64,000 nt of DNA from Clostridiaceae bacterium BRH_c20a (GTDB taxonomy: Bacteria > Bacillota > Peptococcia > Peptococcales > BICA1-8): assembly GCA_000961765.1 (NCBI GenBank), contig LADT01000047.1:16172-80171 (forward strand). Direction: 5' to 3'. A program made the position numbers and the translations under genes. The stretch's first letter is position 1. Each line of letters starts with the position of its first letter. Below the pieces are notes generated by a model. That model made no database searches. It saw only the letters and a list, made by a program, of their open reading frames with translations, and was not told where the DNA came from. This document shows, piece after piece, positions 1 to 64,000 of this stretch.

Positions 1-1
1 G

Positions 2-565
2 TCAAAGGCCTGTCAACAGTATGCACTTCAAGAATTTAAAGAAAACGTTATTCTCTTGGACACAGGTCATGCCAAATTAATGACACCTTATTATCATTTA
101 GATACATTGAGACAAATTCCAGGTTTTGAAAATGCACGTTTTGAAGACCCTTATGCTGGTGGAATCGGCAACTCCATGCGTTATTTAGCTCTTTCACCCA
201 GAGATAATTACTTAAAAACTAAGGGTGTAGATAATCTGTTTTGCGGAGGAGAAAAAGCTGGTTTATTAGTAGGACATACCGAAGCTATTGTTACTGGTAG
301 CCTAGCAGGCAATAATGCCGTTCGCTATGCCGCTAAAAAAGACTTAAAACAAATTCCTGCTAGCCTAGCAATTGGTGATGCTATAGCTTATGTCAATGAA
401 CAAATGGCTACAGAAGAAGGGCTGACTAAAAAATATACCTTCTCCGGTTCTGTATATTTCAAACGGATGGAAGAATTAAAACTTTATACTACTGATCTTA
501 ACGAGATTAAGAAAAAAGTAGAAGAAGCAGGAATGACAAACTTTTATAATCAATCAGTAGTATAA
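2..565 (+). CDS. GidA/MnmG-like FAD-dependent oxidoreductase, C-terminal part (5' end outside window)
   Basis: Frame is open from base 2 (SKACQQYALQEFKENVILLDTGH...). C-terminal FAD-binding-type motif NLFCGGEKAG-x4-HTEAIVTGSLAGNNA resembles the GidA family LFxAGQ..GY.EA...G..AG.NA motif. Confidence 0.7.
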   Translation, partial: SKACQQYALQEFKENVILLDTGHAKLMTPYYHLDTLRQIPGFENARFEDPYAGGIGNSMRYLALSPRDNYLKTKGVDNLFCGGEKAGLLVGHTEAIVTGSLAGNNAVRYAAKKDLKQIPASLAIGDAIAYVNEQMATEEGLTKKYTFSGSVYFKRMEELKLYTTDLNEIKKKVEEAGMTNFYNQSVV

Positions 566-594
566 GGCAAACCTCAATAATAGGGGGAAAAATT

Positions 595-1983
595 GTGGAA
601 GTTCAATTAACCTCATTACACTGGATCTATATCTTAATGGTGCTATTAGTTTTAGTTACAATGATATTACGCAGAGATACAGTATTACCTTGCTTTATCG
701 GTTTATTTGTTATCGGTTTAGCAGCTAAAGGAAGTCTTATTGGTGGATTACAGGTGGTATATAATGCTTTAATTGCTGCGGGCAATGAGTTCTGGGGGAT
801 TATTGCGATCATATCACTAGTTGTTGCAATGTCTAAAGCTCTAGCTGATGTTGGCGCTGATTATATTGTAATGCAGCCTGCTGCCCGGGCAATGGTTAAT
901 CCCAGCATAGCTTTCTGGGTATTAGGTATTGCTATGCTTTTAGTATCCTGGTTTGTGTGGCCTTCACCAGCTGTAGCATTAATTGGTGCCATTGTTCTTC
1001 CGGTAGCTGTTAGAGCAGGTCTGCCAGCCATGGGTGCAGCTATTTCTATGAATATTTTTGGACATGGTATAGGATTATCCTCAGATTACTTTATTCAAGG
1101 GGCTCCGGCTATTACTGCTAAATCAGCAGGTTTTGCCGATGCGTCGGGAGTAATCGGACCAAGTATTCCCCTATGGTTAACCTGTTCCGTAATTGCTAGT
1201 GTGACAGCATTCGTCATGCTCAAAAAAGACATTAGTAAGAATCAAGAATCAATTAAAGCTGAACAAAAACAAATGGCCAAAGAGCAGGAAGCCAAGTCTA
1301 ATCAGAAATTTACTTGGGTATCATATTTTATAGCGATACTTATTCCAGTAGCCTTTGGTCTTGATGTTGTTTTTCTTTATTTGTATGAGATACGGGGTGG
1401 AGATGCTACTGCCTTGATTGGTGGTACTGCAGCTGCCATTATGTGCTTGGCAGCCATTCTCCAATTTGGCTTTGATTCCCTCGAGAAGATTACTGATTAT
1501 ATACGGGATGGCTTTATGTTTGGTATTAAAATATTTGCTCCTGTAATTGTAATCGGAGGTTTCTTCTTCCTAGGTTCAGAGGGAACAGCTAAAGTAATTT
1601 TGGGTGAACAGGCAACTGGTCTATTGACTGACTTAGGGTATGCTTTAGCTAATAATGTACCTTTAAGCAGAATACCAGTAGCCTTTATTCAGCTAATAAT
1701 TGGTGCAATTACCGGTTTGGATGGCTCGGGCTTCTCAGGTCTACCATTGGTAGGCTCATTGGCCCAAACCTTTGGCAGTGCGATAGCAGCTGACAAAGGG
1801 ACCCTGGCTGCTTTAGGCCAAATAGCTTCAGTATGGGTAGGCGGGGGAACAGTAGTGCCTTGGGGATTAATTCCAGTTGCTGCTATATGTGGTGTTGACC
1901 CAATGGAATTGGCACGGAGAAACTTTATCCCCGTGGTATTCGGTTTGCTGGGTGCTACTGTCGTGGCAATATTCCTCATGTAA
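595..1983 (+). CDS. Polytopic membrane transporter (about 12 hydrophobic segments), substrate unknown
   Basis: 462 aa, GTG start after GGGGG RBS; many TM segments in two halves separated by a charged loop; GLDGSGFSGLP motif suggests ion-transporter (IT) superfamily. Confidence 0.7.
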   Translation: MEVQLTSLHWIYILMVLLVLVTMILRRDTVLPCFIGLFVIGLAAKGSLIGGLQVVYNALIAAGNEFWGIIAIISLVVAMSKALADVGADYIVMQPAARAMVNPSIAFWVLGIAMLLVSWFVWPSPAVALIGAIVLPVAVRAGLPAMGAAISMNIFGHGIGLSSDYFIQGAPAITAKSAGFADASGVIGPSIPLWLTCSVIASVTAFVMLKKDISKNQESIKAEQKQMAKEQEAKSNQKFTWVSYFIAILIPVAFGLDVVFLYLYEIRGGDATALIGGTAAAIMCLAAILQFGFDSLEKITDYIRDGFMFGIKIFAPVIVIGGFFFLGSEGTAKVILGEQATGLLTDLGYALANNVPLSRIPVAFIQLIIGAITGLDGSGFSGLPLVGSLAQTFGSAIAADKGTLAALGQIASVWVGGGTVVPWGLIPVAAICGVDPMELARRNFIPVVFGLLGATVVAIFLM

Positions 1984-2009
1984 AAAAAGGGTCTTTGAAC
2001 CCTTTTTTT
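1982..2009 (+). terminator. Intrinsic terminator (bidirectional type) after transporter
   Basis: AAAAAAAGGGT-ctttga-ACCCTTTTTTT hairpin directly after the stop codon. Confidence 0.7.
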
Positions 2010-2054
2010 AGTGGGCGAGTGAGCGAGTCGGTAAGTGGGCGAGAATCTAAACCC

Positions 2055-2123
2055 TGTCATCGCGGGGCGTACGTGGCGATCTCTCCCAAAAGATTGCCAC
2101 AGGCTAACACCTTCGCAAAGACA
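2055..2123. repeat. Degenerate REP-like imperfect palindrome (TGTCATCGCG...GGCGATCT / AGATTGCC...CGCAAAGACA)
   Basis: The two arms are imperfectly complementary; same architecture as the TGTCATCCTGAG hairpin elements elsewhere in the window. Confidence 0.45.
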
Positions 2124-2295
2124 ATCTTTGACAGACGCAAGAGTATGTCTTCAAAGTATATCAAACGCAACAAATTAACCCAGTAGCAGTTGTCAGACGC
2201 AACAATATGCCCCCAAAGCAACTGTCCTTCCGGACACTGAGCACTGGTCCCTGGGCACCGATCCCTAGACACCGACCCCAGATGCCACCCATTAG

Positions 2296-2937
2296 CTAGC
2301 TCGACAGCCACTGGTTATTCACCGTTATAAGATACTTATTAATTTTCTGAGACCACATCAGGGATGTAATTTTCCTCTGCCATAGGGGTGTGTTTAGGCT
2401 GATTAAGGTATCGGCATCGGAGCTTATTATTTCTTTGCCTAAGGAAGTAAATGTATCTATGGGTATTATCTCATCGGCTGGTGTTAAGCTTAGAGTATTC
2501 AGCCATTTCATGGAGAAGGGTCCAGAGATACATACTTCACAACCAGCATCTTTTAAAGTGGAGATTATATATGCTGCTAAATATATCCAAAAACCGTCAA
2601 CTATAATCATAACTTTCTGCATACTTTTCGTTACTAGAGGTGGTAATACTCTACCAAGCTTTTTATACTCAAAAGCTAAATTTATACCTAATAAGGGTGC
2701 TATCATTAAAGGTTCATTCAGGGCGGTATTTTTGAGGACAATTGTAAATAGCCCTTTTTCTTTTTGTGTTTTTACTACTATTCCCCAAAAGTTTGGTAAT
2801 TCTTGAGTAGATTTGGGTTTTAACTGCAAAACACTATATTCAGTAATTTCATCAACTTTTTGAACCATTTGGCAGGTAACTAAGATTATCCCATCTAGGA
2901 AGGTCTTTTCCATAATAGTTAACTCATTTACTTTCAC
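2296..2937 (-). CDS. Hypothetical protein (213 aa)
   Basis: GTG start with GAGGTG RBS 10 nt upstream; no overlap with other long genes; no recognisable motif. Confidence 0.55.
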   Translation of the reverse strand: MKVNELTIMEKTFLDGIILVTCQMVQKVDEITEYSVLQLKPKSTQELPNFWGIVVKTQKEKGLFTIVLKNTALNEPLMIAPLLGINLAFEYKKLGRVLPPLVTKSMQKVMIIVDGFWIYLAAYIISTLKDAGCEVCISGPFSMKWLNTLSLTPADEIIPIDTFTSLGKEIISSDADTLISLNTPLWQRKITSLMWSQKINKYLITVNNQWLSS

Positions 2938-3019
2938 CCCACGTCTTCACCTCATTTTTTCATTACTTTTCACATGTTTATTCCAATTTAGGGGAAAACT
3001 TTACAAAGAAAAATTTTTA

Positions 3020-3111
3020 CTCATGGGCTATACAGAATGTCAGTGCTTAAGCTCATGGGCTATACGGAATGTCAGTGCTAAAGCTCATGGGCTATACAGA
3101 ATGTCAGTGCT
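3020..3111. repeat. Tandem repeat, 32-bp unit, about 2.9 copies
   Basis: CTCATGGGCTATAC(A/G)GAATGTCAGTGCT(T/A)AAG at 3020, 3052 and 3084 (last truncated), followed by CAGTGCTA/CAGTTCTA 8-mers. Confidence 0.9.
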
Positions 3112-3228
3112 ACAGTGCTACAGTTCTACAGGAAAAAGGTTAAGGTTTCGCTTTGCTAGGTTAAGGTTAAGAAATTATCTGATTGGCAGATCTGGATGTC
3201 ATTGCTATAAAAGTGATTGATTATTCTG

Positions 3229-3306
3229 TGTCATCCTGAGGAAGGTACGACCGAAGGATCTGAGATTTTTAAGTACGTAAGATCCTTCGCATCACTCAGG
3301 ATGACA
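3229..3306. repeat. REP/MITE-like hairpin element, TGTCATCCTGAG family (copy 1)
   Basis: TGTCATCCTGAG...GAAGGATCT and AGATCCTTCG...CTCAGGATGACA are inverted arms; near-identical element at 27497-27576. Confidence 0.8.
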
Positions 3307-3435
3307 GGAATGCTTTCCTAAATAGACCATAGTTTAAATTCTTATTCTGGACACAGGTCAATGGTCACAGGTCCCGAAACCAAAAATACTGTCCAATAAT
3401 TTGGCAACGCCATTCAAAAAAAGGGGGATTCAATC

Positions 3436-3678
3436 TTGGCTAAACTTATGGAAAAGGTTATGGATGCGCTGGATGTGGAAACCTTTATAGTTTGTGATAG
3501 TGAAGATGAAGGCAAAGGAATAGCTTTAGAGATGATGAAAAATTTAGGGTTTGACGATGCAGACCTAGTATTTATTGAATTTATCGGACCAGGTGCTAGG
3601 ATTAGGGCCAGAGCATATCTTCATAGGTCGGGGGATAAATACGGTTGGTTATTCAGTAGCAGGGAGGGGGGTAAGTAG
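3436..3678 (+). CDS. Small subunit of putative B12-dependent mutase; resembles the KamE/OraE dimerisation domain
   Basis: 80 aa, TTG start with GGGGG RBS; stop abuts the next ATG. The beta-alpha-beta-beta pattern LDVETFIV / EGKGIALEMMKNLGF / DLVFIEFI / ARIRARAY is collinear with recalled KamE VQLSFTLP / RSAEAAKQIALKMGL / SVVMQQSL / FTFFVVYG. Confidence 0.55.
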   Translation: MAKLMEKVMDALDVETFIVCDSEDEGKGIALEMMKNLGFDDADLVFIEFIGPGARIRARAYLHRSGDKYGWLFSSREGGK

Positions 3679-5496
3679 ATGGAAAGGAAGGTACTTTTAG
3701 CACCTTTAGATCCGGTACATGATATTGGGTTAAAAATGATTAAAAGAGGTTTAGAAGAGTCAGGTTTAGAAACTAGGCTTTTACCACCAGATACTCCGCC
3801 GGAGGAAATTATTCGCATAGCGTTAGACGAAAAATTTAATACTCTATTATTAAGCAGGACCTTAGGATACGGAGTTGCTGAGCTATTAGCCCGCTTTGTA
3901 GATTTAGCAGATGCTGCCGGGTTAAGAGAAAATGTAAAGATCGGTATAGGCGGTATGGCTATCCGCCCGGAATTGGCAGCAGAATTAGGCTTTGATGCCG
4001 GCTTTGGGCCTGGCACTACTGTTGAAGAGGCTGTGGCCTTTGTTGAAGGTAGAGAGTATAATCCAGAGGAAACTATTATAAAAAAAGAAAAAACAGATTT
4101 TACAGCGCCATATAAATATACATATGGAAATCAAACTATGGGTAACCTTTTAGATAAGGTTTCCCAGCAAATTATTTCCTGGGTGGGTAATAAGACATCT
4201 CCGGGAGTGGAAAGGGCTAAGCTCAGAGAAGAATTATGGGATTACCAGTCTTTTCTCAAAATGCAAGAGAACCAAGAGTTCCTAAAAAAATATCCGGAGC
4301 TTTGCGACCAGGTACCTAAGGATTATTATTTACAAGGAAAGATTCATCCTAAAACCAGAGAGTTGACTAAAGAAGAGCTGGAAAACTATCAAAGTTTTAT
4401 TACCGAGATAAAAGAGAGAATGAAGGTTAAAAAGCTACAACATAGAAGAAAAGCACCGGTGATATGGAACCAATATGGAACAGGATGTCCTTTTATGGAT
4501 ATTGGCCATATTAAGGTAAGTGAGTCTTGGGGGGCTGACGGTGTTGTCCACTTTGACCCTTCCTGGGGTGCTAGGACAGAGGGGTTTTTAGGTGGAGACC
4601 TGACACATCAGGAGGATGGTACGGTTATTACACCCAATAATTTAGCTAGAATTTATCAGTCTTTAGAAAAATCAACCCTATGGCAGGTGCGGGCCCATCG
4701 GGGTCTTAATACACCAGAGACAGTAGTTTTGGCAGGGAAGATTGGTGCTGATTTTACGAAAATTAATGTTTGCTATGGTTCGTTAGCTGCAGGCACCGAT
4801 CCCGCACGGCTTACCGTAGATGGGTTTTATGCTATTAAATATGCAGCCCAATATAAGATGCCCTTTGATATCGTTACTAATGAGGAATTAACTGGGGTTC
4901 CTGCTTATAAAGCCTTTGCCGGGATGCTGATTATGGCTGATTTAGCCATAAAGCTAGGGGCGAGACCAATTTTACAGCCATTGTTTGCGTATTCTCCGGA
5001 GATGATGATTGGCGGGCAGATGGAGGACAACTATATCGATTTTAATGCAGCCAAAATCTATGCACTAAGAAGTATCATAGATGCACCAATCTGGCCTGGA
5101 GCACCTATTGGCTTTTTAACCCAGACCGAAGATAGAGTACAGTCGAGCATGTCTACTTCCTTACATGCTTTACTGGCAACAGCCTTAGGTGTTGATGCTA
5201 TTTCTATTGCCTCTGCTGACGAAGCCTACTCCGGTGGTCCTATAAGTGTGCCCTCTAAGATTGATACCCTAAGAGGGGTTGAGGAAAGCTTTAGGTTTTT
5301 AGGAAATGCAGGAATAAAGCCTACTGCCAAAGCAGAACAATGGCAAAAGGAAATAATTGACGGTATTGAGGGAGTCCTAAAACAGGTTGCAGCTAAAGGG
5401 GATTTTGTACAATCCCTTTATGATGGTTTATTGGGAACCAGAGAAGAGGGTGCATATCCCGGAAGGGCGGGCCGTAATACTGTAGAGGAAATTTAA
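3679..5496 (+). CDS. Cobalamin-dependent mutase-like protein: N-terminal B12-binding domain fused to a lysine 5,6-/ornithine 4,5-aminomutase-like TIM barrel
   Basis: N-terminal DPVHDIG (His-on motif variant), LLLSRTLG, GIGGMAI and ELGFDAGFGPG (KamE-like). The C-terminal region has TG..MDI, GAD, WGARTEGFLGG, GLNTPET, CYGSL, FVQSLYDGLLG and GRAGRNTV, collinear with the recalled KamD alpha subunit. Confidence 0.75.
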   Translation: MERKVLLAPLDPVHDIGLKMIKRGLEESGLETRLLPPDTPPEEIIRIALDEKFNTLLLSRTLGYGVAELLARFVDLADAAGLRENVKIGIGGMAIRPELAAELGFDAGFGPGTTVEEAVAFVEGREYNPEETIIKKEKTDFTAPYKYTYGNQTMGNLLDKVSQQIISWVGNKTSPGVERAKLREELWDYQSFLKMQENQEFLKKYPELCDQVPKDYYLQGKIHPKTRELTKEELENYQSFITEIKERMKVKKLQHRRKAPVIWNQYGTGCPFMDIGHIKVSESWGADGVVHFDPSWGARTEGFLGGDLTHQEDGTVITPNNLARIYQSLEKSTLWQVRAHRGLNTPETVVLAGKIGADFTKINVCYGSLAAGTDPARLTVDGFYAIKYAAQYKMPFDIVTNEELTGVPAYKAFAGMLIMADLAIKLGARPILQPLFAYSPEMMIGGQMEDNYIDFNAAKIYALRSIIDAPIWPGAPIGFLTQTEDRVQSSMSTSLHALLATALGVDAISIASADEAYSGGPISVPSKIDTLRGVEESFRFLGNAGIKPTAKAEQWQKEIIDGIEGVLKQVAAKGDFVQSLYDGLLGTREEGAYPGRAGRNTVEEI

Positions 5497-5498
5497 CT

Positions 5499-6524
5499 AT
5501 GCAGACAATTATTATTGGAATAGCTGGGACAGCTAAAAACACAGGAAAAACAACAACAACTTCCTCTATAATGTCAGAGGTTAAAGATAATAAGAAGCTA
5601 AGCTTGGGTTTGACTAGTATCGGTTATGATGGAGAAGACATAGATAATGTAACCGGTCTTCCGAAACCGAGAATCGAAGTTTGGCCCGGGGTTTTGGTGG
5701 CTGTAGCTGAAAAATGTCTGAAGGTTAGCACTGCGGAAGTAGAGGTTTTGGAGGTAACGAAATTTGCTACTCCATTAGGGAAAGTTATCTTGGGCAAGGT
5801 AACTAAGGGAGGTAGATTGGTCGTTGCCGGACCTAATAAAAGCAGTGAACTAAGACAGGTATTAAATAAGCTGCGCCACCATAATCTTAACTTGATTATA
5901 GTTGACGGTGCCTTAAACAGGATTGCACCTATGGTTGAGGTTGATGGATTAATACTGACAACCGGGGCCGCTCGGAAAAGCAAAATAAGTGAACTTGCTT
6001 TTGAAACCCATTGTCTAGTTGAGGTTTTTAATTATCCTGTTTTAAATATTGAACATGATACTTTCAGGTTTAATTCAATTTTAAGCAGTGATGCAGTAGA
6101 TGAATTGCTAAGACAATTAGAGACGGCTGGTACTGTCTATATAAACGGGGTTATAGGTGAGAAGAGCTTAATGTATTTGTTAGAGAAAGCAGAGAAACTA
6201 TCGGGAAAAAAATTAATCTTCCCTGACCCTATAAAACTTATGGTTATTGGTGATATAAATAAAATCCATAATATTTTTGCTCAACTTAAGCACAAGGGAA
6301 TAGAGATAGGAGTAAGAAAGCCTATCAAGATTATAGCTCTAACTATTAATCCCTACTATCCTAAATACCGATTTAATAGTGATGATTATGAAGTATCCTA
6401 TGTTGATAAGGAGAAGCTTTATGAAGCAATTGCCGGTAAGGTTTCTGTTAATGTTTATAATGTGGTAGAAGAAGGGGGAAAAATGTTATTTAATGATATC
6501 TTGAATTATAAAAATAATACTTAA
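5499..6524 (+). CDS. P-loop NTPase, KamB-like (aminomutase accessory/reactivase component)
   Basis: N-terminal GIAGTAKNTGKTT Walker A, IVDGALNR, LILTTGAA and C-terminal LTINPYYP; matches the protein family encoded between kamA and kamDE in lysine fermentation clusters (recalled). Lies 2 nt after the mutase stop. Confidence 0.6.
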   Translation: MQTIIIGIAGTAKNTGKTTTTSSIMSEVKDNKKLSLGLTSIGYDGEDIDNVTGLPKPRIEVWPGVLVAVAEKCLKVSTAEVEVLEVTKFATPLGKVILGKVTKGGRLVVAGPNKSSELRQVLNKLRHHNLNLIIVDGALNRIAPMVEVDGLILTTGAARKSKISELAFETHCLVEVFNYPVLNIEHDTFRFNSILSSDAVDELLRQLETAGTVYINGVIGEKSLMYLLEKAEKLSGKKLIFPDPIKLMVIGDINKIHNIFAQLKHKGIEIGVRKPIKIIALTINPYYPKYRFNSDDYEVSYVDKEKLYEAIAGKVSVNVYNVVEEGGKMLFNDILNYKNNT

Positions 6525-6976
6525 ATTGTAATATAACAATATAGTTTAAAAAAATTTCTTAGTATTATAAAAAAGAAAATTTTTGCGGTGATGGTACTAT
6601 AACCCTTGTTTATAATTACCATAGGGCTTTAATTATGACAAAAACAGATGACGGTAAATGTAGTAATATTCTAATGTGGTCGGAGGTTTAATTAAGAGCA
6701 AAAGGCCCGTTTGTTTGTTTGAGAGAATTATGTTAAAAATGTTATAACCCAACATATTTTCACTAGAGGAGGAAAAAATTATGCTTCGATAGATTTTGCC
6801 GATAAATTAGCAAATTAAAAATCTAAAAATTGAGAAAATTAAAAAGAATTATACTTGTTGCTAATTTTAGTATTTAAGTTCATCTCAGGAGGTTAATTGA
6901 ATAATATAGATATTACCTAAAAAATATTTTGCTTCTTTTGTATTAATTCTGTAAAAAAAAAGGGGGATCTTAAGGG

Positions 6977-8899
6977 ATGGGAAAATTTTCAGAGTTAATT
7001 TTAAAAGGAAGAGAAGAACGAAAAAAACAAGCCTTTGAGGGAACGTTATTAGACTACCTCAATTTATTACAAGAGGACCCGGCAATATATAAATTAACAC
7101 ACCAAAGAATGTATGAAATTATCACGGGTAAAGGTGTAGAGATTGTTAATACTAATGAAGAACCACGGTTAAGAAGGATTTATGGTAATGATGTCTTAAA
7201 GCAATACAATTTTTTTAAAGATGATTTTTTCGGTATTAGTAAGACTTTAATGAAAATTGTCCAGTATTTTAAAGCTGCAGCTATGGATGGAGAAGAGTCC
7301 CGCCAAGTACTTTATCTTGTTGGGCCCGTGGGGGCAGGAAAATCTTCAATAATGGAAGCTTTGAAGAAAGCTTTAGAAATGAGCCCGCCTGTGTATGCTC
7401 TTAAAGGCTGCCCAATGCGAGAAGAACCATTACATTTAATTCCCAAGCATTTGCGGCCACAGTTAGAAGAAATGTTAAAGATAAAAATTGAAGGAGACCT
7501 TTGTCCTATTTGTCGCTTTAGGCTCATAAATGAATATCAGGGTGAATTTGAACGATTTCCGGTTGAAACTGCAGATTTTAGTATTAGGTCCCGTAAAGGG
7601 GTGGGGGTAGTACCGCCGGTGGATCCAAATAATCAGGATACTTCAGTACTTATTGGCTCTGTAGACATCTCGAAGCTAGATTTATTTCCGGAGGATGATC
7701 CTAGGGTTATGTCCTTAAATGGAGCATTTAACGTGGGCAATAGAGGTATTGTAGAATTTATCGAGGTATTTAAAAATGAGGTTGAGTATCTTCATGTTAT
7801 GATTACTGCAACCCAGGAAAAAAGTATCCCTTCCCCGGGAAAAGGCTCAATGATTTATTTTGATGGAATTATTTTAGCCCATTCTAATGAAGCAGAGTGG
7901 AATAAATTTAAATCGGATCATACCAATGAAGCTATATTAGACAGAATAGTCAAAATTGAAGTGCCGTACTGTTTGGAATTAAACGAAGAAATAAAAATAT
8001 ATAATAAAATTCTAAAGAAAAGCAAATTTACCTGTCATATTGCTCCCCATACTATAGAGGTTGCCTCCATGTTTGCGATCATGACTAGGATAGCACCTTC
8101 AAACAAGGTTGACCATCTGACCAAAGTTAAAATTTATAATGGTGAGGAAATAGTGGAAAAGGGGAGTACAAAAAAAGTAGATATTCTTGAGCTTAGAGAA
8201 GAGGCACAACGAGAGGGAATGACAGGAATTTCCACAAGATTTATTATGAAGGCATTAGATACTGCTATGTCAGATGCAGAGCATGATTGTATCAATCCTA
8301 TTAGTGTCTTGGAAACTTTAGTTAGGGCAGTTAAAGAATTAACTATAGGTGATGAGGATAAGAAAAAATACCTTCGGTTTTTGCAGGATACTATTAAAAA
8401 GGAGTATCATAAAATACTTGAAAAAGAAGTAACTAAAGCTTTTATTCATGGCTATAAAGAACAGGCCGAAGATTTATTCAACAACTATCTGGACCACGCA
8501 GAAGCTTATGTCAATAAAACAAAGTTAAAAGATGCAAATACAGGTGAAGAATTAGAACCTGATGAAAAATTCTTAAGATCAATTGAAGAACAGATAGGTA
8601 TTACCGAAAGTGCTGCCCGTGGGTTTAGACAGGATGTCACAACATATATGTTTTACGTTATGCGAAGTGGTGGTAAGCTTGATTATTCATCCTATGGGCC
8701 ACTTAGGGAAGCAATTGAAAAGAAGCTGACATCATCAGTTAAGGAATTAAGCAGAATTATTACCCGTACTAAGGTTAGAGATAAAGAACAAAATGAAAAA
8801 TTTGATTCAATGGTTAAAGTTATGAAAGAATATGGTTATTGTGATCATTGCTGTAATGTAATACTCAAATACGCTGCTAATAATCTATGGAAAGATTAG
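6977..8899 (+). CDS. prkA: PrkA/YeaG family serine protein kinase (AAA+)
   Basis: 640 aa, Walker A GPVGAGKSS, CPMREEPL, NRGIVEFIEVFKN, HSNEAEW; followed by yhbH and spoVR. Confidence 0.93.
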   Translation: MGKFSELILKGREERKKQAFEGTLLDYLNLLQEDPAIYKLTHQRMYEIITGKGVEIVNTNEEPRLRRIYGNDVLKQYNFFKDDFFGISKTLMKIVQYFKAAAMDGEESRQVLYLVGPVGAGKSSIMEALKKALEMSPPVYALKGCPMREEPLHLIPKHLRPQLEEMLKIKIEGDLCPICRFRLINEYQGEFERFPVETADFSIRSRKGVGVVPPVDPNNQDTSVLIGSVDISKLDLFPEDDPRVMSLNGAFNVGNRGIVEFIEVFKNEVEYLHVMITATQEKSIPSPGKGSMIYFDGIILAHSNEAEWNKFKSDHTNEAILDRIVKIEVPYCLELNEEIKIYNKILKKSKFTCHIAPHTIEVASMFAIMTRIAPSNKVDHLTKVKIYNGEEIVEKGSTKKVDILELREEAQREGMTGISTRFIMKALDTAMSDAEHDCINPISVLETLVRAVKELTIGDEDKKKYLRFLQDTIKKEYHKILEKEVTKAFIHGYKEQAEDLFNNYLDHAEAYVNKTKLKDANTGEELEPDEKFLRSIEEQIGITESAARGFRQDVTTYMFYVMRSGGKLDYSSYGPLREAIEKKLTSSVKELSRIITRTKVRDKEQNEKFDSMVKVMKEYGYCDHCCNVILKYAANNLWKD

Positions 8900-8935
8900 T
8901 AAATACGATTTTGATTTACTACCGGGGGTGAGACT

Positions 8936-10117
8936 GTGACCATAATTAGGGAATATGACAGTAGAGGCCGGGATAGGGCAGCAGAAGATAGAAGGAGACA
9001 CCGCCAGCTTGTTGAGGATGCAATTAAAAAAAATATTGGGGATATAATTGCCGAAGAAAGCATAATTGGCCAAAGTAAAGATAAAAAAATCAAGATTCCT
9101 ATAAAAGGAATAAAAGAATACCAATTTATTTATGGCAAGAACAAACCTGGGTTTGGCTCAGGTGATGGTAGTGAAAAAGAGGGAGATGTAATTGCCAAGG
9201 ATGAGATTCAAAAAGTGAAGGATCAAGAAGGAACGGCAGGAAGTGAGGAAGGGGAAGATATTTACGAGACGGAAGTTACTATAGAAGAGTTAATCAACTA
9301 TTTATTTGATGACTTACAACTACCGTTTTTAGATAAGAAGAAGTTTAATGAATTAGAAACAGAAAGAAATTTCAAAAAGTTGGGTTATCAGAAAAAGGGT
9401 ATAAAGCCTAGATTGGCTAAGAAAAAAACAGTAATTGAGAAGATCAAAAGGAAAAAATCTTCTGAAAAAATTTATCAAGAGTTTTCGGAAATTTATGACA
9501 ATTTAGAAGGGCAAGAAAGGTTTCCATTTAAGGAAGAAGATTTAAAATACCATCGTTTAAGGGAAGAAATTAAAAAAGAAAGCAATGCAGTAGTAATTTG
9601 TATAATGGACACGTCGGGCTCTATGCATATTACAAAAAAGTATTTAGCTAGAAGCTTTTATTTCTTGCTTTATCAATATATAAAATTAAAATATGTTAAT
9701 GTTGAAATCATTTTTATTGCTCATTCCACTACCGCCAATGAGGTTAACGAAAAAGACTTTTTTCATAAGGGTGAGTCAGGTGGAACATATATTAGCAGCG
9801 GCTATGAAAAGGCAATAGAAATAATTGAAAAAAGGTATAACCCTGAGATATGGAATATTTATGCTTTCCATTGTAGTGATGGAGATAATTGGAGTGAAGA
9901 TAATCAAAAAGCTGTAGAACTTGCTGAAAAGCTATGTCAGATTTGTAACCTTTTTGGATATGGGCAAATAATGGCAGGCTATTTTAGCTCTATCAAGCAG
10001 GCATATGAAAATAAAATCAAGTATCCCAACTTTTCAATTGTTAATATCACAAGAAAGGAGGATGTTATTCCAGCTCTGAAAATATTATTAAGCAAAGAAA
10101 AAGAGCTTATGGAATAA
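8936..10117 (+). CDS. yhbH: Sporulation protein YhbH (YeaH/DUF444, vWA-like)
   Basis: DRRRHRQLV, IKIPIKGIKEY, CIMDTSGSM, GESGGT, HCSDGDNW; conserved context. Confidence 0.92.
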   Translation: MTIIREYDSRGRDRAAEDRRRHRQLVEDAIKKNIGDIIAEESIIGQSKDKKIKIPIKGIKEYQFIYGKNKPGFGSGDGSEKEGDVIAKDEIQKVKDQEGTAGSEEGEDIYETEVTIEELINYLFDDLQLPFLDKKKFNELETERNFKKLGYQKKGIKPRLAKKKTVIEKIKRKKSSEKIYQEFSEIYDNLEGQERFPFKEEDLKYHRLREEIKKESNAVVICIMDTSGSMHITKKYLARSFYFLLYQYIKLKYVNVEIIFIAHSTTANEVNEKDFFHKGESGGTYISSGYEKAIEIIEKRYNPEIWNIYAFHCSDGDNWSEDNQKAVELAEKLCQICNLFGYGQIMAGYFSSIKQAYENKIKYPNFSIVNITRKEDVIPALKILLSKEKELME

Positions 10118-10126
10118 TACTTATCT

Positions 10127-11494
10127 ATGATGGATTATACAATTAATCAATTGGAAATGTGGGATGAGAAAATTAGGGAAATAGTTTTTGATGCAGGACT
10201 TTTATGCTATCAACAGGAATTTGAAATATGTAGTTATGAAGATATGTTGTGTTATGTGGCTTATACAGGTATGCCTTCTCATTACCCCCATTGGAGTTTT
10301 GGTAAGTCCTATGAAAAGAATAAAACCTTTTATAGCTACAATCTGCAAGGTTTGCCATATGAAATGGTTATCAATTCTAATCCCTGTATTGCTTATCTAA
10401 TGCGGGAAAATACACTTCTTTTGCAGATTCTTACCATGGCTCATGTTTATGGGCATAACGATTTTTTTAAAAACAATAGGTTATTTAAGGAGGGTACTAC
10501 TGCTGAATATACTATTCAAATGTTTAAAAACCATGCTGATTGCATACGAAGTTATCTGCACGACCCCAGTATAGGTTATAAAAAGGTAGAACGCATTTTA
10601 GATGCAGCCCACGCTTTACGTTATCAAACTTGCAGATTAATAGGAGGCAAAAAATTATCAATTGGAGAGCAAAAACAAAGACTCTTAGATAGATATTATT
10701 GCGAATTGGAAGCAAAAAGGTCGTTTGAAGCTCAACCAGATATTCCCTTTCCTAATCTTAATAAAAAACCTATAGAGCCCGAAGTAGATTTAATGGAGTT
10801 TATTTTAGAATACAGTAAATTAGAAAACTGGGAAAAGGATATAATGCGAATTGTTGTCGATGAAACCAGGTATTTTATACCCCAGATTGAAACCAAAATA
10901 ATGAATGAGGGTTGGGCTAGTTTTTGGCACTATCAGATTCTAAATAAATTAAAGCTATCACAAGATCTGTTTTTTGAATTTATCAACCGCCATAATCAAG
11001 TCATCAGACCTTCATTAGGAAGTATCAATCCATATTATCTAGGTTTTAAAATTTTCTCAGATATAAATCAAAAATATGGTCTAGCTAAGATGTTTGAGGT
11101 AAGGGAAATAGAACGGGATCAATCCTTTATCTACAAGTACCTCACTGAAGAGCTATGTAGGGAAATGAATCTTTTTCAATATCAGAAAAAAGAAGATGAA
11201 TATGTAATTGATGAAGTGGCCGATGAAAAAGGCTGGAAGGAGATAAGAAATAACCTGGCAAATAGCCTAGGGATGGGAAATATCCCTTCAATAAAAGTAA
11301 TAGAATTTTTACAGGATAGAACATTGTTATTAGAACATGAATATGATGGCCGAGAATTAGAATTAGCCTATGCTAAAGAAACTCTAAAATATTTAGGGAC
11401 GCTCTGGGATGGAAGGATAATTTTAGAAACGTCAATAGATAAAACGAAGAAAAAAATTATTTGTGATGAGGAAAAAAACATTTCCTTTATTTAA
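10127..11494 (+). CDS. spoVR: SpoVR family protein
   Basis: GMPSHYPHWSFGK, GLPYEMVINSNP, HVYGHNDFFKNN, TKIMNEGWASFWH, NPYYLG. Confidence 0.93.
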   Translation: MMDYTINQLEMWDEKIREIVFDAGLLCYQQEFEICSYEDMLCYVAYTGMPSHYPHWSFGKSYEKNKTFYSYNLQGLPYEMVINSNPCIAYLMRENTLLLQILTMAHVYGHNDFFKNNRLFKEGTTAEYTIQMFKNHADCIRSYLHDPSIGYKKVERILDAAHALRYQTCRLIGGKKLSIGEQKQRLLDRYYCELEAKRSFEAQPDIPFPNLNKKPIEPEVDLMEFILEYSKLENWEKDIMRIVVDETRYFIPQIETKIMNEGWASFWHYQILNKLKLSQDLFFEFINRHNQVIRPSLGSINPYYLGFKIFSDINQKYGLAKMFEVREIERDQSFIYKYLTEELCREMNLFQYQKKEDEYVIDEVADEKGWKEIRNNLANSLGMGNIPSIKVIEFLQDRTLLLEHEYDGRELELAYAKETLKYLGTLWDGRIILETSIDKTKKKIICDEEKNISFI

Positions 11495-11499
11495 ATTCT

Positions 11500-11520
11500 G
11501 CCCGGTAAATACCGGGCTTT
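11500..11520. terminator. Hairpin terminator between convergent spoVR and EamA genes
   Basis: GCCCGGTA-aa-TACCGGGC followed by TTT. Confidence 0.6.
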
Positions 11521-12444
11521 CTAATTGGTAATGAAACTTTCCTTGAGCATTTTTGTAAGAAAAATATCATTGGTTACCATAACTACACCTGAAAAGATTA
11601 AAAGTCCGCCAATAACATGGTAGAAAACAAATTGCTCTCCTAGAATTAGGATGGATAAAATAGTCGTGAAAACAGGAATTAAGTTAAGGAAAATTGCAGC
11701 ATGGTTGGAGGTAACAGCCTGCAAAGCTGTATTCCAGCAGTAAAAAGCCAACAGAGAGGGGAATATACCTACAGCTAAGACACTTATGTAGTACCTTGGT
11801 TCAAGATTTTGCCACCAACCTCCAATATAAAGGGCTTCTCCAATAAAATAAGGCAGACTGACAGCGATACCACCTAAAACCATAGCGGGGAAGAGGGTAT
11901 TGCTGGGGAAAATAGTACCTTTGTTTTTTAGGACATTAGAATATATTGCCCAGCTTAAGACTGCAATTAACATAAACCCATCACCAATATTTATTTTTAA
12001 TGATAAGATATAAGCAATATTACCCTTAAAGATTATCCATAGTACCCCTACCAAAGAAGTAATTATTCCCAAAATTTGCATTTTAGATATTCTTTCTTTG
12101 AGGAAAATAAAGGAGATAAGGGCAAAAACAACTGGATTAAGGGAGGCAATGAAGGCTGCATTAATTGCCGTTGTGTAGCTTACGGCCAAAAACGTTCCAG
12201 CACTATTTAAAAAATATCCCGTAAGGCCCAAAATCAGAATTAAACGCCAGTGAGTTAAGAATAGCTTTCTATTTTGAGCTAATTGCTTCCAGTAAAATGG
12301 CAATATAATAATAAATGTAATAAGCCAGCGGAGCAAAGTCATCGCACCGGAGGGGATTACTCCAGCAATATCCTTTCCAATTAAAAAATTAAGACTCCAA
12401 AAGAGGGGAGCCAGAACTAATAAAATATTAGGTGAAATATTCAT
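11521..12444 (-). CDS. EamA/DMT family transporter
   Basis: 307 aa, about 10 TM in two repeats; FWSLNF..GK, LNPV, GDGFML, FLNLIPVF motifs. Confidence 0.88.
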   Translation of the reverse strand: MNISPNILLVLAPLFWSLNFLIGKDIAGVIPSGAMTLLRWLITFIIILPFYWKQLAQNRKLFLTHWRLILILGLTGYFLNSAGTFLAVSYTTAINAAFIASLNPVVFALISFIFLKERISKMQILGIITSLVGVLWIIFKGNIAYILSLKINIGDGFMLIAVLSWAIYSNVLKNKGTIFPSNTLFPAMVLGGIAVSLPYFIGEALYIGGWWQNLEPRYYISVLAVGIFPSLLAFYCWNTALQAVTSNHAAIFLNLIPVFTTILSILILGEQFVFYHVIGGLLIFSGVVMVTNDIFLTKMLKESFITN

Positions 12445-12663
12445 GTTTAAAACTCCTCTGAAAAGACAAATGTAAGTACATATAAACTATTTTAACTGTT
12501 TATTATTTTATTTCAACTTATTTTCCTTTATTTTTTTGGATAAAGGACTTTTTATATTTACATAATATCTACTTAAAAAGAGGTTTTTCGAAAATAGTGT
12601 TGAACCAATTTTTAAGAAATACATATATTAGAAAATAGTAATTTAATTGGGAGGGTTTTATAC

Positions 12664-13005
12664 ATGAATGTCCACGACTTAGCACATGGTCTTTCAAGGG
12701 GACTTAATAATTCCGCGGAATACAGGAATTATCAGGAGGCACTAAGTAAAATTAAAGGAAATAAAGATAAAGAAGGGATTTTAACAAACTTGCGGAAACA
12801 ACAAATGGAAATTCAGGCATTGCAAATGATGGGCAAAGAAGTACCACCAGAAAAAATGACACAATTGCAAAAAGCCTCTGAAGTTTTGAGTTTTAATCCT
12901 GATATAAAAGAGTTTTTGGAGGCCGAATACCATCTGGGCACGATTTTGGGTGATATCCAGAAAATCATTTCTGAAGCAGTAGAACTTTGGTATCCGGAAA
13001 TGTAA
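12664..13005 (+). CDS. YlbF/YmcA (DUF964, RicAF-like) family regulator
   Basis: 113 aa helical protein, EYRNY..A, QQMEIQ.LQMMG, IKEFLEAE; GGAGG RBS. Confidence 0.8.
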   Translation: MNVHDLAHGLSRGLNNSAEYRNYQEALSKIKGNKDKEGILTNLRKQQMEIQALQMMGKEVPPEKMTQLQKASEVLSFNPDIKEFLEAEYHLGTILGDIQKIISEAVELWYPEM

Positions 13006-13009
13006 AGAT

Positions 13010-13099
13010 GTAGGGGCGCGCATTGCGCGTCCGTCCCACATCGTTCCATGTTTTTTTTTGACCAAATCATGCGTAGGGGCAGGTTTCCATGCCTGCCCG
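13010..13099 (+). repeat. Two GTAG-type REP sequences
   Basis: GTAGGGGCGCGCATTGCGCGTCC (13010-13032) and GTAGGGGCAGGTTTCCATGCCTGCCC (13073-13098): GTAG tetranucleotide followed by a GC-rich palindrome. Confidence 0.7.
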
Positions 13100-13134
13100 A
13101 TCGTTATAAATTATGTATGTCAATAAATTATGCA

Positions 13135-13163
13135 TTGCAAAAACAACCATTTAGAGTTATATT
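13135..13163 (+). promoter_or_regulatory. Putative sigma-A promoter of trpP
   Basis: TTGCAA-N17-TATATT about 230 nt upstream of the trpP start. Confidence 0.4.
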
Positions 13164-13288
13164 ATTAAATAAGTTATTTATTTCTGGGCACTGGATACTA
13201 AGAACTGGGCACGATCCCTAAGATTTTACACTCAATAACCACCAGTCACTAGTAACCAGTCACCAATAACTAAAACAGGAGTGATGTC

Positions 13289-13383
13289 TAGACGAGCAAA
13301 GTTGAGTTGAGATGAGTTATTTAGCTGAGAAGTATGTAAATTAGTTTAGTTGAGGAAGTTAAGTTTAGAAGAGATGAGAGGAG
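13289..13383 (+). promoter_or_regulatory. TRAP (MtrB)-type binding site: (G/U/A)AG triplet arrays overlapping the trpP Shine-Dalgarno
   Basis: NAG triplets mostly 2 nt apart at 13289, 13294, 13299, 13304, 13309, 13314, 13322, 13327 and at 13342, 13347, 13352, 13356, 13361, 13366, 13371, 13376, 13381; the last overlaps AGGAG just upstream of a tryptophan transporter ATG. Confidence 0.75.
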
Positions 13384-13390
13384 AATAAAA

Positions 13391-13921
13391 ATGAATATTA
13401 GAGAAATGGCCCAAATCAGTTTATTACTGGCGATTGGTTTTATTTTGCGTTTAATTACTCCTGGTTATGGAGCTGGAATGAAGCCGGATTTACTTTTAGC
13501 AATGCTGTTTGTGATTATCCTTTTAAAAAGGGATTTAAGATCAACTCTTTTGGCCGGTGGTGTAGCAGCCATTATCACTGCCCTAACTACGACTTTTCCT
13601 GCCGGGCAAATTCCCAACCTAATTGATAAGCCTTTAACAAGTTTGTTTGCATATATGCTGATTAAAGTCCTTGCTGATAGAGTACCTATTGTGGTAGCAG
13701 CAGGTATTATCGGTGCTGTAGGCACCTTATTTAGCGGAGCAGTTTTCCTGCTTTCGGCTTTAGCCTTAGTGGGCATTCCCGCACCCTTTGAAATCCTTTA
13801 TGCAACAGTAGTCCTGCCGGCTACAGTTGCAAATACCATAGGTGTAGTAGTACTGTATCCTCTTGTCATTTTTAGTAAACAGGTGATAGAGAGGGGAAGA
13901 CCCCAGGAAATAACTAAGTAA
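13391..13921 (+). CDS. trpP: Tryptophan transporter TrpP (YhaG-type)
   Basis: 176 aa, LLLAIGFIL..ITP...GMKPD.LLAMLF, TTTFP.GQIPN.IDK typical of TrpP; TRAP-type leader. Confidence 0.82.
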   Translation: MNIREMAQISLLLAIGFILRLITPGYGAGMKPDLLLAMLFVIILLKRDLRSTLLAGGVAAIITALTTTFPAGQIPNLIDKPLTSLFAYMLIKVLADRVPIVVAAGIIGAVGTLFSGAVFLLSALALVGIPAPFEILYATVVLPATVANTIGVVVLYPLVIFSKQVIERGRPQEITK

Positions 13922-13925
13922 TTTC

Positions 13926-13952
13926 AAAAGCCAGCCTACGGGCTGGCTTTTT
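13926..13952 (+). terminator. Intrinsic terminator after trpP
   Basis: AAAAGCCAGCC-TACG-GGCTGGCTTTTT perfect stem, UNCG loop, U-tract. Confidence 0.85.
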
Positions 13953-14079
13953 AGGTTAAGGTTTCGCTCCACTTCGTTTCGCTAGGTTGAGGTTAAGTTT
14001 TTATTTTCATGGTATTAAGAGGAGAGTGAAGTTAGGATACCGAAATAATATCTTAGATTATATATGGGAGGGATATTAA

Positions 14080-14400
14080 ATGTTTGTAAAAAATGAAGAA
14101 AGAGGCTTTATTCCTATGGTTGAGGGAGTAAAAAGAAAGACTTTGGCACATGGGGAAAAAACATTACTGATTGAGGTATTCTTAGATCAAGGAAGCATTG
14201 TTCCTGAACACAGTCATCCCCACGAGCAGACAGGCTACATGATTTCTGGCAGAATGATTTTTAATATTGATGGGAAAGAATTTAGCGCAAAGCCGGGGGA
14301 TAGTTGGGCTATACCAGGCGGAGCAGTACATAGTGTTGCTGTTTTAGAGGATTCTGTAGTAGTTGAAGTATTTTCACCCGTACGAGAAGACTATTTGTAA
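14080..14400 (+). CDS. Cupin domain protein
   Basis: 106 aa, PEHSHPHEQTGY...G and GDSW.IPGG..H cupin motifs. Confidence 0.88.
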   Translation: MFVKNEERGFIPMVEGVKRKTLAHGEKTLLIEVFLDQGSIVPEHSHPHEQTGYMISGRMIFNIDGKEFSAKPGDSWAIPGGAVHSVAVLEDSVVVEVFSPVREDYL

Positions 14401-14490
14401 AAAAGTGGCTAGTGACTGGTGACTAGTGGTTTTGTCGGATTCATAAGTAGAATAAAAAAATCGCCTCTCGTTTGGGGTGATTGTATATTT

Positions 14491-14595
14491 GGGGACATTC
14501 CACATTCAAGAGGAAGGAGGCAAGACACAAGAGGCAAGAATTTTTTACTTCTACATCCTGTCTTGCATCCTGCCTCCTGTTTGAGGTGTGTCCCC
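14491..14595. repeat. REPIN/MITE-like element, GGGGAC family (copy A)
   Basis: Ends GGGGACATTCC ... GGTGTGTCCCC; interior similar to copy B at 16182-16285. Confidence 0.75.
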
Positions 14596-14628
14596 ATTCC
14601 TTAAGTTGGGTCGATTGTTTTTAGTCCA

Positions 14629-15582
14629 CTAGTAAAGCTTGAAGTTTTTCTCAGCCTCAGCCTTAACCTCAACCTTACCTTCTTGTCGAGGATTTTCTTT
14701 GATAATGGAATTTAGATAAACTCCACTTATGATTATTCCGGCACTGACCAGCTTTAAACCGGAAAATTGCTCATTTAAGATAATCGTAGCTAAAATTATA
14801 GAAAAAATAGGGACGAGATTTATAAAAATATTGGTCCTACTGGCTCCGATTGCTTTAAATGATATCTGCTGAATAAGGTAACCTATAACCGTTGGAAATA
14901 TTGCCATATAAATTACTGAAGTCCAGCCGAGCCAGGTAGTGGAACTTAAAAAGCTGTACTGGATCTGCTCCCATACAACAAAGGGAAATAAAAGAACAGT
15001 ACAAACTAAAAAGCTATAAGTAGATAGAATCAAAGGTGAGTATTTAGGCATAACTCTTTTTGATACAACAGCATAACTTGCCCAGCAGACAACGGCAAAC
15101 AGCATTAAAATATCACCTTTATTAAAAGCAAAATGACTTAAAAAGCTTAAGTCCCAATTAGTAATTGTCAGGATTACTCCTATTAGGGCAATAAATATGG
15201 CCCCAACCCTTTTAATATTTAACCCTTCTCCCGCAAACGAGACGGCTAAAACCGAGGTTATCATGGGATTGGTTGCGGCAATAATTGAGGCATTTATCGA
15301 TGTAGTATATTTTAAGGCTGCAAAAAAAAGAATATGATAACCCATCATTCCTACAGTTCCTAATAATAATACTACCTTCCAATCTTCTTTTTTTAGATGC
15401 CAGTCTTTTTGTTCATACTTAACCATAATAATAAAAATGATTAAAGAGGCTAATAAAAACCTAAAAAAGGTTAAAGCAAGAGGAGAAAATTCCTGAATCC
15501 CGTATTTCCCAGCAATAAAGGCTCCTGCCCAGAAAAAAGCAGCCACTACCATTAAAAGGTAAATTAATTTATCATTTTTCAA
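14629..15582 (-). CDS. EamA/DMT family transporter
   Basis: 317 aa, FWAGAFIAGK, TNPMIT, GDILML, FINLVPIF; C-terminal tail encoded by a hexamer repeat tract. Confidence 0.88.
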   Translation of the reverse strand: MKNDKLIYLLMVVAAFFWAGAFIAGKYGIQEFSPLALTFFRFLLASLIIFIIMVKYEQKDWHLKKEDWKVVLLLGTVGMMGYHILFFAALKYTTSINASIIAATNPMITSVLAVSFAGEGLNIKRVGAIFIALIGVILTITNWDLSFLSHFAFNKGDILMLFAVVCWASYAVVSKRVMPKYSPLILSTYSFLVCTVLLFPFVVWEQIQYSFLSSTTWLGWTSVIYMAIFPTVIGYLIQQISFKAIGASRTNIFINLVPIFSIILATIILNEQFSGLKLVSAGIIISGVYLNSIIKENPRQEGKVEVKAEAEKNFKLY

Positions 15583-15586
15583 GAGA

Positions 15587-16087
15587 CTATCTCCTTAAAA
15601 AGCCCTGTTTTTCTAACCACGAATTTCGTTCTAAGAGCTTAAGTATCGCTAAGCCAATTAAGCTGCCGCCGATTGTACTTATTAAAAATGGCACTACAAA
15701 AAACATTACAGCTACTTCTTTTCCTAAAATATACTTAGCAATGGGGTAGGAGGCCAATCCCCCTAAAACACCTGTGCCAAATATCTCACCCGCTACTGTA
15801 TAGGAATACTTTTTTGTTCTTTGGAAAAGGTAGCCTGCTAAAATAGCTCCTAGCATACTTCCCGGAAAGGCTAAAGGCGAGCCTGTCCCTAAAATGTTTC
15901 TAAGAAGAGAAATTAAAAAAGCATTAGAAAGGGCGAAACCAGGACCTAATAGAACAGCTGATAAAACATTAATAGTGTGTTGAATCGGAAAGCATTTTGC
16001 TACTCCTACCGGTATGTAGATAACATGGCCAAGTAAAGTTCCAAGAGCAATAAGTAAGGCGGAAAATGTTAATTTCCTTGTGTCCAT
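15587..16087 (-). CDS. thiW: ECF transporter S component ThiW (thiazole)
   Basis: FPIQHTINVLSAVLLGP, LLRNILGTGSPLAFPGSM.GA, GEIFGTG..G are ThiW signatures. Confidence 0.88.
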   Translation of the reverse strand: MDTRKLTFSALLIALGTLLGHVIYIPVGVAKCFPIQHTINVLSAVLLGPGFALSNAFLISLLRNILGTGSPLAFPGSMLGAILAGYLFQRTKKYSYTVAGEIFGTGVLGGLASYPIAKYILGKEVAVMFFVVPFLISTIGGSLIGLAILKLLERNSWLEKQGFLRR

Positions 16088-16181
16088 TTTTCATCTCCTT
16101 ATATAACAAAGACCTATCAAAAATATTAACATATTTTCGAATTGAAACAAAGTGAAAAAACGAAAATATGATGGGGATTAT

Positions 16182-16285
16182 GGGGACATACTCATTCAAA
16201 AAGCAGGAAGCAAAGACACAAGAGGTAAGATTTTTTAACTCCTGCATCCTGTCTTGCATCCTGCCACCTGTTACGGTGTGTCCCC
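16182..16285. repeat. REPIN/MITE-like element, GGGGAC family (copy B)
   Basis: GGGGACATACT ... GGTGTGTCCCC, interior AGACACAAGAGG...CATCCTGTCTTGCATCCTGCC shared with copy A; a further GGGGACATTCC end at 16296-16306. Confidence 0.75.
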
Positions 16286-16306
16286 TTTATTCGTTGGGGA
16301 CATTCC

Positions 16307-16903
16307 TCAGCTCCAATTAATCCCATCAGAACAAACTATATGTCCCATCAAATTCCAATCACTCATTAAACCAAGGACATAAAGGGTATAGGATCTCCCA
16401 CGTCTTAGTGTAAAATTTGGAACTTCCGTTAGGAGCTGTTTAGTACCGGAAATATAAACCTTTACTGTATAAGTGCCTGGGGTTACCGGATAATACTGAG
16501 TTGCCTCTTTGTACTCAATATCATTTACCATAATAAAGGCTCCATCTGTAAAGGTGAAATCTAAATCGGGGGAATCGGCTAAGTTTACAAATCTCAGAAA
16601 TGCTTTGGCAGTAGTTACTGGTACATGGGCGTCGGGGACAAGAAATAGGCTCATATCAGAATTCTGGCCTGAAGCGATAATAGTATGACAAGATGTATCC
16701 ATAAGCTTGGTATAAGCATTGAGAATAGGATAGTGTTTATTGCCGGATTTATAAACTTTTATACTATGGTCGCCAGAGTCAACATTGGTATAATCTGATA
16801 AATACTTATATGAACAATTATCTTTAAGAAGCTGGTTATTTGTATAAATGTCTAAACACCTTGGACCGGGACAAGCATTTAGAAACCTAACATTACAACC
16901 CAT
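16307..16903 (-). CDS. DUF4397 domain protein (likely sporulation-related)
   Basis: VRFLNACP.P..LDIY, LRFVNLA.DSPDLD, V.PGTYTV, G.SYTLYVLG: two DUF4397-type beta repeats. Confidence 0.75.
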   Translation of the reverse strand: MGCNVRFLNACPGPRCLDIYTNNQLLKDNCSYKYLSDYTNVDSGDHSIKVYKSGNKHYPILNAYTKLMDTSCHTIIASGQNSDMSLFLVPDAHVPVTTAKAFLRFVNLADSPDLDFTFTDGAFIMVNDIEYKEATQYYPVTPGTYTVKVYISGTKQLLTEVPNFTLRRGRSYTLYVLGLMSDWNLMGHIVCSDGINWS

Positions 16904-16934
16904 AAAAAATCACCCTTCCTCAAAATTTTCAGTA

Positions 16935-16963
16935 TAGAATATGCATAATTTAAAGGAAAGGTG
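16935..16963 (-). promoter_or_regulatory. Putative sigma-K (mother-cell) promoter for the DUF4397 gene
   Basis: Minus strand cAC-N17-CATA-ttc-TA, matching the Bacillus sigma-K consensus AC-N17-CATA-N3-TA, about 30 nt upstream of the start. Confidence 0.45.
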
Positions 16964-17130
16964 AAAAAAAGAAGTGGGGAATTAGTGGCTAGTTGTTAGT
17001 GGCTAGTGGCTAGTGATTGGTGACTGGTGAATATTAACTAGACTATGGTCTATGGTCTATGGTAATTACTTGCATGTCATTATCACGGGTTGCCCGCACC
17101 ACGATAAACGAAAGCATTCCCGTCACCTTA

Positions 17131-17163
17131 AGATCCTTCGGTCGTTCCTCCCTCAGGATGACA
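17131..17163. repeat. Half TGTCATCCTGAG-family element (reverse orientation)
   Basis: AGATCCTTCGGTCGTTCCTCCCTCAGGATGACA is the reverse complement of the left arm at 3229-3261 with few changes. Confidence 0.75.
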
Positions 17164-17283
17164 CAGCAATCACCAGCAGCTTTCATAGCAATGACATCTG
17201 GGATTGGTCTAGCGGGTATTTTATTATTAATCTAGCGAAGCGAAATCTTAATCTAACGGAACGAAGTGGAGTGCAATCTTATT

Positions 17284-17335
17284 GGGGACATTCCTGGCCC
17301 GAGAATGATGTCCCAAGCTCGGCAGGTGTGTCCCC
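17284..17335. repeat. GGGGAC family element (copy C, short)
   Basis: GGGGACATTCC ... GGTGTGTCCCC with a different 30-nt interior. Confidence 0.7.
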
Positions 17336-17367
17336 ATATCACAATATTGACAAAGGGTGCCCTTTTT

Positions 17368-18453
17368 TTATTCCCCGAAGGAAATACCTATCTGTTTTGC
17401 AGTACTAACCAATGGTCCTTTTGGGTCCACCAGCTTAATACCTTTTACTATTGATAATGGTACACTGGTAATATTGTTATTTACTAGTGCGACCATCTCC
17501 TGGAATTTACCCTGGTAAATCAATTCTACAGCCTTTGCACCTAGTTGGGTACAGTACACACGGTCAAAGCTATTAGGGGAGCCTCCCCTTTGTAAATGAC
17601 CTAAAATAGTTGCCCGGCATTCGATACTACTTGCATTTTCGATAGCTCTAACCAGCCAGTTACTTATGCCGCCAAGTTTGACCAAATCGATATCTGATTT
17701 AATGATATCTTTATAGATACTTTCACCTTCAAGGGTTTTTACTCCTTCAGCTACAATAATAAGGCTGAAATGCTTTCCTCTTTCGATTCTGTTAGTGATG
17801 GTATTAAGGATTCCTTCAATAGTATAGGATATTTCGGGGATTAAAATAATATCTGCTCCACCTGCTATCCCGGCATGAAGTGCAATCCAGCCGGCATCCC
17901 TGCCCATAACCTCTAAAATCATGACCCTGTGGTGGGATTCAGCTGTAGAATGGAGCCTATCTAAGGCATCAGTGGCTATATCAACAGCGCTGGAAAAACC
18001 GAAGGTCAAATCTGTACCAACAATGTCATTGTCAATAGTTTTCGGGACACCAACAATCTTAATGCCGGTTTTTTCTGCTATTTCATTGGCCATACGCATG
18101 GTGCCGTCACCACCGATAACAACTAAGGTGTCCAAGCCTAATGCCTGATAATTTTCTTTAATTATCCCCGACATATCACTATAGATCTTCTGCCCATTTA
18201 TGATTTGCTCATATCTCATAGGGTTGTCCCTATTTGTCGTACCTAAAATAGTGCCTCCTCGGATTAATATCCCTGAAACACTGTCATGGTTTAAAGAAAT
18301 GTATCGATTTTCAATTAGTCCCTTAAAACCATCGTTAAAGCCAAAAACCGTATCACCGTTAGAGATAGCCGTTCTGGTTACTGCCCTAATTACTGCATTT
18401 AAACCAGGACAATCACCACCACCGGTTAAAACACCTATTCGCAAATAAATCAC
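17368..18453 (-). CDS. pfkA: 6-phosphofructokinase (group III type, probably ATP-dependent)
   Basis: LTGGGDCPGLNAVIRA, GGTILGT, IGGDGT, VPKTIDNDI, EVMGRDAGWIAL, LGHLQRGG. Confidence 0.93.
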   Translation of the reverse strand: MIYLRIGVLTGGGDCPGLNAVIRAVTRTAISNGDTVFGFNDGFKGLIENRYISLNHDSVSGILIRGGTILGTTNRDNPMRYEQIINGQKIYSDMSGIIKENYQALGLDTLVVIGGDGTMRMANEIAEKTGIKIVGVPKTIDNDIVGTDLTFGFSSAVDIATDALDRLHSTAESHHRVMILEVMGRDAGWIALHAGIAGGADIILIPEISYTIEGILNTITNRIERGKHFSLIIVAEGVKTLEGESIYKDIIKSDIDLVKLGGISNWLVRAIENASSIECRATILGHLQRGGSPNSFDRVYCTQLGAKAVELIYQGKFQEMVALVNNNITSVPLSIVKGIKLVDPKGPLVSTAKQIGISFGE

Positions 18454-18773
18454 CGCCAGATAAGAAATTTGTATTTCTTATATATCATAACATTAAACTT
18501 AAGGTTATTTAAAACAAATAAGTAGAGATCCTTCAATAAGGCGTTCTACAGTAACTTTTAGGCCCATGTAGGACAATCCCCATCAGGCAAATGTAAGTTC
18601 TCCGATTGTCATACAATTTGCACTGTGAAATATTATGGAAAATATTAAGCCTCATAGTTATTACTAGTAAAGAGGTTAGAACATTTGAGGTTAAGATAAA
18701 AGTTAGTATAAAAATACAAATAATACCCAAAAATAACCCATGGAGTTACATAGTTAAATGGGGGGTAAGCTTA

Positions 18774-19298
18774 GTGGAAATAGAGATTAAGAAAAATAAT
18801 AAAGAAAAATATATGCAGCTGGATAGGGTCATAGAAAGATATAAACAACAAGAGGGCATGTTAATTCGCATATTACAAAAGGCCCAGGAGATATTTGGGC
18901 ATCTACCCATAGAAGTTCAGTCCTATGTATCAGATAGGCTTGACATCCCTATTTCGACTGTGAACGGTGTAGTAAGCTTTTATTCTCTATTTTCCGAAGA
19001 ACCACAGGGTAAGTACACAATTAATGTTTGTATGGGAACAGCTTGTTATGTAAAGGGTTCCCAGGAGATTTTAAAAACTATTGAAGAGGAACTTCATATT
19101 AGAGAAGGGGAAACAACTTTAGATAAATTGTTTACTATAAAAGTTACCAGATGTATTGGAGCTTGTGGTTTAGCACCAGTTATTACTATAAATGAAAAGG
19201 TTTATGGACGCTTAAGTCCATCGGATATCCCCGGTATTTTGCATACATATATCAAGACTAATAAAAAAGCAGCTATTGGTGAAGAGGTGAAAGCATGA
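18774..19298 (+). CDS. hydC: [FeFe]-hydrogenase NuoE-like 2Fe-2S subunit
   Basis: VCMGTACYVKG and TRCIGACGLAP motifs; GTG at 18774 with GGGGG RBS preferred over the ORF-track start at 18606. Confidence 0.88.
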   Translation: MEIEIKKNNKEKYMQLDRVIERYKQQEGMLIRILQKAQEIFGHLPIEVQSYVSDRLDIPISTVNGVVSFYSLFSEEPQGKYTINVCMGTACYVKGSQEILKTIEEELHIREGETTLDKLFTIKVTRCIGACGLAPVITINEKVYGRLSPSDIPGILHTYIKTNKKAAIGEEVKA

Positions 19299-21193
19299 AT
19301 TTATCACCAATAAAAACATACGGTGCGCTTAAAGAATTACGATCTAGTTTTAGTAATCAAATTTCTATTAGGGCTGGTGATAAATCAGTTGAAAATGAAA
19401 TAACAAAGTATCATATACTTGTTTGTTCTGGTACAGGTTGTACTTCTACTGAAAGTAATGAGGTTAGAAAAAAACTAGAGAAAGAGTTAAAGAAAAGAAA
19501 TCTTGATGATAAAGTTAAGGTATTTAAAACAGGTTGTTTTGGTTTTTGCAAACTAGGCCCTATAATAGCTATTCATCCTGAACATACGCTTTATTGTAAA
19601 GTGGGACTTGAAAATGTAGACGAGATTCTAGAAAGACATATTAAGCATGGCGAAATTTTAAAAGAGCTTTTATATAAGTCGCCTAAGACAGGGCAATATC
19701 AGAGAAATATTAATGATATTGATTTTTTTAACAGTCAAAGAAGAATTGCTTTGCGCAACTGTGGTGTTATAAATCCGGAAGATATACGGGAATATATTGC
19801 AGTTGGTGGGTATAGTGTTTTAGCCCAAATGCTAAATAATAAAACACCTGCTCAAGAAATCGTTGAAAGTTTAAAAAAATCTGGACTTAGGGGTCGCGGA
19901 GGAGGCGGTTATCTTACTGGTAAGAAGTGGGAGCTTGCCCTATCCTACGAAGGTGATAAAAAATATGTTTTGTGTAACGCTGATGAAGGAGACCCAGGTG
20001 CATTTATGGATAGGTCTATATTGGAAGGTGACCCCCATAGTGTAATTGAAGCTATGATTATTGCAGGCTATTGTATTGGAGCGGATCAGGGTTATGTATA
20101 TGTCAGAGCTGAGTATCCGATTGCCGTGGAAAGATTAGAAATTGCTATTGAGCAAGCAAAAAAAATGGGGCTATTAGGCAATAATATTCTTGGCTCAGAT
20201 TTTAGTTTTGACTTGGACATTAGATTAGGTGCTGGGGCATTTGTTTGCGGCGAAGAAACAGCCCTTATAAAGTCCGTAATGGGATTTAGAGGTGAGCCTA
20301 ATCCAAGACCTCCATTCCCGGCTGAAGCAGGCTTATGGGAAAAGCCTACTCTTAACAACAATGTAGAGACCTATGCTAATATTCCTATAATATTACAAAA
20401 GGGAGCAGATTGGTTTGTAAATATAGGAACTGAAAAAAGCAAGGGAACAAAGGTATTTGCTTTAGCCGGTCAGATTAATAATACTGGACTGATAGAAGTC
20501 CCAATGGGTACAAGCTTAAGAACAATAATTTACGATATTGGCGGGGGAATACATGATAATAAAGAGTTTAAAGCAGTTCAAACAGGAGGACCTTCTGGTG
20601 GTTGTATTCCCAAGTCAATGCTGGATATAAAAATAGATTTCGAATCTTTAGCAGATGTTGGTTCCATGATGGGTTCTGGTGGCATGATTGTCATGGATGA
20701 GACAGATTGTATGGTTGATATTGCACGGTTTTATTTAGAATTTGCTCAACATGAGTCCTGTGGTAAATGTGTCCCTTGTAGTATAGGCACAAAACGTATT
20801 CTTGAAATTCTAGAAAGAATAACAAAAGGTAAAGGGAAAATGGAAGACCTGCAAATTCTTGAAGATTTGTGTCTAGACGTCAAAGACTCGTCCCTTTGTG
20901 GACTTGGACAAACCGCACCTAATCCGGTTTTAAGTACATTACAATATTTTAAAGATGAATATATAGCCCATATAAAAGATAAAACCTGTCCAGCGGGGGT
21001 ATGTAACAGCCTATTAAAAGTTGTTATTTCTGATGAAAAGTGTATTGCTTGTGGAATTTGTGCTAGGATTTGTCCTGTTAATGCCATTACAGGGGAACAT
21101 AAAAAGCCACCTTTTAAGATACATCAAGAGGTCTGTATAAAGTGTGGTAACTGTATTCAGAAGTGTCCGGTAGACGCAATTTATAAGAGATAA
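19295..21193 (+). CDS. hydB: [FeFe]-hydrogenase NuoF-like NADH/FMN subunit with N-terminal 2Fe-2S and C-terminal 2x[4Fe-4S]
   Basis: CSGTGC/GCFGFC, GLRGRGG, NADEGDPGAFMDR, GAGAFVCGEETAL, GGPSGG, ESCGKCVPC, two CxxCxxCxxxC ferredoxin motifs. Confidence 0.93.
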   Translation: MNLSPIKTYGALKELRSSFSNQISIRAGDKSVENEITKYHILVCSGTGCTSTESNEVRKKLEKELKKRNLDDKVKVFKTGCFGFCKLGPIIAIHPEHTLYCKVGLENVDEILERHIKHGEILKELLYKSPKTGQYQRNINDIDFFNSQRRIALRNCGVINPEDIREYIAVGGYSVLAQMLNNKTPAQEIVESLKKSGLRGRGGGGYLTGKKWELALSYEGDKKYVLCNADEGDPGAFMDRSILEGDPHSVIEAMIIAGYCIGADQGYVYVRAEYPIAVERLEIAIEQAKKMGLLGNNILGSDFSFDLDIRLGAGAFVCGEETALIKSVMGFRGEPNPRPPFPAEAGLWEKPTLNNNVETYANIPIILQKGADWFVNIGTEKSKGTKVFALAGQINNTGLIEVPMGTSLRTIIYDIGGGIHDNKEFKAVQTGGPSGGCIPKSMLDIKIDFESLADVGSMMGSGGMIVMDETDCMVDIARFYLEFAQHESCGKCVPCSIGTKRILEILERITKGKGKMEDLQILEDLCLDVKDSSLCGLGQTAPNPVLSTLQYFKDEYIAHIKDKTCPAGVCNSLLKVVISDEKCIACGICARICPVNAITGEHKKPPFKIHQEVCIKCGNCIQKCPVDAIYKR

Positions 21194-21209
21194 AGGCAGG
21201 TGAATTAAT

Positions 21210-23018
21210 ATGGAAAACATCAGAGAACAGGAAGAAATTAAAGCTCTGGGAAAAAAAGTAAAAATAGATATTGATGGATTAGAATATGAGGTACCAGAAG
21301 GTATGACAATTTTAGAAGCGGCCCGCATGTTTAATATTGAAATACCTAGCCTTTGTTATTTGAAGGATATAAATGAAATTGGCTCCTGTCGTGTTTGTGT
21401 AGTAGAAATTGAAGGAAGTAGAAACCTTCAAGCTTCTTGTGTGTACCCTGTAAGGGAAGGTTTGAAAATAAATACTAATACTAAAAGGGTACATAGAGCC
21501 AGAAGAAGTGCTGTTACACTATTATTGTCTAATCATCATAGAGAATGCACAACTTGTATAAGAAACCTAAATTGTGAGCTGCAAAACTTAGCCGATAATT
21601 TAGGAATAAGAAATATTCCTTATTCCGGGGAAATGCCTGATTATGGTTTTCATGACAATAATCCAGCCATCCAAAGAGATTATAATAAATGTATAAAATG
21701 CAGACGTTGTCTGGCTATCTGTAGTAAAATTCAGGAATGTAATGTTTACACAGCCTTAAACAGAGGATTACAGACAGTAATAGCTCCTGCCTTTAAGAAA
21801 GATATGAATGATGTAACATGTATCATGTGTGGGCAATGTGTTATTGCTTGTCCTACAGCATCACTCACCGAAAAAGAAAGTATTAATGAAGTATGGCAAG
21901 CTCTTAATGACCCTGCCAAGCATGTAGTAGTACAAACAGCTCCTTCTATTCAAGTTACAATCGGTGAAGTCTTCGGTATGCCCCTAGGGTCATTTGTAGC
22001 AGGCAAGCTAGTAGCTTCTTTAAAAAGAATTGGATTTCATAAAGTGTTTGCAACAGATGTTACTGCTGATTTAACAATAATGGAAGAAGCCCATGAGTTG
22101 GTAGAAAGATTATTTAAAACTCCTGAAAAGCTCCCACTACTTTCCTCCTGTTGTCCTGCCTGGGTCAAGTATGCAGAGCATTTTTATCCTGAGTTTTTGC
22201 CACATTTATCATCTTGTAAATCTCCCCATGAAATGTGTGGAGCTCTAACGAAATCTTGGTATGCAAATAAATATGGACTTGATCCAAAAAATATTATTAA
22301 TGTTGCTATCATGCCATGTACAGCAAAAAAATATGAAGCGGCACGGCCTGAGATGGGAACAAAAGATTTTCAAGATGTGGATTATGTGCTAACCACACGG
22401 GAATTAGCCAGAATGATACGTCAAGTAGGTATGGATTTTAAAAAGCTGCCAGATGAGGAATATGATGAACCTTTTGACCAATATAGCGGTGCGGGAGTGA
22501 TTTTTGGTGCAACTGGTGGAGTTATTGAAGCCGCTGTACGTACAGCTTATAAAATAGTAAATGAGCAAGAAATGGATGTTCCGGATTTTGAGGACGCCAG
22601 AGGACAACGAGGGCTAAAATATGCTAAAGTTTCTCTTGATGGCAAAACAATAACTGTAGCAATAGCTCATGGTACAGGAAATGCTAAAAAAGCATTAGAA
22701 ATGTTTAAAAATGGAGAAAGAATATTTGATTATATCGAGGTTATGGGGTGCCCAGGAGGTTGTGTAGGTGGAGGCGGTCAGCCCATACTTAGTGCAAGGG
22801 ATTATAAGAAGATCTCTTTAGATTATCGGCATAACAGAGCAGATGCTTTATATAATGTGGATGATACTAAAAAAATTAGAAGATCCCATGAAAACCCAAG
22901 GGTTAAACAAATTTATGAAGAATTTTTAGAAAGACCACTATCTGAAACAGCAAATAAATATTTACATACAACGTATATAAAAAGAGGCAAGTTCCCATAT
23001 TTGGAATCCGAAACCTAG
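21210..23018 (+). CDS. hydA: [FeFe]-hydrogenase catalytic subunit (group A3, probably electron-bifurcating HydABC)
   Basis: H-cluster motifs SSCCPAW, MPCTAKKYE, EVMGCPGGCVGGGGQP; N-terminal 2Fe-2S, HxxxCxxCxxxxxC and 2x[4Fe-4S]. Confidence 0.95.
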   Translation: MENIREQEEIKALGKKVKIDIDGLEYEVPEGMTILEAARMFNIEIPSLCYLKDINEIGSCRVCVVEIEGSRNLQASCVYPVREGLKINTNTKRVHRARRSAVTLLLSNHHRECTTCIRNLNCELQNLADNLGIRNIPYSGEMPDYGFHDNNPAIQRDYNKCIKCRRCLAICSKIQECNVYTALNRGLQTVIAPAFKKDMNDVTCIMCGQCVIACPTASLTEKESINEVWQALNDPAKHVVVQTAPSIQVTIGEVFGMPLGSFVAGKLVASLKRIGFHKVFATDVTADLTIMEEAHELVERLFKTPEKLPLLSSCCPAWVKYAEHFYPEFLPHLSSCKSPHEMCGALTKSWYANKYGLDPKNIINVAIMPCTAKKYEAARPEMGTKDFQDVDYVLTTRELARMIRQVGMDFKKLPDEEYDEPFDQYSGAGVIFGATGGVIEAAVRTAYKIVNEQEMDVPDFEDARGQRGLKYAKVSLDGKTITVAIAHGTGNAKKALEMFKNGERIFDYIEVMGCPGGCVGGGGQPILSARDYKKISLDYRHNRADALYNVDDTKKIRRSHENPRVKQIYEEFLERPLSETANKYLHTTYIKRGKFPYLESET

Positions 23019-23120
23019 TTTTTTTAAACTTTAAATGAAGGTGTTTCATGGAGATAAGCCTGTAGCTTTCCATATTCATATATGTTTAAGCATGGCAATT
23101 TTCTTCTACAGAGTAAGAGT

Positions 23121-23570
23121 CTATATATATTTTTTGCTTGATATAAAACTTTTCTGATTATCCTTAAACCAGAGCAAATGGAGTTCTTCATCTATCATGT
23201 TATGCCATAGTCTTCTGTTGAAATTTGGGTCATCCCAGGTTTCTAGAATAAAGGCGTGATACATTTCAATTGCTTTGGTTTCCACTGCTGCTCCAAGTTT
23301 GTAGCGGTTTTCTGCTGAGGTTAAGTCTAAAGATTTACCTATGAACTTTCCTGCCAGAGCCATAAGACCTCCAGGAATTGTTGGGATGTCAATATTGTTT
23401 TCAATTAGGTAATTCTTATAAAATTCAACATGCCCCTGCTCTAGTTCTATCATACGCTCATAAGCATGACGAACATAATCATTTTCCAGACTGTCCAGCT
23501 GTGTTTCATACATTTTAAGTTGAAGTAGCTCTAAAAGATAGAATTCTTTTACTCTTAGTATTAAGTCCAT
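23121..23570 (-). CDS. Ferritin-like (di-iron four-helix) protein
   Basis: E..Q..MY, E.GH, E..AI.MY, DEELH ligand pattern; paralogue at 31349-31807. Confidence 0.75.
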   Translation of the reverse strand: MDLILRVKEFYLLELLQLKMYETQLDSLENDYVRHAYERMIELEQGHVEFYKNYLIENNIDIPTIPGGLMALAGKFIGKSLDLTSAENRYKLGAAVETKAIEMYHAFILETWDDPNFNRRLWHNMIDEELHLLWFKDNQKSFISSKKYI

Positions 23571-23596
23571 AAAAACCTTTTCCTCTCTATAGTTTA

Positions 23597-24037
23597 CTAA
23601 AATTCTGGTCTAAATATTAATAAAATAAGAGCTGTAACCAATCCCCAAATTAAATGTGTTATTAAATCAACTATTGTCTCATTAAAGGTTCTATAAATAA
23701 AGGGCCTGGAAGAAACCATATTGGGGATGATTGCAATATGAACAATCCAGGTTGCAACTCCTAGACCCAATCCTTTTATTAGGGCATAATCATACCCGGA
23801 AATTATTAAAAAAACTGCTAAAGGTACACCAAAAATTCCCCCTGCCAATAGATGGATAAATTCGCCGAGCAAAAGTTTTCTTAATGATACTTCTGCATGG
23901 GGGAAAATTAATTGTGAGAGATAATGGCCAGTTGTTGATGTGGCAACTTTTGCCCAGACAAAAATCCAATGGACTATAACGTCACCGATAGTTCCCAGTA
24001 ACCCTCCCAGAAAGCCAGCGATGACAAAATCGTCCAT
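23597..24037 (-). CDS. Small membrane protein (about 4 TM)
   Basis: 146 aa, hydrophobic helices, H..AGG.FG and H..WG motifs; GGAGG RBS. Confidence 0.65.
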   Translation of the reverse strand: MDDFVIAGFLGGLLGTIGDVIVHWIFVWAKVATSTTGHYLSQLIFPHAEVSLRKLLLGEFIHLLAGGIFGVPLAVFLIISGYDYALIKGLGLGVATWIVHIAIIPNMVSSRPFIYRTFNETIVDLITHLIWGLVTALILLIFRPEF

Positions 24038-24114
24038 AAAAATTACCTCCGTTAGCTAATTTGTATTAGTATTATTAACTGATTAATGATACTTTATTCT
24101 ACTGGGGACGGTTC

Positions 24115-24143
24115 TTGACTTGCGCAAAAAACCAATATAAAAT
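24115..24143 (+). promoter_or_regulatory. Sigma-A promoter of the RAYT gene; -35 box inside the left inverted repeat
   Basis: TTGACT-N17-TAAAAT. Confidence 0.6.
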
Positions 24144-24183
24144 AAAGTTAATTATAAAGTTTATACTATGAGGAGTGGAACAA

Positions 24184-25008
24184 ATGCCGAGAATAGCCAG
24201 AGTAAAGGAAGAGTTTAGTACTTACCATATTATTGTACGGGGAAATGAAAGAAGGAATATTTTTTTTGACGATGCTGATAGAGAAATGTACATAGATATT
24301 TTAAATAGAATGAAAAACAAATACAATTTTAAGCTTTATTCCTATTGTCTTATGGATAATCATGTTCACTTAGTCATAAATGATAACGGTAACGACATAT
24401 CCCAAATTATGAAGAGTATTAGCATCAGCTATGTAATTCTTATTAACCGGAAATACCAACGGACAGGTCATTTATTTCAGGATCGGTTTAAAAGTAGGCT
24501 AATAGATAGTGAAGAGTACTTGCTAGAGGTAAGTAAATATATACATAATAATCCGGTAAAGATTGGTATCTCGGCAAGACCTGAAGACTATCGGTGGAGT
24601 AGTTATACTATTATCATACGGGGGGCTGGGGATGAGGGATTAGTTGATGGCTCAAAGATACTTGGAATAATATCTAAAAAGAAAGAATATGCCATTAAAG
24701 AGTATAAAAGATATGTGAATAAGCAGGAATATGATACTGAAGCTATAATCATGACGGAGTATGGTAACTTTTCCCCAGGAAAAGAGAATAGGATTGTAAT
24801 TATTAATAAGCAGCAAGCCCAAGAAAAGCTGAAAGCAATGGCTGAAGAAATAGGCATTTCAATGGAAGAACTAATTAGCAATCAAGAGGCCCGGGACAGG
24901 GCGATAGGAATGATAAGGGAGAACTCAATATTAACCTTAAAGGAAATTGGGGAGATTGTTGGCGGGATAAGTGAATCCCGGGTGAGTAGGATTTTAAAGA
25001 AAACCTAG
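24184..25008 (+). CDS. REP-associated tyrosine transposase (Y1 HUH, IS200-like) with C-terminal HTH
   Basis: MPRIAR, YHIIVRGN, YCLMDNHVHL (HUH), GHLFQDRFKS, YIHNNP, YRWSSY; ATG 24184 has GAGGAG RBS. Confidence 0.9.
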   Translation: MPRIARVKEEFSTYHIIVRGNERRNIFFDDADREMYIDILNRMKNKYNFKLYSYCLMDNHVHLVINDNGNDISQIMKSISISYVILINRKYQRTGHLFQDRFKSRLIDSEEYLLEVSKYIHNNPVKIGISARPEDYRWSSYTIIIRGAGDEGLVDGSKILGIISKKKEYAIKEYKRYVNKQEYDTEAIIMTEYGNFSPGKENRIVIINKQQAQEKLKAMAEEIGISMEELISNQEARDRAIGMIRENSILTLKEIGEIVGGISESRVSRILKKT

Positions 25009-25167
25009 GGCAAGGCAAGAACCGTCCCTAACTTTTATAAGTTAAAGTTTAATTCATAGATTTCTTAAATTTTTAAAGGGATTTGTGTAATAATTAGTAT
25101 AATTTACAAAAAAAACATTATTTTTAGGAGTTTAATCTAAAATAATGTTAATGAGAGGAGAAACAAA

Positions 25168-26181
25168 ATGCAGTATCGGGAACTTGGGAAAACTGGAATA
25201 AAAGTATCGGTAGTAGGATTTGGAGCTTTGCCAATTCAGCGCATAGATGAAAAAATAGCTGTAGAAGTATTACATAAAGCCTTTGATCTGGGAATGAATT
25301 TTTTAGATACGGGTTTTAGGTATTCAGATAGTGAGTATAAAGTTGGTTTAGCCCTTAAGGGGCGAAGGGAAGGAATTACGGTTGCAACCAAATCCCCTGC
25401 CCGAGATAAAAAGGGGATGGCTGAGCATATTCAAATTAGTCTAAAACGATTAGGGACTGACTACATTGATCTATATCAATTACATAACGTAAAGGATATG
25501 GAGAATCTAGATAAGGTATTGGCACCAGGTGGTGCTTTAGAAGCTCTAAAGGATGCGCAAAAAGAAGGCTTAATAAAACATATCGGCATTTCTAGTCACC
25601 GTAAAGAGACTTTATTTGTGGCAATGAAGCAAGGATTCGTGGACACTATTCAAGTCCCCTTTAATGCTGTAGAAACTGATGAGATAGAGGAACTGCTTGA
25701 CTTGGCTGAGGAGACAAATACCGGTGTAATTGTAATGAAGCCTTTAGCAGGCGGAGCTTTTAATAATCCCACCGCTGCTCTTAAATTTATTCTTAAGCAC
25801 AGGATTAGTATTGTCATTCCAGGAATGGATTCCCTTGAACAAGTTATAGCAAATGCCCAGGTAGGTACAATGGAAACTACCCTAACAGAAGAAGAACAGA
25901 AGAGTCTTGATATAGATACTGCACAGTTGGGGGCAGGCTTCTGCCGACGGTGTGAATACTGTCTGCCCTGTCCTATGGAAATTAATATTCCTCAAATTTT
26001 CATCTGGGAAAGTTATGTTGACCGTTATAACCTACCGGAATTCGCCCGTTTACGTTATCAAAGCAGTTCTAAAGGGGTGGATAACTGTATAGATTGTGGT
26101 AAATGTGAATCTAAATGTCCTTACGAGCTGCCCATTAGGAAAATGCTAGCCAGGGCTGGGGAGAAGCTTTCGCAAAAATAG
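25168..26181 (+). CDS. Aldo/keto reductase with C-terminal 4Fe-4S dicluster
   Basis: LGKTGIKVS.VGFG, DTGFRY, YIDLYQLHN, IGISSH; CRRCEYCLPCP and CIDCGKCESKCP. Confidence 0.9.
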   Translation: MQYRELGKTGIKVSVVGFGALPIQRIDEKIAVEVLHKAFDLGMNFLDTGFRYSDSEYKVGLALKGRREGITVATKSPARDKKGMAEHIQISLKRLGTDYIDLYQLHNVKDMENLDKVLAPGGALEALKDAQKEGLIKHIGISSHRKETLFVAMKQGFVDTIQVPFNAVETDEIEELLDLAEETNTGVIVMKPLAGGAFNNPTAALKFILKHRISIVIPGMDSLEQVIANAQVGTMETTLTEEEQKSLDIDTAQLGAGFCRRCEYCLPCPMEINIPQIFIWESYVDRYNLPEFARLRYQSSSKGVDNCIDCGKCESKCPYELPIRKMLARAGEKLSQK

Positions 26182-26204
26182 TTTATTTTTTTGGGAGTGA
26201 TATT

Positions 26205-26480
26205 TTGGAAATTGTTGTCTTAGGTTTCCTCATAATTCCAAATTTATTCAGCTTTATCGTAGTTGGCTATGACAAATATCAAGCAAAAAATAGGGGCTGG
26301 CGGGTGCCGGAAAGAAGTCTTTTCTTAATGGCCGCGGCAGGTGGAGCTATAGGTGTTTATTTGGGAATGGGAGCTTTTCGTCACAAAACAAAGCATGGGA
26401 AATTTTATTATGGTATACCGATATTAATAATTGTAAACCTATTAATTTATTTCCTTTTATTCAATAAGTTTATGTTGTAG
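26205..26480 (+). CDS. DUF1294 family small membrane protein
   Basis: YDKYQAK...WRVPE..L, GG..G..LGM..FRHKTKH.KF. Confidence 0.88.
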   Translation: MEIVVLGFLIIPNLFSFIVVGYDKYQAKNRGWRVPERSLFLMAAAGGAIGVYLGMGAFRHKTKHGKFYYGIPILIIVNLLIYFLLFNKFML

Positions 26481-26506
26481 TTAGATAAAATTTTAAGTTA
26501 ATTGAG

Positions 26507-26538
26507 AAGCCCAGGGAATTATTTTTTCCTTGGGCTTT
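26507..26538 (+). terminator. Intrinsic terminator
   Basis: AAGCCCAGGGAA-N7-TTCCTTGGGCTTT. Confidence 0.65.
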
Positions 26539-26669
26539 ATAAATTTTTAATAGGTTATGTGGAGGTAGAATGAAACTTTTATAAATAAAAAAAGTCTTAT
26601 ATTTAGAAAGATAAATTTGAGCAGACTATTTACTAAAAGAGGGAAATTTGCAGAAAGGAGTGAAAGTTT

Positions 26670-27476
26670 ATGAGAAAAATTTTAGCTGCCATAGGAATAT
26701 TATATTTATTATTCTTCATTTCTGGCTGTTCCACAGAGAAGGCTGTTGCAAATATGGATAATCAGGCTTACGGAGATAAGAAAATAGTTTGGCAAAAGTT
26801 AGAAGAGGATATATATGGTAGCGGAAAAAGAGAGAAAATTGTATTTTATGTTTATGAAACTGCTGAGGGCATGCCGCTAATTTGGTCTTTAGAGGTTAAT
26901 GGTGAGGAAGTAATTAAGCTTAATCATGATGATGGTTTCTTTAGCCAATCCCAGATAAAATTTGACGACATTGATGGTGACAATAAGCCGGAAGCATTGC
27001 TATATAGATATTCTACCGGTTCTGCGGGGGCTCAGTGCTTAAATATATATAAGATTTCCCCGGAAAACTGGTTCTTAATATTTTCAGAGGATAAGCTAAA
27101 TGATTACACTGAATCCGATAATGGTCGATTTAATGTAGAATATCTAGGGGATTATCAGGTGAGTTTTTCTGATAATCAAACAGGGCTCAAAGTAAATATT
27201 CCTCTAGAAAAAGAGCTGTATAAAGGGATTGAGAACATGTTAGAGGGTATTTCGACCTGGGTAGATCCTGTTAGTGAATTTGAGGCTAAAGATATAGATG
27301 GAAATAAGAAAAAGGAGATTATTACTAGACAAAGGGTCATAGGGGTAGCCCATGTGGATACTATCGCACTTTTTGAAACGATATATAAATTGACAGAAGG
27401 CCAATATAAGCCGATAAGAGCGATGCTCTTAGATATTAAGGGAAATATCTTAGGTGAAATTGAGATAAGCAAATAG
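26670..27476 (+). CDS. Lipoprotein, unknown function
   Basis: Lipobox ISGC after a hydrophobic stretch; two DIDGD/DIDGN..(E) FG-GAP/EF-like loops. Confidence 0.7.
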   Translation: MRKILAAIGILYLLFFISGCSTEKAVANMDNQAYGDKKIVWQKLEEDIYGSGKREKIVFYVYETAEGMPLIWSLEVNGEEVIKLNHDDGFFSQSQIKFDDIDGDNKPEALLYRYSTGSAGAQCLNIYKISPENWFLIFSEDKLNDYTESDNGRFNVEYLGDYQVSFSDNQTGLKVNIPLEKELYKGIENMLEGISTWVDPVSEFEAKDIDGNKKKEIITRQRVIGVAHVDTIALFETIYKLTEGQYKPIRAMLLDIKGNILGEIEISK

Positions 27477-27496
27477 TAGTAAAAACATTATTGCTA

Positions 27497-27576
27497 TGTC
27501 ATCCTGAGGAAGGTACGACCGAAAGATCTAAAAATTCTTCACTACGTAAGATCCATCGCTAACGTTCAGGATGACA
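27497..27576. repeat. TGTCATCCTGAG-family hairpin element (copy 2)
   Basis: TGTCATCCTGAGGAAGGTACGACCGAAAGATCT...TACGTAAGATCC...TTCAGGATGACA, near-identical to 3229-3306. Confidence 0.8.
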
Positions 27577-27774
27577 ACTCATTGTTAGACTTTTTCATTG
27601 GTGTAATTCTTTCGTAGGAAGATTTTTTCCTGTGTGAGGAAATAAGTATAGGTACAATGAAGTCAATCTGATATAATGTATAATAATTTAGGCATGAGAC
27701 GAGATAAGGCACCATTTTTGGAGGCTTCAGAGGCTTCAATTGAAAAGCTATTTTAAAAAAAGTAGGGCTAAATT

Positions 27775-29925
27775 ATGGATTGTATAAGTGGAATAGTAGA
27801 AAGAATTACATATGTAAATGAAGAAAATGGTTTTAGTGTCATCAAAATTAAGTCCAAGGGCTTTTCTGAGTTGGTTACGGTGGTAGGCAATATGTCAATA
27901 ATCAATGTAGGATCAGTTCTCAACTTAAAAGGTGAGTGGAAGCAGGATAGTAAATATGGCAAGCAATTTAGTGCCCAAGAGTGTATAGAAGCTATACCTG
28001 CTACAGTGGCCGGGATCGAAAAATACCTAGGAAGCGGTTTAATCAAAGGTATTGGACCTGTTTATGCTAAAAAAATAGTAAAAAAGTTTAAAGAAGAAAC
28101 TATTGATATTATTGAGGAAGAAACGGATCGATTAATTGAAGTAGACGGAATTGGTCACAAAAGAATCGCAATGATTAAAAAAGCATGGCAAGAACAAAAG
28201 GAAATAAAAAATGTTATGCTTTTTTTGCAAGGACATGGTGTTTCCACTGCCTTCGCTGTTAAAATTTATAAGACCTATGGTAATGACAGCATAAAGCTAG
28301 TTCAGGAAAATCCTTTTCGCCTTGCTGATGATATCTGGGGTATAGGTTTTAAAACTGCTGATCAAATCGCACGGAAATTAGGCTTTGCCCCTGATTCCTA
28401 TGAGCGGTGTCGAGCAGGAATAATCTACATATTAAATCAAATTGCTAACGATGGCCATTGTTATGCCACTAAGGAAGAATTAGTTAAGCTCGGACAAGAA
28501 ATATTAGAGGTTTCTGAGGAAAAACTGATTGAAGTTTTAGCTAGAATGGTCATGGATAAATCGGTAATTTTTGAGAGGGAAAATGCTTACTATCTTCCGC
28601 CTTTTTATTATAGTGAAATTGGTGTAGCGGAAAAAATTAAAGAACTAACCAGACAGAATACCAAATTTAAATCCCTTCCGTTAGCTAGGATTGTCGAGGA
28701 AATACAAAAAGAAAACAATATCCAGTATGATATAGTGCAAAAGGAAGCAATTGAAAAAGCTGTTTCCTCCAAGTTCATGGTCTTGACGGGAGGCCCGGGG
28801 ACAGGGAAAACTACAACAACTTTGGCTATCATTAAAGTTTTTGAAAAAATGTACGCCCAGGTAGTTTTAGCTGCTCCAACAGGTAGGGCTGCGAAAAGGA
28901 TGTCGGAAGCCACAGGAATGGAAGCTAAAACCATCCACCGCTTGCTAGAAGTAAAACCCCCTAATGGTTTTCAAAAAAATAGCGATAATCCTTTAGAATG
29001 TGATGTATTAATTATTGATGAAACCTCAATGGTGGATATTATTTTGATGTATAACTTGCTTAAAGCGGTACCGCTGGATTGTGTTGTCATTTTTGTGGGT
29101 GATGTTGACCAACTCCCTTCTGTGGGTCCAGGTAATGTCCTGCGAGATATTATTGATTCAGCAGTGGTTAATGTTGTCAACCTAACTAGAATCTTCCGAC
29201 AAGCTCAGGGCAGCAGGATTATTACAAATGCCCATAAAATTAATAAAGGTGAATTTCCGGAATTAAAAAGTGATAAAAATAGTGACTTCTTTTTCATGGA
29301 AGCCAATGACCTGCCTAAAATAGTAGAGCAAATTAAATCCCTTTGTACCGTGCGGCTGCCGGGTTATTACAGCGTTGATCCTATAAATGACATCCAGGTT
29401 ATTACGCCTATGCAAAGGGGAGAGGTAGGCGCCCGCAATTTAAATGTGGTTTTACAGGAAACACTTAATCACAGTACTACCTTTATTTATAATGGAGGAG
29501 TAAAATATAAGCTGAATGATAAGGTTATGCAGATTAAAAATAATTATGATAAAAATGTCTTCAACGGTGACATTGGCCGGATTACCCATATTGATTTGGA
29601 AGATAAACAGGTAAAAATAAAGTTTGATGGGTTGGAAATAGAGTATGATGCAAATGAGCTTGATGAGGTAGTATTAGCTTATGCTACTACTGTTCACAAA
29701 AGTCAGGGCTCTGAATATAAAATAGTAGTGGCTCCCATAGTTACTCAGCACTACATGATGCTGCAGAGAAATTTACTTTACACTTGTGTAACTAGAGCTA
29801 AACATATTTTTGTCTTGATCGGATCAAAAAAAGCTTTAGCTATGGCAGTGAAAAATAATAAGGTGACTGAACGCAATACTATGCTGAAAGAGAGACTTAG
29901 TAAACAGATAGTGACTGGTGGCTAG
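27775..29925 (+). CDS. recD2: ATP-dependent RecD-like DNA helicase (RecD2)
   Basis: LGSGLIKGIGP HhH region, GGPGTGKTT, APTGRAAKR, TIHRLL, DETSM, GDVDQLPSVGPG, AYATTVHKSQGSE. Confidence 0.93.
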   Translation: MDCISGIVERITYVNEENGFSVIKIKSKGFSELVTVVGNMSIINVGSVLNLKGEWKQDSKYGKQFSAQECIEAIPATVAGIEKYLGSGLIKGIGPVYAKKIVKKFKEETIDIIEEETDRLIEVDGIGHKRIAMIKKAWQEQKEIKNVMLFLQGHGVSTAFAVKIYKTYGNDSIKLVQENPFRLADDIWGIGFKTADQIARKLGFAPDSYERCRAGIIYILNQIANDGHCYATKEELVKLGQEILEVSEEKLIEVLARMVMDKSVIFERENAYYLPPFYYSEIGVAEKIKELTRQNTKFKSLPLARIVEEIQKENNIQYDIVQKEAIEKAVSSKFMVLTGGPGTGKTTTTLAIIKVFEKMYAQVVLAAPTGRAAKRMSEATGMEAKTIHRLLEVKPPNGFQKNSDNPLECDVLIIDETSMVDIILMYNLLKAVPLDCVVIFVGDVDQLPSVGPGNVLRDIIDSAVVNVVNLTRIFRQAQGSRIITNAHKINKGEFPELKSDKNSDFFFMEANDLPKIVEQIKSLCTVRLPGYYSVDPINDIQVITPMQRGEVGARNLNVVLQETLNHSTTFIYNGGVKYKLNDKVMQIKNNYDKNVFNGDIGRITHIDLEDKQVKIKFDGLEIEYDANELDEVVLAYATTVHKSQGSEYKIVVAPIVTQHYMMLQRNLLYTCVTRAKHIFVLIGSKKALAMAVKNNKVTERNTMLKERLSKQIVTGG

Positions 29926-30212
29926 TGACTGGTGACTAGTTGACTAGGAAAGCGTGTGATCATGAATGTCTAGCTTCTTTGACGTGCCACAGTGTCATTG
30001 TGTCACCGATTTATTGGCATCTGCTCAAAGGTCTAGCTTAAGGGATGCATCAAAAATATTGGCATTCATCTGATGCATCATGCAGTATAACTTACTATAG
30101 ATGCATCCCAGAAAACTGTCATTCTTCGGATGTGATCTATCAGGATACTCTTCCACTGTTACACTTATATGTCTCGCCCACTTTTTGACTATTTTTGAAA
30201 AGAGGAATGTTT

Positions 30213-30824
30213 ATGGAAGTTTGGTTAAAAGGGTTTTTTATAGGTTTATCAATTGCTGCTCCGGTGGGGCCTATAGGGGTACTGTGTATAAGAAGGACTT
30301 TATCAAGGGGACGGCTTTTCGGTTTTGTAACCGGACTTGGTGCGGCTCTTACAGACTTTATTTATGCATTTATTGGTGGCTTTGGATTGACTGTAATTTC
30401 TGGCTTTTTGGTTGAAAAACAGGATATTTTCCGCTTCATTGGGGGCTTATTTATCATTTATCTAGGATATAGAATATTTATTTCCCAACCAGCGGGGGAT
30501 AATATTTCTTTAGTAGAAAAAAACCTGCTGGGTGTTTTTGCCTCTTCATTTGTTGTTGCTATTACCAATCCTATTGCACTGATTTACTATATAGCTGTTT
30601 TTGCCGGGTTAGGAGTAGTAGTACTTGAAAATAATTATTACAGTGCATCTCTTCTGGTAGCTGGTGTTTTTATGGGCTCGACTTTATGGTGGTTTCTGTT
30701 GAGTCAGGTCGTGGGCTTAATTAAAAACAGGGTTACCAGCCGGGGATTACAGTTCGTAAATCGGATATCTGGTACGGCCATTGCAGGATTTGGTATATTT
30801 GCGGTTTGGTCTAGTTTGTATTGA
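30213..30824 (+). CDS. LysE/RhtB family translocator
   Basis: GLSIAAPVGPIGVLCIRRTL..G...G..TGLGAA, TNP; ATG 30213 has AGAGG RBS. Confidence 0.88.
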   Translation: MEVWLKGFFIGLSIAAPVGPIGVLCIRRTLSRGRLFGFVTGLGAALTDFIYAFIGGFGLTVISGFLVEKQDIFRFIGGLFIIYLGYRIFISQPAGDNISLVEKNLLGVFASSFVVAITNPIALIYYIAVFAGLGVVVLENNYYSASLLVAGVFMGSTLWWFLLSQVVGLIKNRVTSRGLQFVNRISGTAIAGFGIFAVWSSLY

Positions 30825-30894
30825 GTCTCAATGTTAAAATTAGGAAAGGAAAAACAAATTCTTAATTAATAATATTTTAATGGGGAGGTTTTGT

Positions 30895-31323
30895 ATGGAT
30901 AGCTTTTTTAAAGAATCCAATAGTTTTGCTGTTTTAGGTTTATCCCGTGACCCCAAAAGCTTCAGCAGAAAAGCTTATGATTTTCTCAAGAAGGAGGGAT
31001 ATGACTTAGTTCCTATTAACCCTCATGTCACTAATATTGGTGGAGAAAAATGTTACACATCTTTATCCGAAATTAATCAGACCCAAGCTGCAATATTTTT
31101 TACCAGTCCAGAAGCAAGTAGGAAACTGATTCCATTGTGTAAAGAAAAGGGAATTAATAATTTACTATTTCAATTTGGTTCGACCACAAAAGAAGATTTG
31201 AAGGAAGCTAAGGCCCTGGGTTTAAATGCAAGATATGCCTGTGTCTTTCTATATCATCCACATGCGGGTTTTCCCCATAATGTACACCATCATCTGCATA
31301 ATTTTTTAAATAAAGATAAATAA
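30895..31323 (+). CDS. CoA-binding domain protein
   Basis: FAVLGLS.DP.....K.Y..L...GY..VPINP; ATG 30895 with GGGGAGG RBS. Confidence 0.82.
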   Translation: MDSFFKESNSFAVLGLSRDPKSFSRKAYDFLKKEGYDLVPINPHVTNIGGEKCYTSLSEINQTQAAIFFTSPEASRKLIPLCKEKGINNLLFQFGSTTKEDLKEAKALGLNARYACVFLYHPHAGFPHNVHHHLHNFLNKDK

Positions 31324-31348
31324 ACCGGGGTAGGCTGGTTTATTGTCT

Positions 31349-31807
31349 TTATTTATATAATCCTTTCTCTAGCTCCTGCACTTTGCTAGAAAACCATGAG
31401 GTATGTAAATCCTCATCAATTAAATTGGACCATAGGAGGGTGAAAAGGTCATCCTCTTTTATTTTCATAATTAAATTTTTGTAATCATCCATCGCCTTTT
31501 TCTCAAGCATAATATTTACTTTAAGCATGGTTATTAACCCCGTCCTTGCAACTAGATTGCCGCTCATTTTACCTAAGATAGGTGCTATTACATCACCTAG
31601 TGAGGTCGGAGTTTTTCCTAAGGACTTTATTTTATCGGCAATATTATCAACATGCTGCTGCTCAATATATGAAGCCCGCTCCAGCACTTTACTAATATAA
31701 TAATCCATATTTTTAATTTGTTTACTCTGAGCCATGTATAGGTCGGCCTGACTTAGCTCTAAGCTATAGAACCAATTTAGCTTGCTTACAAGCTCATCGT
31801 TAGTCAT
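31349..31807 (-). CDS. Ferritin-like (di-iron four-helix) protein
   Basis: LNWFYSLE..Q..LY, EQQH, EKKAM.DY, DEDLH; paralogue of 23121-23570. Confidence 0.75.
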   Translation of the reverse strand: MTNDELVSKLNWFYSLELSQADLYMAQSKQIKNMDYYISKVLERASYIEQQHVDNIADKIKSLGKTPTSLGDVIAPILGKMSGNLVARTGLITMLKVNIMLEKKAMDDYKNLIMKIKEDDLFTLLWSNLIDEDLHTSWFSSKVQELEKGLYK

Positions 31808-32010
31808 AAAATATAACTCCTTCTTAAAAGCCTCATTATTACTTTGTGTAATTATCGATTTAATTATTTATGTTTTCTGATTTGAAAGGAGCTTTCAAAA
31901 GGTTTTTGTATGAATGAACAAAAATAGTATACAAAAAAATGTTGTTTTCTCTAAAGGGAATTTATTATACTTTTTAGAAATATTATTTATATATAATTAT
32001 AAGATAGAAG

Positions 32011-32214
32011 GTGACACTAATGTTTGGATTTTTACCTAACCTAGGTTTTCAAGAGCTTGTATTAATCTTAGTGTTAGCTCTGATTATTTTTGGCCCCGGT
32101 AAGCTTCCGGAAGTAGGCCGGGCTGTGGGTAAATCTATAAAAGAGTTCAAGTCTGCTACCAAAAATGTGAAAGAAGAGATTGATGAAGCTGTAAATGGTA
32201 AAGAGAAGGCTTAA
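32011..32214 (+). CDS. tatA: Twin-arginine translocase subunit TatA
   Basis: [35 protein letters not shown]. Confidence 0.93.
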
Positions 32215-32404
32215 TGGTTTAAACTAGTATATTTTACGGGTTTTTTTCCCGTTCTATTACTGGTATAATACTGATAATACGTAATTGAGGATGCTACACT
32301 AACTTGCAATGACTTAGTTATTCTGTCGTTATGAGTAGAATGTAGCTTTTTCGTTATTGCATTCCTCCGAAGTACTGTTATCTAACTGTAAAGGGGAGGT
32401 TTTT

Positions 32405-34420
32405 TTGTCTAATAAAAATGTGCAGATTTTTCAAAATATCTGCCCTCATAATTGCTATAGCAGCTGTGGAATCAGGACTTATGTGAATAATGGCGCAATA
32501 GTTGATATTGAGGGTGATCCTAATCATCCTTTTACCCAGGGAAGGCTCTGCAGCAAAGGATATACTTTATTAAAAAAGAGTTATAACCCGGAAAGAATCT
32601 TAAATCCTATGATTAGAGCGAAAAAAGGCTCAAATCAATGGCGGAATATTAGCTGGAAAAAGGCTATTGATCTTATTGTAAATAAAATCTTGGAAATTAA
32701 AGAAAGCGGTCAATCTACTGAATCAATTTTTTTTGATATGCGAACTGGTAATATAGGAATGTTACAGCAAGCATTAGCAAATTTATTTAATTCTCTCGGA
32801 CCCATAACTAAAGTGGGAAACGGATTATGTGACCCTGCTGGAGCAGATGCTCATTTTTATACTTTTGGTGAAGTTCGTAATGCCGACCCTAGTGATATGC
32901 TAAACTCCCAATATATCATAATTTGGGGCGGGAATCCTGCAGCTACATCTATACATCAAATGACTTTAATTAAACAAATTAAGCAAAATGGCGGAAAGAT
33001 AGTTGTTATTGATCCTATCCAGACAGCAACAGCAGCGTATGCTGATACACATATTAAAATAAAACCAGGAACTGATGGTGCTTTAGCCCTTGGCATGATT
33101 AAGTATATTTATGACCATGACTTATGGGATCGAGAGTTTGTAACAAATCATGTATTGGGGTGGGAGGAATTTCTTCATTATTTTGAAACGGAAGTCTCCC
33201 TTGAGTGGTCTTCTAAAACATGTGGTGTGAGCATTGAACAGATTAGCATGCTTGCTAGAGAGTATTGTACTAAAAAGCCCTCAGCAATTTGGCAAGGGTT
33301 AGGTGGGCAAAGGCATATAAATGGTGGCCAGAATTATCGAATAATCAATTCTTTGGCTGCTATAACAGGTAATATTACTGTTATAGGTGGGGGAATTTAT
33401 TACATTGATTTTAGAAGTTATAATCTTTTAAACAATGCCTTTAAACATGTAAATTTAAATCATACCGATAGATGTATAAATATAAATAACTTAAATGGGC
33501 TTATGGGAATACCTATTAAATTAGCTTTTATAACTTCCAGCAATCCTATGGCTCAATATCCAAATATAAATATGATAAAAAAATTTTTTGATAATGTGGA
33601 GTTTACTGTTACCGTAGACCATTTTTTTACCGAAACAGCTAAATTTTCAGACCTGATTTTACCGGTGGCTACATTTTTTGAAAAGCCTGATTTTTTAGCC
33701 AGCTACTGGCATAAATATATTGGTTACAGTAAGCAAGCTATAAAACCCTTAGGGGAAAGTAAAAATGAGTTTGAAATAGCCAGGCTTTTGGCTATAGAGC
33801 TAAATGAATTAGGTATAACTGAACCCTTAAAATACTTGCCTGATTTAAATGCAGATGATTTTTTAGCCCGTCATTTAAAACCATTGCTGGCTCGATTATC
33901 TGAGGTAGATTATTCGGATATTATAAAAGGTGGGTATTACAAATTAACTGGTATTAATACCACATGGGAGGATAAGAAATTCAAAACCCCTAGTGGAAAA
34001 ATTGTATTGCCCAGTAACCCCATATATTTACCAGAAAGAAAACCAAAAAATAATTATCCCTATAGGTTGATTGCTACCCATTCAGAGGTATCATTGAATT
34101 CTCAGTTTTCCAATATTGATGTAATACAAAATATAGCTGAAAGTCCAAAAGTTTTTATTAATAATAAATTGGCACTCTACTTGAAACTCAAAAATAGTGA
34201 TAAAGTTAGGCTCTATAACAATTGTGGTGAGGTTATAATGAAGCTTGAAATCAGTGATAGTGTTCCAGAAGAAGTCATTATGTGCTATCAGAGTAATCAA
34301 AAGGACAATTTCTCGATCAATTGTCTTGTTGAACCATTATTAACAGACCTAGGAGAGGGCTCACGAGGGTTTAAGGGTGTTGCTTACCATGATACCTTTG
34401 TTAATATTAGTAAAGCATAA
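32405..34420 (+). CDS. Cytoplasmic molybdopterin (Mo/W-bisPGD) oxidoreductase, no Tat signal
   Basis: CPHNCYSSC...GRLCSKG FS0 motif, GLCDPAG (candidate Cys ligand), WGGNPA, VIDP, PGTDGALA, TPSGK; TTG 32405 after GGGGAGG RBS. Confidence 0.85.
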   Translation: MSNKNVQIFQNICPHNCYSSCGIRTYVNNGAIVDIEGDPNHPFTQGRLCSKGYTLLKKSYNPERILNPMIRAKKGSNQWRNISWKKAIDLIVNKILEIKESGQSTESIFFDMRTGNIGMLQQALANLFNSLGPITKVGNGLCDPAGADAHFYTFGEVRNADPSDMLNSQYIIIWGGNPAATSIHQMTLIKQIKQNGGKIVVIDPIQTATAAYADTHIKIKPGTDGALALGMIKYIYDHDLWDREFVTNHVLGWEEFLHYFETEVSLEWSSKTCGVSIEQISMLAREYCTKKPSAIWQGLGGQRHINGGQNYRIINSLAAITGNITVIGGGIYYIDFRSYNLLNNAFKHVNLNHTDRCININNLNGLMGIPIKLAFITSSNPMAQYPNINMIKKFFDNVEFTVTVDHFFTETAKFSDLILPVATFFEKPDFLASYWHKYIGYSKQAIKPLGESKNEFEIARLLAIELNELGITEPLKYLPDLNADDFLARHLKPLLARLSEVDYSDIIKGGYYKLTGINTTWEDKKFKTPSGKIVLPSNPIYLPERKPKNNYPYRLIATHSEVSLNSQFSNIDVIQNIAESPKVFINNKLALYLKLKNSDKVRLYNNCGEVIMKLEISDSVPEEVIMCYQSNQKDNFSINCLVEPLLTDLGEGSRGFKGVAYHDTFVNISKA

Positions 34421-34426
34421 AAAAGG

Positions 34427-34978
34427 ATGATGATTATGAGCTATGGGTTTTTGTTTGATATCGAAAAATGTATCGGGTGTCAGGCATGTGCTACGGCATG
34501 TGCTAAAAAGAATAATTTTTTTTACGGATTTAGAAAGATTGAAAAGCACGAATTGAAATATAAGGGTAAGAATGTGATTTTCTTTTTTTCAACTTCTTGT
34601 AATCATTGCGAAAATCCAGAATGCTTAAGAAGATGCCCGGAGAAATTATATTTTAAAAGGCGGGATGGCATCGTGATTCAACAGCTGGGAGGGTGTCGTG
34701 GGTGTTTGACTTGTATGGAATCTTGTCCTTATGATGCTCCAAAATATAACCATCAGATAGGTAAAGTTAATAAATGCAATTTATGTGTCAATAATTTTAA
34801 TGATGCTTTAAAACCCAAGTGTGTTAATGCCTGTCCTACTAGTGCTTTGCAACTGATAAATGAAAACTATTTTAGACAATCTTATGAATTTAACTATCTA
34901 GAAATCGAAACTATAGGCAAATCTCATATCACTCAGCCTTCTATTAAAATCATTGTTCCTGAAAAGTTGGGAGGATAA
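34427..34978 (+). CDS. 4Fe-4S dicluster electron-transfer subunit (DmsB/HybA-like)
   Basis: CIGCQACATAC, CNHCENPECLRRCP, CRGCLTCMESCP, KCNLC...CVNACP. Confidence 0.88.
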   Translation: MMIMSYGFLFDIEKCIGCQACATACAKKNNFFYGFRKIEKHELKYKGKNVIFFFSTSCNHCENPECLRRCPEKLYFKRRDGIVIQQLGGCRGCLTCMESCPYDAPKYNHQIGKVNKCNLCVNNFNDALKPKCVNACPTSALQLINENYFRQSYEFNYLEIETIGKSHITQPSIKIIVPEKLGG

Positions 34979-34979
34979 T

Positions 34980-36182
34980 ATGGATTACAATGCATTCCAG
35001 GCTTTGAAAGATGAATTATTAGAAGGTGTTTTACAGGAAGATAGTTTATCTTTTGTAGCTCTAAAACTAGCACAAGTACTAGAAAAAAGTATATATATAT
35101 GTGATTTTCTGGGTAGAGTACTAGTTGGTCAGATATCTGAAGATAAGTATGCTTTAATCCATTCAAATATTGAATTACCAATGACTTCATGTCAAAAATA
35201 TTATGAAGTAGAAACACAAAGATTATTTTTTGCAATTGGTAAAGAACAAATAGTTGCATATATAGTTGTAAAACAGGTTCAGGAGGAGGAAATTGAACAA
35301 ATCTTACCTATCCTAGCAGCTGCAGATTTAAGTCTCTGTTTTTATTTTTCTAAATTAAATGCAATAAAAGATATTGAAAACAAATATAAGGATTCATTTA
35401 TTCTAGACTTATTATTTAATAATATAGTTGATAATGAAGAAATTTTAGTTAAAGGAAAGCTTTGGGGTTGGGATTTTCATAAGGAGTATTTCGTAGCGAT
35501 AATAGAGCCCGATAGCTTCACTAATATAAGGATGTTTGGGGAGGAATTAGAATATCTTACCCAAAAATCAGCTAAAAAATATAGTACAGAAATGATAACA
35601 TCAATACGAAACGGAACATTTATTGTTTTGTGTCAGAAAAATAATAAACTTGGTGTTAGTATTCAAAAAGATATAGTACAAGATCTTTATAAAGCAAACA
35701 AATATATCTCTAGTAAATATGAGATAACATTTTCTATTGGTATTGGTCATTCTTATTTAGCATATAAGGAGATATATAAGAGTTATCAAGAAGCCAAGAC
35801 GGCATTGGCGATAGCTAGGTTACTAGGAGAAGAGAAGTTTATTAAGTATTTTAATGAGCTTGGCGTCTTTAAGTTACTTTATAAACAAGAAGCATATCTC
35901 CTCAAGGAATTTTACCTTGAAACCTTAGAACAAATTATCGCATTTGACCAAGCCAATAATGGAGAACTATTAACAACCTTAGAGACATTAATTTCTAACA
36001 ATATGGATTTAAAAACAACGGCAGAGATATTATTTATTCATGTTAACACTTTACGCTATCGCATCAAAAAAGTAGAGGAGATATTAAAAATAGATACTAA
36101 TAAGTTGGAGAATATCGTTAATTTATTTATAGCATTAAAGATTAGAGCCTTATTAAAGATGCGTTATAATGACATTTATTAA
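34980..36182 (+). CDS. PucR/CdaR family transcriptional regulator
   Basis: IGIG..Y......KSYQEA, LL.TLE......DL..TAE.LFIHVNTLRYRIKKVEEIL C-terminal HTH. Confidence 0.9.
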   Translation: MDYNAFQALKDELLEGVLQEDSLSFVALKLAQVLEKSIYICDFLGRVLVGQISEDKYALIHSNIELPMTSCQKYYEVETQRLFFAIGKEQIVAYIVVKQVQEEEIEQILPILAAADLSLCFYFSKLNAIKDIENKYKDSFILDLLFNNIVDNEEILVKGKLWGWDFHKEYFVAIIEPDSFTNIRMFGEELEYLTQKSAKKYSTEMITSIRNGTFIVLCQKNNKLGVSIQKDIVQDLYKANKYISSKYEITFSIGIGHSYLAYKEIYKSYQEAKTALAIARLLGEEKFIKYFNELGVFKLLYKQEAYLLKEFYLETLEQIIAFDQANNGELLTTLETLISNNMDLKTTAEILFIHVNTLRYRIKKVEEILKIDTNKLENIVNLFIALKIRALLKMRYNDIY

Positions 36183-36234
36183 GAAGTGGAGCAATGATTA
36201 TTGATTGCTGCAATAACTACTGGGGGAATAAAAA

Positions 36235-37578
36235 ATGATAATAGAGATTAATGATAAAAATATTAAGAGAATAAAGAATGTTAAACTTGCTTCTTATGCT
36301 GCTAGGTATTTGGATATTTATAATGATTATTTAAAACAAATTACCAGGACTGGGTTAAATATGGCAGCCCCCTATGATGCTCAATTTATAAAAAATAAAA
36401 AAAAGGCTTTAGTAAGTAAAGGAGCAATTAGTCGAAACAATGGTTATAGTCTATATGTCAATAGAATTTCTGAAGCCTGTGAAGCTTGTCAAAAGGGGAT
36501 TGGGGGTATAACTTTTTTCATAGATTTGAATTGTATCCGGAAATGCTTTTTTTGTTTTAATCCCAATCAAGAAAATTATAGCTACTTTCTTAAAAATAAA
36601 AGGGACTGTATATCCGAATTGAAAAGAATACACCACCAAGGAATGCTGATTAAGCATTTAGCTTTAACAGGCGGTGAACCTTTATTACATCCTGATGAAA
36701 CCATTGATTTTTTTAAAACTGCAAAAGCACTTTACCCAAAAGTATTTACTAGATTATATACCTGTGGAGATTTGATTAACAGAGATATCTTAAAAAGACT
36801 GAAAAATACTAAGCTGGACGAAATCCGGTTTAGCCTCAGAGTAGAGGATTCCCCGGAGGAAACTTCTAATGTTTTACAAAAAATTCAATCAGCTAAGGAG
36901 TACATTCCTAAGGTAATGGTCGAAATGCCGGTTATTCCAGGCAATTATTCTTTAATGGAGAATTTCTTAAGAGAGTTGGATAACATTGGAGTTTTTGGTA
37001 TTAACTTATTAGAATTTTGTTTTCCTTTTAATAACGCAGAAGAATTTTGCAAGAGAAAACTTAAGATTAAAAACCCACCCCATCATATTCTGTATAACTA
37101 TTGGTATGGCGGCGGACTGCCTGTTGCGGAAAGTGAGAAGGGTTGTTTGGAACTATTAGAGTTTGCGTTGGAAGAAAAACTGAAAGTAGGGGTTCACTAT
37201 TGTTCTTTGGAAAACAAACACACTGCCCAAATATTTCAACAAAATAAAAGGGCTAAATTGCCTCCCCATATTTACATGTCCAATAAAGACTATTTTCTAA
37301 AATCAGCCAAGGTTTTTGGAGACGACAGGCAAAAAGTTTTAGAAATTTTTAATAAAATTGGCTATCAGGATTATCTAATAAATGAGGGACATGAAAATAT
37401 TGAGTTTCATGTTGGAAAAATAAAATACTTGAAAGGCTTGGATATAGAGATCGGCATAGTAACAGGCATTATGGAGGAACGGGAGGACGGTCTGTATTTT
37501 AGAGAATTAAAAATAGACCTAGCCTACCCGCAAAACTTTGAAAAAACAAGGAACGGGGACACAACCGTTGAGCTTTAG
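36235..37578 (+). CDS. Radical SAM protein (COG2108-like, uncharacterised)
   Basis: CEACQKG, CxxxCxxC motif CIRKCFFC, LTGGEPLL, LDEIRF, VEMPVIP, VHYCS. Confidence 0.85.
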   Translation: MIIEINDKNIKRIKNVKLASYAARYLDIYNDYLKQITRTGLNMAAPYDAQFIKNKKKALVSKGAISRNNGYSLYVNRISEACEACQKGIGGITFFIDLNCIRKCFFCFNPNQENYSYFLKNKRDCISELKRIHHQGMLIKHLALTGGEPLLHPDETIDFFKTAKALYPKVFTRLYTCGDLINRDILKRLKNTKLDEIRFSLRVEDSPEETSNVLQKIQSAKEYIPKVMVEMPVIPGNYSLMENFLRELDNIGVFGINLLEFCFPFNNAEEFCKRKLKIKNPPHHILYNYWYGGGLPVAESEKGCLELLEFALEEKLKVGVHYCSLENKHTAQIFQQNKRAKLPPHIYMSNKDYFLKSAKVFGDDRQKVLEIFNKIGYQDYLINEGHENIEFHVGKIKYLKGLDIEIGIVTGIMEEREDGLYFRELKIDLAYPQNFEKTRNGDTTVEL

Positions 37579-37603
37579 TTATTCTTCAGTCGGGAATGTC
37601 CCC
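37555..37603. repeat. GGGGAC family element (copy D, inverted), overlapping the radical SAM stop codon
   Basis: GGGGACACAAC ... GGAATGTCCCC; encodes the last residues GDTTVEL-stop. Confidence 0.65.
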
Positions 37604-37618
37604 ATTTAATATCATTTT

Positions 37619-37659
37619 AAAAGCACTCTTGACTATTTAGTCAGGAGTGCTTTTGTTTT
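37619..37659 (+). terminator. Intrinsic terminator before the dms cluster
   Basis: AAGCACTCTTGACT-attt-AGTCAGGAGTGCTT then TTGTTTT. Confidence 0.8.
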
Positions 37660-37808
37660 GGAGTATTAGACAAAACATCCCTGACTATTTTCAGCTATTC
37701 CTACAAAGGTTTTTACAGAATGAAAAGATAACTGTTAATGTAACTAACAAGTGAAAGAAATAACGTAATATTAAAATTAAATTTGGAATAGGAGGTGAAA
37801 AAGAAAAC

Positions 37809-38534
37809 ATGCACATAGAAGGCAATAATTCATTAAAGCAATTGGAAGAAGAACTTATAATTAGAAAGAATATTTATAACTTTTTAGGTGCTTATTTTTA
37901 TAATCCGCAATCGGCAGAAGAATTAAAAAAACTTATTGAGGAGAATCCTTTTGAAGAATTGAAAAATATTCATTTAAATGAGTATTTTATGAAAGGTACA
38001 GATTTGTTGGAAGAGTTCTGTAAGAATAATTTGGAAACTGAACCACAGCAATTGAGTAAAAGGTTAAAAGAAGAATTTTACCGCTTATTTATTGGTCCTG
38101 AACGCTTAAAAGCTCCTCCATATGAGTCGGTTTATCTGGGTAAAGACAAAATAGTCTTTGATGTTCAAACCCTGCAGATTCGTGACTGCTATCGTTGCTG
38201 GGGATTGGAAGTAGAAAAAAAATATCAAGAACCTGATGACCATATCGGTATAGAACTACAGTTTATGAGTTATCTCATAGACCAAGCTGTATTATCCTTA
38301 AACGGCAAAAAGGAAACATTGTATGAGAATTTATTAGACCAGCAATATTTTTTAAGCCAGCATATCCTTGCTTTTGGACCGGATTTTTTCCAGTTAGTTA
38401 TCCATAATACCCAGGAAGACTTTTATCAAGGGTTAGCGTTTTTAGCCCATGGCTTTATAAAAGAAGACCTAAACTATCTTCGCCAATTACAAAAGGAATG
38501 GGAGCCGTATTTTAAAATGGCTCAAGCAATTTAA
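37809..38534 (+). CDS. dmsD: TorD/DmsD family redox enzyme maturation chaperone
   Basis: F.RLFIGP....APPYESVY, EPDDHIGIELQFM. Confidence 0.9.
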   Translation: MHIEGNNSLKQLEEELIIRKNIYNFLGAYFYNPQSAEELKKLIEENPFEELKNIHLNEYFMKGTDLLEEFCKNNLETEPQQLSKRLKEEFYRLFIGPERLKAPPYESVYLGKDKIVFDVQTLQIRDCYRCWGLEVEKKYQEPDDHIGIELQFMSYLIDQAVLSLNGKKETLYENLLDQQYFLSQHILAFGPDFFQLVIHNTQEDFYQGLAFLAHGFIKEDLNYLRQLQKEWEPYFKMAQAI

Positions 38535-38556
38535 ATTTAAAGGGGAGGTTGGCACT

Positions 38557-40935
38557 ATGTCTGAGTTTAACGGATTTAAAAAAGTTCTAAATAATCCTTT
38601 CTCGCGCCGCAGCTTTTTAAAGTTAAGTGCGGTAGCAGCAGGAACGACGGCTTTGGTCGGATGCAGCAGTAGTTTGAAAACTATCTCGGAAAATACTGTT
38701 GCAGCTGATGATGGTATTAAAATTATCCCAACTACAGGGCCAAACAATTGTGGTGGCCGTTGTGTAATAAAAGCCCATGTTAAAGACAATGTGATTATGC
38801 GGATAAGTACTGATACAGAGACAGATGACCCCCGCAATCCACAGATTAGAGCCTGTGTGCGGGGCCGCTCCTACAGAAAGTACTTTTTGAGTCCGGACAG
38901 ATTAAAATATCCGATGAAACGGGTAGGCAAAAGAGGAGAAGGTAAATTTGAAAGAATCACCTGGGAAGAAGCAGTAGAGACTATTGCCAGTGAAATAAAA
39001 CGAATAGGAAAAGAATATGGACCCGGATCAAGATATGTGAATTATGCCTGGGGGTATAATGCGCAAATACACCCCATGAATTTATCTAAAAGACTATTAG
39101 CCCTGGACGGAGGTTATTTGCAATTTTATAACACCTATAGTACTGCAGCTACCAGTTTTGCAACTCCTTATACCTATGGAACAGCTTCCACCGGCAATAC
39201 CCCCGATGATTGGGTAAATTCAAAACTCTTAATCCTGTGGGGTTTTAATCCTGCTGAGACAATACATGGTTCCCAAACAATGTATCGTTTAAGACAGGCT
39301 AAAGAAGCAGGTGCTAAGATCATTGTTGTTGACCCTAGGTATACTGATACGGCAGTAGGTTTTGCCGATGAGTGGATTCCATTACTTCCTACCACTGATA
39401 ATGCAGTTATGGATGCCATGGCTTATGTGATGATAACGGAAAATTTACATGACCAGGCATTTTTGGATAAATATTGTCTGGGCTTTGATGAGGAACATAT
39501 GCCCGAAGGTATTTATGCAGGTAATTCTTATAAAAGCTATGTTTTAGGTGAATCCGATGGAGTACCCAAAACCCCTGAATGGGCTGAAAAAATTTCTAAG
39601 GTCCCCGCCACTACGATTAGACATTTAGCTCGGGAATATGCCACTAATAAACCTGCTGCTTTAATTCAAGGCTGGGGTCCTCAGCGTCATGCCTATGGGG
39701 AACAGCCAGTACGTGGAGCAACTGTTTTGGCAGCCATGACAGGTAATGTGGGTATTTATGGGGGATGGGCATCAGGTGCCGGTTATGCCGGCAGACAACG
39801 GATAGGTAGTATTCCGATTGGTGAAAACCCTGTAAAGGCTAAGATTTCATGTTTTTTGTGGACCGATGCTATTGTTCGAGGAACGGAAATGGGTGCAAAA
39901 GACGGAGTGCAAGGAGCAGACCGCTTGCCTGCTAACATTAAATTAATTATGAATACGGCTGGAAACACTTTAATAAACCAACATTCCGATATTAATAAAA
40001 CTGCTGAAATTCTTCAGGATGAATCTTTGGTAGAATTTATAGTTTGCAGTGACCTATTTATGAGTCCCAGTGCCAAATTTGCCGATATTCTTCTCCCGGG
40101 CAACTCTTTCTTTGAAAGAAACAATATCGGTACTCCCTGGGGTTATGGTGATTATGTAATGTATGCTAACAAAGTAATTGATAATTTGTATGAAAGCAGA
40201 AGTGAGTATGATTGGCTGGTGGAGGTAGCGGATAAGCTGGGCTTCAAGGATAAATTTACTATGGGTAATGAAACAGAGGAAGACTGGTGCCGCTATGTTG
40301 TTGCAAAAACCCAAGAAAACCATCCGGAATTCCCTTCTTATGACGAGTTTAAAAAACGGGGGGTATATAAGTGGTTTTATGATAAACCTTATGTAGCTTT
40401 TAAAAAACAAATTGAAGATCCGGAAAACAACCCGTTCCCAACACCATCAGGAAAAATAGAAATATTTTCTCAACGGCTTTATGAGATGAATGAACCCAAA
40501 GAAATTCCCGCCGTACCCAAGTATATTTCCAGCTGGGAAGGCCCGGAAGATCCACTTACGGAAAAATATCCTTTACAGTGTATCGGCTGGCATTATAAAA
40601 GGAGGTCCCATTCAACCCATGATAATAACCCCTGGATGGAAGAAGCAGCGAGACAGGAAATGTGGATGAACCCGGAAGATGCAAAGGCCCGGGGAATTAA
40701 AACAGGGGATAAAGCCAAAGTCTTTAATGACAGAGGTACGACTATCATTCCTGTTTTAGTAACTTCCAGAATTATGCCCGGAGTAGTTGCAATACCACAA
40801 GGAGGATGGTATCAACCCAATGAAAAAGGCGAGGATATCAGAGGCAGTATAAATGTTTTAACTTCTCTCAGGCCTACTCCTTTGGCTAAAGGCAATCCGC
40901 AGCATACAAACTTGGTTGAAGTTATAAAGCAATAA
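38557..40935 (+). CDS. dmsA: DMSO-reductase-family catalytic subunit, Tat-exported (copy 1)
   Basis: SRRSFLK Tat motif, NNCGGRC...RACVRGRS, RLKYPMKR, YNTYSTA (Ser ligand), PTTDNA, TPSGKIEI, KGNPQHTNLV. Confidence 0.88.
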   Translation: MSEFNGFKKVLNNPFSRRSFLKLSAVAAGTTALVGCSSSLKTISENTVAADDGIKIIPTTGPNNCGGRCVIKAHVKDNVIMRISTDTETDDPRNPQIRACVRGRSYRKYFLSPDRLKYPMKRVGKRGEGKFERITWEEAVETIASEIKRIGKEYGPGSRYVNYAWGYNAQIHPMNLSKRLLALDGGYLQFYNTYSTAATSFATPYTYGTASTGNTPDDWVNSKLLILWGFNPAETIHGSQTMYRLRQAKEAGAKIIVVDPRYTDTAVGFADEWIPLLPTTDNAVMDAMAYVMITENLHDQAFLDKYCLGFDEEHMPEGIYAGNSYKSYVLGESDGVPKTPEWAEKISKVPATTIRHLAREYATNKPAALIQGWGPQRHAYGEQPVRGATVLAAMTGNVGIYGGWASGAGYAGRQRIGSIPIGENPVKAKISCFLWTDAIVRGTEMGAKDGVQGADRLPANIKLIMNTAGNTLINQHSDINKTAEILQDESLVEFIVCSDLFMSPSAKFADILLPGNSFFERNNIGTPWGYGDYVMYANKVIDNLYESRSEYDWLVEVADKLGFKDKFTMGNETEEDWCRYVVAKTQENHPEFPSYDEFKKRGVYKWFYDKPYVAFKKQIEDPENNPFPTPSGKIEIFSQRLYEMNEPKEIPAVPKYISSWEGPEDPLTEKYPLQCIGWHYKRRSHSTHDNNPWMEEAARQEMWMNPEDAKARGIKTGDKAKVFNDRGTTIIPVLVTSRIMPGVVAIPQGGWYQPNEKGEDIRGSINVLTSLRPTPLAKGNPQHTNLVEVIKQ

Positions 40936-40948
40936 GGGAGGGATAATT

Positions 40949-41539
40949 ATGGCTCAAAAAGGTTTCTATATTAATCAACAGTTCTGTGTTGGTTGTAAGG
41001 CATGTCAGATTGCCTGCAAAGATAAAAACGATTTAGAAGTAGGTCAGCTCTGGCGGAAAGTGGAAGAGGTTTCCGATGGGTATTATGTCAAACGGGGGGA
41101 AGGCTACGAACCTAATGTTTATGCCTATTGGATTAGTATGGCTTGCAACCATTGTGAAAATCCCAAATGTGTAATCAATTGTCCAACAGGTGCATTATAT
41201 AAAAGAGAAGAAGATGGTTTGGTTTTGTTTGATGAAGGTAAATGCATCGGTTGTCGGTATTGTATTTGGTCTTGCCCGTACGATGCCCCCCAATACAATG
41301 AGAAAAAGGGGAAAATTGGCAAATGCAACTATTGTGTAGATTTGGTGGAGAAGGGAGAGGACCCGGCCTGTGTTGCATCCTGTCCGGTACGGGTCTTAGA
41401 AGCCGGGGACATCGAGGAATTAAGAAAAAAATATAAAGGTACCGACCAAGTGGCAGGAATGGCAGACCCTAAGATAACAAAACCTTCGATTACCATAACG
41501 CCTCATAAAAATGCTTTGGGAAATAGGAGAGGGGGTTAA
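40949..41539 (+). CDS. dmsB: DMSO reductase Fe-S subunit (copy 1)
   Basis: CVGCKACQIACKDKNDL, CNHCENPKCVINCP, CIGCRYCIWSCPY, KCNYC...CVASCP. Confidence 0.9.
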   Translation: MAQKGFYINQQFCVGCKACQIACKDKNDLEVGQLWRKVEEVSDGYYVKRGEGYEPNVYAYWISMACNHCENPKCVINCPTGALYKREEDGLVLFDEGKCIGCRYCIWSCPYDAPQYNEKKGKIGKCNYCVDLVEKGEDPACVASCPVRVLEAGDIEELRKKYKGTDQVAGMADPKITKPSITITPHKNALGNRRGG

Positions 41540-41542
41540 AGT

Positions 41543-42415
41543 ATGCAAAATGAATGGCCATTAATTATCTTTACTCTATTAATTCAAGGGTCTGTGGGTG
41601 TTAGTCTGGTTCTTTTATTAATCTACAAAAAAATAGGTAAAAACAAGGGTATTGAAAAAATAATCGGTCAAGGGTTTATTTATGCCGGCTTACTAGGTGT
41701 TTTAGGTCTGGCAGCTTCCTTTGTCCACCTAGGTTCTCCCGGTAATGCCATGAATGCTATTTTACGACTTGGCAGTTCTTGGATGAGTAGAGAGATAATT
41801 TTTACGAGTATATTTATTGGCTTAATTATTTTAGCCAGCTTAGTATATTGGAAAAATACCATTAAAAATAGTGTTATCTTAGGTTGGGTTGCTGTAGTTT
41901 TTGGTCTGTTAGCAATTTACGCTATGGCTAAAGTATATATGGTTACTATAATCCCTGCTTGGAATCACATTAATACTTTATTTGCCTTTTATGGAACAAC
42001 TTTCTTATTAGGGGCTCTCCTAGCGGCTAGTTTATTAGTTGTTCAGGGAAAAGATATGCAGGAATTGGTGAGAGATGGTTTGAAAATTGCTTTTGGTACA
42101 GTAATATTGGCCCTAGCTTTACAAATAGTAATACTGCCCCTTTATCTAACAACCTTAGCTGCCGGTGATGTTTTTGCTCAAACTACCGGTCAAATTCTTA
42201 GTACTACTTATTCCACATTATTAGTAATAAGATGGTTGTTAGTATTAGTTGGTGGAGCAGTCTTAGCAGCATTAATCTGGGTAAAATTAAATACCAAGGA
42301 AGCCGGTATTCCCCAAAATATCATTTATTCAAGCTTTATTATGGTATTCGTAGCTGAAGTAATTGGCAGATATTTGTTTTATGCATCAGCTGTACCTATT
42401 ACCTTAGGATTTTAA
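41543..42415 (+). CDS. dmsC: DMSO reductase membrane anchor (copy 1)
   Basis: EWPLIIFT, SFVHLGSP.NA.NA, SWMSREI, EVIGRYLFY. Confidence 0.9.
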   Translation: MQNEWPLIIFTLLIQGSVGVSLVLLLIYKKIGKNKGIEKIIGQGFIYAGLLGVLGLAASFVHLGSPGNAMNAILRLGSSWMSREIIFTSIFIGLIILASLVYWKNTIKNSVILGWVAVVFGLLAIYAMAKVYMVTIIPAWNHINTLFAFYGTTFLLGALLAASLLVVQGKDMQELVRDGLKIAFGTVILALALQIVILPLYLTTLAAGDVFAQTTGQILSTTYSTLLVIRWLLVLVGGAVLAALIWVKLNTKEAGIPQNIIYSSFIMVFVAEVIGRYLFYASAVPITLGF

Positions 42416-42511
42416 ATAAGTATATTTTGCTCCACTTATTATTGTGGCCTGGGAAAAATAAAACCCAAAATTTTGCTTTAAGCCACTGGGTACTAGACAC
42501 TGAGCACAGGG

Positions 42512-42539
42512 CACAAAAACGCCGCAAGGCGTTTTTGTG
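42512..42539 (+). terminator. Hairpin terminator between the two dms units
   Basis: CACAAAAACGCC-GCAA-GGCGTTTTTGTG perfect 12-bp stem. Confidence 0.7.
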
Positions 42540-42634
42540 TGATATGTTCAAACAAACAAAAAAGCCAAGCAAATCCTTGTTTGCTTCTACAAAGGATTTA
42601 AGTATAAAAAAATCTAATCTTATATTTATTAAGA

Positions 42635-42652
42635 ATGTAAAAAAATTCACAA
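42635..42652. promoter_or_regulatory. Putative Rex operator upstream of dmsA copy 2
   Basis: ATGTAAA-AAAA-TTCACAA matches TTGTGAA-N4-TTCACAA at 12 of 14 positions. Confidence 0.4.
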
Positions 42653-42687
42653 AACCTATTAATTATATTTCTGGAGGTGGATGAGGA

Positions 42688-45261
42688 TTGAAAGGCTTTA
42701 TTGAAAAGGCCCTTAATTATCAACTGGAAAGACGTACATTTTTAAAAGCAAGTGCTGCTACAGTTGCCGGGTTGACTTTAACGGGTTGTAGTGGTGGATT
42801 ACAGGCAGTTTCCGATGCTGTAGCAAAAGATATAGCTTCGAAAGAAGAAGAATGGATTACCGCAGCGTGTTGGCACAACTGTGGAGGACGTTGTCTAAAC
42901 AAGGCTTTAGTGGTTGATGGTGTGGTAGTAAGGCAAAAAACCGATGACACCCATGAGGATTCTCCCGATTATCCTCAACAAAGGGGCTGTGCTCGGGGTA
43001 GGTCCCAACGCAAACAGGTTTTTGGGGTAGATCGCTTAAAGTATCCAATGAAGCGGAAAAATTGGGCGCCTGGTGGGGGTGACAAAGAGCTTAGGGGAAA
43101 AGATCAATGGGTACGTATTAGCTGGGATGAGGCATTAGATATTGTAGCTAAAGAATTTATACGAATTAAAGAAAAATATGGAAATCGTGCCTTTTTTCAG
43201 GGCGGTGGTGGCGAGATAGCTAGGACTATGGGCTTACTTGGCGGTTATGTCAGTAACTGGGGTACTACCTCCTGGGGTTCTTGGAGATGGGGACCTGAAA
43301 AGTTTGGCATGGCCGAGGGCTTTTTTGCCCACAGTATTAATGACAGAATTGATTTAAGAAATTCCGAATTAATAGTAATTTGGGGAGCTAACCCAGCTTG
43401 GAGCGCCGGAGGAAGCCCAACGTATCATTACCTGCAGGCTAAAAAAGCGGGAGCAAGATTTGTTGTAATAGATCCCTCCTTTACTGATACGTCAGAAATC
43501 TTAGAGGCAGAGTGGATTCCCATTAGACCTGGTACTGATCATGCTATGCTTCTAGGAATGGCGTATACCTTAATTACGGAGGATGATCCTGTAAAAAATC
43601 CTTTGATTGATTGGGAATTTTTAAACAAATGTGTAGTAGGTTTTGACGCTGAGCATATGCCTGAAGGGGCTAATCCCGAGGATAACTTGAAGGATTATAT
43701 TCTTGGAACCTATGATGGCATACCAAAAACTCCTGAATGGGCATCAGAAATCTGTGGGGTTGAGGTACGTGCAATTCGCAAATTAGCTAGAGAAATTGGT
43801 TATACAAAGAGAGCAGCTCTATTTACAGGATGGGCTCCAGGTAGAACTCATAGCTCTGATTCTATGCCGCAAATGTTTATGGCACTTGGAGCTATGACAG
43901 GACAAATGGGCTTAAGTGGAAAAATGACAGGGGTAAGCTGTCACTTTGGTACAGCTAATGGTGGACCGAGATTGGTTACTAACGGAGGTAATGGTGTACC
44001 TGGGATTAAGAATCCAGTTTCTGATACCCTAAATCATGCCCAAATGTGGGATGCTATTCTAACAGGTAAATATACCGCCGGTTATAACGACGTGAGGGAT
44101 ATCAATATTCAACTAATATATCATGGTGGAAATGCTGTCTTACAAACCCGTGAAGGCATGACAAAGGGTATAGAGGCTCATCGTAAAGTAGAATTTGTAG
44201 TTTCCAATTCCCATTTCCTCACAACTAACTCTAAGTATGCAGATGTGGTATTACCTGCTACTACTGAGTGGGAGAGAGAAGGTGGCTTCCTAACTGGAAA
44301 TAGAGAAATCTTAATCTTTTATACAAAAATAACTGAGCCTTTATATGAAGCTAAAGATGATATCTGGATTGCTAAAGAGCTTGCAGCAAAGCTTGGGTTA
44401 GATGCTGATGCAGTGGATCCCATTTCCGCAAAACAAAAGCTATTTAATCAATTGGCAGGAGCAACGATAATTAAAGAAAATGGAAATGGTATGGAGAAGT
44501 TGGTAACAATTACTTCTTCAGATATTGCTCAATGGGGAGTAAAAGGTGAACCACAGCATGGAAGAATTACCCTGAAAGAATTTAAAGAAAAAGGTATGTA
44601 CCAAGTACCAAGAAAGCCTAAGGATAATTATGGCTTTATTGCTTATGAACAATTTAGGAAAGACCCAGCAGCTAATCCATTGAATACAGAAACAGGGAAG
44701 TTGGAAATATATTGTAAGGGATTAATGGAATTAATTAAGAGTAAAGGCTTTACAGAAATCAAGCCTATTCCTACGTACAATCCTCCTGTTAAAGGTTATG
44801 AAGCTACTTTTTCCGATTGGGAAAAGAAGGTCAAGGGGGAGTACCCTCTACAGGTTATAAATCCTCACTATATGAGAAGATCTCATTCAATTTTTGATAA
44901 TATTTCTTGGTTAAGAGAGGCTTTTCCTAATCCCGTTTTCGTAAGTGTGAAGGATGCTAAAGAGCGCGGAATCAAGCATGGTGAGACTGTTTTAATAACC
45001 AGTGAGTATGGAAAAACCTTAAGGATGGCATACCTTACAGAAACACTGATGCCGGGGATAGTAGGATTACCTCATGGAGCATGGGCGGAGATTGATGAAA
45101 AGACCGGAATCGATAAAGCCGGAGCTGATAATGTCTTGACAGGTCAGATTCCAACCGGGCAGGGTATTTCAGGCTGGAATACTTGTATCTGTCAGGTTGA
45201 AAAATGGACTGGGGAATCGTTAACTCCAGACCACAAATGGCCCCAGAGAATAATATTTTAA
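42688..45261 (+). CDS. dmsA: DMSO-reductase-family catalytic subunit, Tat-exported (copy 2)
   Basis: ERRTFLK Tat motif, CWHNCGGRC...RGCARGRS, RLKYPMKR, GTTSWG (candidate Ser ligand), PGTDHA, TETGKLEI. Confidence 0.85.
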   Translation: MKGFIEKALNYQLERRTFLKASAATVAGLTLTGCSGGLQAVSDAVAKDIASKEEEWITAACWHNCGGRCLNKALVVDGVVVRQKTDDTHEDSPDYPQQRGCARGRSQRKQVFGVDRLKYPMKRKNWAPGGGDKELRGKDQWVRISWDEALDIVAKEFIRIKEKYGNRAFFQGGGGEIARTMGLLGGYVSNWGTTSWGSWRWGPEKFGMAEGFFAHSINDRIDLRNSELIVIWGANPAWSAGGSPTYHYLQAKKAGARFVVIDPSFTDTSEILEAEWIPIRPGTDHAMLLGMAYTLITEDDPVKNPLIDWEFLNKCVVGFDAEHMPEGANPEDNLKDYILGTYDGIPKTPEWASEICGVEVRAIRKLAREIGYTKRAALFTGWAPGRTHSSDSMPQMFMALGAMTGQMGLSGKMTGVSCHFGTANGGPRLVTNGGNGVPGIKNPVSDTLNHAQMWDAILTGKYTAGYNDVRDINIQLIYHGGNAVLQTREGMTKGIEAHRKVEFVVSNSHFLTTNSKYADVVLPATTEWEREGGFLTGNREILIFYTKITEPLYEAKDDIWIAKELAAKLGLDADAVDPISAKQKLFNQLAGATIIKENGNGMEKLVTITSSDIAQWGVKGEPQHGRITLKEFKEKGMYQVPRKPKDNYGFIAYEQFRKDPAANPLNTETGKLEIYCKGLMELIKSKGFTEIKPIPTYNPPVKGYEATFSDWEKKVKGEYPLQVINPHYMRRSHSIFDNISWLREAFPNPVFVSVKDAKERGIKHGETVLITSEYGKTLRMAYLTETLMPGIVGLPHGAWAEIDEKTGIDKAGADNVLTGQIPTGQGISGWNTCICQVEKWTGESLTPDHKWPQRIIF

Positions 45262-45277
45262 GGAGGTGGGATAGGAA

Positions 45278-45832
45278 ATGACACAAAAAGGATTTTACTT
45301 TGATATGACAGCGTGCATAGGCTGTAAAACATGCCAGATAGCCTGTAAAGATAAAAATGATTTAAAGGTAGGAGTACTTTACAGAAAAGTCAGCTCCTTT
45401 GAAGGAGGAAAATTCCCCAAGCCCTGGATGTATCACCTATCCATGAGCTGTAACCATTGTGCCAAACCAAAATGTGTGGAAAACTGTCCCACAGGTGCTC
45501 TTTATAAAAGAGCAGACGGTATAGTAGCTCAGGATATAGAAAAATGTATTGGCTGTAAATACTGCATCTGGTCTTGCCCCTATGGAGCCCCTCAATATAA
45601 AGAAGACCAAGGCAAAGTAGGTAAATGTGATATGTGTGCAGATTTACTGGACAAGGGAGAAAATCCAGCCTGTGTAGATGCTTGTGTCATGAGAGTAATA
45701 CAATATGGAGAACTAGACGAATTGAAGCAAAAATATCAAGGGACACAAGACCTAGCAGTTCTACCAGAATCAAACATCACTAAGCCATCGGTACTTATCA
45801 ATGCCAAGCCTGTGGCAGAAAAGGGGGCGTAG
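45278..45832 (+). CDS. dmsB: DMSO reductase Fe-S subunit (copy 2)
   Basis: CIGCKTCQIACKDKNDL, CNHCAKPKCVENCP, CIGCKYCIWSCPY, KCDMC. Confidence 0.9.
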   Translation: MTQKGFYFDMTACIGCKTCQIACKDKNDLKVGVLYRKVSSFEGGKFPKPWMYHLSMSCNHCAKPKCVENCPTGALYKRADGIVAQDIEKCIGCKYCIWSCPYGAPQYKEDQGKVGKCDMCADLLDKGENPACVDACVMRVIQYGELDELKQKYQGTQDLAVLPESNITKPSVLINAKPVAEKGA

Positions 45833-45836
45833 GAAA

Positions 45837-46658
45837 ATGGGTGAATGGTCATTAGTAATATTTACAATTCTAATGCAAACAGCCATTGGAGCATACCTTT
45901 GGGCTACACTAATGAAGAGTAGAAAACAAGAAAGGGATTTTAACAAAAATAATATAGCAATTTTAGCTTTGACCGCAGTAGCAATGATAGTATCCTTAAT
46001 GCACCTCGGCACCCCCAGTGGAGCATTGAGAGCACTATTAAATGTAAAAAGCTCATGGCTGAGTCGCGAAATACTATTTAGTGGAGCATTTTTTGGCTTA
46101 GTATTTATTACTGTACTTGGAGACAAGCTAAAATTAAATGGCAGTCAAAAAGTGTTGCTAGGCTGGGTAACCAGTGTAGTAGGTCTACTATCGGTATTTA
46201 GCATGAGTAAGCTTTATATGAGCAGCATTATACCAGCCTGGAATAGTCGCACAACTATGCTAGACTTCTTTGTAACAACCATAGTACTAGGAGGAATTAT
46301 GCTTCTGGTAACCTCTTTAAAAGAACTAGAAGGAGAAGTAGCAAAGCTAAGTATTGTGATGGCAGCGGCTGTACTAATCCATGCAGCAGTATTTCCCAGC
46401 TTTGTGGCAGGGCTAGGTGCTGGAACAGCTGCAGCCCAAACCAGTGCTATGAAGTTAGCCCAAGCCTATGGTGGAATGCTAATTCTGCGTTGGGTCTTAG
46501 TATTAGGTGGAGTAGGTTTAGTAATTTTATCACAGTATAAGAAACAACAGGAAAGCACGTATATTTATTTAGCATTAGCGGCATTAGTATTAGGTCAAAT
46601 TGCCGGCCGTTATATATTCTTTGCTGTTGGAGTTGCCAGAGGTGTTGGAGTTATTTAG
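45837..46658 (+). CDS. dmsC: DMSO reductase membrane anchor (copy 2)
   Basis: MGEWSLVIFT, SLMHLGTP, SWLSREI, GRYIFF; ATG at 45837 follows the dmsB stop. Confidence 0.88.
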   Translation: MGEWSLVIFTILMQTAIGAYLWATLMKSRKQERDFNKNNIAILALTAVAMIVSLMHLGTPSGALRALLNVKSSWLSREILFSGAFFGLVFITVLGDKLKLNGSQKVLLGWVTSVVGLLSVFSMSKLYMSSIIPAWNSRTTMLDFFVTTIVLGGIMLLVTSLKELEGEVAKLSIVMAAAVLIHAAVFPSFVAGLGAGTAAAQTSAMKLAQAYGGMLILRWVLVLGGVGLVILSQYKKQQESTYIYLALAALVLGQIAGRYIFFAVGVARGVGVI

Positions 46659-46703
46659 GCTCTTCGAAATTTAGTAATGTAAAGGCAATGGGGGCGAAGT
46701 TAA

Positions 46704-47396
46704 TTGACAGATAAAAAGCTAGAAGGTATAAAGCTTCTTTTAGAAGAAAGAATGCTGGCCTATGATATTTTAAGACTAGCATATGTAGAGGAGCCTTCAC
46801 GGGAATTTGTTAAAACACTCCTAAATGATAAGCTTATGAACAGCTTTCCTTTTATAGAAGAAGAGGAAGAAATCTCTGCAGGTTGTAGGGAAATAAGCGA
46901 ATATTTAACAAATACTGATGTTCTGGAAGAAAGTCAATATCAAAAGCTGCACTGGGATTATACCAAGATGTTTATAGGTCCATATGAACTTATAGCGCCA
47001 CCATGGGAGTCGGCTTATACCTCTAAGGAAAGATTATTATTCCAAGAAACTACCTTGCAGGTTAGAAATACTTATTTGAAGTATAATTTTATACCAAGGC
47101 ATTATCCCCATGAGGCGGACGACCATATAGGATTAGAATTGGATTATTTATACCAGTTAACAAAGCAAACATTAGAAGCCGGAGAGAAAAATAAAATTCA
47201 AAGGGCTATCCAATTGTTAGAAGAACAGAATAATTTTATTAAAGAGCATTTACAAATATGGATCTCGGAATTTACAGAAAAAATTATTAATGGCGCAGAA
47301 ACTCCGTTTTATCGAGGAATGGCAAAGGTATTAAAAGGGTTTATTATAATTGAGCCTTTAATAATTAAAGAGCTAATCGAAACACTAAAGAGTTAA
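46704..47396 (+). CDS. dmsD: TorD/DmsD family chaperone (copy 2)
   Basis: YTKMFIGP....APPWESAY, EADDHIGLELDY. Confidence 0.9.
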   Translation: MTDKKLEGIKLLLEERMLAYDILRLAYVEEPSREFVKTLLNDKLMNSFPFIEEEEEISAGCREISEYLTNTDVLEESQYQKLHWDYTKMFIGPYELIAPPWESAYTSKERLLFQETTLQVRNTYLKYNFIPRHYPHEADDHIGLELDYLYQLTKQTLEAGEKNKIQRAIQLLEEQNNFIKEHLQIWISEFTEKIINGAETPFYRGMAKVLKGFIIIEPLIIKELIETLKS

Positions 47397-47403
47397 AGTA
47401 TAA

Positions 47404-47438
47404 AAGGAATCAAACTAGAAATAATAGTTTGATTCTTT
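47404..47438. terminator. Bidirectional terminator between dmsD2 and the ABC permease
   Basis: AAGGAATCAAACTA-N7-TAGTTTGATTCTTT between convergent genes. Confidence 0.6.
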
Positions 47439-47447
47439 CTTATTTTC

Positions 47448-48269
47448 TTATCGCCACTTCAGAAACAACTGCTCCAAAAGCACTACAGCCTTATACATAA
47501 CTGCTGCTGCAATTGCCAAAATAATAACACTCGTCATAACTAAATCCAGCTTAAATACCTGCCCCCCGTAAACAATTAAATACCCCAAACCTGCCTTAGA
47601 TACTAAAAATTCACCTACAATAACTCCGACCCAGGATAACCCGACATTAATTTTTAATGCGGAGATAATTGTGGGGACACTTGCTGGCAGGATAGCTTTT
47701 TGCAGAATTTGTACTTTTGTAGCCCCAAAGGTTTTTAAAAGCTTAATCATATCACTATCAACCTGAGAGAATCCAGAATAAACCCCTAAAATCGTGACAA
47801 CTAGAGAGATTAATAAAGCCATGGCAATAATGGCTGTTGAACCATTACCAATCCAGACAATTAAGATAGGTCCTAGTGCAATCTTGGGTAGGGCATTTAA
47901 GATTACCAGGTAAGGATCCAAAACTTCAGCGGCGAAATCAGACCACCACAAGTAAATTGCAAAAAGGGTTCCAATTATTGTGCCTGAAACAAACCCCACA
48001 ACTGTTTCTAATACTGTTATACCTATGTGGTAATATAATGTACCTTCATTATGAAGGTTTACTAAGGTTTTCCAGATTCGGGATGGTTGGCTGGTAATAA
48101 AAGGGTCTATCCAACCCATACGGCCGGCTATTTCCCAAAGAACGACAAAACCTATTAATAAAATAATTTGCGTACCTAAAACTTTCCAGTGGTAGAGCTT
48201 TTTACTCTTCAGGTAGGCTGCATGTTCTATTGAGATAGATGGCTCTAGTTTATTTTCAGGCATGGACAT
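47448..48269 (-). CDS. ABC transporter permease (SsuC/TauC/ThiX type)
   Basis: LNALPKIALGP, EAA-like loop FGATKVQIL.K.ILP, GVIVGEFL.S..GLG. Confidence 0.9.
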   Translation of the reverse strand: MSMPENKLEPSISIEHAAYLKSKKLYHWKVLGTQIILLIGFVVLWEIAGRMGWIDPFITSQPSRIWKTLVNLHNEGTLYYHIGITVLETVVGFVSGTIIGTLFAIYLWWSDFAAEVLDPYLVILNALPKIALGPILIVWIGNGSTAIIAMALLISLVVTILGVYSGFSQVDSDMIKLLKTFGATKVQILQKAILPASVPTIISALKINVGLSWVGVIVGEFLVSKAGLGYLIVYGGQVFKLDLVMTSVIILAIAAAVMYKAVVLLEQLFLKWR

Positions 48270-49029
48270 CCAGCTCCTTCCAGATTTTATTGAAGTATTC
48301 TCTAAATTCTGGTGCCTCCCGGCAGCCTAGAGGAGTATGGGAATTACATGTTAAGTTTATTTGATAAATATTTTTAACGGTCCCTGGTCTTTTAGATAAA
48401 ACTACTACTTTATTAGCCATACTGATTGCTTCTGATAGGTCGTGGGTTACCAAGATTGCCGTTTTATTTTCTTTTTCAATAATTTGTTTTACTTCGTCAG
48501 ATACTACTAATCTTGTCTGGTAATCTAAAGCGGAAAAAGCCTCATCCAGTAATAAAATATCGGGATTAGTGGCTAAGGTTCGGATAAGAGCCACCCGTTG
48601 CCTCATTCCTCCCGATAATTGGCTGGGATATTTATGTTTAAAGTCAATTAAACCATAATCTCTTAGAAGTTTTTGCGCAAAATTTATATTTGCTTCAGTC
48701 TTTTTATTTTGAATTTCTAGGCCAAGAACAACGTTTTTCCAGATATTCCGCCATCCAAATAACTGATCTGTCTGGGGCATGTAGCCCACCATAATGGTGG
48801 GCCCAGATACTTTCTTATCCTTAATCAACACTTCACCAGATGAGGGGGCAATAAGGCCAGCGATTATATTAAGTAAAGTTGATTTACCACAGCCGCTAGG
48901 CCCAACAATACTAACAAATTCCCCTTGGAAAATATCTAGAGAGACGTTTTTTAAGGCTGCAACCTCACCTTCAGTACTCTGATATTTCATGGAAATGTTG
49001 TTTATAGCTACTATAGGGCGAGCCTTCAC
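48256..49029 (-). CDS. ABC transporter ATPase (SsuB/TauB type)
   Basis: GPSGCGKST, LSGGMRQR, LLLDEAFSALD, VTHD. Confidence 0.92.
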   Translation of the reverse strand: MKARPIVAINNISMKYQSTEGEVAALKNVSLDIFQGEFVSIVGPSGCGKSTLLNIIAGLIAPSSGEVLIKDKKVSGPTIMVGYMPQTDQLFGWRNIWKNVVLGLEIQNKKTEANINFAQKLLRDYGLIDFKHKYPSQLSGGMRQRVALIRTLATNPDILLLDEAFSALDYQTRLVVSDEVKQIIEKENKTAILVTHDLSEAISMANKVVVLSKRPGTVKNIYQINLTCNSHTPLGCREAPEFREYFNKIWKELDVHA

Positions 49030-49206
49030 AAGCCATCTCTCCTTCCAGTAGTGAATAACCGGGTAATCTCTCGGGTTTCGTACCCAGTGCTCAGGGACCA
49101 GGGTCCAATTAAGAATTATGTTAAAGTATTTTCTTAACCTTAACCTTAATCTAGTGAAACGAAGTGAGCGAAATCTTAATCTAGCGAAGCGAAATCTTTA
49201 ACCCCA

Positions 49207-50211
49207 CTACTTCACAGCTTTAATCGCTTGTTCGGCGAAGCTATTTGTTACCAGTTTGTCATAAGGAGCTCTTTTATCGAGTTCGCCAGCTAATTGCATT
49301 ACATCTTGTAGTCTGCTAAAGGCGTCTTCAGTGAATAATGGATTTTGAGCCCAGGCATCAATTTCTTTGTAACGTTTAGCTACAGCCGCTAATATTTTCT
49401 CATCAGAGTCAGGAAAGGATGGCTTAATAGCCTTGGCAATCTCTTCTGGGGAATGGTCAAATGTCCAGAGCTGTCCGCGGTAGATTGCATTTGTAAACTT
49501 CTGAATTATTTCTTTGTTGTTTTCTAGATAGCTTTTTTTAGCTGAAAAGACTGTATATGGTATTTCACCACTTTCTTGACCTACTGACGCTACCACATAT
49601 CCATGACCAGCCTCTTCAAGAGTTGCGGCTACAGGCTCGAATAAAGTAACATACTCTCCTGTGCCCCCGGTAAAGGCTCCTGCCATGAGAGCAAACTGTA
49701 TATTAGTCAAAACTTCTACATCCTTACCAGGCATAATGCCTTTGTTTTTCAACACATATTCCAGAGTCATCTCCGGCATACCGCCTTTACGACCACCGAT
49801 AATAGTGGTTCCTTTTACCTTTTCCCAGGCGAAAGCAGGATCTGGTTCCCTGGCTACTAGAAATGATCCATCCCTTTTAGTTAACTGTGCAAAGTTTACT
49901 GCATAGTCTTCTTTACCTTCGTTAAAAACATAAACTGTTGCTTCTGGTCCCATGAAACCTATATCTGATTGCCCTGAAAGAATGGCAGTCATTACCTTAT
50001 CTGCTCCTTGACCTGTTGTTAAGTCTAGTTCAATACCCTCCTGTTCAAAAAAACCTTGGTTAATAGCCACATACATAGGGGCATAAAACACGGAACGGGT
50101 TACCTCATTTAGCTGAATTTTAGCTAATTTTTGTTCCCCACATCCTACCAGTGCGGTTGCAACTAAAGCTATAATTGTTAATAGTATCAACCAACCGGTA
50201 AATCTTTTCAT
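49207..50211 (-). CDS. ABC substrate-binding lipoprotein (NMT1/THI5/SsuA-like)
   Basis: Lipobox LVGC, FYAPMYVA...GFFEQEG, G.DKVMTA.LSG. Confidence 0.88.
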   Translation of the reverse strand: MKRFTGWLILLTIIALVATALVGCGEQKLAKIQLNEVTRSVFYAPMYVAINQGFFEQEGIELDLTTGQGADKVMTAILSGQSDIGFMGPEATVYVFNEGKEDYAVNFAQLTKRDGSFLVAREPDPAFAWEKVKGTTIIGGRKGGMPEMTLEYVLKNKGIMPGKDVEVLTNIQFALMAGAFTGGTGEYVTLFEPVAATLEEAGHGYVVASVGQESGEIPYTVFSAKKSYLENNKEIIQKFTNAIYRGQLWTFDHSPEEIAKAIKPSFPDSDEKILAAVAKRYKEIDAWAQNPLFTEDAFSRLQDVMQLAGELDKRAPYDKLVTNSFAEQAIKAVK

Positions 50212-50428
50212 AAAATCAATCGCCTCCCAAGAATTTGTTTAAACTCATTTCATAATATTAAAAAAAGTTTTATTCGGTTACTGTTGTTTTTCGGTAAAAA
50301 CAAAAATTTTTACTGAACTAGTAGGTAATTTATAGTAGAATAAATTTAAGTATATAGAGGGGATTTTTATCAAATGGAAGTTTAACCTAATTTGACTCCA
50401 TACATATAATAAGTTGGGAGTGTTCAAA

Positions 50429-50812
50429 ATGACCAAGAGCGATCACAAGATTTTTGCAGCTGTTGCCCATATCGCTATTTTTTTTGAAGTAGTAGGTCTA
50501 ATAATTGCTTTAATAATTTACGGTTTAAAAGGTAAAGAGTCGCAATTTATAAGTAATTCAGCCAAACAGGCAATGGGTTGGCAGATTTTGGTTCTAATTG
50601 TTCAGAAGGTTGTTATATTCTTGACTATGGGAACTTTTTTAGGCGGAATGAGAATGGGTATCCATCCACTGCAGGGTTTTTTTGGAATGTTTACCGTCAA
50701 TGGACTAGTAAGTGTGATATTCATTATTGTGGCGATTATTGGTGCTATTAAAGCCTTAAATGGTGAAGAATATCAATATCCGTTAATTGGTGATTTTGTC
50801 GCTAAAATTTAA
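50429..50812 (+). CDS. DUF4870 family membrane protein
   Basis: AAVAHI, KQAMGWQ, A.KALNGEEYQYPLIG; ATG 50429 after GGGAG. Confidence 0.8.
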   Translation: MTKSDHKIFAAVAHIAIFFEVVGLIIALIIYGLKGKESQFISNSAKQAMGWQILVLIVQKVVIFLTMGTFLGGMRMGIHPLQGFFGMFTVNGLVSVIFIIVAIIGAIKALNGEEYQYPLIGDFVAKI

Positions 50813-50948
50813 TACTGAGACCTGCGAAGGGGGTTTTCATTTTTTTTGGCTGACTATTGGTTATAAATCAGCAGGAAAGTTATAAAAATTAGCGAATTTA
50901 GTATATTATGTTATAAATTCAGAGACATTCTTACTATTAGAGGTATAT

Positions 50949-52391
50949 ATGCAAATAATATTTGTTATAACGTTGGTGCTCGCCTTTATGTCTATTATGC
51001 TATACAAAAATTTCCTAAAATATCGAGAAATGAAGAGAAGGCACAAGAACAGTCTACAGGATTTAGAATTTGCCCAGGAAAGAATATATTATCTAGCCCA
51101 TTATGATACCTTAACCGATTTACCCAATAAGCTTCGGTTTTATGAGGAGTTAAACACAGCCTTAGCTAAAGCCAAAATAGAAAATCATCTGGTTGCTTTA
51201 CTAAGTCTTGATTTGGACAACTTTAAAAATGTTAATGATTCTTTAGGGCATTTTTACGGTGATTTGTTGCTAATGCAGGTTGCCAGGCAGCTAAGGAATA
51301 TTGTTAATCCAATGGACACTGTTGCCCGCTTAGGTGGGGATGAATTTATCATAATCCAAAAAGAGGTTTTCGCTGCTCAGGAAGTAAATGATTTAGCTGA
51401 AAAATTAATGGAAATTTTCAGTAATACCTTTCTTCTGGGAGAGAGCGAGTTTCTTATTACACCTAGTGTAGGAATAGCAGTTTTCCCTTTTGATGGTGAG
51501 GAAGGTGACGTTTTACTGAAAAATGTTGATACTGCTATGTATAGTGCCAAAAAATTGGGTAAAAATAATTATCAATTTTTTGATAGGATTATGATTATTG
51601 AAATCTTAGAGCGAGTTGAACTAGAGAACAGCTTACGAAAGGCTATAGAGCAAGATGAGTTTGTTATCTATTATCAGCCCATCGTAGAAACTAATACTGC
51701 AAAAATAATAGGATTAGAAGCCTTACTGCGCTGGCAGCATCCTCAGAAAGGATTATTAAGTCCAGGATATTTTATAAAAGCAGCTGAGGAAACAGGACTA
51801 ATTATACCACTAGGTAAGTGGGTGCTTGAAAATGCCTGCCAGCAGGTCAGAAAATGGCATCAAAAGGGTTTTAACGACCTTATGCTTTCCGTTAATTTAT
51901 CTCCGGCCCAGCTTAGAGATGATAATTTAGTAAAAACAATATCTCAGATTATTGAAAAGTGCAATATAATTCCAAATTGCCTCAAGCTTGAGGTCACAGA
52001 AAGTATAGCTATTGAAAACATAGGATTTGTTTGCTCTATTCTTGAAGAGCTTGAAAAGTTAGGGGTAGGTATATCTTTAGATGATTTTGGAACAGGGTAC
52101 TCCTCACTAAGCTACTTAAGAAAATTACCAATTAATAATTTAAAAATTGATAGATCATTTATTAGCAAACTTAATATAGGTTATGAGGAAGATGAAATTG
52201 CTATTGCGGTAATTAATCTAGCTCATGCTATGGGTATTACCGTAACCGCTGAAGGAGTAGAGACAAAAGAGCAGTTAGTTTTTTTGCAGGAGCAAAACTG
52301 TGATTCTGTGCAGGGATATTATTTTAGTAGGCCTATCCCTGTTGTGGAATTAGAAGAATTATTAGAAAAACAAAAAAAATTTGTTTCTTAA
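50949..52391 (+). CDS. Membrane-anchored GGDEF-EAL protein
   Basis: N-terminal TM, HYDTLTDLPN, ARLGGDEF, EAL (LEALLRW), LDDFGTGYSSL, AEGVE; no RxxD I-site. Confidence 0.92.
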   Translation: MQIIFVITLVLAFMSIMLYKNFLKYREMKRRHKNSLQDLEFAQERIYYLAHYDTLTDLPNKLRFYEELNTALAKAKIENHLVALLSLDLDNFKNVNDSLGHFYGDLLLMQVARQLRNIVNPMDTVARLGGDEFIIIQKEVFAAQEVNDLAEKLMEIFSNTFLLGESEFLITPSVGIAVFPFDGEEGDVLLKNVDTAMYSAKKLGKNNYQFFDRIMIIEILERVELENSLRKAIEQDEFVIYYQPIVETNTAKIIGLEALLRWQHPQKGLLSPGYFIKAAEETGLIIPLGKWVLENACQQVRKWHQKGFNDLMLSVNLSPAQLRDDNLVKTISQIIEKCNIIPNCLKLEVTESIAIENIGFVCSILEELEKLGVGISLDDFGTGYSSLSYLRKLPINNLKIDRSFISKLNIGYEEDEIAIAVINLAHAMGITVTAEGVETKEQLVFLQEQNCDSVQGYYFSRPIPVVELEELLEKQKKFVS

Positions 52392-52598
52392 ATAATCGGT
52401 TTGAATAGCCGGTTATTTTTACGTTCACTTATCCCAAGACCAGATTTTTACAACTCTAAAAAGATAGACATATAAATAATAAAAGACTCGAAAAATATAG
52501 CAATAACTAGAACTTTTCCTAGAGTATTACGTCTATATATAAAGAATATTTTTTAAAGGGGGATAGTATTAAGCAGACAAAAATTATCGGAGGTAAAA

Positions 52599-55271
52599 AT
52601 GACTAAGAAAATTTTTATAGCATTTCTAATGACAGTATTATTTATTGGTGTTTTGTATGTTTTACCTCAAAAAGTAAATGCTCAGGAAACAACTAGCTTT
52701 AAGTTTATTCATATTACCGATACCCATATTGGCTCGGCTAATGGCAATAAATATTCACCGGCCATTGTGCAGGATATTTTAACTAATTATCAAGATGCCG
52801 GTTTTATTGTCCACGGCGGTGATATAACGGAACTGGGCATGCCTCAGGAATATCAACACTATCTGGAAATAATAAAACCACTAAAGCAGCCCATTTACTA
52901 TTTGCCCGGTAACCATGAAAGTCGCTGGACTGATGCTGGCAAAGGATATTTCAAAAGCTTTTTTGGACCTACCTATACCTCTTGGGACTATCAGGGGGTT
53001 CACTTTATTGCTCTTGATACCTCCATTGCCCAAGGCCAACATGGATCCTTGGATAAAGAAATGCTGGAATGGTTAAAAAAAGACCTTGCAAAGGTAGAAA
53101 AAACTGTTCCGGTAATAATGTTTGCTCACCATCCAGTCTTTTTTGATGAGGCAATTGATGCAACTAAATTTATGGATAATGATTGGGATCTGTGGCCAAT
53201 AGTAAAGGATTATAATATCGCTGGGATTTTTACCGGTCATGGTCATAAGGACCTCTTCTGGTCGGTAAATGAGATACCCGGTATTATGACGGAAACGGTA
53301 ATGGATGGCGGTTATTCGGTTATTGAGGTTGACAAGGCTAAAGGGGAACTAGTGGTTTATAACCGCTTAGTAGAGGGACAAACCTATACGGAATTTGCTC
53401 GTTTGCCCTTTAAAAAGCCCGCTGTCAAATCGGCTGTAAAGATAACTTCACCGGAGCAAAATAAAAACATATCGGGCAGTTCATTTATATTAAAAGCCGA
53501 CTTAATTAACTGGGCAGTGAAGCCCCAAAAAGTAGAATATAAGCTGGAGGACTTTTCATGGAAGCCTTTGGATTTAGTTAATAATACCTACCAAAAGGAA
53601 ATAGACCTTAAAGAAATAGAGGATGGTATTAGAAATATCTGGGTTAGAGCAGTACATAGCAACGGCAAGGTCTATTTAGATAGGGTAACCTTTAGGATTA
53701 AGCAAAATGAGAATGTAAAAATTCTGTGGGAAACAAGCTTATCAGGTGGTATTTTACATGCTCCTAGTGCTAGTCAACAGTTCCTTTATATCGGTGATAA
53801 CAGTGGTAGGGTGTATCAGCTGGATCAAAAAACCGGTAAAAAGAACTGGGAGTTTAAAACAGGTGGACCTATTACCGATTCTCCACACTATGTTGATGGT
53901 AAAGTATATGTCGGCTCAGCTGATGGTAAGGTTTATGCTCTTAAGGCTACAAATGGTCAGAAACTATGGGAATTCTCAACCGGTGGTGCAGTTATTGCTT
54001 CTCCTGTAGTCAAAGGCGATAAAGTTTTTGTAGGCTCCAGTGATTTTAATTTCTATACCCTTGATGCTAACACTGGAAAATTAGCTTGGAATTTTACTAC
54101 AGGTAATACCATTGCCAGTTCTGCTGCAGTAGGAACTGATACTGTCTATTTTGGCAGCTGGGATAATAATTTATATGCTATAGATATTTTAACCGGTCAA
54201 GAAAAGTGGCGTAAACAGTTGGGCTCTCAGGTTTATTACGCTCCTGCGGGCAGTTCACCTTTATATTTAAAGGGTAATGTATATATAAGTACTCCAGCTG
54301 GGAAGGTTTTTGCCTTCGATGGAGAAACTGGCGAACAGCTTTGGGAAGTAAGTGCGGCTTCAGGGCTTTCTAACCCCACTGTGTTAAATGGGGCTATCAT
54401 TTACAGCACTACCTCGGGTTCCGTTTATGCTCTTGACCCTGAAACCGGAGAAAATGTCTGGCAGAATGATACCAGGGTTACAGGATACCGCTCTTCTCCC
54501 ATGCTCCAGGGTGGAAATATTATCTTAAATGGACATAAGGGTAAGATAATCTCAGTAAATACTACAGAAGAAAATCCTGTCAATTGGACTATTAATCTAG
54601 GGGAAACATATTTATTTAGCAATGGAACAGTTAATGAAGATCTTTTCTTTATAGGAACTTTGGGTGGCAAGGTTGTGGCTTTAGAAGCTGAAAAAGGTGC
54701 TATGCCCAAACCTTTTCCTCTCCTAGCCGCCTTTAGTGATGTATTGGATCATTGGGCTAGAAAAGATTTAAACAAGCTGGCTAAGCTAGGTTGGATTTCA
54801 GGATTTACCGATGGTTCCTATCGTCCTGATATTCCTGTTACCCGGGCAGAATTAGCCGGGATGCTAACCCGCTACCTAAACTATACAGAACCAAGCAGTT
54901 CCTTTAGCAGTAAATTCTCTGATTTAGAAGGGCACTGGGCGCAACACGCCATTGCTGCTTTAGAGGAACAGGGTATTGCAGGTGGTTATAAACTAAAGGA
55001 TAAAAATGTGTATAAACCAGATGCGAAGATAACCCGGGCTGAAGCAGCAGTTATGCTGACTAGAGCACTGAAAATCTATGCTCCCCCCCAGGAATTTACA
55101 TCTAGCTTCTCAGATATCAACAACCATTGGGCCAAGGAAGCGATCATGGCACTAGAAGAACAAAAGCTAATCAGCGGTTATAAGGATAATGAAAAGCTAT
55201 TATTTAAGCCTGAAGGTGTATTATCCAGGGCGGAAATAGGTGTAATTCTAGTAAGAATGTCAGCTCGCTAA
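52599..55271 (+). CDS. Secreted metallophosphoesterase + PQQ-like beta-propeller + SLH domains
   Basis: Signal peptide; DTH, GD, GNHE, HHP, GHGH motifs; repeated YALDA.TG...W units; three SLH-type repeats (F.D...HWA, G.I.G, YRPD..VTRAE). Confidence 0.85.
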   Translation: MTKKIFIAFLMTVLFIGVLYVLPQKVNAQETTSFKFIHITDTHIGSANGNKYSPAIVQDILTNYQDAGFIVHGGDITELGMPQEYQHYLEIIKPLKQPIYYLPGNHESRWTDAGKGYFKSFFGPTYTSWDYQGVHFIALDTSIAQGQHGSLDKEMLEWLKKDLAKVEKTVPVIMFAHHPVFFDEAIDATKFMDNDWDLWPIVKDYNIAGIFTGHGHKDLFWSVNEIPGIMTETVMDGGYSVIEVDKAKGELVVYNRLVEGQTYTEFARLPFKKPAVKSAVKITSPEQNKNISGSSFILKADLINWAVKPQKVEYKLEDFSWKPLDLVNNTYQKEIDLKEIEDGIRNIWVRAVHSNGKVYLDRVTFRIKQNENVKILWETSLSGGILHAPSASQQFLYIGDNSGRVYQLDQKTGKKNWEFKTGGPITDSPHYVDGKVYVGSADGKVYALKATNGQKLWEFSTGGAVIASPVVKGDKVFVGSSDFNFYTLDANTGKLAWNFTTGNTIASSAAVGTDTVYFGSWDNNLYAIDILTGQEKWRKQLGSQVYYAPAGSSPLYLKGNVYISTPAGKVFAFDGETGEQLWEVSAASGLSNPTVLNGAIIYSTTSGSVYALDPETGENVWQNDTRVTGYRSSPMLQGGNIILNGHKGKIISVNTTEENPVNWTINLGETYLFSNGTVNEDLFFIGTLGGKVVALEAEKGAMPKPFPLLAAFSDVLDHWARKDLNKLAKLGWISGFTDGSYRPDIPVTRAELAGMLTRYLNYTEPSSSFSSKFSDLEGHWAQHAIAALEEQGIAGGYKLKDKNVYKPDAKITRAEAAVMLTRALKIYAPPQEFTSSFSDINNHWAKEAIMALEEQKLISGYKDNEKLLFKPEGVLSRAEIGVILVRMSAR

Positions 55272-55280
55272 AACAAAAAT

Positions 55281-55310
55281 AAACCCGGACTAAGCTCCGG
55301 GTTTGTTTTT
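55281..55310 (+). terminator. Intrinsic terminator
   Basis: AAACCCGGA-ctaagc-TCCGGGTTT then GTTTTT. Confidence 0.75.
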
Positions 55311-55323
55311 GTTTAGTCTATAA

Positions 55324-55470
55324 GTGGGCGCGTGAGCGCGAAAAATATTGTCTATCGTCTATTGACTATAGTCCATAGACCAATAACTTCTAGTAGCAAA
55401 CTATCCACTACGACTAGTCACCAGTCACTACCTCCAGAGTTATCTTTTTTAATCGCGCTCACGCGCCCAC
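55324..55470. mobile_element. MITE-like element with perfect 18-bp terminal inverted repeats
   Basis: GTGGGCGCGTGAGCGCGA (55324-55341) and TCGCGCTCACGCGCCCAC (55453-55470) flank a heptamer-periodic interior. Confidence 0.6.
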
Positions 55471-55568
55471 GAATTAACGAATCGACGTTTCTGGTTTTTC
55501 TTACTAAAAGGATAATGTCAGTTTTAGTCGAAATTATCTAAAGACTATGAAATGAATGGGGATGTAAA

Positions 55569-57254
55569 ATGTCTACACCATTAAGGCGAAAAGTGGGAGA
55601 CTCTAGTGGCAGTCTTAAAGTGTTCTTCTTAATAATAGCTGCTTTATTAGTAGTAGTAAGTTTGACTTATTATTTGCCAAGCTACGAAATGACTCAGTTA
55701 AATAACACAGGCCAATTACAAATTTATTTTCAAGGTGAGCTAACCGACTCTGCTTTATATCGAGAGGAAGAAATATATCTGCCACTTTCCTTTATTAAAG
55801 AAAAGCTAGACCCTAATATTCTCTGGGATGAAAAAAGCAAAACTGTCATAATTACAACCGATAAGGAAGTTTTTCATCTCCCCTTAGGGAAAAGGGAAGG
55901 CATGGTCAATTTACAGCCTTATTCCTTTAGTTATCCCGTAATAGAAGAACAGGGGAAAATCTATTTACCATTACAACCCCTAGATAAATATTATAATTTT
56001 GAAGTAAAGCATATTAAGGATGAATCGGTACTTGCCATTCATGACTTAAAGGAGCCACTAACACAAGGGGTTACTTTAGCGGATGTTCGACTAAGGGCTA
56101 AGCCCAGTTTGAAAGCTCCCTGGCTTTACGAGCTAGAGCAAGGCAATAAGGTCTATATCATGAAGGAAGAGCAGGGCTGGTTCTGGATTGAAACTGAAGA
56201 AGGGCAGATGGGTTATATTAACGAGAAAGATGCTCAACTTTTAGGGATTAAGTGGTCGGAAATCAAGAAGGAGCCTTATCAGCCCTGGAATCCTCTAGGT
56301 GAAAGGATTATTTTGACCTGGGAGGGTGCCTGGGGTGCTACCATAAATCCTGAAAAATTAGGGGATTTGGCAGGGGTACAGGTGTTATCACCTACTTGGT
56401 TTAGTCTAGCTGAAGATGGGCTAGTGAAAAATACAGCGGATCTAAGGTATGTGAATTGGGCTCACAGTACAGGCAGACAGGTCTGGGGTCTTTTTGACAA
56501 TAGCTTTGACAAGGATTTAACCCATAATTTTTTACAGGATGCTGAGCTGAGAGCCAAGGCTATTAAGCAATTATTAACATATGTTGAACTCTATCAGTTA
56601 GACGGAATAAACTTAGACTTTGAAAACATGCATTTAAAAGATAAAGATGCTTATACACAGTTTGTAAGAGAGCTTGCACCTCTATTGCATGAAAAAGACC
56701 GTTCTATTTCTGTAAACGTAACTTTTATTTCTAAAAGTGAAAATTGGTCTATGATCTATGATCGCAAAGCATTAGGTGAGATAGTAGATTATATTACTGT
56801 TATGGCTTATGATGAGAACGGTACTTTTAGTAAAACTGCAGGCTCAGTAGCCTCAATACCCTGGGTTGAAAAAGGTATCAAGGAAATATTGATGGAAATG
56901 CCCCATGAAAAGATAATTTTAGGTGTACCCTTTTATACCCGCCTCTGGGAGGAACGGATTGGGGAAAATGGTGAGATGAAGCTGACCTCTAAGGCTATTT
57001 CCATGACCCGGGCTGAAAGCTGGGTTAAGGAAAATAACCTGAAACCGGAAAAAGATCCGTTCACAGGTCAGAATTATGTAGCAATGACAAAAAACGATGT
57101 AAATTATAAGATGTGGCTTGAGGATGAAGTTTCCTTAGAACAGCGGACTGAACTGATGAAGAAATTCCGCTTGGCCGGCTTAGCTGCTTGGAGGCGAGGC
57201 TTCGAAAAGGAAGAAACTTGGCCTGTTCTTAATAAAATGGTTAATAGTAGATAG
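55569..57254 (+). CDS. GH18 glycoside hydrolase with N-terminal copper-amine-oxidase-like and SH3b domains (spore cortex/peptidoglycan hydrolase-like)
   Basis: TM anchor, IYLPL.F, SH3b (LR.KPS...WFWIET.EG.MGYI), VLSPTWF, DGINLDFE catalytic motif, VMAYDE, LGVPFY. Confidence 0.85.
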   Translation: MSTPLRRKVGDSSGSLKVFFLIIAALLVVVSLTYYLPSYEMTQLNNTGQLQIYFQGELTDSALYREEEIYLPLSFIKEKLDPNILWDEKSKTVIITTDKEVFHLPLGKREGMVNLQPYSFSYPVIEEQGKIYLPLQPLDKYYNFEVKHIKDESVLAIHDLKEPLTQGVTLADVRLRAKPSLKAPWLYELEQGNKVYIMKEEQGWFWIETEEGQMGYINEKDAQLLGIKWSEIKKEPYQPWNPLGERIILTWEGAWGATINPEKLGDLAGVQVLSPTWFSLAEDGLVKNTADLRYVNWAHSTGRQVWGLFDNSFDKDLTHNFLQDAELRAKAIKQLLTYVELYQLDGINLDFENMHLKDKDAYTQFVRELAPLLHEKDRSISVNVTFISKSENWSMIYDRKALGEIVDYITVMAYDENGTFSKTAGSVASIPWVEKGIKEILMEMPHEKIILGVPFYTRLWEERIGENGEMKLTSKAISMTRAESWVKENNLKPEKDPFTGQNYVAMTKNDVNYKMWLEDEVSLEQRTELMKKFRLAGLAAWRRGFEKEETWPVLNKMVNSR

Positions 57255-57255
57255 G

Positions 57256-57277
57256 AACGGGCATTAGCCCGTTTTTT
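57256..57277 (+). terminator. Intrinsic terminator
   Basis: AACGGGC-atta-GCCCGTT plus TTTT. Confidence 0.75.
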
Positions 57278-57383
57278 CTTGCTTTTCTTGCAGGATTTTC
57301 TATTTTTATACTGAATTAGTAGAGGATTTTTAAAATAGCTACATATATGACTCATTCCGGTATATGGAGAGAGGTTTTGAAAC

Positions 57384-58226
57384 ATGACAACTAACCATTC
57401 TAAAGGATTTTATCTTTTTCTTGGATTTTTTTTAATTTTTTTTATTGGGTTTTTAGATTTTTGGATGGGCAAGGATATCCATTTTTCTTACTTTTATGTA
57501 ATCCCTATTTCCCTTGTGACCTGGTATGCTAGTGAGAATGCAGGACTGTTTATGTCAATATTGAGCGGAATTAGTTGGATGGTTACCGATATTTGGCTTT
57601 ACCCCAATAACTTAAGTTCTTCCATCTCATATATAAACACCTTTATCCAATTCAGTTTTCTAATTGTAGTTGTGTTGATTTTAAATAACTTAAAAAGTAA
57701 TTTGAATTTTGAAAAAACCTTTGCCCGTCAAGATTCTTTAACTGGGGTTTTTAACCGCAGGGCTTTTTATGAAGCTATTGAGTTAGAATTAGAGAGATCT
57801 CAGCGCTATAAGCGTCCATTTTCTTTGGCTTATATAGATTTGGATGAATTTAAGGCCATAAATGATATTTTAGGTCATGATACCGGTGATCAGGTTCTTT
57901 ATTCCGTGGGCAGCAATATCCTGCAAAGCATTCGAAAAACCGATACTCTAGCGAGGCTAGGTGGCGATGAGTTTGCGGTCCTAATGCCAGAAACCGAAGG
58001 TCCGGAGGCAATTGCGGTTATGGAGAGGGTAAAGGTGGGACTTTTAAAAACCATGCAGAAAAATATTTGGTTTGTTACCTTCAGTATTGGTATCGCCTCT
58101 TTTACAACTTCTCCTCAAAGTGTTGAGGAAGCCATAAAAAACGCTGATCGAATTATGTATCTAGCTAAAGATCAAGGTAAAAACACTATTAAGCATGAAA
58201 ATATTATCGGAGTGAGTGGTGATTGA
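57384..58226 (+). CDS. Membrane diguanylate cyclase
   Basis: About 4 N-terminal TM, DSLTGVFNRR, RKTD I-site, ARLGGDEF. Confidence 0.92.
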   Translation: MTTNHSKGFYLFLGFFLIFFIGFLDFWMGKDIHFSYFYVIPISLVTWYASENAGLFMSILSGISWMVTDIWLYPNNLSSSISYINTFIQFSFLIVVVLILNNLKSNLNFEKTFARQDSLTGVFNRRAFYEAIELELERSQRYKRPFSLAYIDLDEFKAINDILGHDTGDQVLYSVGSNILQSIRKTDTLARLGGDEFAVLMPETEGPEAIAVMERVKVGLLKTMQKNIWFVTFSIGIASFTTSPQSVEEAIKNADRIMYLAKDQGKNTIKHENIIGVSGD

Positions 58227-58250
58227 TTGATTATTTTAAGAAAAGGGTAA

Positions 58251-59555
58251 GTGTATATTTATACTACAATGAAAAGGAGTATAATTGTGCAAAAAGAAAT
58301 AGATGTACCTATATTTGATTTAGTTATCAGTTTCACCAATACATTGGACCTAATAAGTCCTCTTTTGGTTAACCATCATAAGCAGGTGAGCTATATTGCC
58401 TATGAAATTTCTGCGGAAATGGGACTTTCCTTTGAAGAGCAAAAGAATATCATGCTAGCCGGAGCCCTCCATGATATAGGAGGGATTACAGTACAAGAAA
58501 GAATAGGAGCTTTACAGTTTGAAGCAGAAAACCCTCATCTCCATGCAGAAACAGGTTACAGTCTTTTTAAAGCTTCTGAACCCTTTGCTGTGATTGCGGG
58601 CATTATTCGTTATCATCATAACTGGTGGGAGAAAGGAGAGGATTTTGTTCCTTTAGGTAGTCATATTGTGCATTTGGCTGATCGAGTTGCAATATCTATC
58701 GAAAAAGAAAAGGATATTTTAAGTCAGGTTGATGATATTGTAAGTATAATAGAAAAACAATCTGGAAGAATGTTTATGCCAAGTGTAGTACATGCATTTA
58801 AAGAATTAGCTCGCAAGGAAGTTTTTTGGTTTAATGCTACTTCACAATTTATTGTACAAGTTTTAAAAGAAAAGGTTAACCCGGAATATTTAAAAATGGA
58901 CATGGAAGGACTTTCTATCATAGCTAAAATATTCTCTCAGATTATAGACTTTCGCAGTCCATTTACTGCAAATCATTCCAGTGGGGTAGCTGCTACCTCC
59001 GAAGCGTTAGCTCGGCTTTTGTGTTTTTCTACCCGGGAACAGCTAATGATTAAGATCGCCGGTTTATTACATGATGTGGGTAAGCTTGCTATTCCTCAAG
59101 AAATATTAGAAAAAGCCGGACCCTTGACAAAAGAAGAATTCTGCCGAATAAAAGTTCATACTTATTACACCTATCGAACCCTTGCGCCAATAACAGAGCT
59201 AAGTGATATTAATAGGTGGTGCTCTTTCCACCATGAACGGTTAGATGGGACAGGTTATCCCTTCCGTTTAAAGGGGGACGAACTGCCTTTAGGCTCTAGA
59301 ATACTTGCAGTAGCCGATGTTTTCACTGCAATTACTGAGGAAAGACCTTATCGGAGAGGAATGACACAAAGTGAAGCATTAGCTGTTTTGAATAATATGT
59401 CAAAGGGCAATGCCCTTGATAAAAGAATAGTAGAGTTATTAATTGAAAACTATGGGGAAATTAACTTGGCCCGTTTGCAAGCTCAAAAAGAGGTTTGTGA
59501 GGATTATAGGACATTATTTGCTGAGCATAAGGACAAAGAAATCACCTTCTGTTAA
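58251..59555 (+). CDS. Tandem HD/HD-GYP domain protein (c-di-GMP phosphodiesterase-like)
   Basis: First HD (LHDIG, HH), second HD-GYP (NHSSGV, LHDVGK, HHERLDGTGYP, VADVFTA). Confidence 0.9.
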   Translation: MYIYTTMKRSIIVQKEIDVPIFDLVISFTNTLDLISPLLVNHHKQVSYIAYEISAEMGLSFEEQKNIMLAGALHDIGGITVQERIGALQFEAENPHLHAETGYSLFKASEPFAVIAGIIRYHHNWWEKGEDFVPLGSHIVHLADRVAISIEKEKDILSQVDDIVSIIEKQSGRMFMPSVVHAFKELARKEVFWFNATSQFIVQVLKEKVNPEYLKMDMEGLSIIAKIFSQIIDFRSPFTANHSSGVAATSEALARLLCFSTREQLMIKIAGLLHDVGKLAIPQEILEKAGPLTKEEFCRIKVHTYYTYRTLAPITELSDINRWCSFHHERLDGTGYPFRLKGDELPLGSRILAVADVFTAITEERPYRRGMTQSEALAVLNNMSKGNALDKRIVELLIENYGEINLARLQAQKEVCEDYRTLFAEHKDKEITFC

Positions 59556-59566
59556 GGGTGATTTTT
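59539..59566 (+). terminator. Intrinsic terminator overlapping the HD-GYP stop
   Basis: AAATCACCTT-ctgtt-AAGGGTGATTTTT. Confidence 0.6.
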
Positions 59567-59581
59567 CCTTTTGATTATGGC

Positions 59582-59609
59582 TTGACGAAAATCAACTTTG
59601 TTCTATTAT
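59582..59609 (+). promoter_or_regulatory. Putative sigma-A promoter for the RLAN/RimK pair
   Basis: TTGACG-N16-TATTAT. Confidence 0.4.
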
Positions 59610-59657
59610 TAAGTTAGTAAGGAAAATAACAATTTAAGGGGAATGTGGGGATGAAAA

Positions 59658-60266
59658 GTGAGTAATGCCATGCTTTTTAAGCCTAAGGACAATGGTGAAT
59701 TTATTTTTAACATGTTTGGTGACTATACTTATCTGACCGAAGGCTATTATAAATCTTTAGATGCCGAACTTAGAGGTATAAATATTAGGCCTACAACAGA
59801 AGAAGCCCTAGATGCCTATGTAGTACCTTTAGCTATGGAAAAAGCAAGACTATATGGTATTGCCGTTCCTGAGAATGAGATTATTACAGAAAAAATAACT
59901 CCACCGGTATTGGCTTATCCCATTAATCCCTATACCTCTAAGTTTGAGGTGGTTTCAGATAGTGATAATCTCAAGTCCAAACTCAATACCGTTACCATGA
60001 GCGGGAAATATCCTTCACTTTGTCAAAAGCTTCCTGAGGATTACCGAATTGACATTATCAGATGCTTTCTTGGGAAAACTCTCTTAAAAGAATATGAGGA
60101 ATTCGCAGCAAATATTTTTAAAGCGTTCCACATACCGTTAATGAAAATAAGGGTCATAGTAACATCTTCCCACTACTTATTTTCCGCTATTGAACCCCTT
60201 ATTTTTGATGAGCTTACCTTGAAAGAAAAAAAAATTATTGAGGAGTTAGGAACATGGCAAAGATAG
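59658..60266 (+). CDS. RimK-like ATP-grasp N-terminal (RLAN) domain protein
   Basis: NMFGDYTYLTEGYYKSLDAELRG..IRPT matches the recalled RLAN pattern NL..DY.Y...GYY.SL.AE.RG...P. Confidence 0.7.
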   Translation: MSNAMLFKPKDNGEFIFNMFGDYTYLTEGYYKSLDAELRGINIRPTTEEALDAYVVPLAMEKARLYGIAVPENEIITEKITPPVLAYPINPYTSKFEVVSDSDNLKSKLNTVTMSGKYPSLCQKLPEDYRIDIIRCFLGKTLLKEYEEFAANIFKAFHIPLMKIRVIVTSSHYLFSAIEPLIFDELTLKEKKIIEELGTWQR

Positions 60267-61132
60267 CGATATTTACAGAGAGATACACTATCCGCAGCTC
60301 TGTGGAGCTGGCTGCCCTTACTAATTATAGGATGGCTGCCTTTGAGCTGGGGCATCAGTTAGATTTTTTATTTCGAAATGAACTTAGATACTTGGGTAAT
60401 TATGACGCGGTTTTTATCAGAGCCTTGACAGATCCCTTAAATACAAGCTATGTCGTGGCCAGGATAGCCGAGATGAAAGGATTACGGGTTCTTGATGAAT
60501 CAGAGAGTATCAGAATCTGCTGCGACAAGGTCAATATGTACCAAAGGCTTTTAGCTAAGAATATTCCTATCCCCCAGACAGCTTTTTTAAATGCTAAAGA
60601 GGTTTCCCGGGAAAATGCGGCAGAACTCTTTGAAACTATGGGAATACCCTTGGTATTAAAAGCACCAAATTCCAGTTTTTCTGCTTATGTAGAAAAGGTT
60701 AAATCAGTCGATGAATTCTTAAAAGTAGGCAAAAGGTTTCTTCGGCGGGCTGACCGTATCATAGTTCAGCAATTTATGCCCAGTGAATTTGACTGGCGTG
60801 TTATTGTCTTAGCAGGCAAAGTACTAGCGGTAGTTAAATATATCTTTGCTGAAAACACTTGGCGCCTCATGGACCGCTCCCAGGCAGGAGAACACTGTAA
60901 TGTCCAGGGCTTTAAGGTTGAAGATGCAGAACCAGGTCTCTTAGAGGTGGCAGTAGATGCCGCTAATGCTATCGGTGAGAGTCTTTATGGTGTAGATATT
61001 AAAGAAGTGGATGGAGAGTATTTTGTTATCGAAGTAAATGATAATCCCAATATTGATGCGGGACTAGAGGACCAGTACAGCCCGGATATTTATAAGAAGA
61101 TTGTGCAGTATTTGGCGGGGGAAGAGTTTTAG
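60254..61132 (+). CDS. RimK-family ATP-grasp ligase
   Basis: DAVFIRA, ICCDK, IPIPQT, PLVLKAPNSSFS, QQFMP..FDWRV, YGVDIK, VIEVNDNP; overlaps the upstream gene by 13 nt. Confidence 0.88.
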   Translation: MAKIAIFTERYTIRSSVELAALTNYRMAAFELGHQLDFLFRNELRYLGNYDAVFIRALTDPLNTSYVVARIAEMKGLRVLDESESIRICCDKVNMYQRLLAKNIPIPQTAFLNAKEVSRENAAELFETMGIPLVLKAPNSSFSAYVEKVKSVDEFLKVGKRFLRRADRIIVQQFMPSEFDWRVIVLAGKVLAVVKYIFAENTWRLMDRSQAGEHCNVQGFKVEDAEPGLLEVAVDAANAIGESLYGVDIKEVDGEYFVIEVNDNPNIDAGLEDQYSPDIYKKIVQYLAGEEF

Positions 61133-61288
61133 AATAACTAGTGACTTTATAACCAGTTACTAGTTATTCTAAAAAGGTTAAGGTTGATGCTAAGGTTAAG
61201 GACTGTATAATATGGCAGATCCAAAAGAGATAGCAAAAAAAAAAGGGGCCACTGAAAGTGTTCACTTAATATGACAGATAGGTCAGCT

Positions 61289-61316
61289 TGTCATCCTGAG
61301 CGATAGCGAAGGATCT
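61289..61316. repeat. Half TGTCATCCTGAG-family element
   Basis: TGTCATCCTGAGCGATAGCGAAGGATCT. Confidence 0.7.
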
Positions 61317-61356
61317 TAGTATTAGACAGACCCCCTAATTATAATACTTTAATATT

Positions 61357-61863
61357 TTAGATTTTCTTTATTAAGGCTATTATTAGTCCAAATGAAATTA
61401 CTATAGATAGAAACATTAATAAAGTTATATAGTTGAAATAAACGGTATTGGTATAAATGCTAATCCCTGAAGTTATGTCGCTTACAAGTTCTATAGGTAT
61501 ATTTTTTTCTATTAATTGTTCCTTTATAAACATCAATTTTTTACACTGATGATACCAAGCCCACTTGTTTAAAAATATTGTTACAGGAAGTATTACTATA
61601 AAAAGGATTATTAAATTAAATTTGCCAAATGAAGTATTAGCAATTAAATTAATAAGATTAAAAGAAAACCAAAGAAGAACTAGAATTATAAGAAATATAG
61701 GTACTAGACCGGGATTACCATTTCCGGAAACTGTATTAAATTTATATCTATGTAGTGTTAATATGTCTATTAGAATTATTAAAACTATTATTATAAAAAA
61801 TACAATTCCCATCTTATTTCGTAATTTCATTTTCTCACCCTTCAATGATAGTTTAATTACCAA
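61357..61863 (-). CDS. Hypothetical membrane protein (about 4 TM)
   Basis: 168-aa ORF (likely start MKLRNK, about 10 codons in, after AAGGGTGAG); hydrophobic helices. Confidence 0.55.
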   Translation of the reverse strand: MVIKLSLKGEKMKLRNKMGIVFFIIIVLIILIDILTLHRYKFNTVSGNGNPGLVPIFLIILVLLWFSFNLINLIANTSFGKFNLIILFIVILPVTIFLNKWAWYHQCKKLMFIKEQLIEKNIPIELVSDITSGISIYTNTVYFNYITLLMFLSIVISFGLIIALIKKI

Positions 61864-62780
61864 GAACTATAATAAGGCACAATCATTGTCATATCAGGGG
61901 CGTTCACTACCCAGGAAAAATAATGTGTTCCAGTGTTGTATTGGCCACCATCTGGATCCTTTACTCCTGCATAAGTTTCTTCCCCTTCATAATATATTCC
62001 CATACCACAAACAAAGTGATAATCAGAATAAGTATTTGGGTTTGTATATAAATCAAAACGTAAGGCTACTGGTCTATTTTTATTAATTGCAGATTCATAC
62101 CAAGTCCAGTTTCCTTGGGCGCTTTGAGTTATTCTTTGCCAATCATCTGTATAGTTATGGTCTAGATGTTCTACCATACCGTAACCCCAATTATTTGCAG
62201 TAGTTCCAATTAATGCGCTTCCCATTTCACTATATACATAACTAGCACCATTATATGCAGCATTCTGACCATAACCTTCAAAACTCGTTCCAAAATTATT
62301 ATATAAAGTTCCGGAATACTTTCTGTAGCTTGTCCTATTAGCATCTGCATAATTTTCCCATTCAGAATGTCTACTTAATTCAGCAATTAAATTTGTAACA
62401 TGATGTGATGCGTTCAGATCTGAAAAATAATGTAGGGCCTTACCTAGGTATTGCATAGCTAAAGTGTTATTGCTATTATTCTTATCAAAATAGGTATTAG
62501 CTAGGCCCATATAGTACTTAAATCTTGACATTGCAGTAGGTGAACTCAGTTCTAGATAATTAACATGAGTGTAAGCATTCCAAAAGTGACCTATGAAAGT
62601 CCAGTTATCAGATTCGTAGACATCGGGCCAGTCGGCATAGGCAACTGCTTCATTAAAGTAGTTATACAAATAGTTTGCTGCATTTGTTTTACCATCACTA
62701 TCTAAGATATCTATGGCACAAGCAACCAAATATTGGTGTGAATGATTTCCTCCACCACTAACAAACTGACGATAAATCAT
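61857..62780 (-). CDS. Zn-dependent phospholipase C-like domain fused to the C-terminal half of a C39-like peptidase fold; possibly truncated or pseudogene
   Basis: FVSGGGNHSHQ, ADWPD, GHF, LGKALHYFSDL, SHH, HSEWE (PLC metal ligands), then INKNRPV, YHFVCGMG, VKDP. No signal peptide; in-frame stop 7 codons before the ATG. Confidence 0.6.
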   Translation of the reverse strand: MIYRQFVSGGGNHSHQYLVACAIDILDSDGKTNAANYLYNYFNEAVAYADWPDVYESDNWTFIGHFWNAYTHVNYLELSSPTAMSRFKYYMGLANTYFDKNNSNNTLAMQYLGKALHYFSDLNASHHVTNLIAELSRHSEWENYADANRTSYRKYSGTLYNNFGTSFEGYGQNAAYNGASYVYSEMGSALIGTTANNWGYGMVEHLDHNYTDDWQRITQSAQGNWTWYESAINKNRPVALRFDLYTNPNTYSDYHFVCGMGIYYEGEETYAGVKDPDGGQYNTGTHYFSWVVNAPDMTMIVPYYSSW

Positions 62781-62994
62781 ACTATCTTGACTACTCTTAG
62801 TTTAAATTGACTTTTTTAATAATTGGATCATTTGAAAAACTTGAAGTAATTGAAAAGAAGGTTGATAAACTTCCTCAAATGCTGTTCTATATACAACAAA
62901 GCGAAGAGAGTCCCTTCTAGTTCCTAATTAGAGCGGACTCCCTTATCTACAGTCTGGGAAAAAGGATCAAGTGCTTCCTTATTACAGGTTAATT

Positions 62995-63999
62995 TTAGTA
63001 TTCACTATTCTTTAAAAAAAACTTGTTTTCTTTAAATTGATATGATTTGATTTTAAACTTACCATTCTCATATTTTACTTCAAATGCTAAATCTTCCGAA
63101 GTGATATCCTGTACTTTTTTGCCTTTATTCTTTAAATCAAAGACCTCAAGTTTATCTTCACCAGTATTCTTAGTAATTACATATTCATTTGTCCAGAAAA
63201 TGCGTCTTGAGCCACTTAACTTGCCTTCTTTTGTTTTGGTGTTATTATTAAAAAGTGTTAAATAAGAATACGATTGTTCGGAAATATTTAGCCCATCAGT
63301 GGATTCAAATACCAGATATTCCCCATTGGGTGAGCCTTGCGGATTCATGGCATTACTAAATGCCAATGATGCTTCTTTGGAATCATCATTGTAAACTTTA
63401 ATAGCAGGTTTGCCATTTTCGTAAAAATCATAGTATAGGTTTTGGTCTTGATCCCAAGAAACATATACGTTGGCCGGGTATGTTAAGTCAGGATATTTAA
63501 AGGTATCTACTGTTTGCATTTCCCCTGTATTTATGTCTTGTATGCAAATGAAAACTGTACTACCAGTATTACTTTTTGTTCCAATAAAAGCTAGTTTATT
63601 TTTTGATACCGCAAAATCAAGCAATCCATTATCAAGCGTTGGACATAGATTTTCTATTTTTTTCTCTTTGTTCTTATAAATCATATTAGAACCTAATACA
63701 ACATCACCATTTGATAAGGTATTAAAAATAGGATTTTTTTCTGTCCATGCTTTATACGTAAACTCACCTATTAAATTATTGTCTTTATCTTTTATTGTAA
63801 ATATTAAACCGCCATCATCGGAAATTTCACTAGTATTATTTATTGTAATATCTCCAACTCTTTCAGAATTCTTAACTGAAACAGATGGTTTTTCTTTTGC
63901 ATATGGATCCGTTTCTAAAACCTTATCTTGTAAAAAGAAGCTTTTTAAGTTGTCGGCATTAGTTACCCCGACAAAACTAGCAAGAAGTAAAAGAATGGC
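62995..63999 (-). CDS. Secreted or membrane-anchored protein with beta-propeller-like (TolB-type) repeats; 5' end outside window
   Basis: The 229-aa ORF extends in frame, without stops, to the window edge (AILLLLASFVGVTNADNLK...). NPQGSPNGEYLVF is a PD40-like motif. Confidence 0.6.
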   Translation of the reverse strand, partial: AILLLLASFVGVTNADNLKSFFLQDKVLETDPYAKEKPSVSVKNSERVGDITINNTSEISDDGGLIFTIKDKDNNLIGEFTYKAWTEKNPIFNTLSNGDVVLGSNMIYKNKEKKIENLCPTLDNGLLDFAVSKNKLAFIGTKSNTGSTVFICIQDINTGEMQTVDTFKYPDLTYPANVYVSWDQDQNLYYDFYENGKPAIKVYNDDSKEASLAFSNAMNPQGSPNGEYLVFESTDGLNISEQSYSYLTLFNNNTKTKEGKLSGSRRIFWTNEYVITKNTGEDKLEVFDLKNKGKKVQDITSEDLAFEVKYENGKFKIKSYQFKENKFFLKNSEY

Positions 64000-64000
64000 T

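Follow-up and report, generated by a model that had tools for sequence, protein, structure and literature searches.

The closest described systems to the enzyme reported here are lysine 5,6- and ornithine 4,5-aminomutase (5,6-LAM and OAM) and glutamate mutase. D-lysine / L-beta-lysine 5,6-aminomutase consists of KamD and KamE (EC 5.4.3.3; PDB 1XRS, 8T0V and 9Q1A) and has a KamB/KamC reactivase. D-ornithine 4,5-aminomutase, OraS-OraE (EC 5.4.3.5; PDB 3KOW-3KP1), carries a barrel followed by a Rossmann domain on one chain, together with an extra small subunit. In the current model of both aminomutases, the link between PLP and a lysine keeps the B12 domain at a distance from the active site until the substrate arrives. 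Glutamate mutase, GlmS-GlmE (EC 5.4.99.1; PDB 1CCW and 1I9C), is a PLP-free adenosylcobalamin (AdoCbl) mutase with a TIM barrel. The known reactions of adenosylcobalamin isomerases number only about a dozen, and further ones seldom come to light.

Here we analyzed a stretch of 64,000 nucleotides from Clostridiaceae bacterium BRH_c20a (contig LADT01000047.1, positions 16,172 to 80,171; hereafter the window), which encodes a large B12-binding subunit referred to below as the mutase. Judged from its sequence, the mutase shares ancestry with the lysine and ornithine aminomutases but does not bind PLP in their manner, and it most likely makes no use of PLP at all. Because it is built like these enzymes but without their PLP anchor, it probably catalyzes an as yet undescribed B12 rearrangement.

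The mutase locus and family

The genes at the 5' end of the window are the following (positions are those of the window):

2-565, + strand: C-terminal part of a GidA-fold flavoprotein (PF01134; the full gene, 432 aa, lies at C22:15438-16736)
595-1983, + strand: membrane transporter of the same operon, 462 aa (found in 28 of 75 loci; no family match)
2296-2937, - strand: divergent gene of 213 aa, recurrent, with the flavoprotein or transporter on one side and the small subunit on the other (its cluster occurs in 17 loci)
3436-3678, + strand: small subunit, 80 aa, whose stop codon abuts the ATG of the mutase
3679-5496, + strand: mutase large subunit, 605 aa, with a B12-binding Rossmann domain (about 1-124), a helical linker (about 125-255) and a KamD-like TIM barrel (about 256-605)
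5499-6524, + strand: KamB-like P-loop protein (NCBIfam NF052386 reactivase_KamB, 225 bits for a cut-off of 210)

PF02310 recognizes the mutase at residues 11-119 (51.7 bits). Residues 131-605 have no Pfam match, even at E<=10. At this same threshold the barrel is not recognized by PF09043 (Lys-AminoMut_A), a profile that recovers KamD and OraE across the phylum (69 of 301 genomes); PF06368, the GlmE barrel, gives no match in the mutase. No match to the barrel was found among PDB chains, using phmmer and the family profile.

The mutase family is widespread, strongly conserved and without prior study. More than 1000 homologues, each of about 605 aa, were found, and the family spans many genera at 65-95% identity. 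Among evenly sampled genomes of the phylum it occurs in 38 of 401 (33 of 278 genera). An HMMER search of 1.84 billion cluster representatives returned only one other full-length cluster, 52% identical to the mutase. In public records the sole name of the family is "B12-binding domain protein", and a literature search found no paper on it.

The family has 136 invariant positions. Residue conservation was scored over 69 distinct members, in all of which D11, P12, V13, H14, K19, H291-W296, R338, H340, R341, K361, Y366, T400, N401 and E403 are invariant. Given this invariance, the features read from the single sequence are neither chance nor sequencing noise. Moreover, since the residues that replace the PLP contacts are among the invariant ones, the mutase is under selection and not decayed.

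Fold and relationship to the aminomutases

An AlphaFold model of the mutase (pLDDT 78.8) was compared to known structures with Foldseek. The top three matches were 8t0v_A, 1xrs_A and 9q1a_C (E 3e-16 to 3e-14, target TM 0.61-0.63). For the barrel, KamD was the closest fold (E 3e-16, TM 0.62), followed by IcmF, OraE (E 4e-10), GlmE (E 5e-10), HCM and MCM. All of these are AdoCbl mutases, and no methyltransferase barrel ranked above them. Profile alignment of the barrel by hhalign gave E 2e-4 for KamD, versus 0.11 for GlmE. The best PDB sequence matches of the B12 domain were KamE and OraE (E 7e-10 for OraE), and hhalign aligned it to KamE with a probability of 99.1% (E 1.8e-18). Both B12 domains carry the motif ELG(F/Y)DAGFGPGT, and the motifs TEGF and GL.(T/M)PE are common to KamD and the mutase barrel; identity to KamDE, however, is only 14-15%. 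In a tree of B12 domains, the family formed a separate clade (96/96) beside KamE+OraE (87/40), not within it. Sequence comparison and the predicted fold together support membership of the aminomutase lineage.

In the mutase, as in OraS-OraE, barrel and Rossmann domain lie on one chain and are accompanied by an extra small subunit, but their order is the reverse of that in OraE. With KamDE, the mutase locus has in common a module resembling a dimerization domain and a KamB-type helper gene. In contrast to KamE, however, the N-domain is a separate protein of 80 aa and the Rossmann domain is fused ahead of the KamD-like barrel. The mutase locus contains no KamC-like gene, and the lysine-fermentation genes kamA, kdd, kce and kal are absent around the mutase. 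KamD itself is absent from the genome of origin.

The small subunit aligned with residues 34-80 of KamE (hhalign, probability 71%, E 3.6e-5), and PF16554 (OAM_dimer) gave sub-threshold matches in 26 of its 46 homologues, the best at E 3.6e-4. In the locus maps it immediately precedes the mutase, and it probably represents the dimerization domain of aminomutases (N-terminal in KamE) as a protein of its own. The KamB-like protein is presumed, from its profile match and the absence of KamD from the genome, to serve the mutase as an ATP-dependent reactivase or as a chaperone of its cofactor. Its gene exceeds NCBI's KamB cut-off in a genome without lysine aminomutase, so that automatic annotation will mislabel it.

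Corrinoid-methyltransferase and B12-sensing proteins are common in acetogens and Peptococcaceae, and the genome contains many corrinoid proteins. The mutase might accordingly not be a radical isomerase; it could instead combine a corrinoid protein and a TIM-barrel methyltransferase in one chain, or serve as a B12 sensor. Indeed, its B12 domain weakly matches the corrinoid proteins MtgC and MtbC (NCBIfam, E 3e-7 to 1e-3). The barrel, however, is placed by its fold matches among AdoCbl mutases, and no B12-binding_2 cap domain is present in the mutase. Moreover, the helper gene fits the KamB reactivase model and not a RamA-type activase, and the small subunit resembles the dimerization domain of aminomutases. 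We therefore regard a methyltransferase or sensor function as very improbable.

The Rossmann domain

Two neighboring elements of the Rossmann domain bear on cobalt and PLP binding:

3709-3729, + strand: cobalt-ligand motif D11-P12-V13-H14-D15-I16-G17 (DxxHxxG), from the translation
3733-3753, + strand: helix after the histidine, with K19 (3733-3735, His+5, invariant), K22 (3742-3744, His+8, variable) and L25 (3751-3753, His+11)

KamE has the motif DxHxxG, where the mutase has DxxHxxG. The canonical Asp position (His-2) is thus occupied by Pro, with the Asp at His-3, and in the HMMER alignment D613 of OraE falls on P12. This bears out the shift of the Asp by a proline that had been proposed from the sequence alone. 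All residues of D-P-V-H-D-I-G but I16 are invariant in the 69 members.

The same sequence-only reading had located lysines at His+5 and His+8 and none at His+11, exactly as we find them. The position of the PLP lysine in KamE and OraE (His+11) is Leu25 in the mutase. There is no equivalent of Lys144-beta of KamDE; OraE retains Lys629 at His+11 and every PLP contact, whereas the mutase family is without them. It had also been suggested that the mutase sequence IKRG could be aligned to IKHG of OraE by a three-residue deletion, which would make K22 a displaced PLP lysine. A plain HMMER alignment to OraE does print this arrangement, but K22 was ruled out by family conservation and profile alignment. 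The position is variable among the 69 members (K in 31, R in 21, A in 10, other residues in 7). Furthermore, hhalign to KamE opens an 8-residue gap in the mutase family over "MKGYAGHY", the KamE segment that holds the PLP lysine.

The spacing from His to beta2 in the mutase is that of MCM-like and corrinoid B12 domains, compared to which KamE has 9 and OraE 4 additional residues. As the mutase clade lies outside KamE+OraE, and MCM-like and corrinoid B12 domains are likewise devoid of the Lys-bearing insertion, this insertion may be a gain of the aminomutases. For the same two reasons, the earlier description of the PLP site as "lost" is not supported. A lock-free relative with its B12 domain fused to the barrel would constitute a natural test of the gating model of radical generation.

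PLP contacts in the barrel

The motifs IRTTGQS, NYCSG and INTGEDNY are all present in 1xrs_A, where they are numbered in accordance with the published contacts R184, G187-Q188-S189, Y236/S238 and D298/N299. In 22 KamD/OraE sequences R184, Q188, S189, Y236, S238, Y263, R268 and N299 are invariant. The contacts were mapped onto the mutase from weak profile alignments (hhalign probability 27-44%) and strand register, not from structural superposition. On this basis their counterparts were located in the following segments:

4549-4575, + strand: beta2 loop H291-F-D293-P-S-W-G-A-R299 (HFDPSW at 4549-4566), in which D293 replaces Arg184 of KamD (hhalign to KamD, to OraE and to both)
4690-4704, + strand: end of beta3, R338-A-H340-R341-G, in which R341 replaces the pyridine-N ligand Ser238 and A339 replaces Tyr236
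4759-4791, + strand: end of beta4, K361-I-N-V-C-Y366-G-S-L-A-A371 (CYG at 4771-4779), in which Y366 aligns to the stacking Tyr263 and A371 replaces the phosphate-binding Arg268
4870-4887, + strand: end of beta5, I-V-T400-N401-E402-E403, which replaces G-E-D298-N299 of KamD

The replacements already read from the sequence, namely HFDPSW for IRTTGQS, RAHRG for NYCSG and IVTNEE for INTGED, were all found. R184, Q188, S189, S238 and R268 of KamDE are missing from the mutase in all four alignments. In place of the PLP phosphate cup (Arg184, Gly187-Gln188-Ser189, Arg268), the mutase has D293, a deleted or W-G-A loop, and A/G371. The exchange of R184 for an Asp that is invariant in the family is a charge reversal, and the residues that stand in for the absent or replaced G-Q-S phosphate loop are invariant as well. 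R341 and A339 are essentially invariant. K361 is the sole invariant lysine at the barrel mouth, and one of only three invariant lysines in the mutase.

Two residues depend on the alignment used. Y366 meets Tyr263 in each of the three alignments based on KamD, whereas the alignment to OraE alone does not pair them; the ring-stacking Tyr (CYG), which had been reported as kept, is thus kept in the former only. The register of beta5 also differs between KamD-based and OraE-based alignments, and N401 meets the phenol-binding Asn299 only in the latter. On these alignments, Tyr366 and perhaps Asn401 are the only candidates for PLP contacts, and the absence of the canonical aminomutase PLP site is supported. 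A retained Tyr as the sign of a ring-shaped ligand is not supported, being alignment-dependent; moreover, PLP-free glutamate mutase may have a Tyr (Y181) at this place, in an alignment that is not significant. The sequence-only reading had concluded that the mutase is either a PLP-independent member of the family or one with altered PLP anchoring. Its aminomutase lineage and the absence of the canonical site are supported, while the lysine at K22, the argument from the Tyr and the notion of loss are not.

Altered anchoring would mean an aminomutase that depends on both PLP and B12, has a rebuilt PLP site and moves the amino group of an amino acid to a neighboring carbon. PLP would be held in the barrel by the Arg/His cluster; in place of a lysine of the Rossmann domain it would be linked to K361, or it would be present solely as the aldimine with the substrate. 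R299, R338, H340 and R341 are invariant and cationic, and could form a different phosphate cup; K361, at the C-terminal end of beta4 and five residues before Y366, is a possible in-barrel Schiff-base lysine. Alanine racemase, a fold-type-III PLP enzyme, has an Arg at the pyridine N, as R341 would be here. The positions of Y366 (KamD-based alignments) and N401 (OraE-based) are also consistent with such a site, as are the nearest fold and the nearest B12 domain, which are those of aminomutases, and an operon setting of amino-group chemistry. However, all residues that grip the PLP phosphate in KamD/OraE are gone, one of them being now an Asp. Also absent is the segment with the Rossmann-domain lysine, which is the open-state lock in both KamDE and OraSE (PMC3958899). 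In addition, the operon already contains a dedicated PLP enzyme, and PF09043 does not detect the barrel. A rebuilt PLP site is therefore unlikely in our view, although it deserves more weight than the other alternatives.

A carbon-skeleton mutase of the glutamate mutase type, aminomutase-like by descent only, would hold an amino-dicarboxylate by arginines and rearrange it by fragmentation-recombination with B12 as sole cofactor. This reading overlaps with the one that we prefer, as it is one form of PLP independence. The spacing after the His of the B12 domain is that of MCM-like small subunits and not of KamE/OraE, and GlmS has the same canonical spacing. GlmE is among the Foldseek matches cited above. 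Furthermore, W-Q-V-R338 ... T-P-E and N363-x-x-Y366 of the mutase resemble Q-V-R149 ... T-P-D and N178-x-x-Y181 of GlmE; R149 and Y181, active-site residues of glutamate mutase, fall on R and Y in the GlmE sequence. This local resemblance may nevertheless be due to chance, the hhalign alignment to GlmE not being significant (probability 0.5% at the E value given above), and PF06368 gives no match. Among the three arginines of the "claw", only R149 has a possible counterpart (R338), R66 and R100 being unmatched in this alignment. Finally, subunit structure and pathway genes differ from those of GlmS-GlmE, and the mutase is accompanied by genes other than those of the methylaspartate pathway. 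Altogether, we consider this form of the reaction improbable.

Proposed activity

The explanation that we favor, with fair but far from complete confidence, is that the mutase is the catalytic subunit of an AdoCbl isomerase with no PLP in the canonical site and with an anionic nitrogen-containing substrate. The N-terminal Rossmann domain would bind the cobamide, presumably AdoCbl and not another cobamide form, base-off/His-on via His14, and would cap the C-terminal KamD-like barrel. Co-C homolysis would then produce the 5'-deoxyadenosyl radical, which would abstract hydrogen from the substrate. The substrate would sit directly in the pocket equivalent to the PLP pocket of KamD, lined by the invariant D293, R299, R338, H340, R341, K361, Y366, N401 and E402/E403. 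Such a composition of the predicted pocket points to a nitrogen-containing substrate that is anionic, be it rich in carboxylates or charged in another way. The small subunit would contribute the dimerization domain that KamE carries within its own chain, and the KamB-like ATPase would ensure cofactor repair or reloading. Amino-group chemistry would be performed by separate enzymes of the operon, namely a PLP enzyme of the SepCysS/SelA/DgaE type that has a lysine of its own, a RidA-like imine deaminase and the Cys-motif flavoprotein.

A function distinct from that of the aminomutases is supported by the genomic context. The operon is present twice in the genome of origin, which lacks KamD, while in other carrier genomes the family is found beside true KamD or OraE, and such coexistence is frequent.

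More tentatively, and with slightly less than even confidence, we propose that the mutase represents a new class of AdoCbl isomerase, derived from aminomutase stock, with a PLP-free active site and a rearrangement outside the current list of B12 isomerases. In its concrete form, the substrate would bring its own planar imine or carbonyl, which would play the role of the PLP aldimine in KamDE. A candidate is a cyclic imino acid delivered by the flavoprotein or PLP enzyme of the operon, in this presumed order of steps. The RidA-like and P5C-reductase-like proteins of the operons are consistent with imine intermediates. If this proposal is true, an undescribed anaerobic catabolic route would be present in roughly one tenth of the sampled genomes of the phylum. 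Once known, the substrate would also give functions to the eight-gene operon, including DUF6917, the PLP enzyme, the GidA-fold Cys-motif flavoprotein and the transporter.

Partner genes and other features of the locus

The partners of the mutase are the small subunit, the KamB-like reactivase, a fold-type-I PLP enzyme, a RidA-like protein, DUF6917, the Cys-motif flavoprotein and the transporter. Over 75 operon loci, the PLP enzyme and the flavoprotein are each present in 65, KamB in 58, the small subunit (ORF of the same cluster) in 57, DUF6917 in 50 and RidA in 44. The most reduced loci retain the FCD-type regulator, small subunit, mutase and PLP enzyme; they are flanked by genes with no relation to the operon, such as those for cell division and DNA methylases.

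The PLP enzyme displays a normal fold-type-I fold with invariant D289-K290, and fold search places it generically among SepCysS, SelA and class-V aminotransferases. The motif C-x6-C-x2-C-x3-C-P of the flavoprotein lies upstream of the window. For both proteins only remote relatives were found in the PDB, and solved structures thus indicated no function. The RidA-like protein is often fused to DUF6917, and P5C-reductase-like proteins also occur in the operons. A general tie of the operon to diaminopimelate dehydrogenase was rejected: a full-length Ddh match was obtained in only 2 of 43 operon genomes, in both of which the Ddh region is without operon genes and has no sequence in common with the mutase locus.

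Rfam detected nothing over positions 1-9000, and hence no cobalamin riboswitch there. In a promoter and terminator scan of positions 1900-7000, sites were no more numerous than in shuffled sequence. The divergent 213-aa gene has no Pfam match and shares 50% identity with its positional counterpart in locus L019.

In several loci without the transporter (about eight in the maps), genes of an Opp/Dpp-type ABC transporter adjoin the operon. The binding protein of this transporter was considered as a clue to the substrate and set aside, its relatives being only generic family-5 proteins of peptide/opine/nickel type. The transporter encoded in the window is 60% identical to one beside the mutase of Sporomusa ovata.

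Relationship of the mutase to aminomutases

The mutase ORF (3679-5496, + strand) encodes 605 amino acids, in which the sole Pfam domain is B12-binding (residues 11-119); for residues 131-605, relaxing the threshold to E<=10 still gave no Pfam match. In NCBIfam and PDB sequence searches, the nearest relatives of the B12 domain were KamE and OraE. An AlphaFold model of the protein (pLDDT 78.8) was compared with PDB structures. The best three matches were all KamD (8t0v_A, 1xrs_A and 9q1a_C; E 3e-16 to 3e-14, target TM about 0.62, identity 14-15%), followed by IcmF, OraE, GlmE, HCM and MCM, all of them AdoCbl mutases. Family profiles were also aligned with profiles of sequences from genomes of the phylum (10 usable KamD and 12 KamE from 12 KamD/KamE loci, 12 OraE and 14 GlmE). 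The family aligned with KamD at E 2e-4 (probability 27-44%), OraE at E 1e-3 and GlmE at E 0.11 (probability 0.5%), and its B12 domain with KamE at E 1.8e-18 (probability 99.1%). Strings in common with KamE/KamD include ELG(F/Y)DAGFGPGT, TEGF and GL.(T/M)PE.

Upstream of the mutase lies an 80-residue ORF (3436-3678), whose stop codon abuts the mutase ATG. Its profile aligned with KamE residues 34-80 (probability 71%, E 3.6e-5), and 26 of its 46 homologues gave sub-threshold matches to PF16554 (OAM_dimer), other families being matched by at most 6 of the 46. Together with the B12 and barrel matches, this indicates that all parts of KamE and KamD are present in a changed order: here the KamE N-domain is free-standing, whereas the KamE Rossmann domain is fused ahead of the KamD-like barrel.

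Homologues of about 605 residues number more than 1000, and the closest 120 matches listed share 66-93% identity with the protein of the window. Their hosts include Peptococcaceae, Negativicutes, heliobacteria and Tepidanaerobacter, and database names, where given, are mostly only 'cobalamin B12-binding domain protein' or similar; literature searches found no paper on the family. In a full HMMER scan against 1.84 billion cluster representatives, a single further full-length 50% cluster came up; outside the family, the barrel thus has no relatives by sequence. Evenly sampled across the phylum, 401 genomes from 278 genera include 38 carriers, from 33 genera. Several carriers also hold a true KamD or OraE; KamD was not found in the source genome. 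Alignment of 69 distinct members revealed 136 invariant positions; the protein is therefore strongly selected and no decaying aminomutase.

Absence of the canonical PLP site

The motifs quoted in the sequence-only reading were all found at the expected codons:

3709-3729, + strand: D-P-V-H-D-I-G
3733-3753, + strand: K19, K22 and L25 (His+11)
4549-4566, + strand: HFDPSW
4690-4704, + strand: RAHRG
4771-4779, + strand: CYG
4870-4887, + strand: IVTNEE

As that reading had noted, the Asp of DxHxxG is shifted by a Pro: in D-P-V-H (3709-3720), Asp stands at His-3 and Pro in the canonical Asp position, in all 69 members. Every other B12 domain of the source genome has DxHxxG instead.

In 5,6-LAM, the imine lysine is Lys144-beta; the phosphate is held by Arg184, Arg268, Ser189 and the amides of Gly187-Gln188-Ser189, with Ser238 next to the pyridine N, Tyr263 stacked against the ring and Asn299 at the phenol; Tyr236 is also a contact (PMC3958899). 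One KamD of the comparison set is essentially identical to the protein of 8T0V (residue numbers in 1XRS are lower by one), so these contacts could be mapped exactly onto the KamD sequences. R184, Q188, S189, Y236, S238, Y263, R268 and N299 are invariant in 22/22 KamD/OraE, although KamD and OraE are only distantly related, and the His+11 lysine is invariant in 24/24 KamE/OraE.

The new family has no lysine at His+11. The aminomutase PLP lysine sits within an insertion between His and beta2: counted from His, the glycine that follows beta2 stands at +31 in KamE, at +26 in OraE and at +22 in the MCM-like and corrinoid B12 domains of the source genome. The new family shares the +22 spacing, with Pro at the glycine's position, and hhalign opened a gap of 8 residues that exactly covers KamE 'MKGYAGHY'. 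It had been proposed that K22 could be a displaced PLP lysine, through alignment of IKRG with OraE IKHG. This gap, and the variability of the position (K 31, R 21, A 10, other 7 in 69 members), refute the proposal. K19 (His+5) is invariant; a lysine is also found at His+5 in the MCM-like small subunit of the source genome and at His+4 in its corrinoid proteins, so that a conserved lysine thereabouts is common in B12 domains.

Barrel contacts were mapped through weak profile alignments, checked against the predicted strand positions of the model.

KamD PLP contacts and the family residues opposite them
R184 (phosphate): invariant D293, by each of the four alignments
G187-Q188-S189 (phosphate loop): deleted, or W-G-A instead
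S238 (pyridine N): R341
Y236: A339
R268 (phosphate): A/G371

By these weak alignments, six of nine signature positions are absent in every case, one of them, a phosphate ligand, with its charge reversed, and at most two are retained. The ring-stacking Tyr of CYG, read as kept, does fall opposite Tyr263 (as Y366) in the three alignments based on KamD; the OraE-only alignment does not pair them, and is the only one to place N401 opposite the phenol Asn.

The pocket positions H291, D293, R299, R338, H340, R341, K361, N363, Y366, T400, N401 and E403 are all invariant, and E402 is found in 67/69 members. Mixed though strongly cationic, such a set would be suited to a ligand that is phosphorylated or rich in carboxylates. 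The invariant lysines are K361, K19 and K459. As K361 is the only one at the barrel mouth, a PLP site rebuilt around it is conceivable, if rather unlikely. W-Q-V-R338-A-H-R-G-L-N-T-P-E (4681-4728) resembles GlmE Q-V-R149-H-G-T-P-D, and T-K-I-N363-V-C-Y366 (4753-4779) resembles N178-I-P-Y181; this local resemblance is only a lead, the profile alignment to GlmE being non-significant. Even so, Y181 opposite Y366 means that a Tyr there need not indicate PLP. A GlmE-like carbon-skeleton mutase, which these strings would favor and the profile statistics do not, appears improbable.

In the B12-domain tree, which is short with long branches, the new family forms one clade (96/96) outside KamE and OraE, which join each other (87/40), and outgroup B12 domains lack the Lys insertion. 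Gain of the insertion by the aminomutases thus seems at least as likely as its loss in the new family. The description of the site as 'lost or remodelled' holds insofar as, from sequence, the canonical aminomutase PLP site is absent; loss is unproven. PLP independence is the most likely reading, ahead of altered anchoring. We consider it reasonably probable that the mutase is an AdoCbl isomerase whose anionic, nitrogen-containing substrate would bind straight in the pocket, the amino group being left to a separate PLP enzyme and RidA of the operon; that it is no isomerase at all is very improbable.

Operon and partners

The window starts within a conserved operon, whose upstream part lies on the same contig (C22). 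Partner genes were counted in 75 loci of other genomes.

Genes of the operon, with occurrence of partners
C22, upstream of window: DUF6917 gene (50/75)
C22, upstream of window: RidA-like protein gene (44/75)
C22, upstream of window: PLP enzyme, 486 aa (65/75)
C22:15438-16736, ending at window 2-565: GidA-fold flavoprotein, 432 aa, motif C-x6-C-x2-C-x3-C-P (65/75)
595-1983: secondary transporter (28/75)
2296-2937, - strand: divergent gene, 213 aa, no family match (cluster in 17 loci)
3436-3678: small subunit (57/75)
3679-5496, + strand: mutase
5499-6524, + strand: KamB-like protein, 225 bits to the NCBIfam KamB model NF052386, whose curated cut-off is 210 bits (58/75)

Other loci hold an FCD-type GntR regulator (47/75), adjoining Opp/Dpp-type ABC transporter genes (about 8/75) or an added P5C-reductase-like NAD(P) enzyme (at least 15). 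No general link to diaminopimelate dehydrogenase emerged: of 43 genomes with the operon, 2 gave a full-length Ddh match, in both cases in a region without operon genes. The smallest loci are reduced to the regulator, the small subunit, the mutase and the PLP enzyme. The last has an ordinary fold-type-I fold, nearest to SepCysS and SelA, with invariant D289-K290; the PLP chemistry of the pathway thus has its own dedicated enzyme. Several genomes carry a DUF6917-RidA fusion (304 aa, e.g. L047:13326-14240 and other loci of cluster c42), implying that the two proteins act together. The flavoprotein motif looks like a [4Fe-4S] motif; in the PDB, the only relatives of the flavoprotein are MnmG/TrmFO, for its C-terminal part, and generic FAD folds.

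A second complete copy lies outside the window, on another contig (C34:45149-54985), with the same transporter, DUF6917, RidA, PLP enzyme, flavoprotein, small subunit, mutase and KamB-like genes; the mutase barrels are 82% identical. The close relative Peptococcaceae bacterium BICA1-8 likewise has two loci, and the two copies suggest two related substrates.

The source genome lacks lysine 5,6-aminomutase, nor is the KamB-like gene followed by a KamC-like one; the label of lysine-aminomutase reactivase that automatic annotation will give its product is probably wrong in detail. The 213-residue product is 50% identical to that of a gene at the same divergent spot upstream of another genome's small subunit, and the N-terminus is rich in Cys in some members of the cluster; a possible role is that of a so far unrecognised regulator or accessory protein for the operon. 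Directly downstream (6977-11494, + strand), three ORFs were read by eye as a putative prkA/yhbH/spoVR-type sporulation trio, which seems unrelated to the mutase operon.
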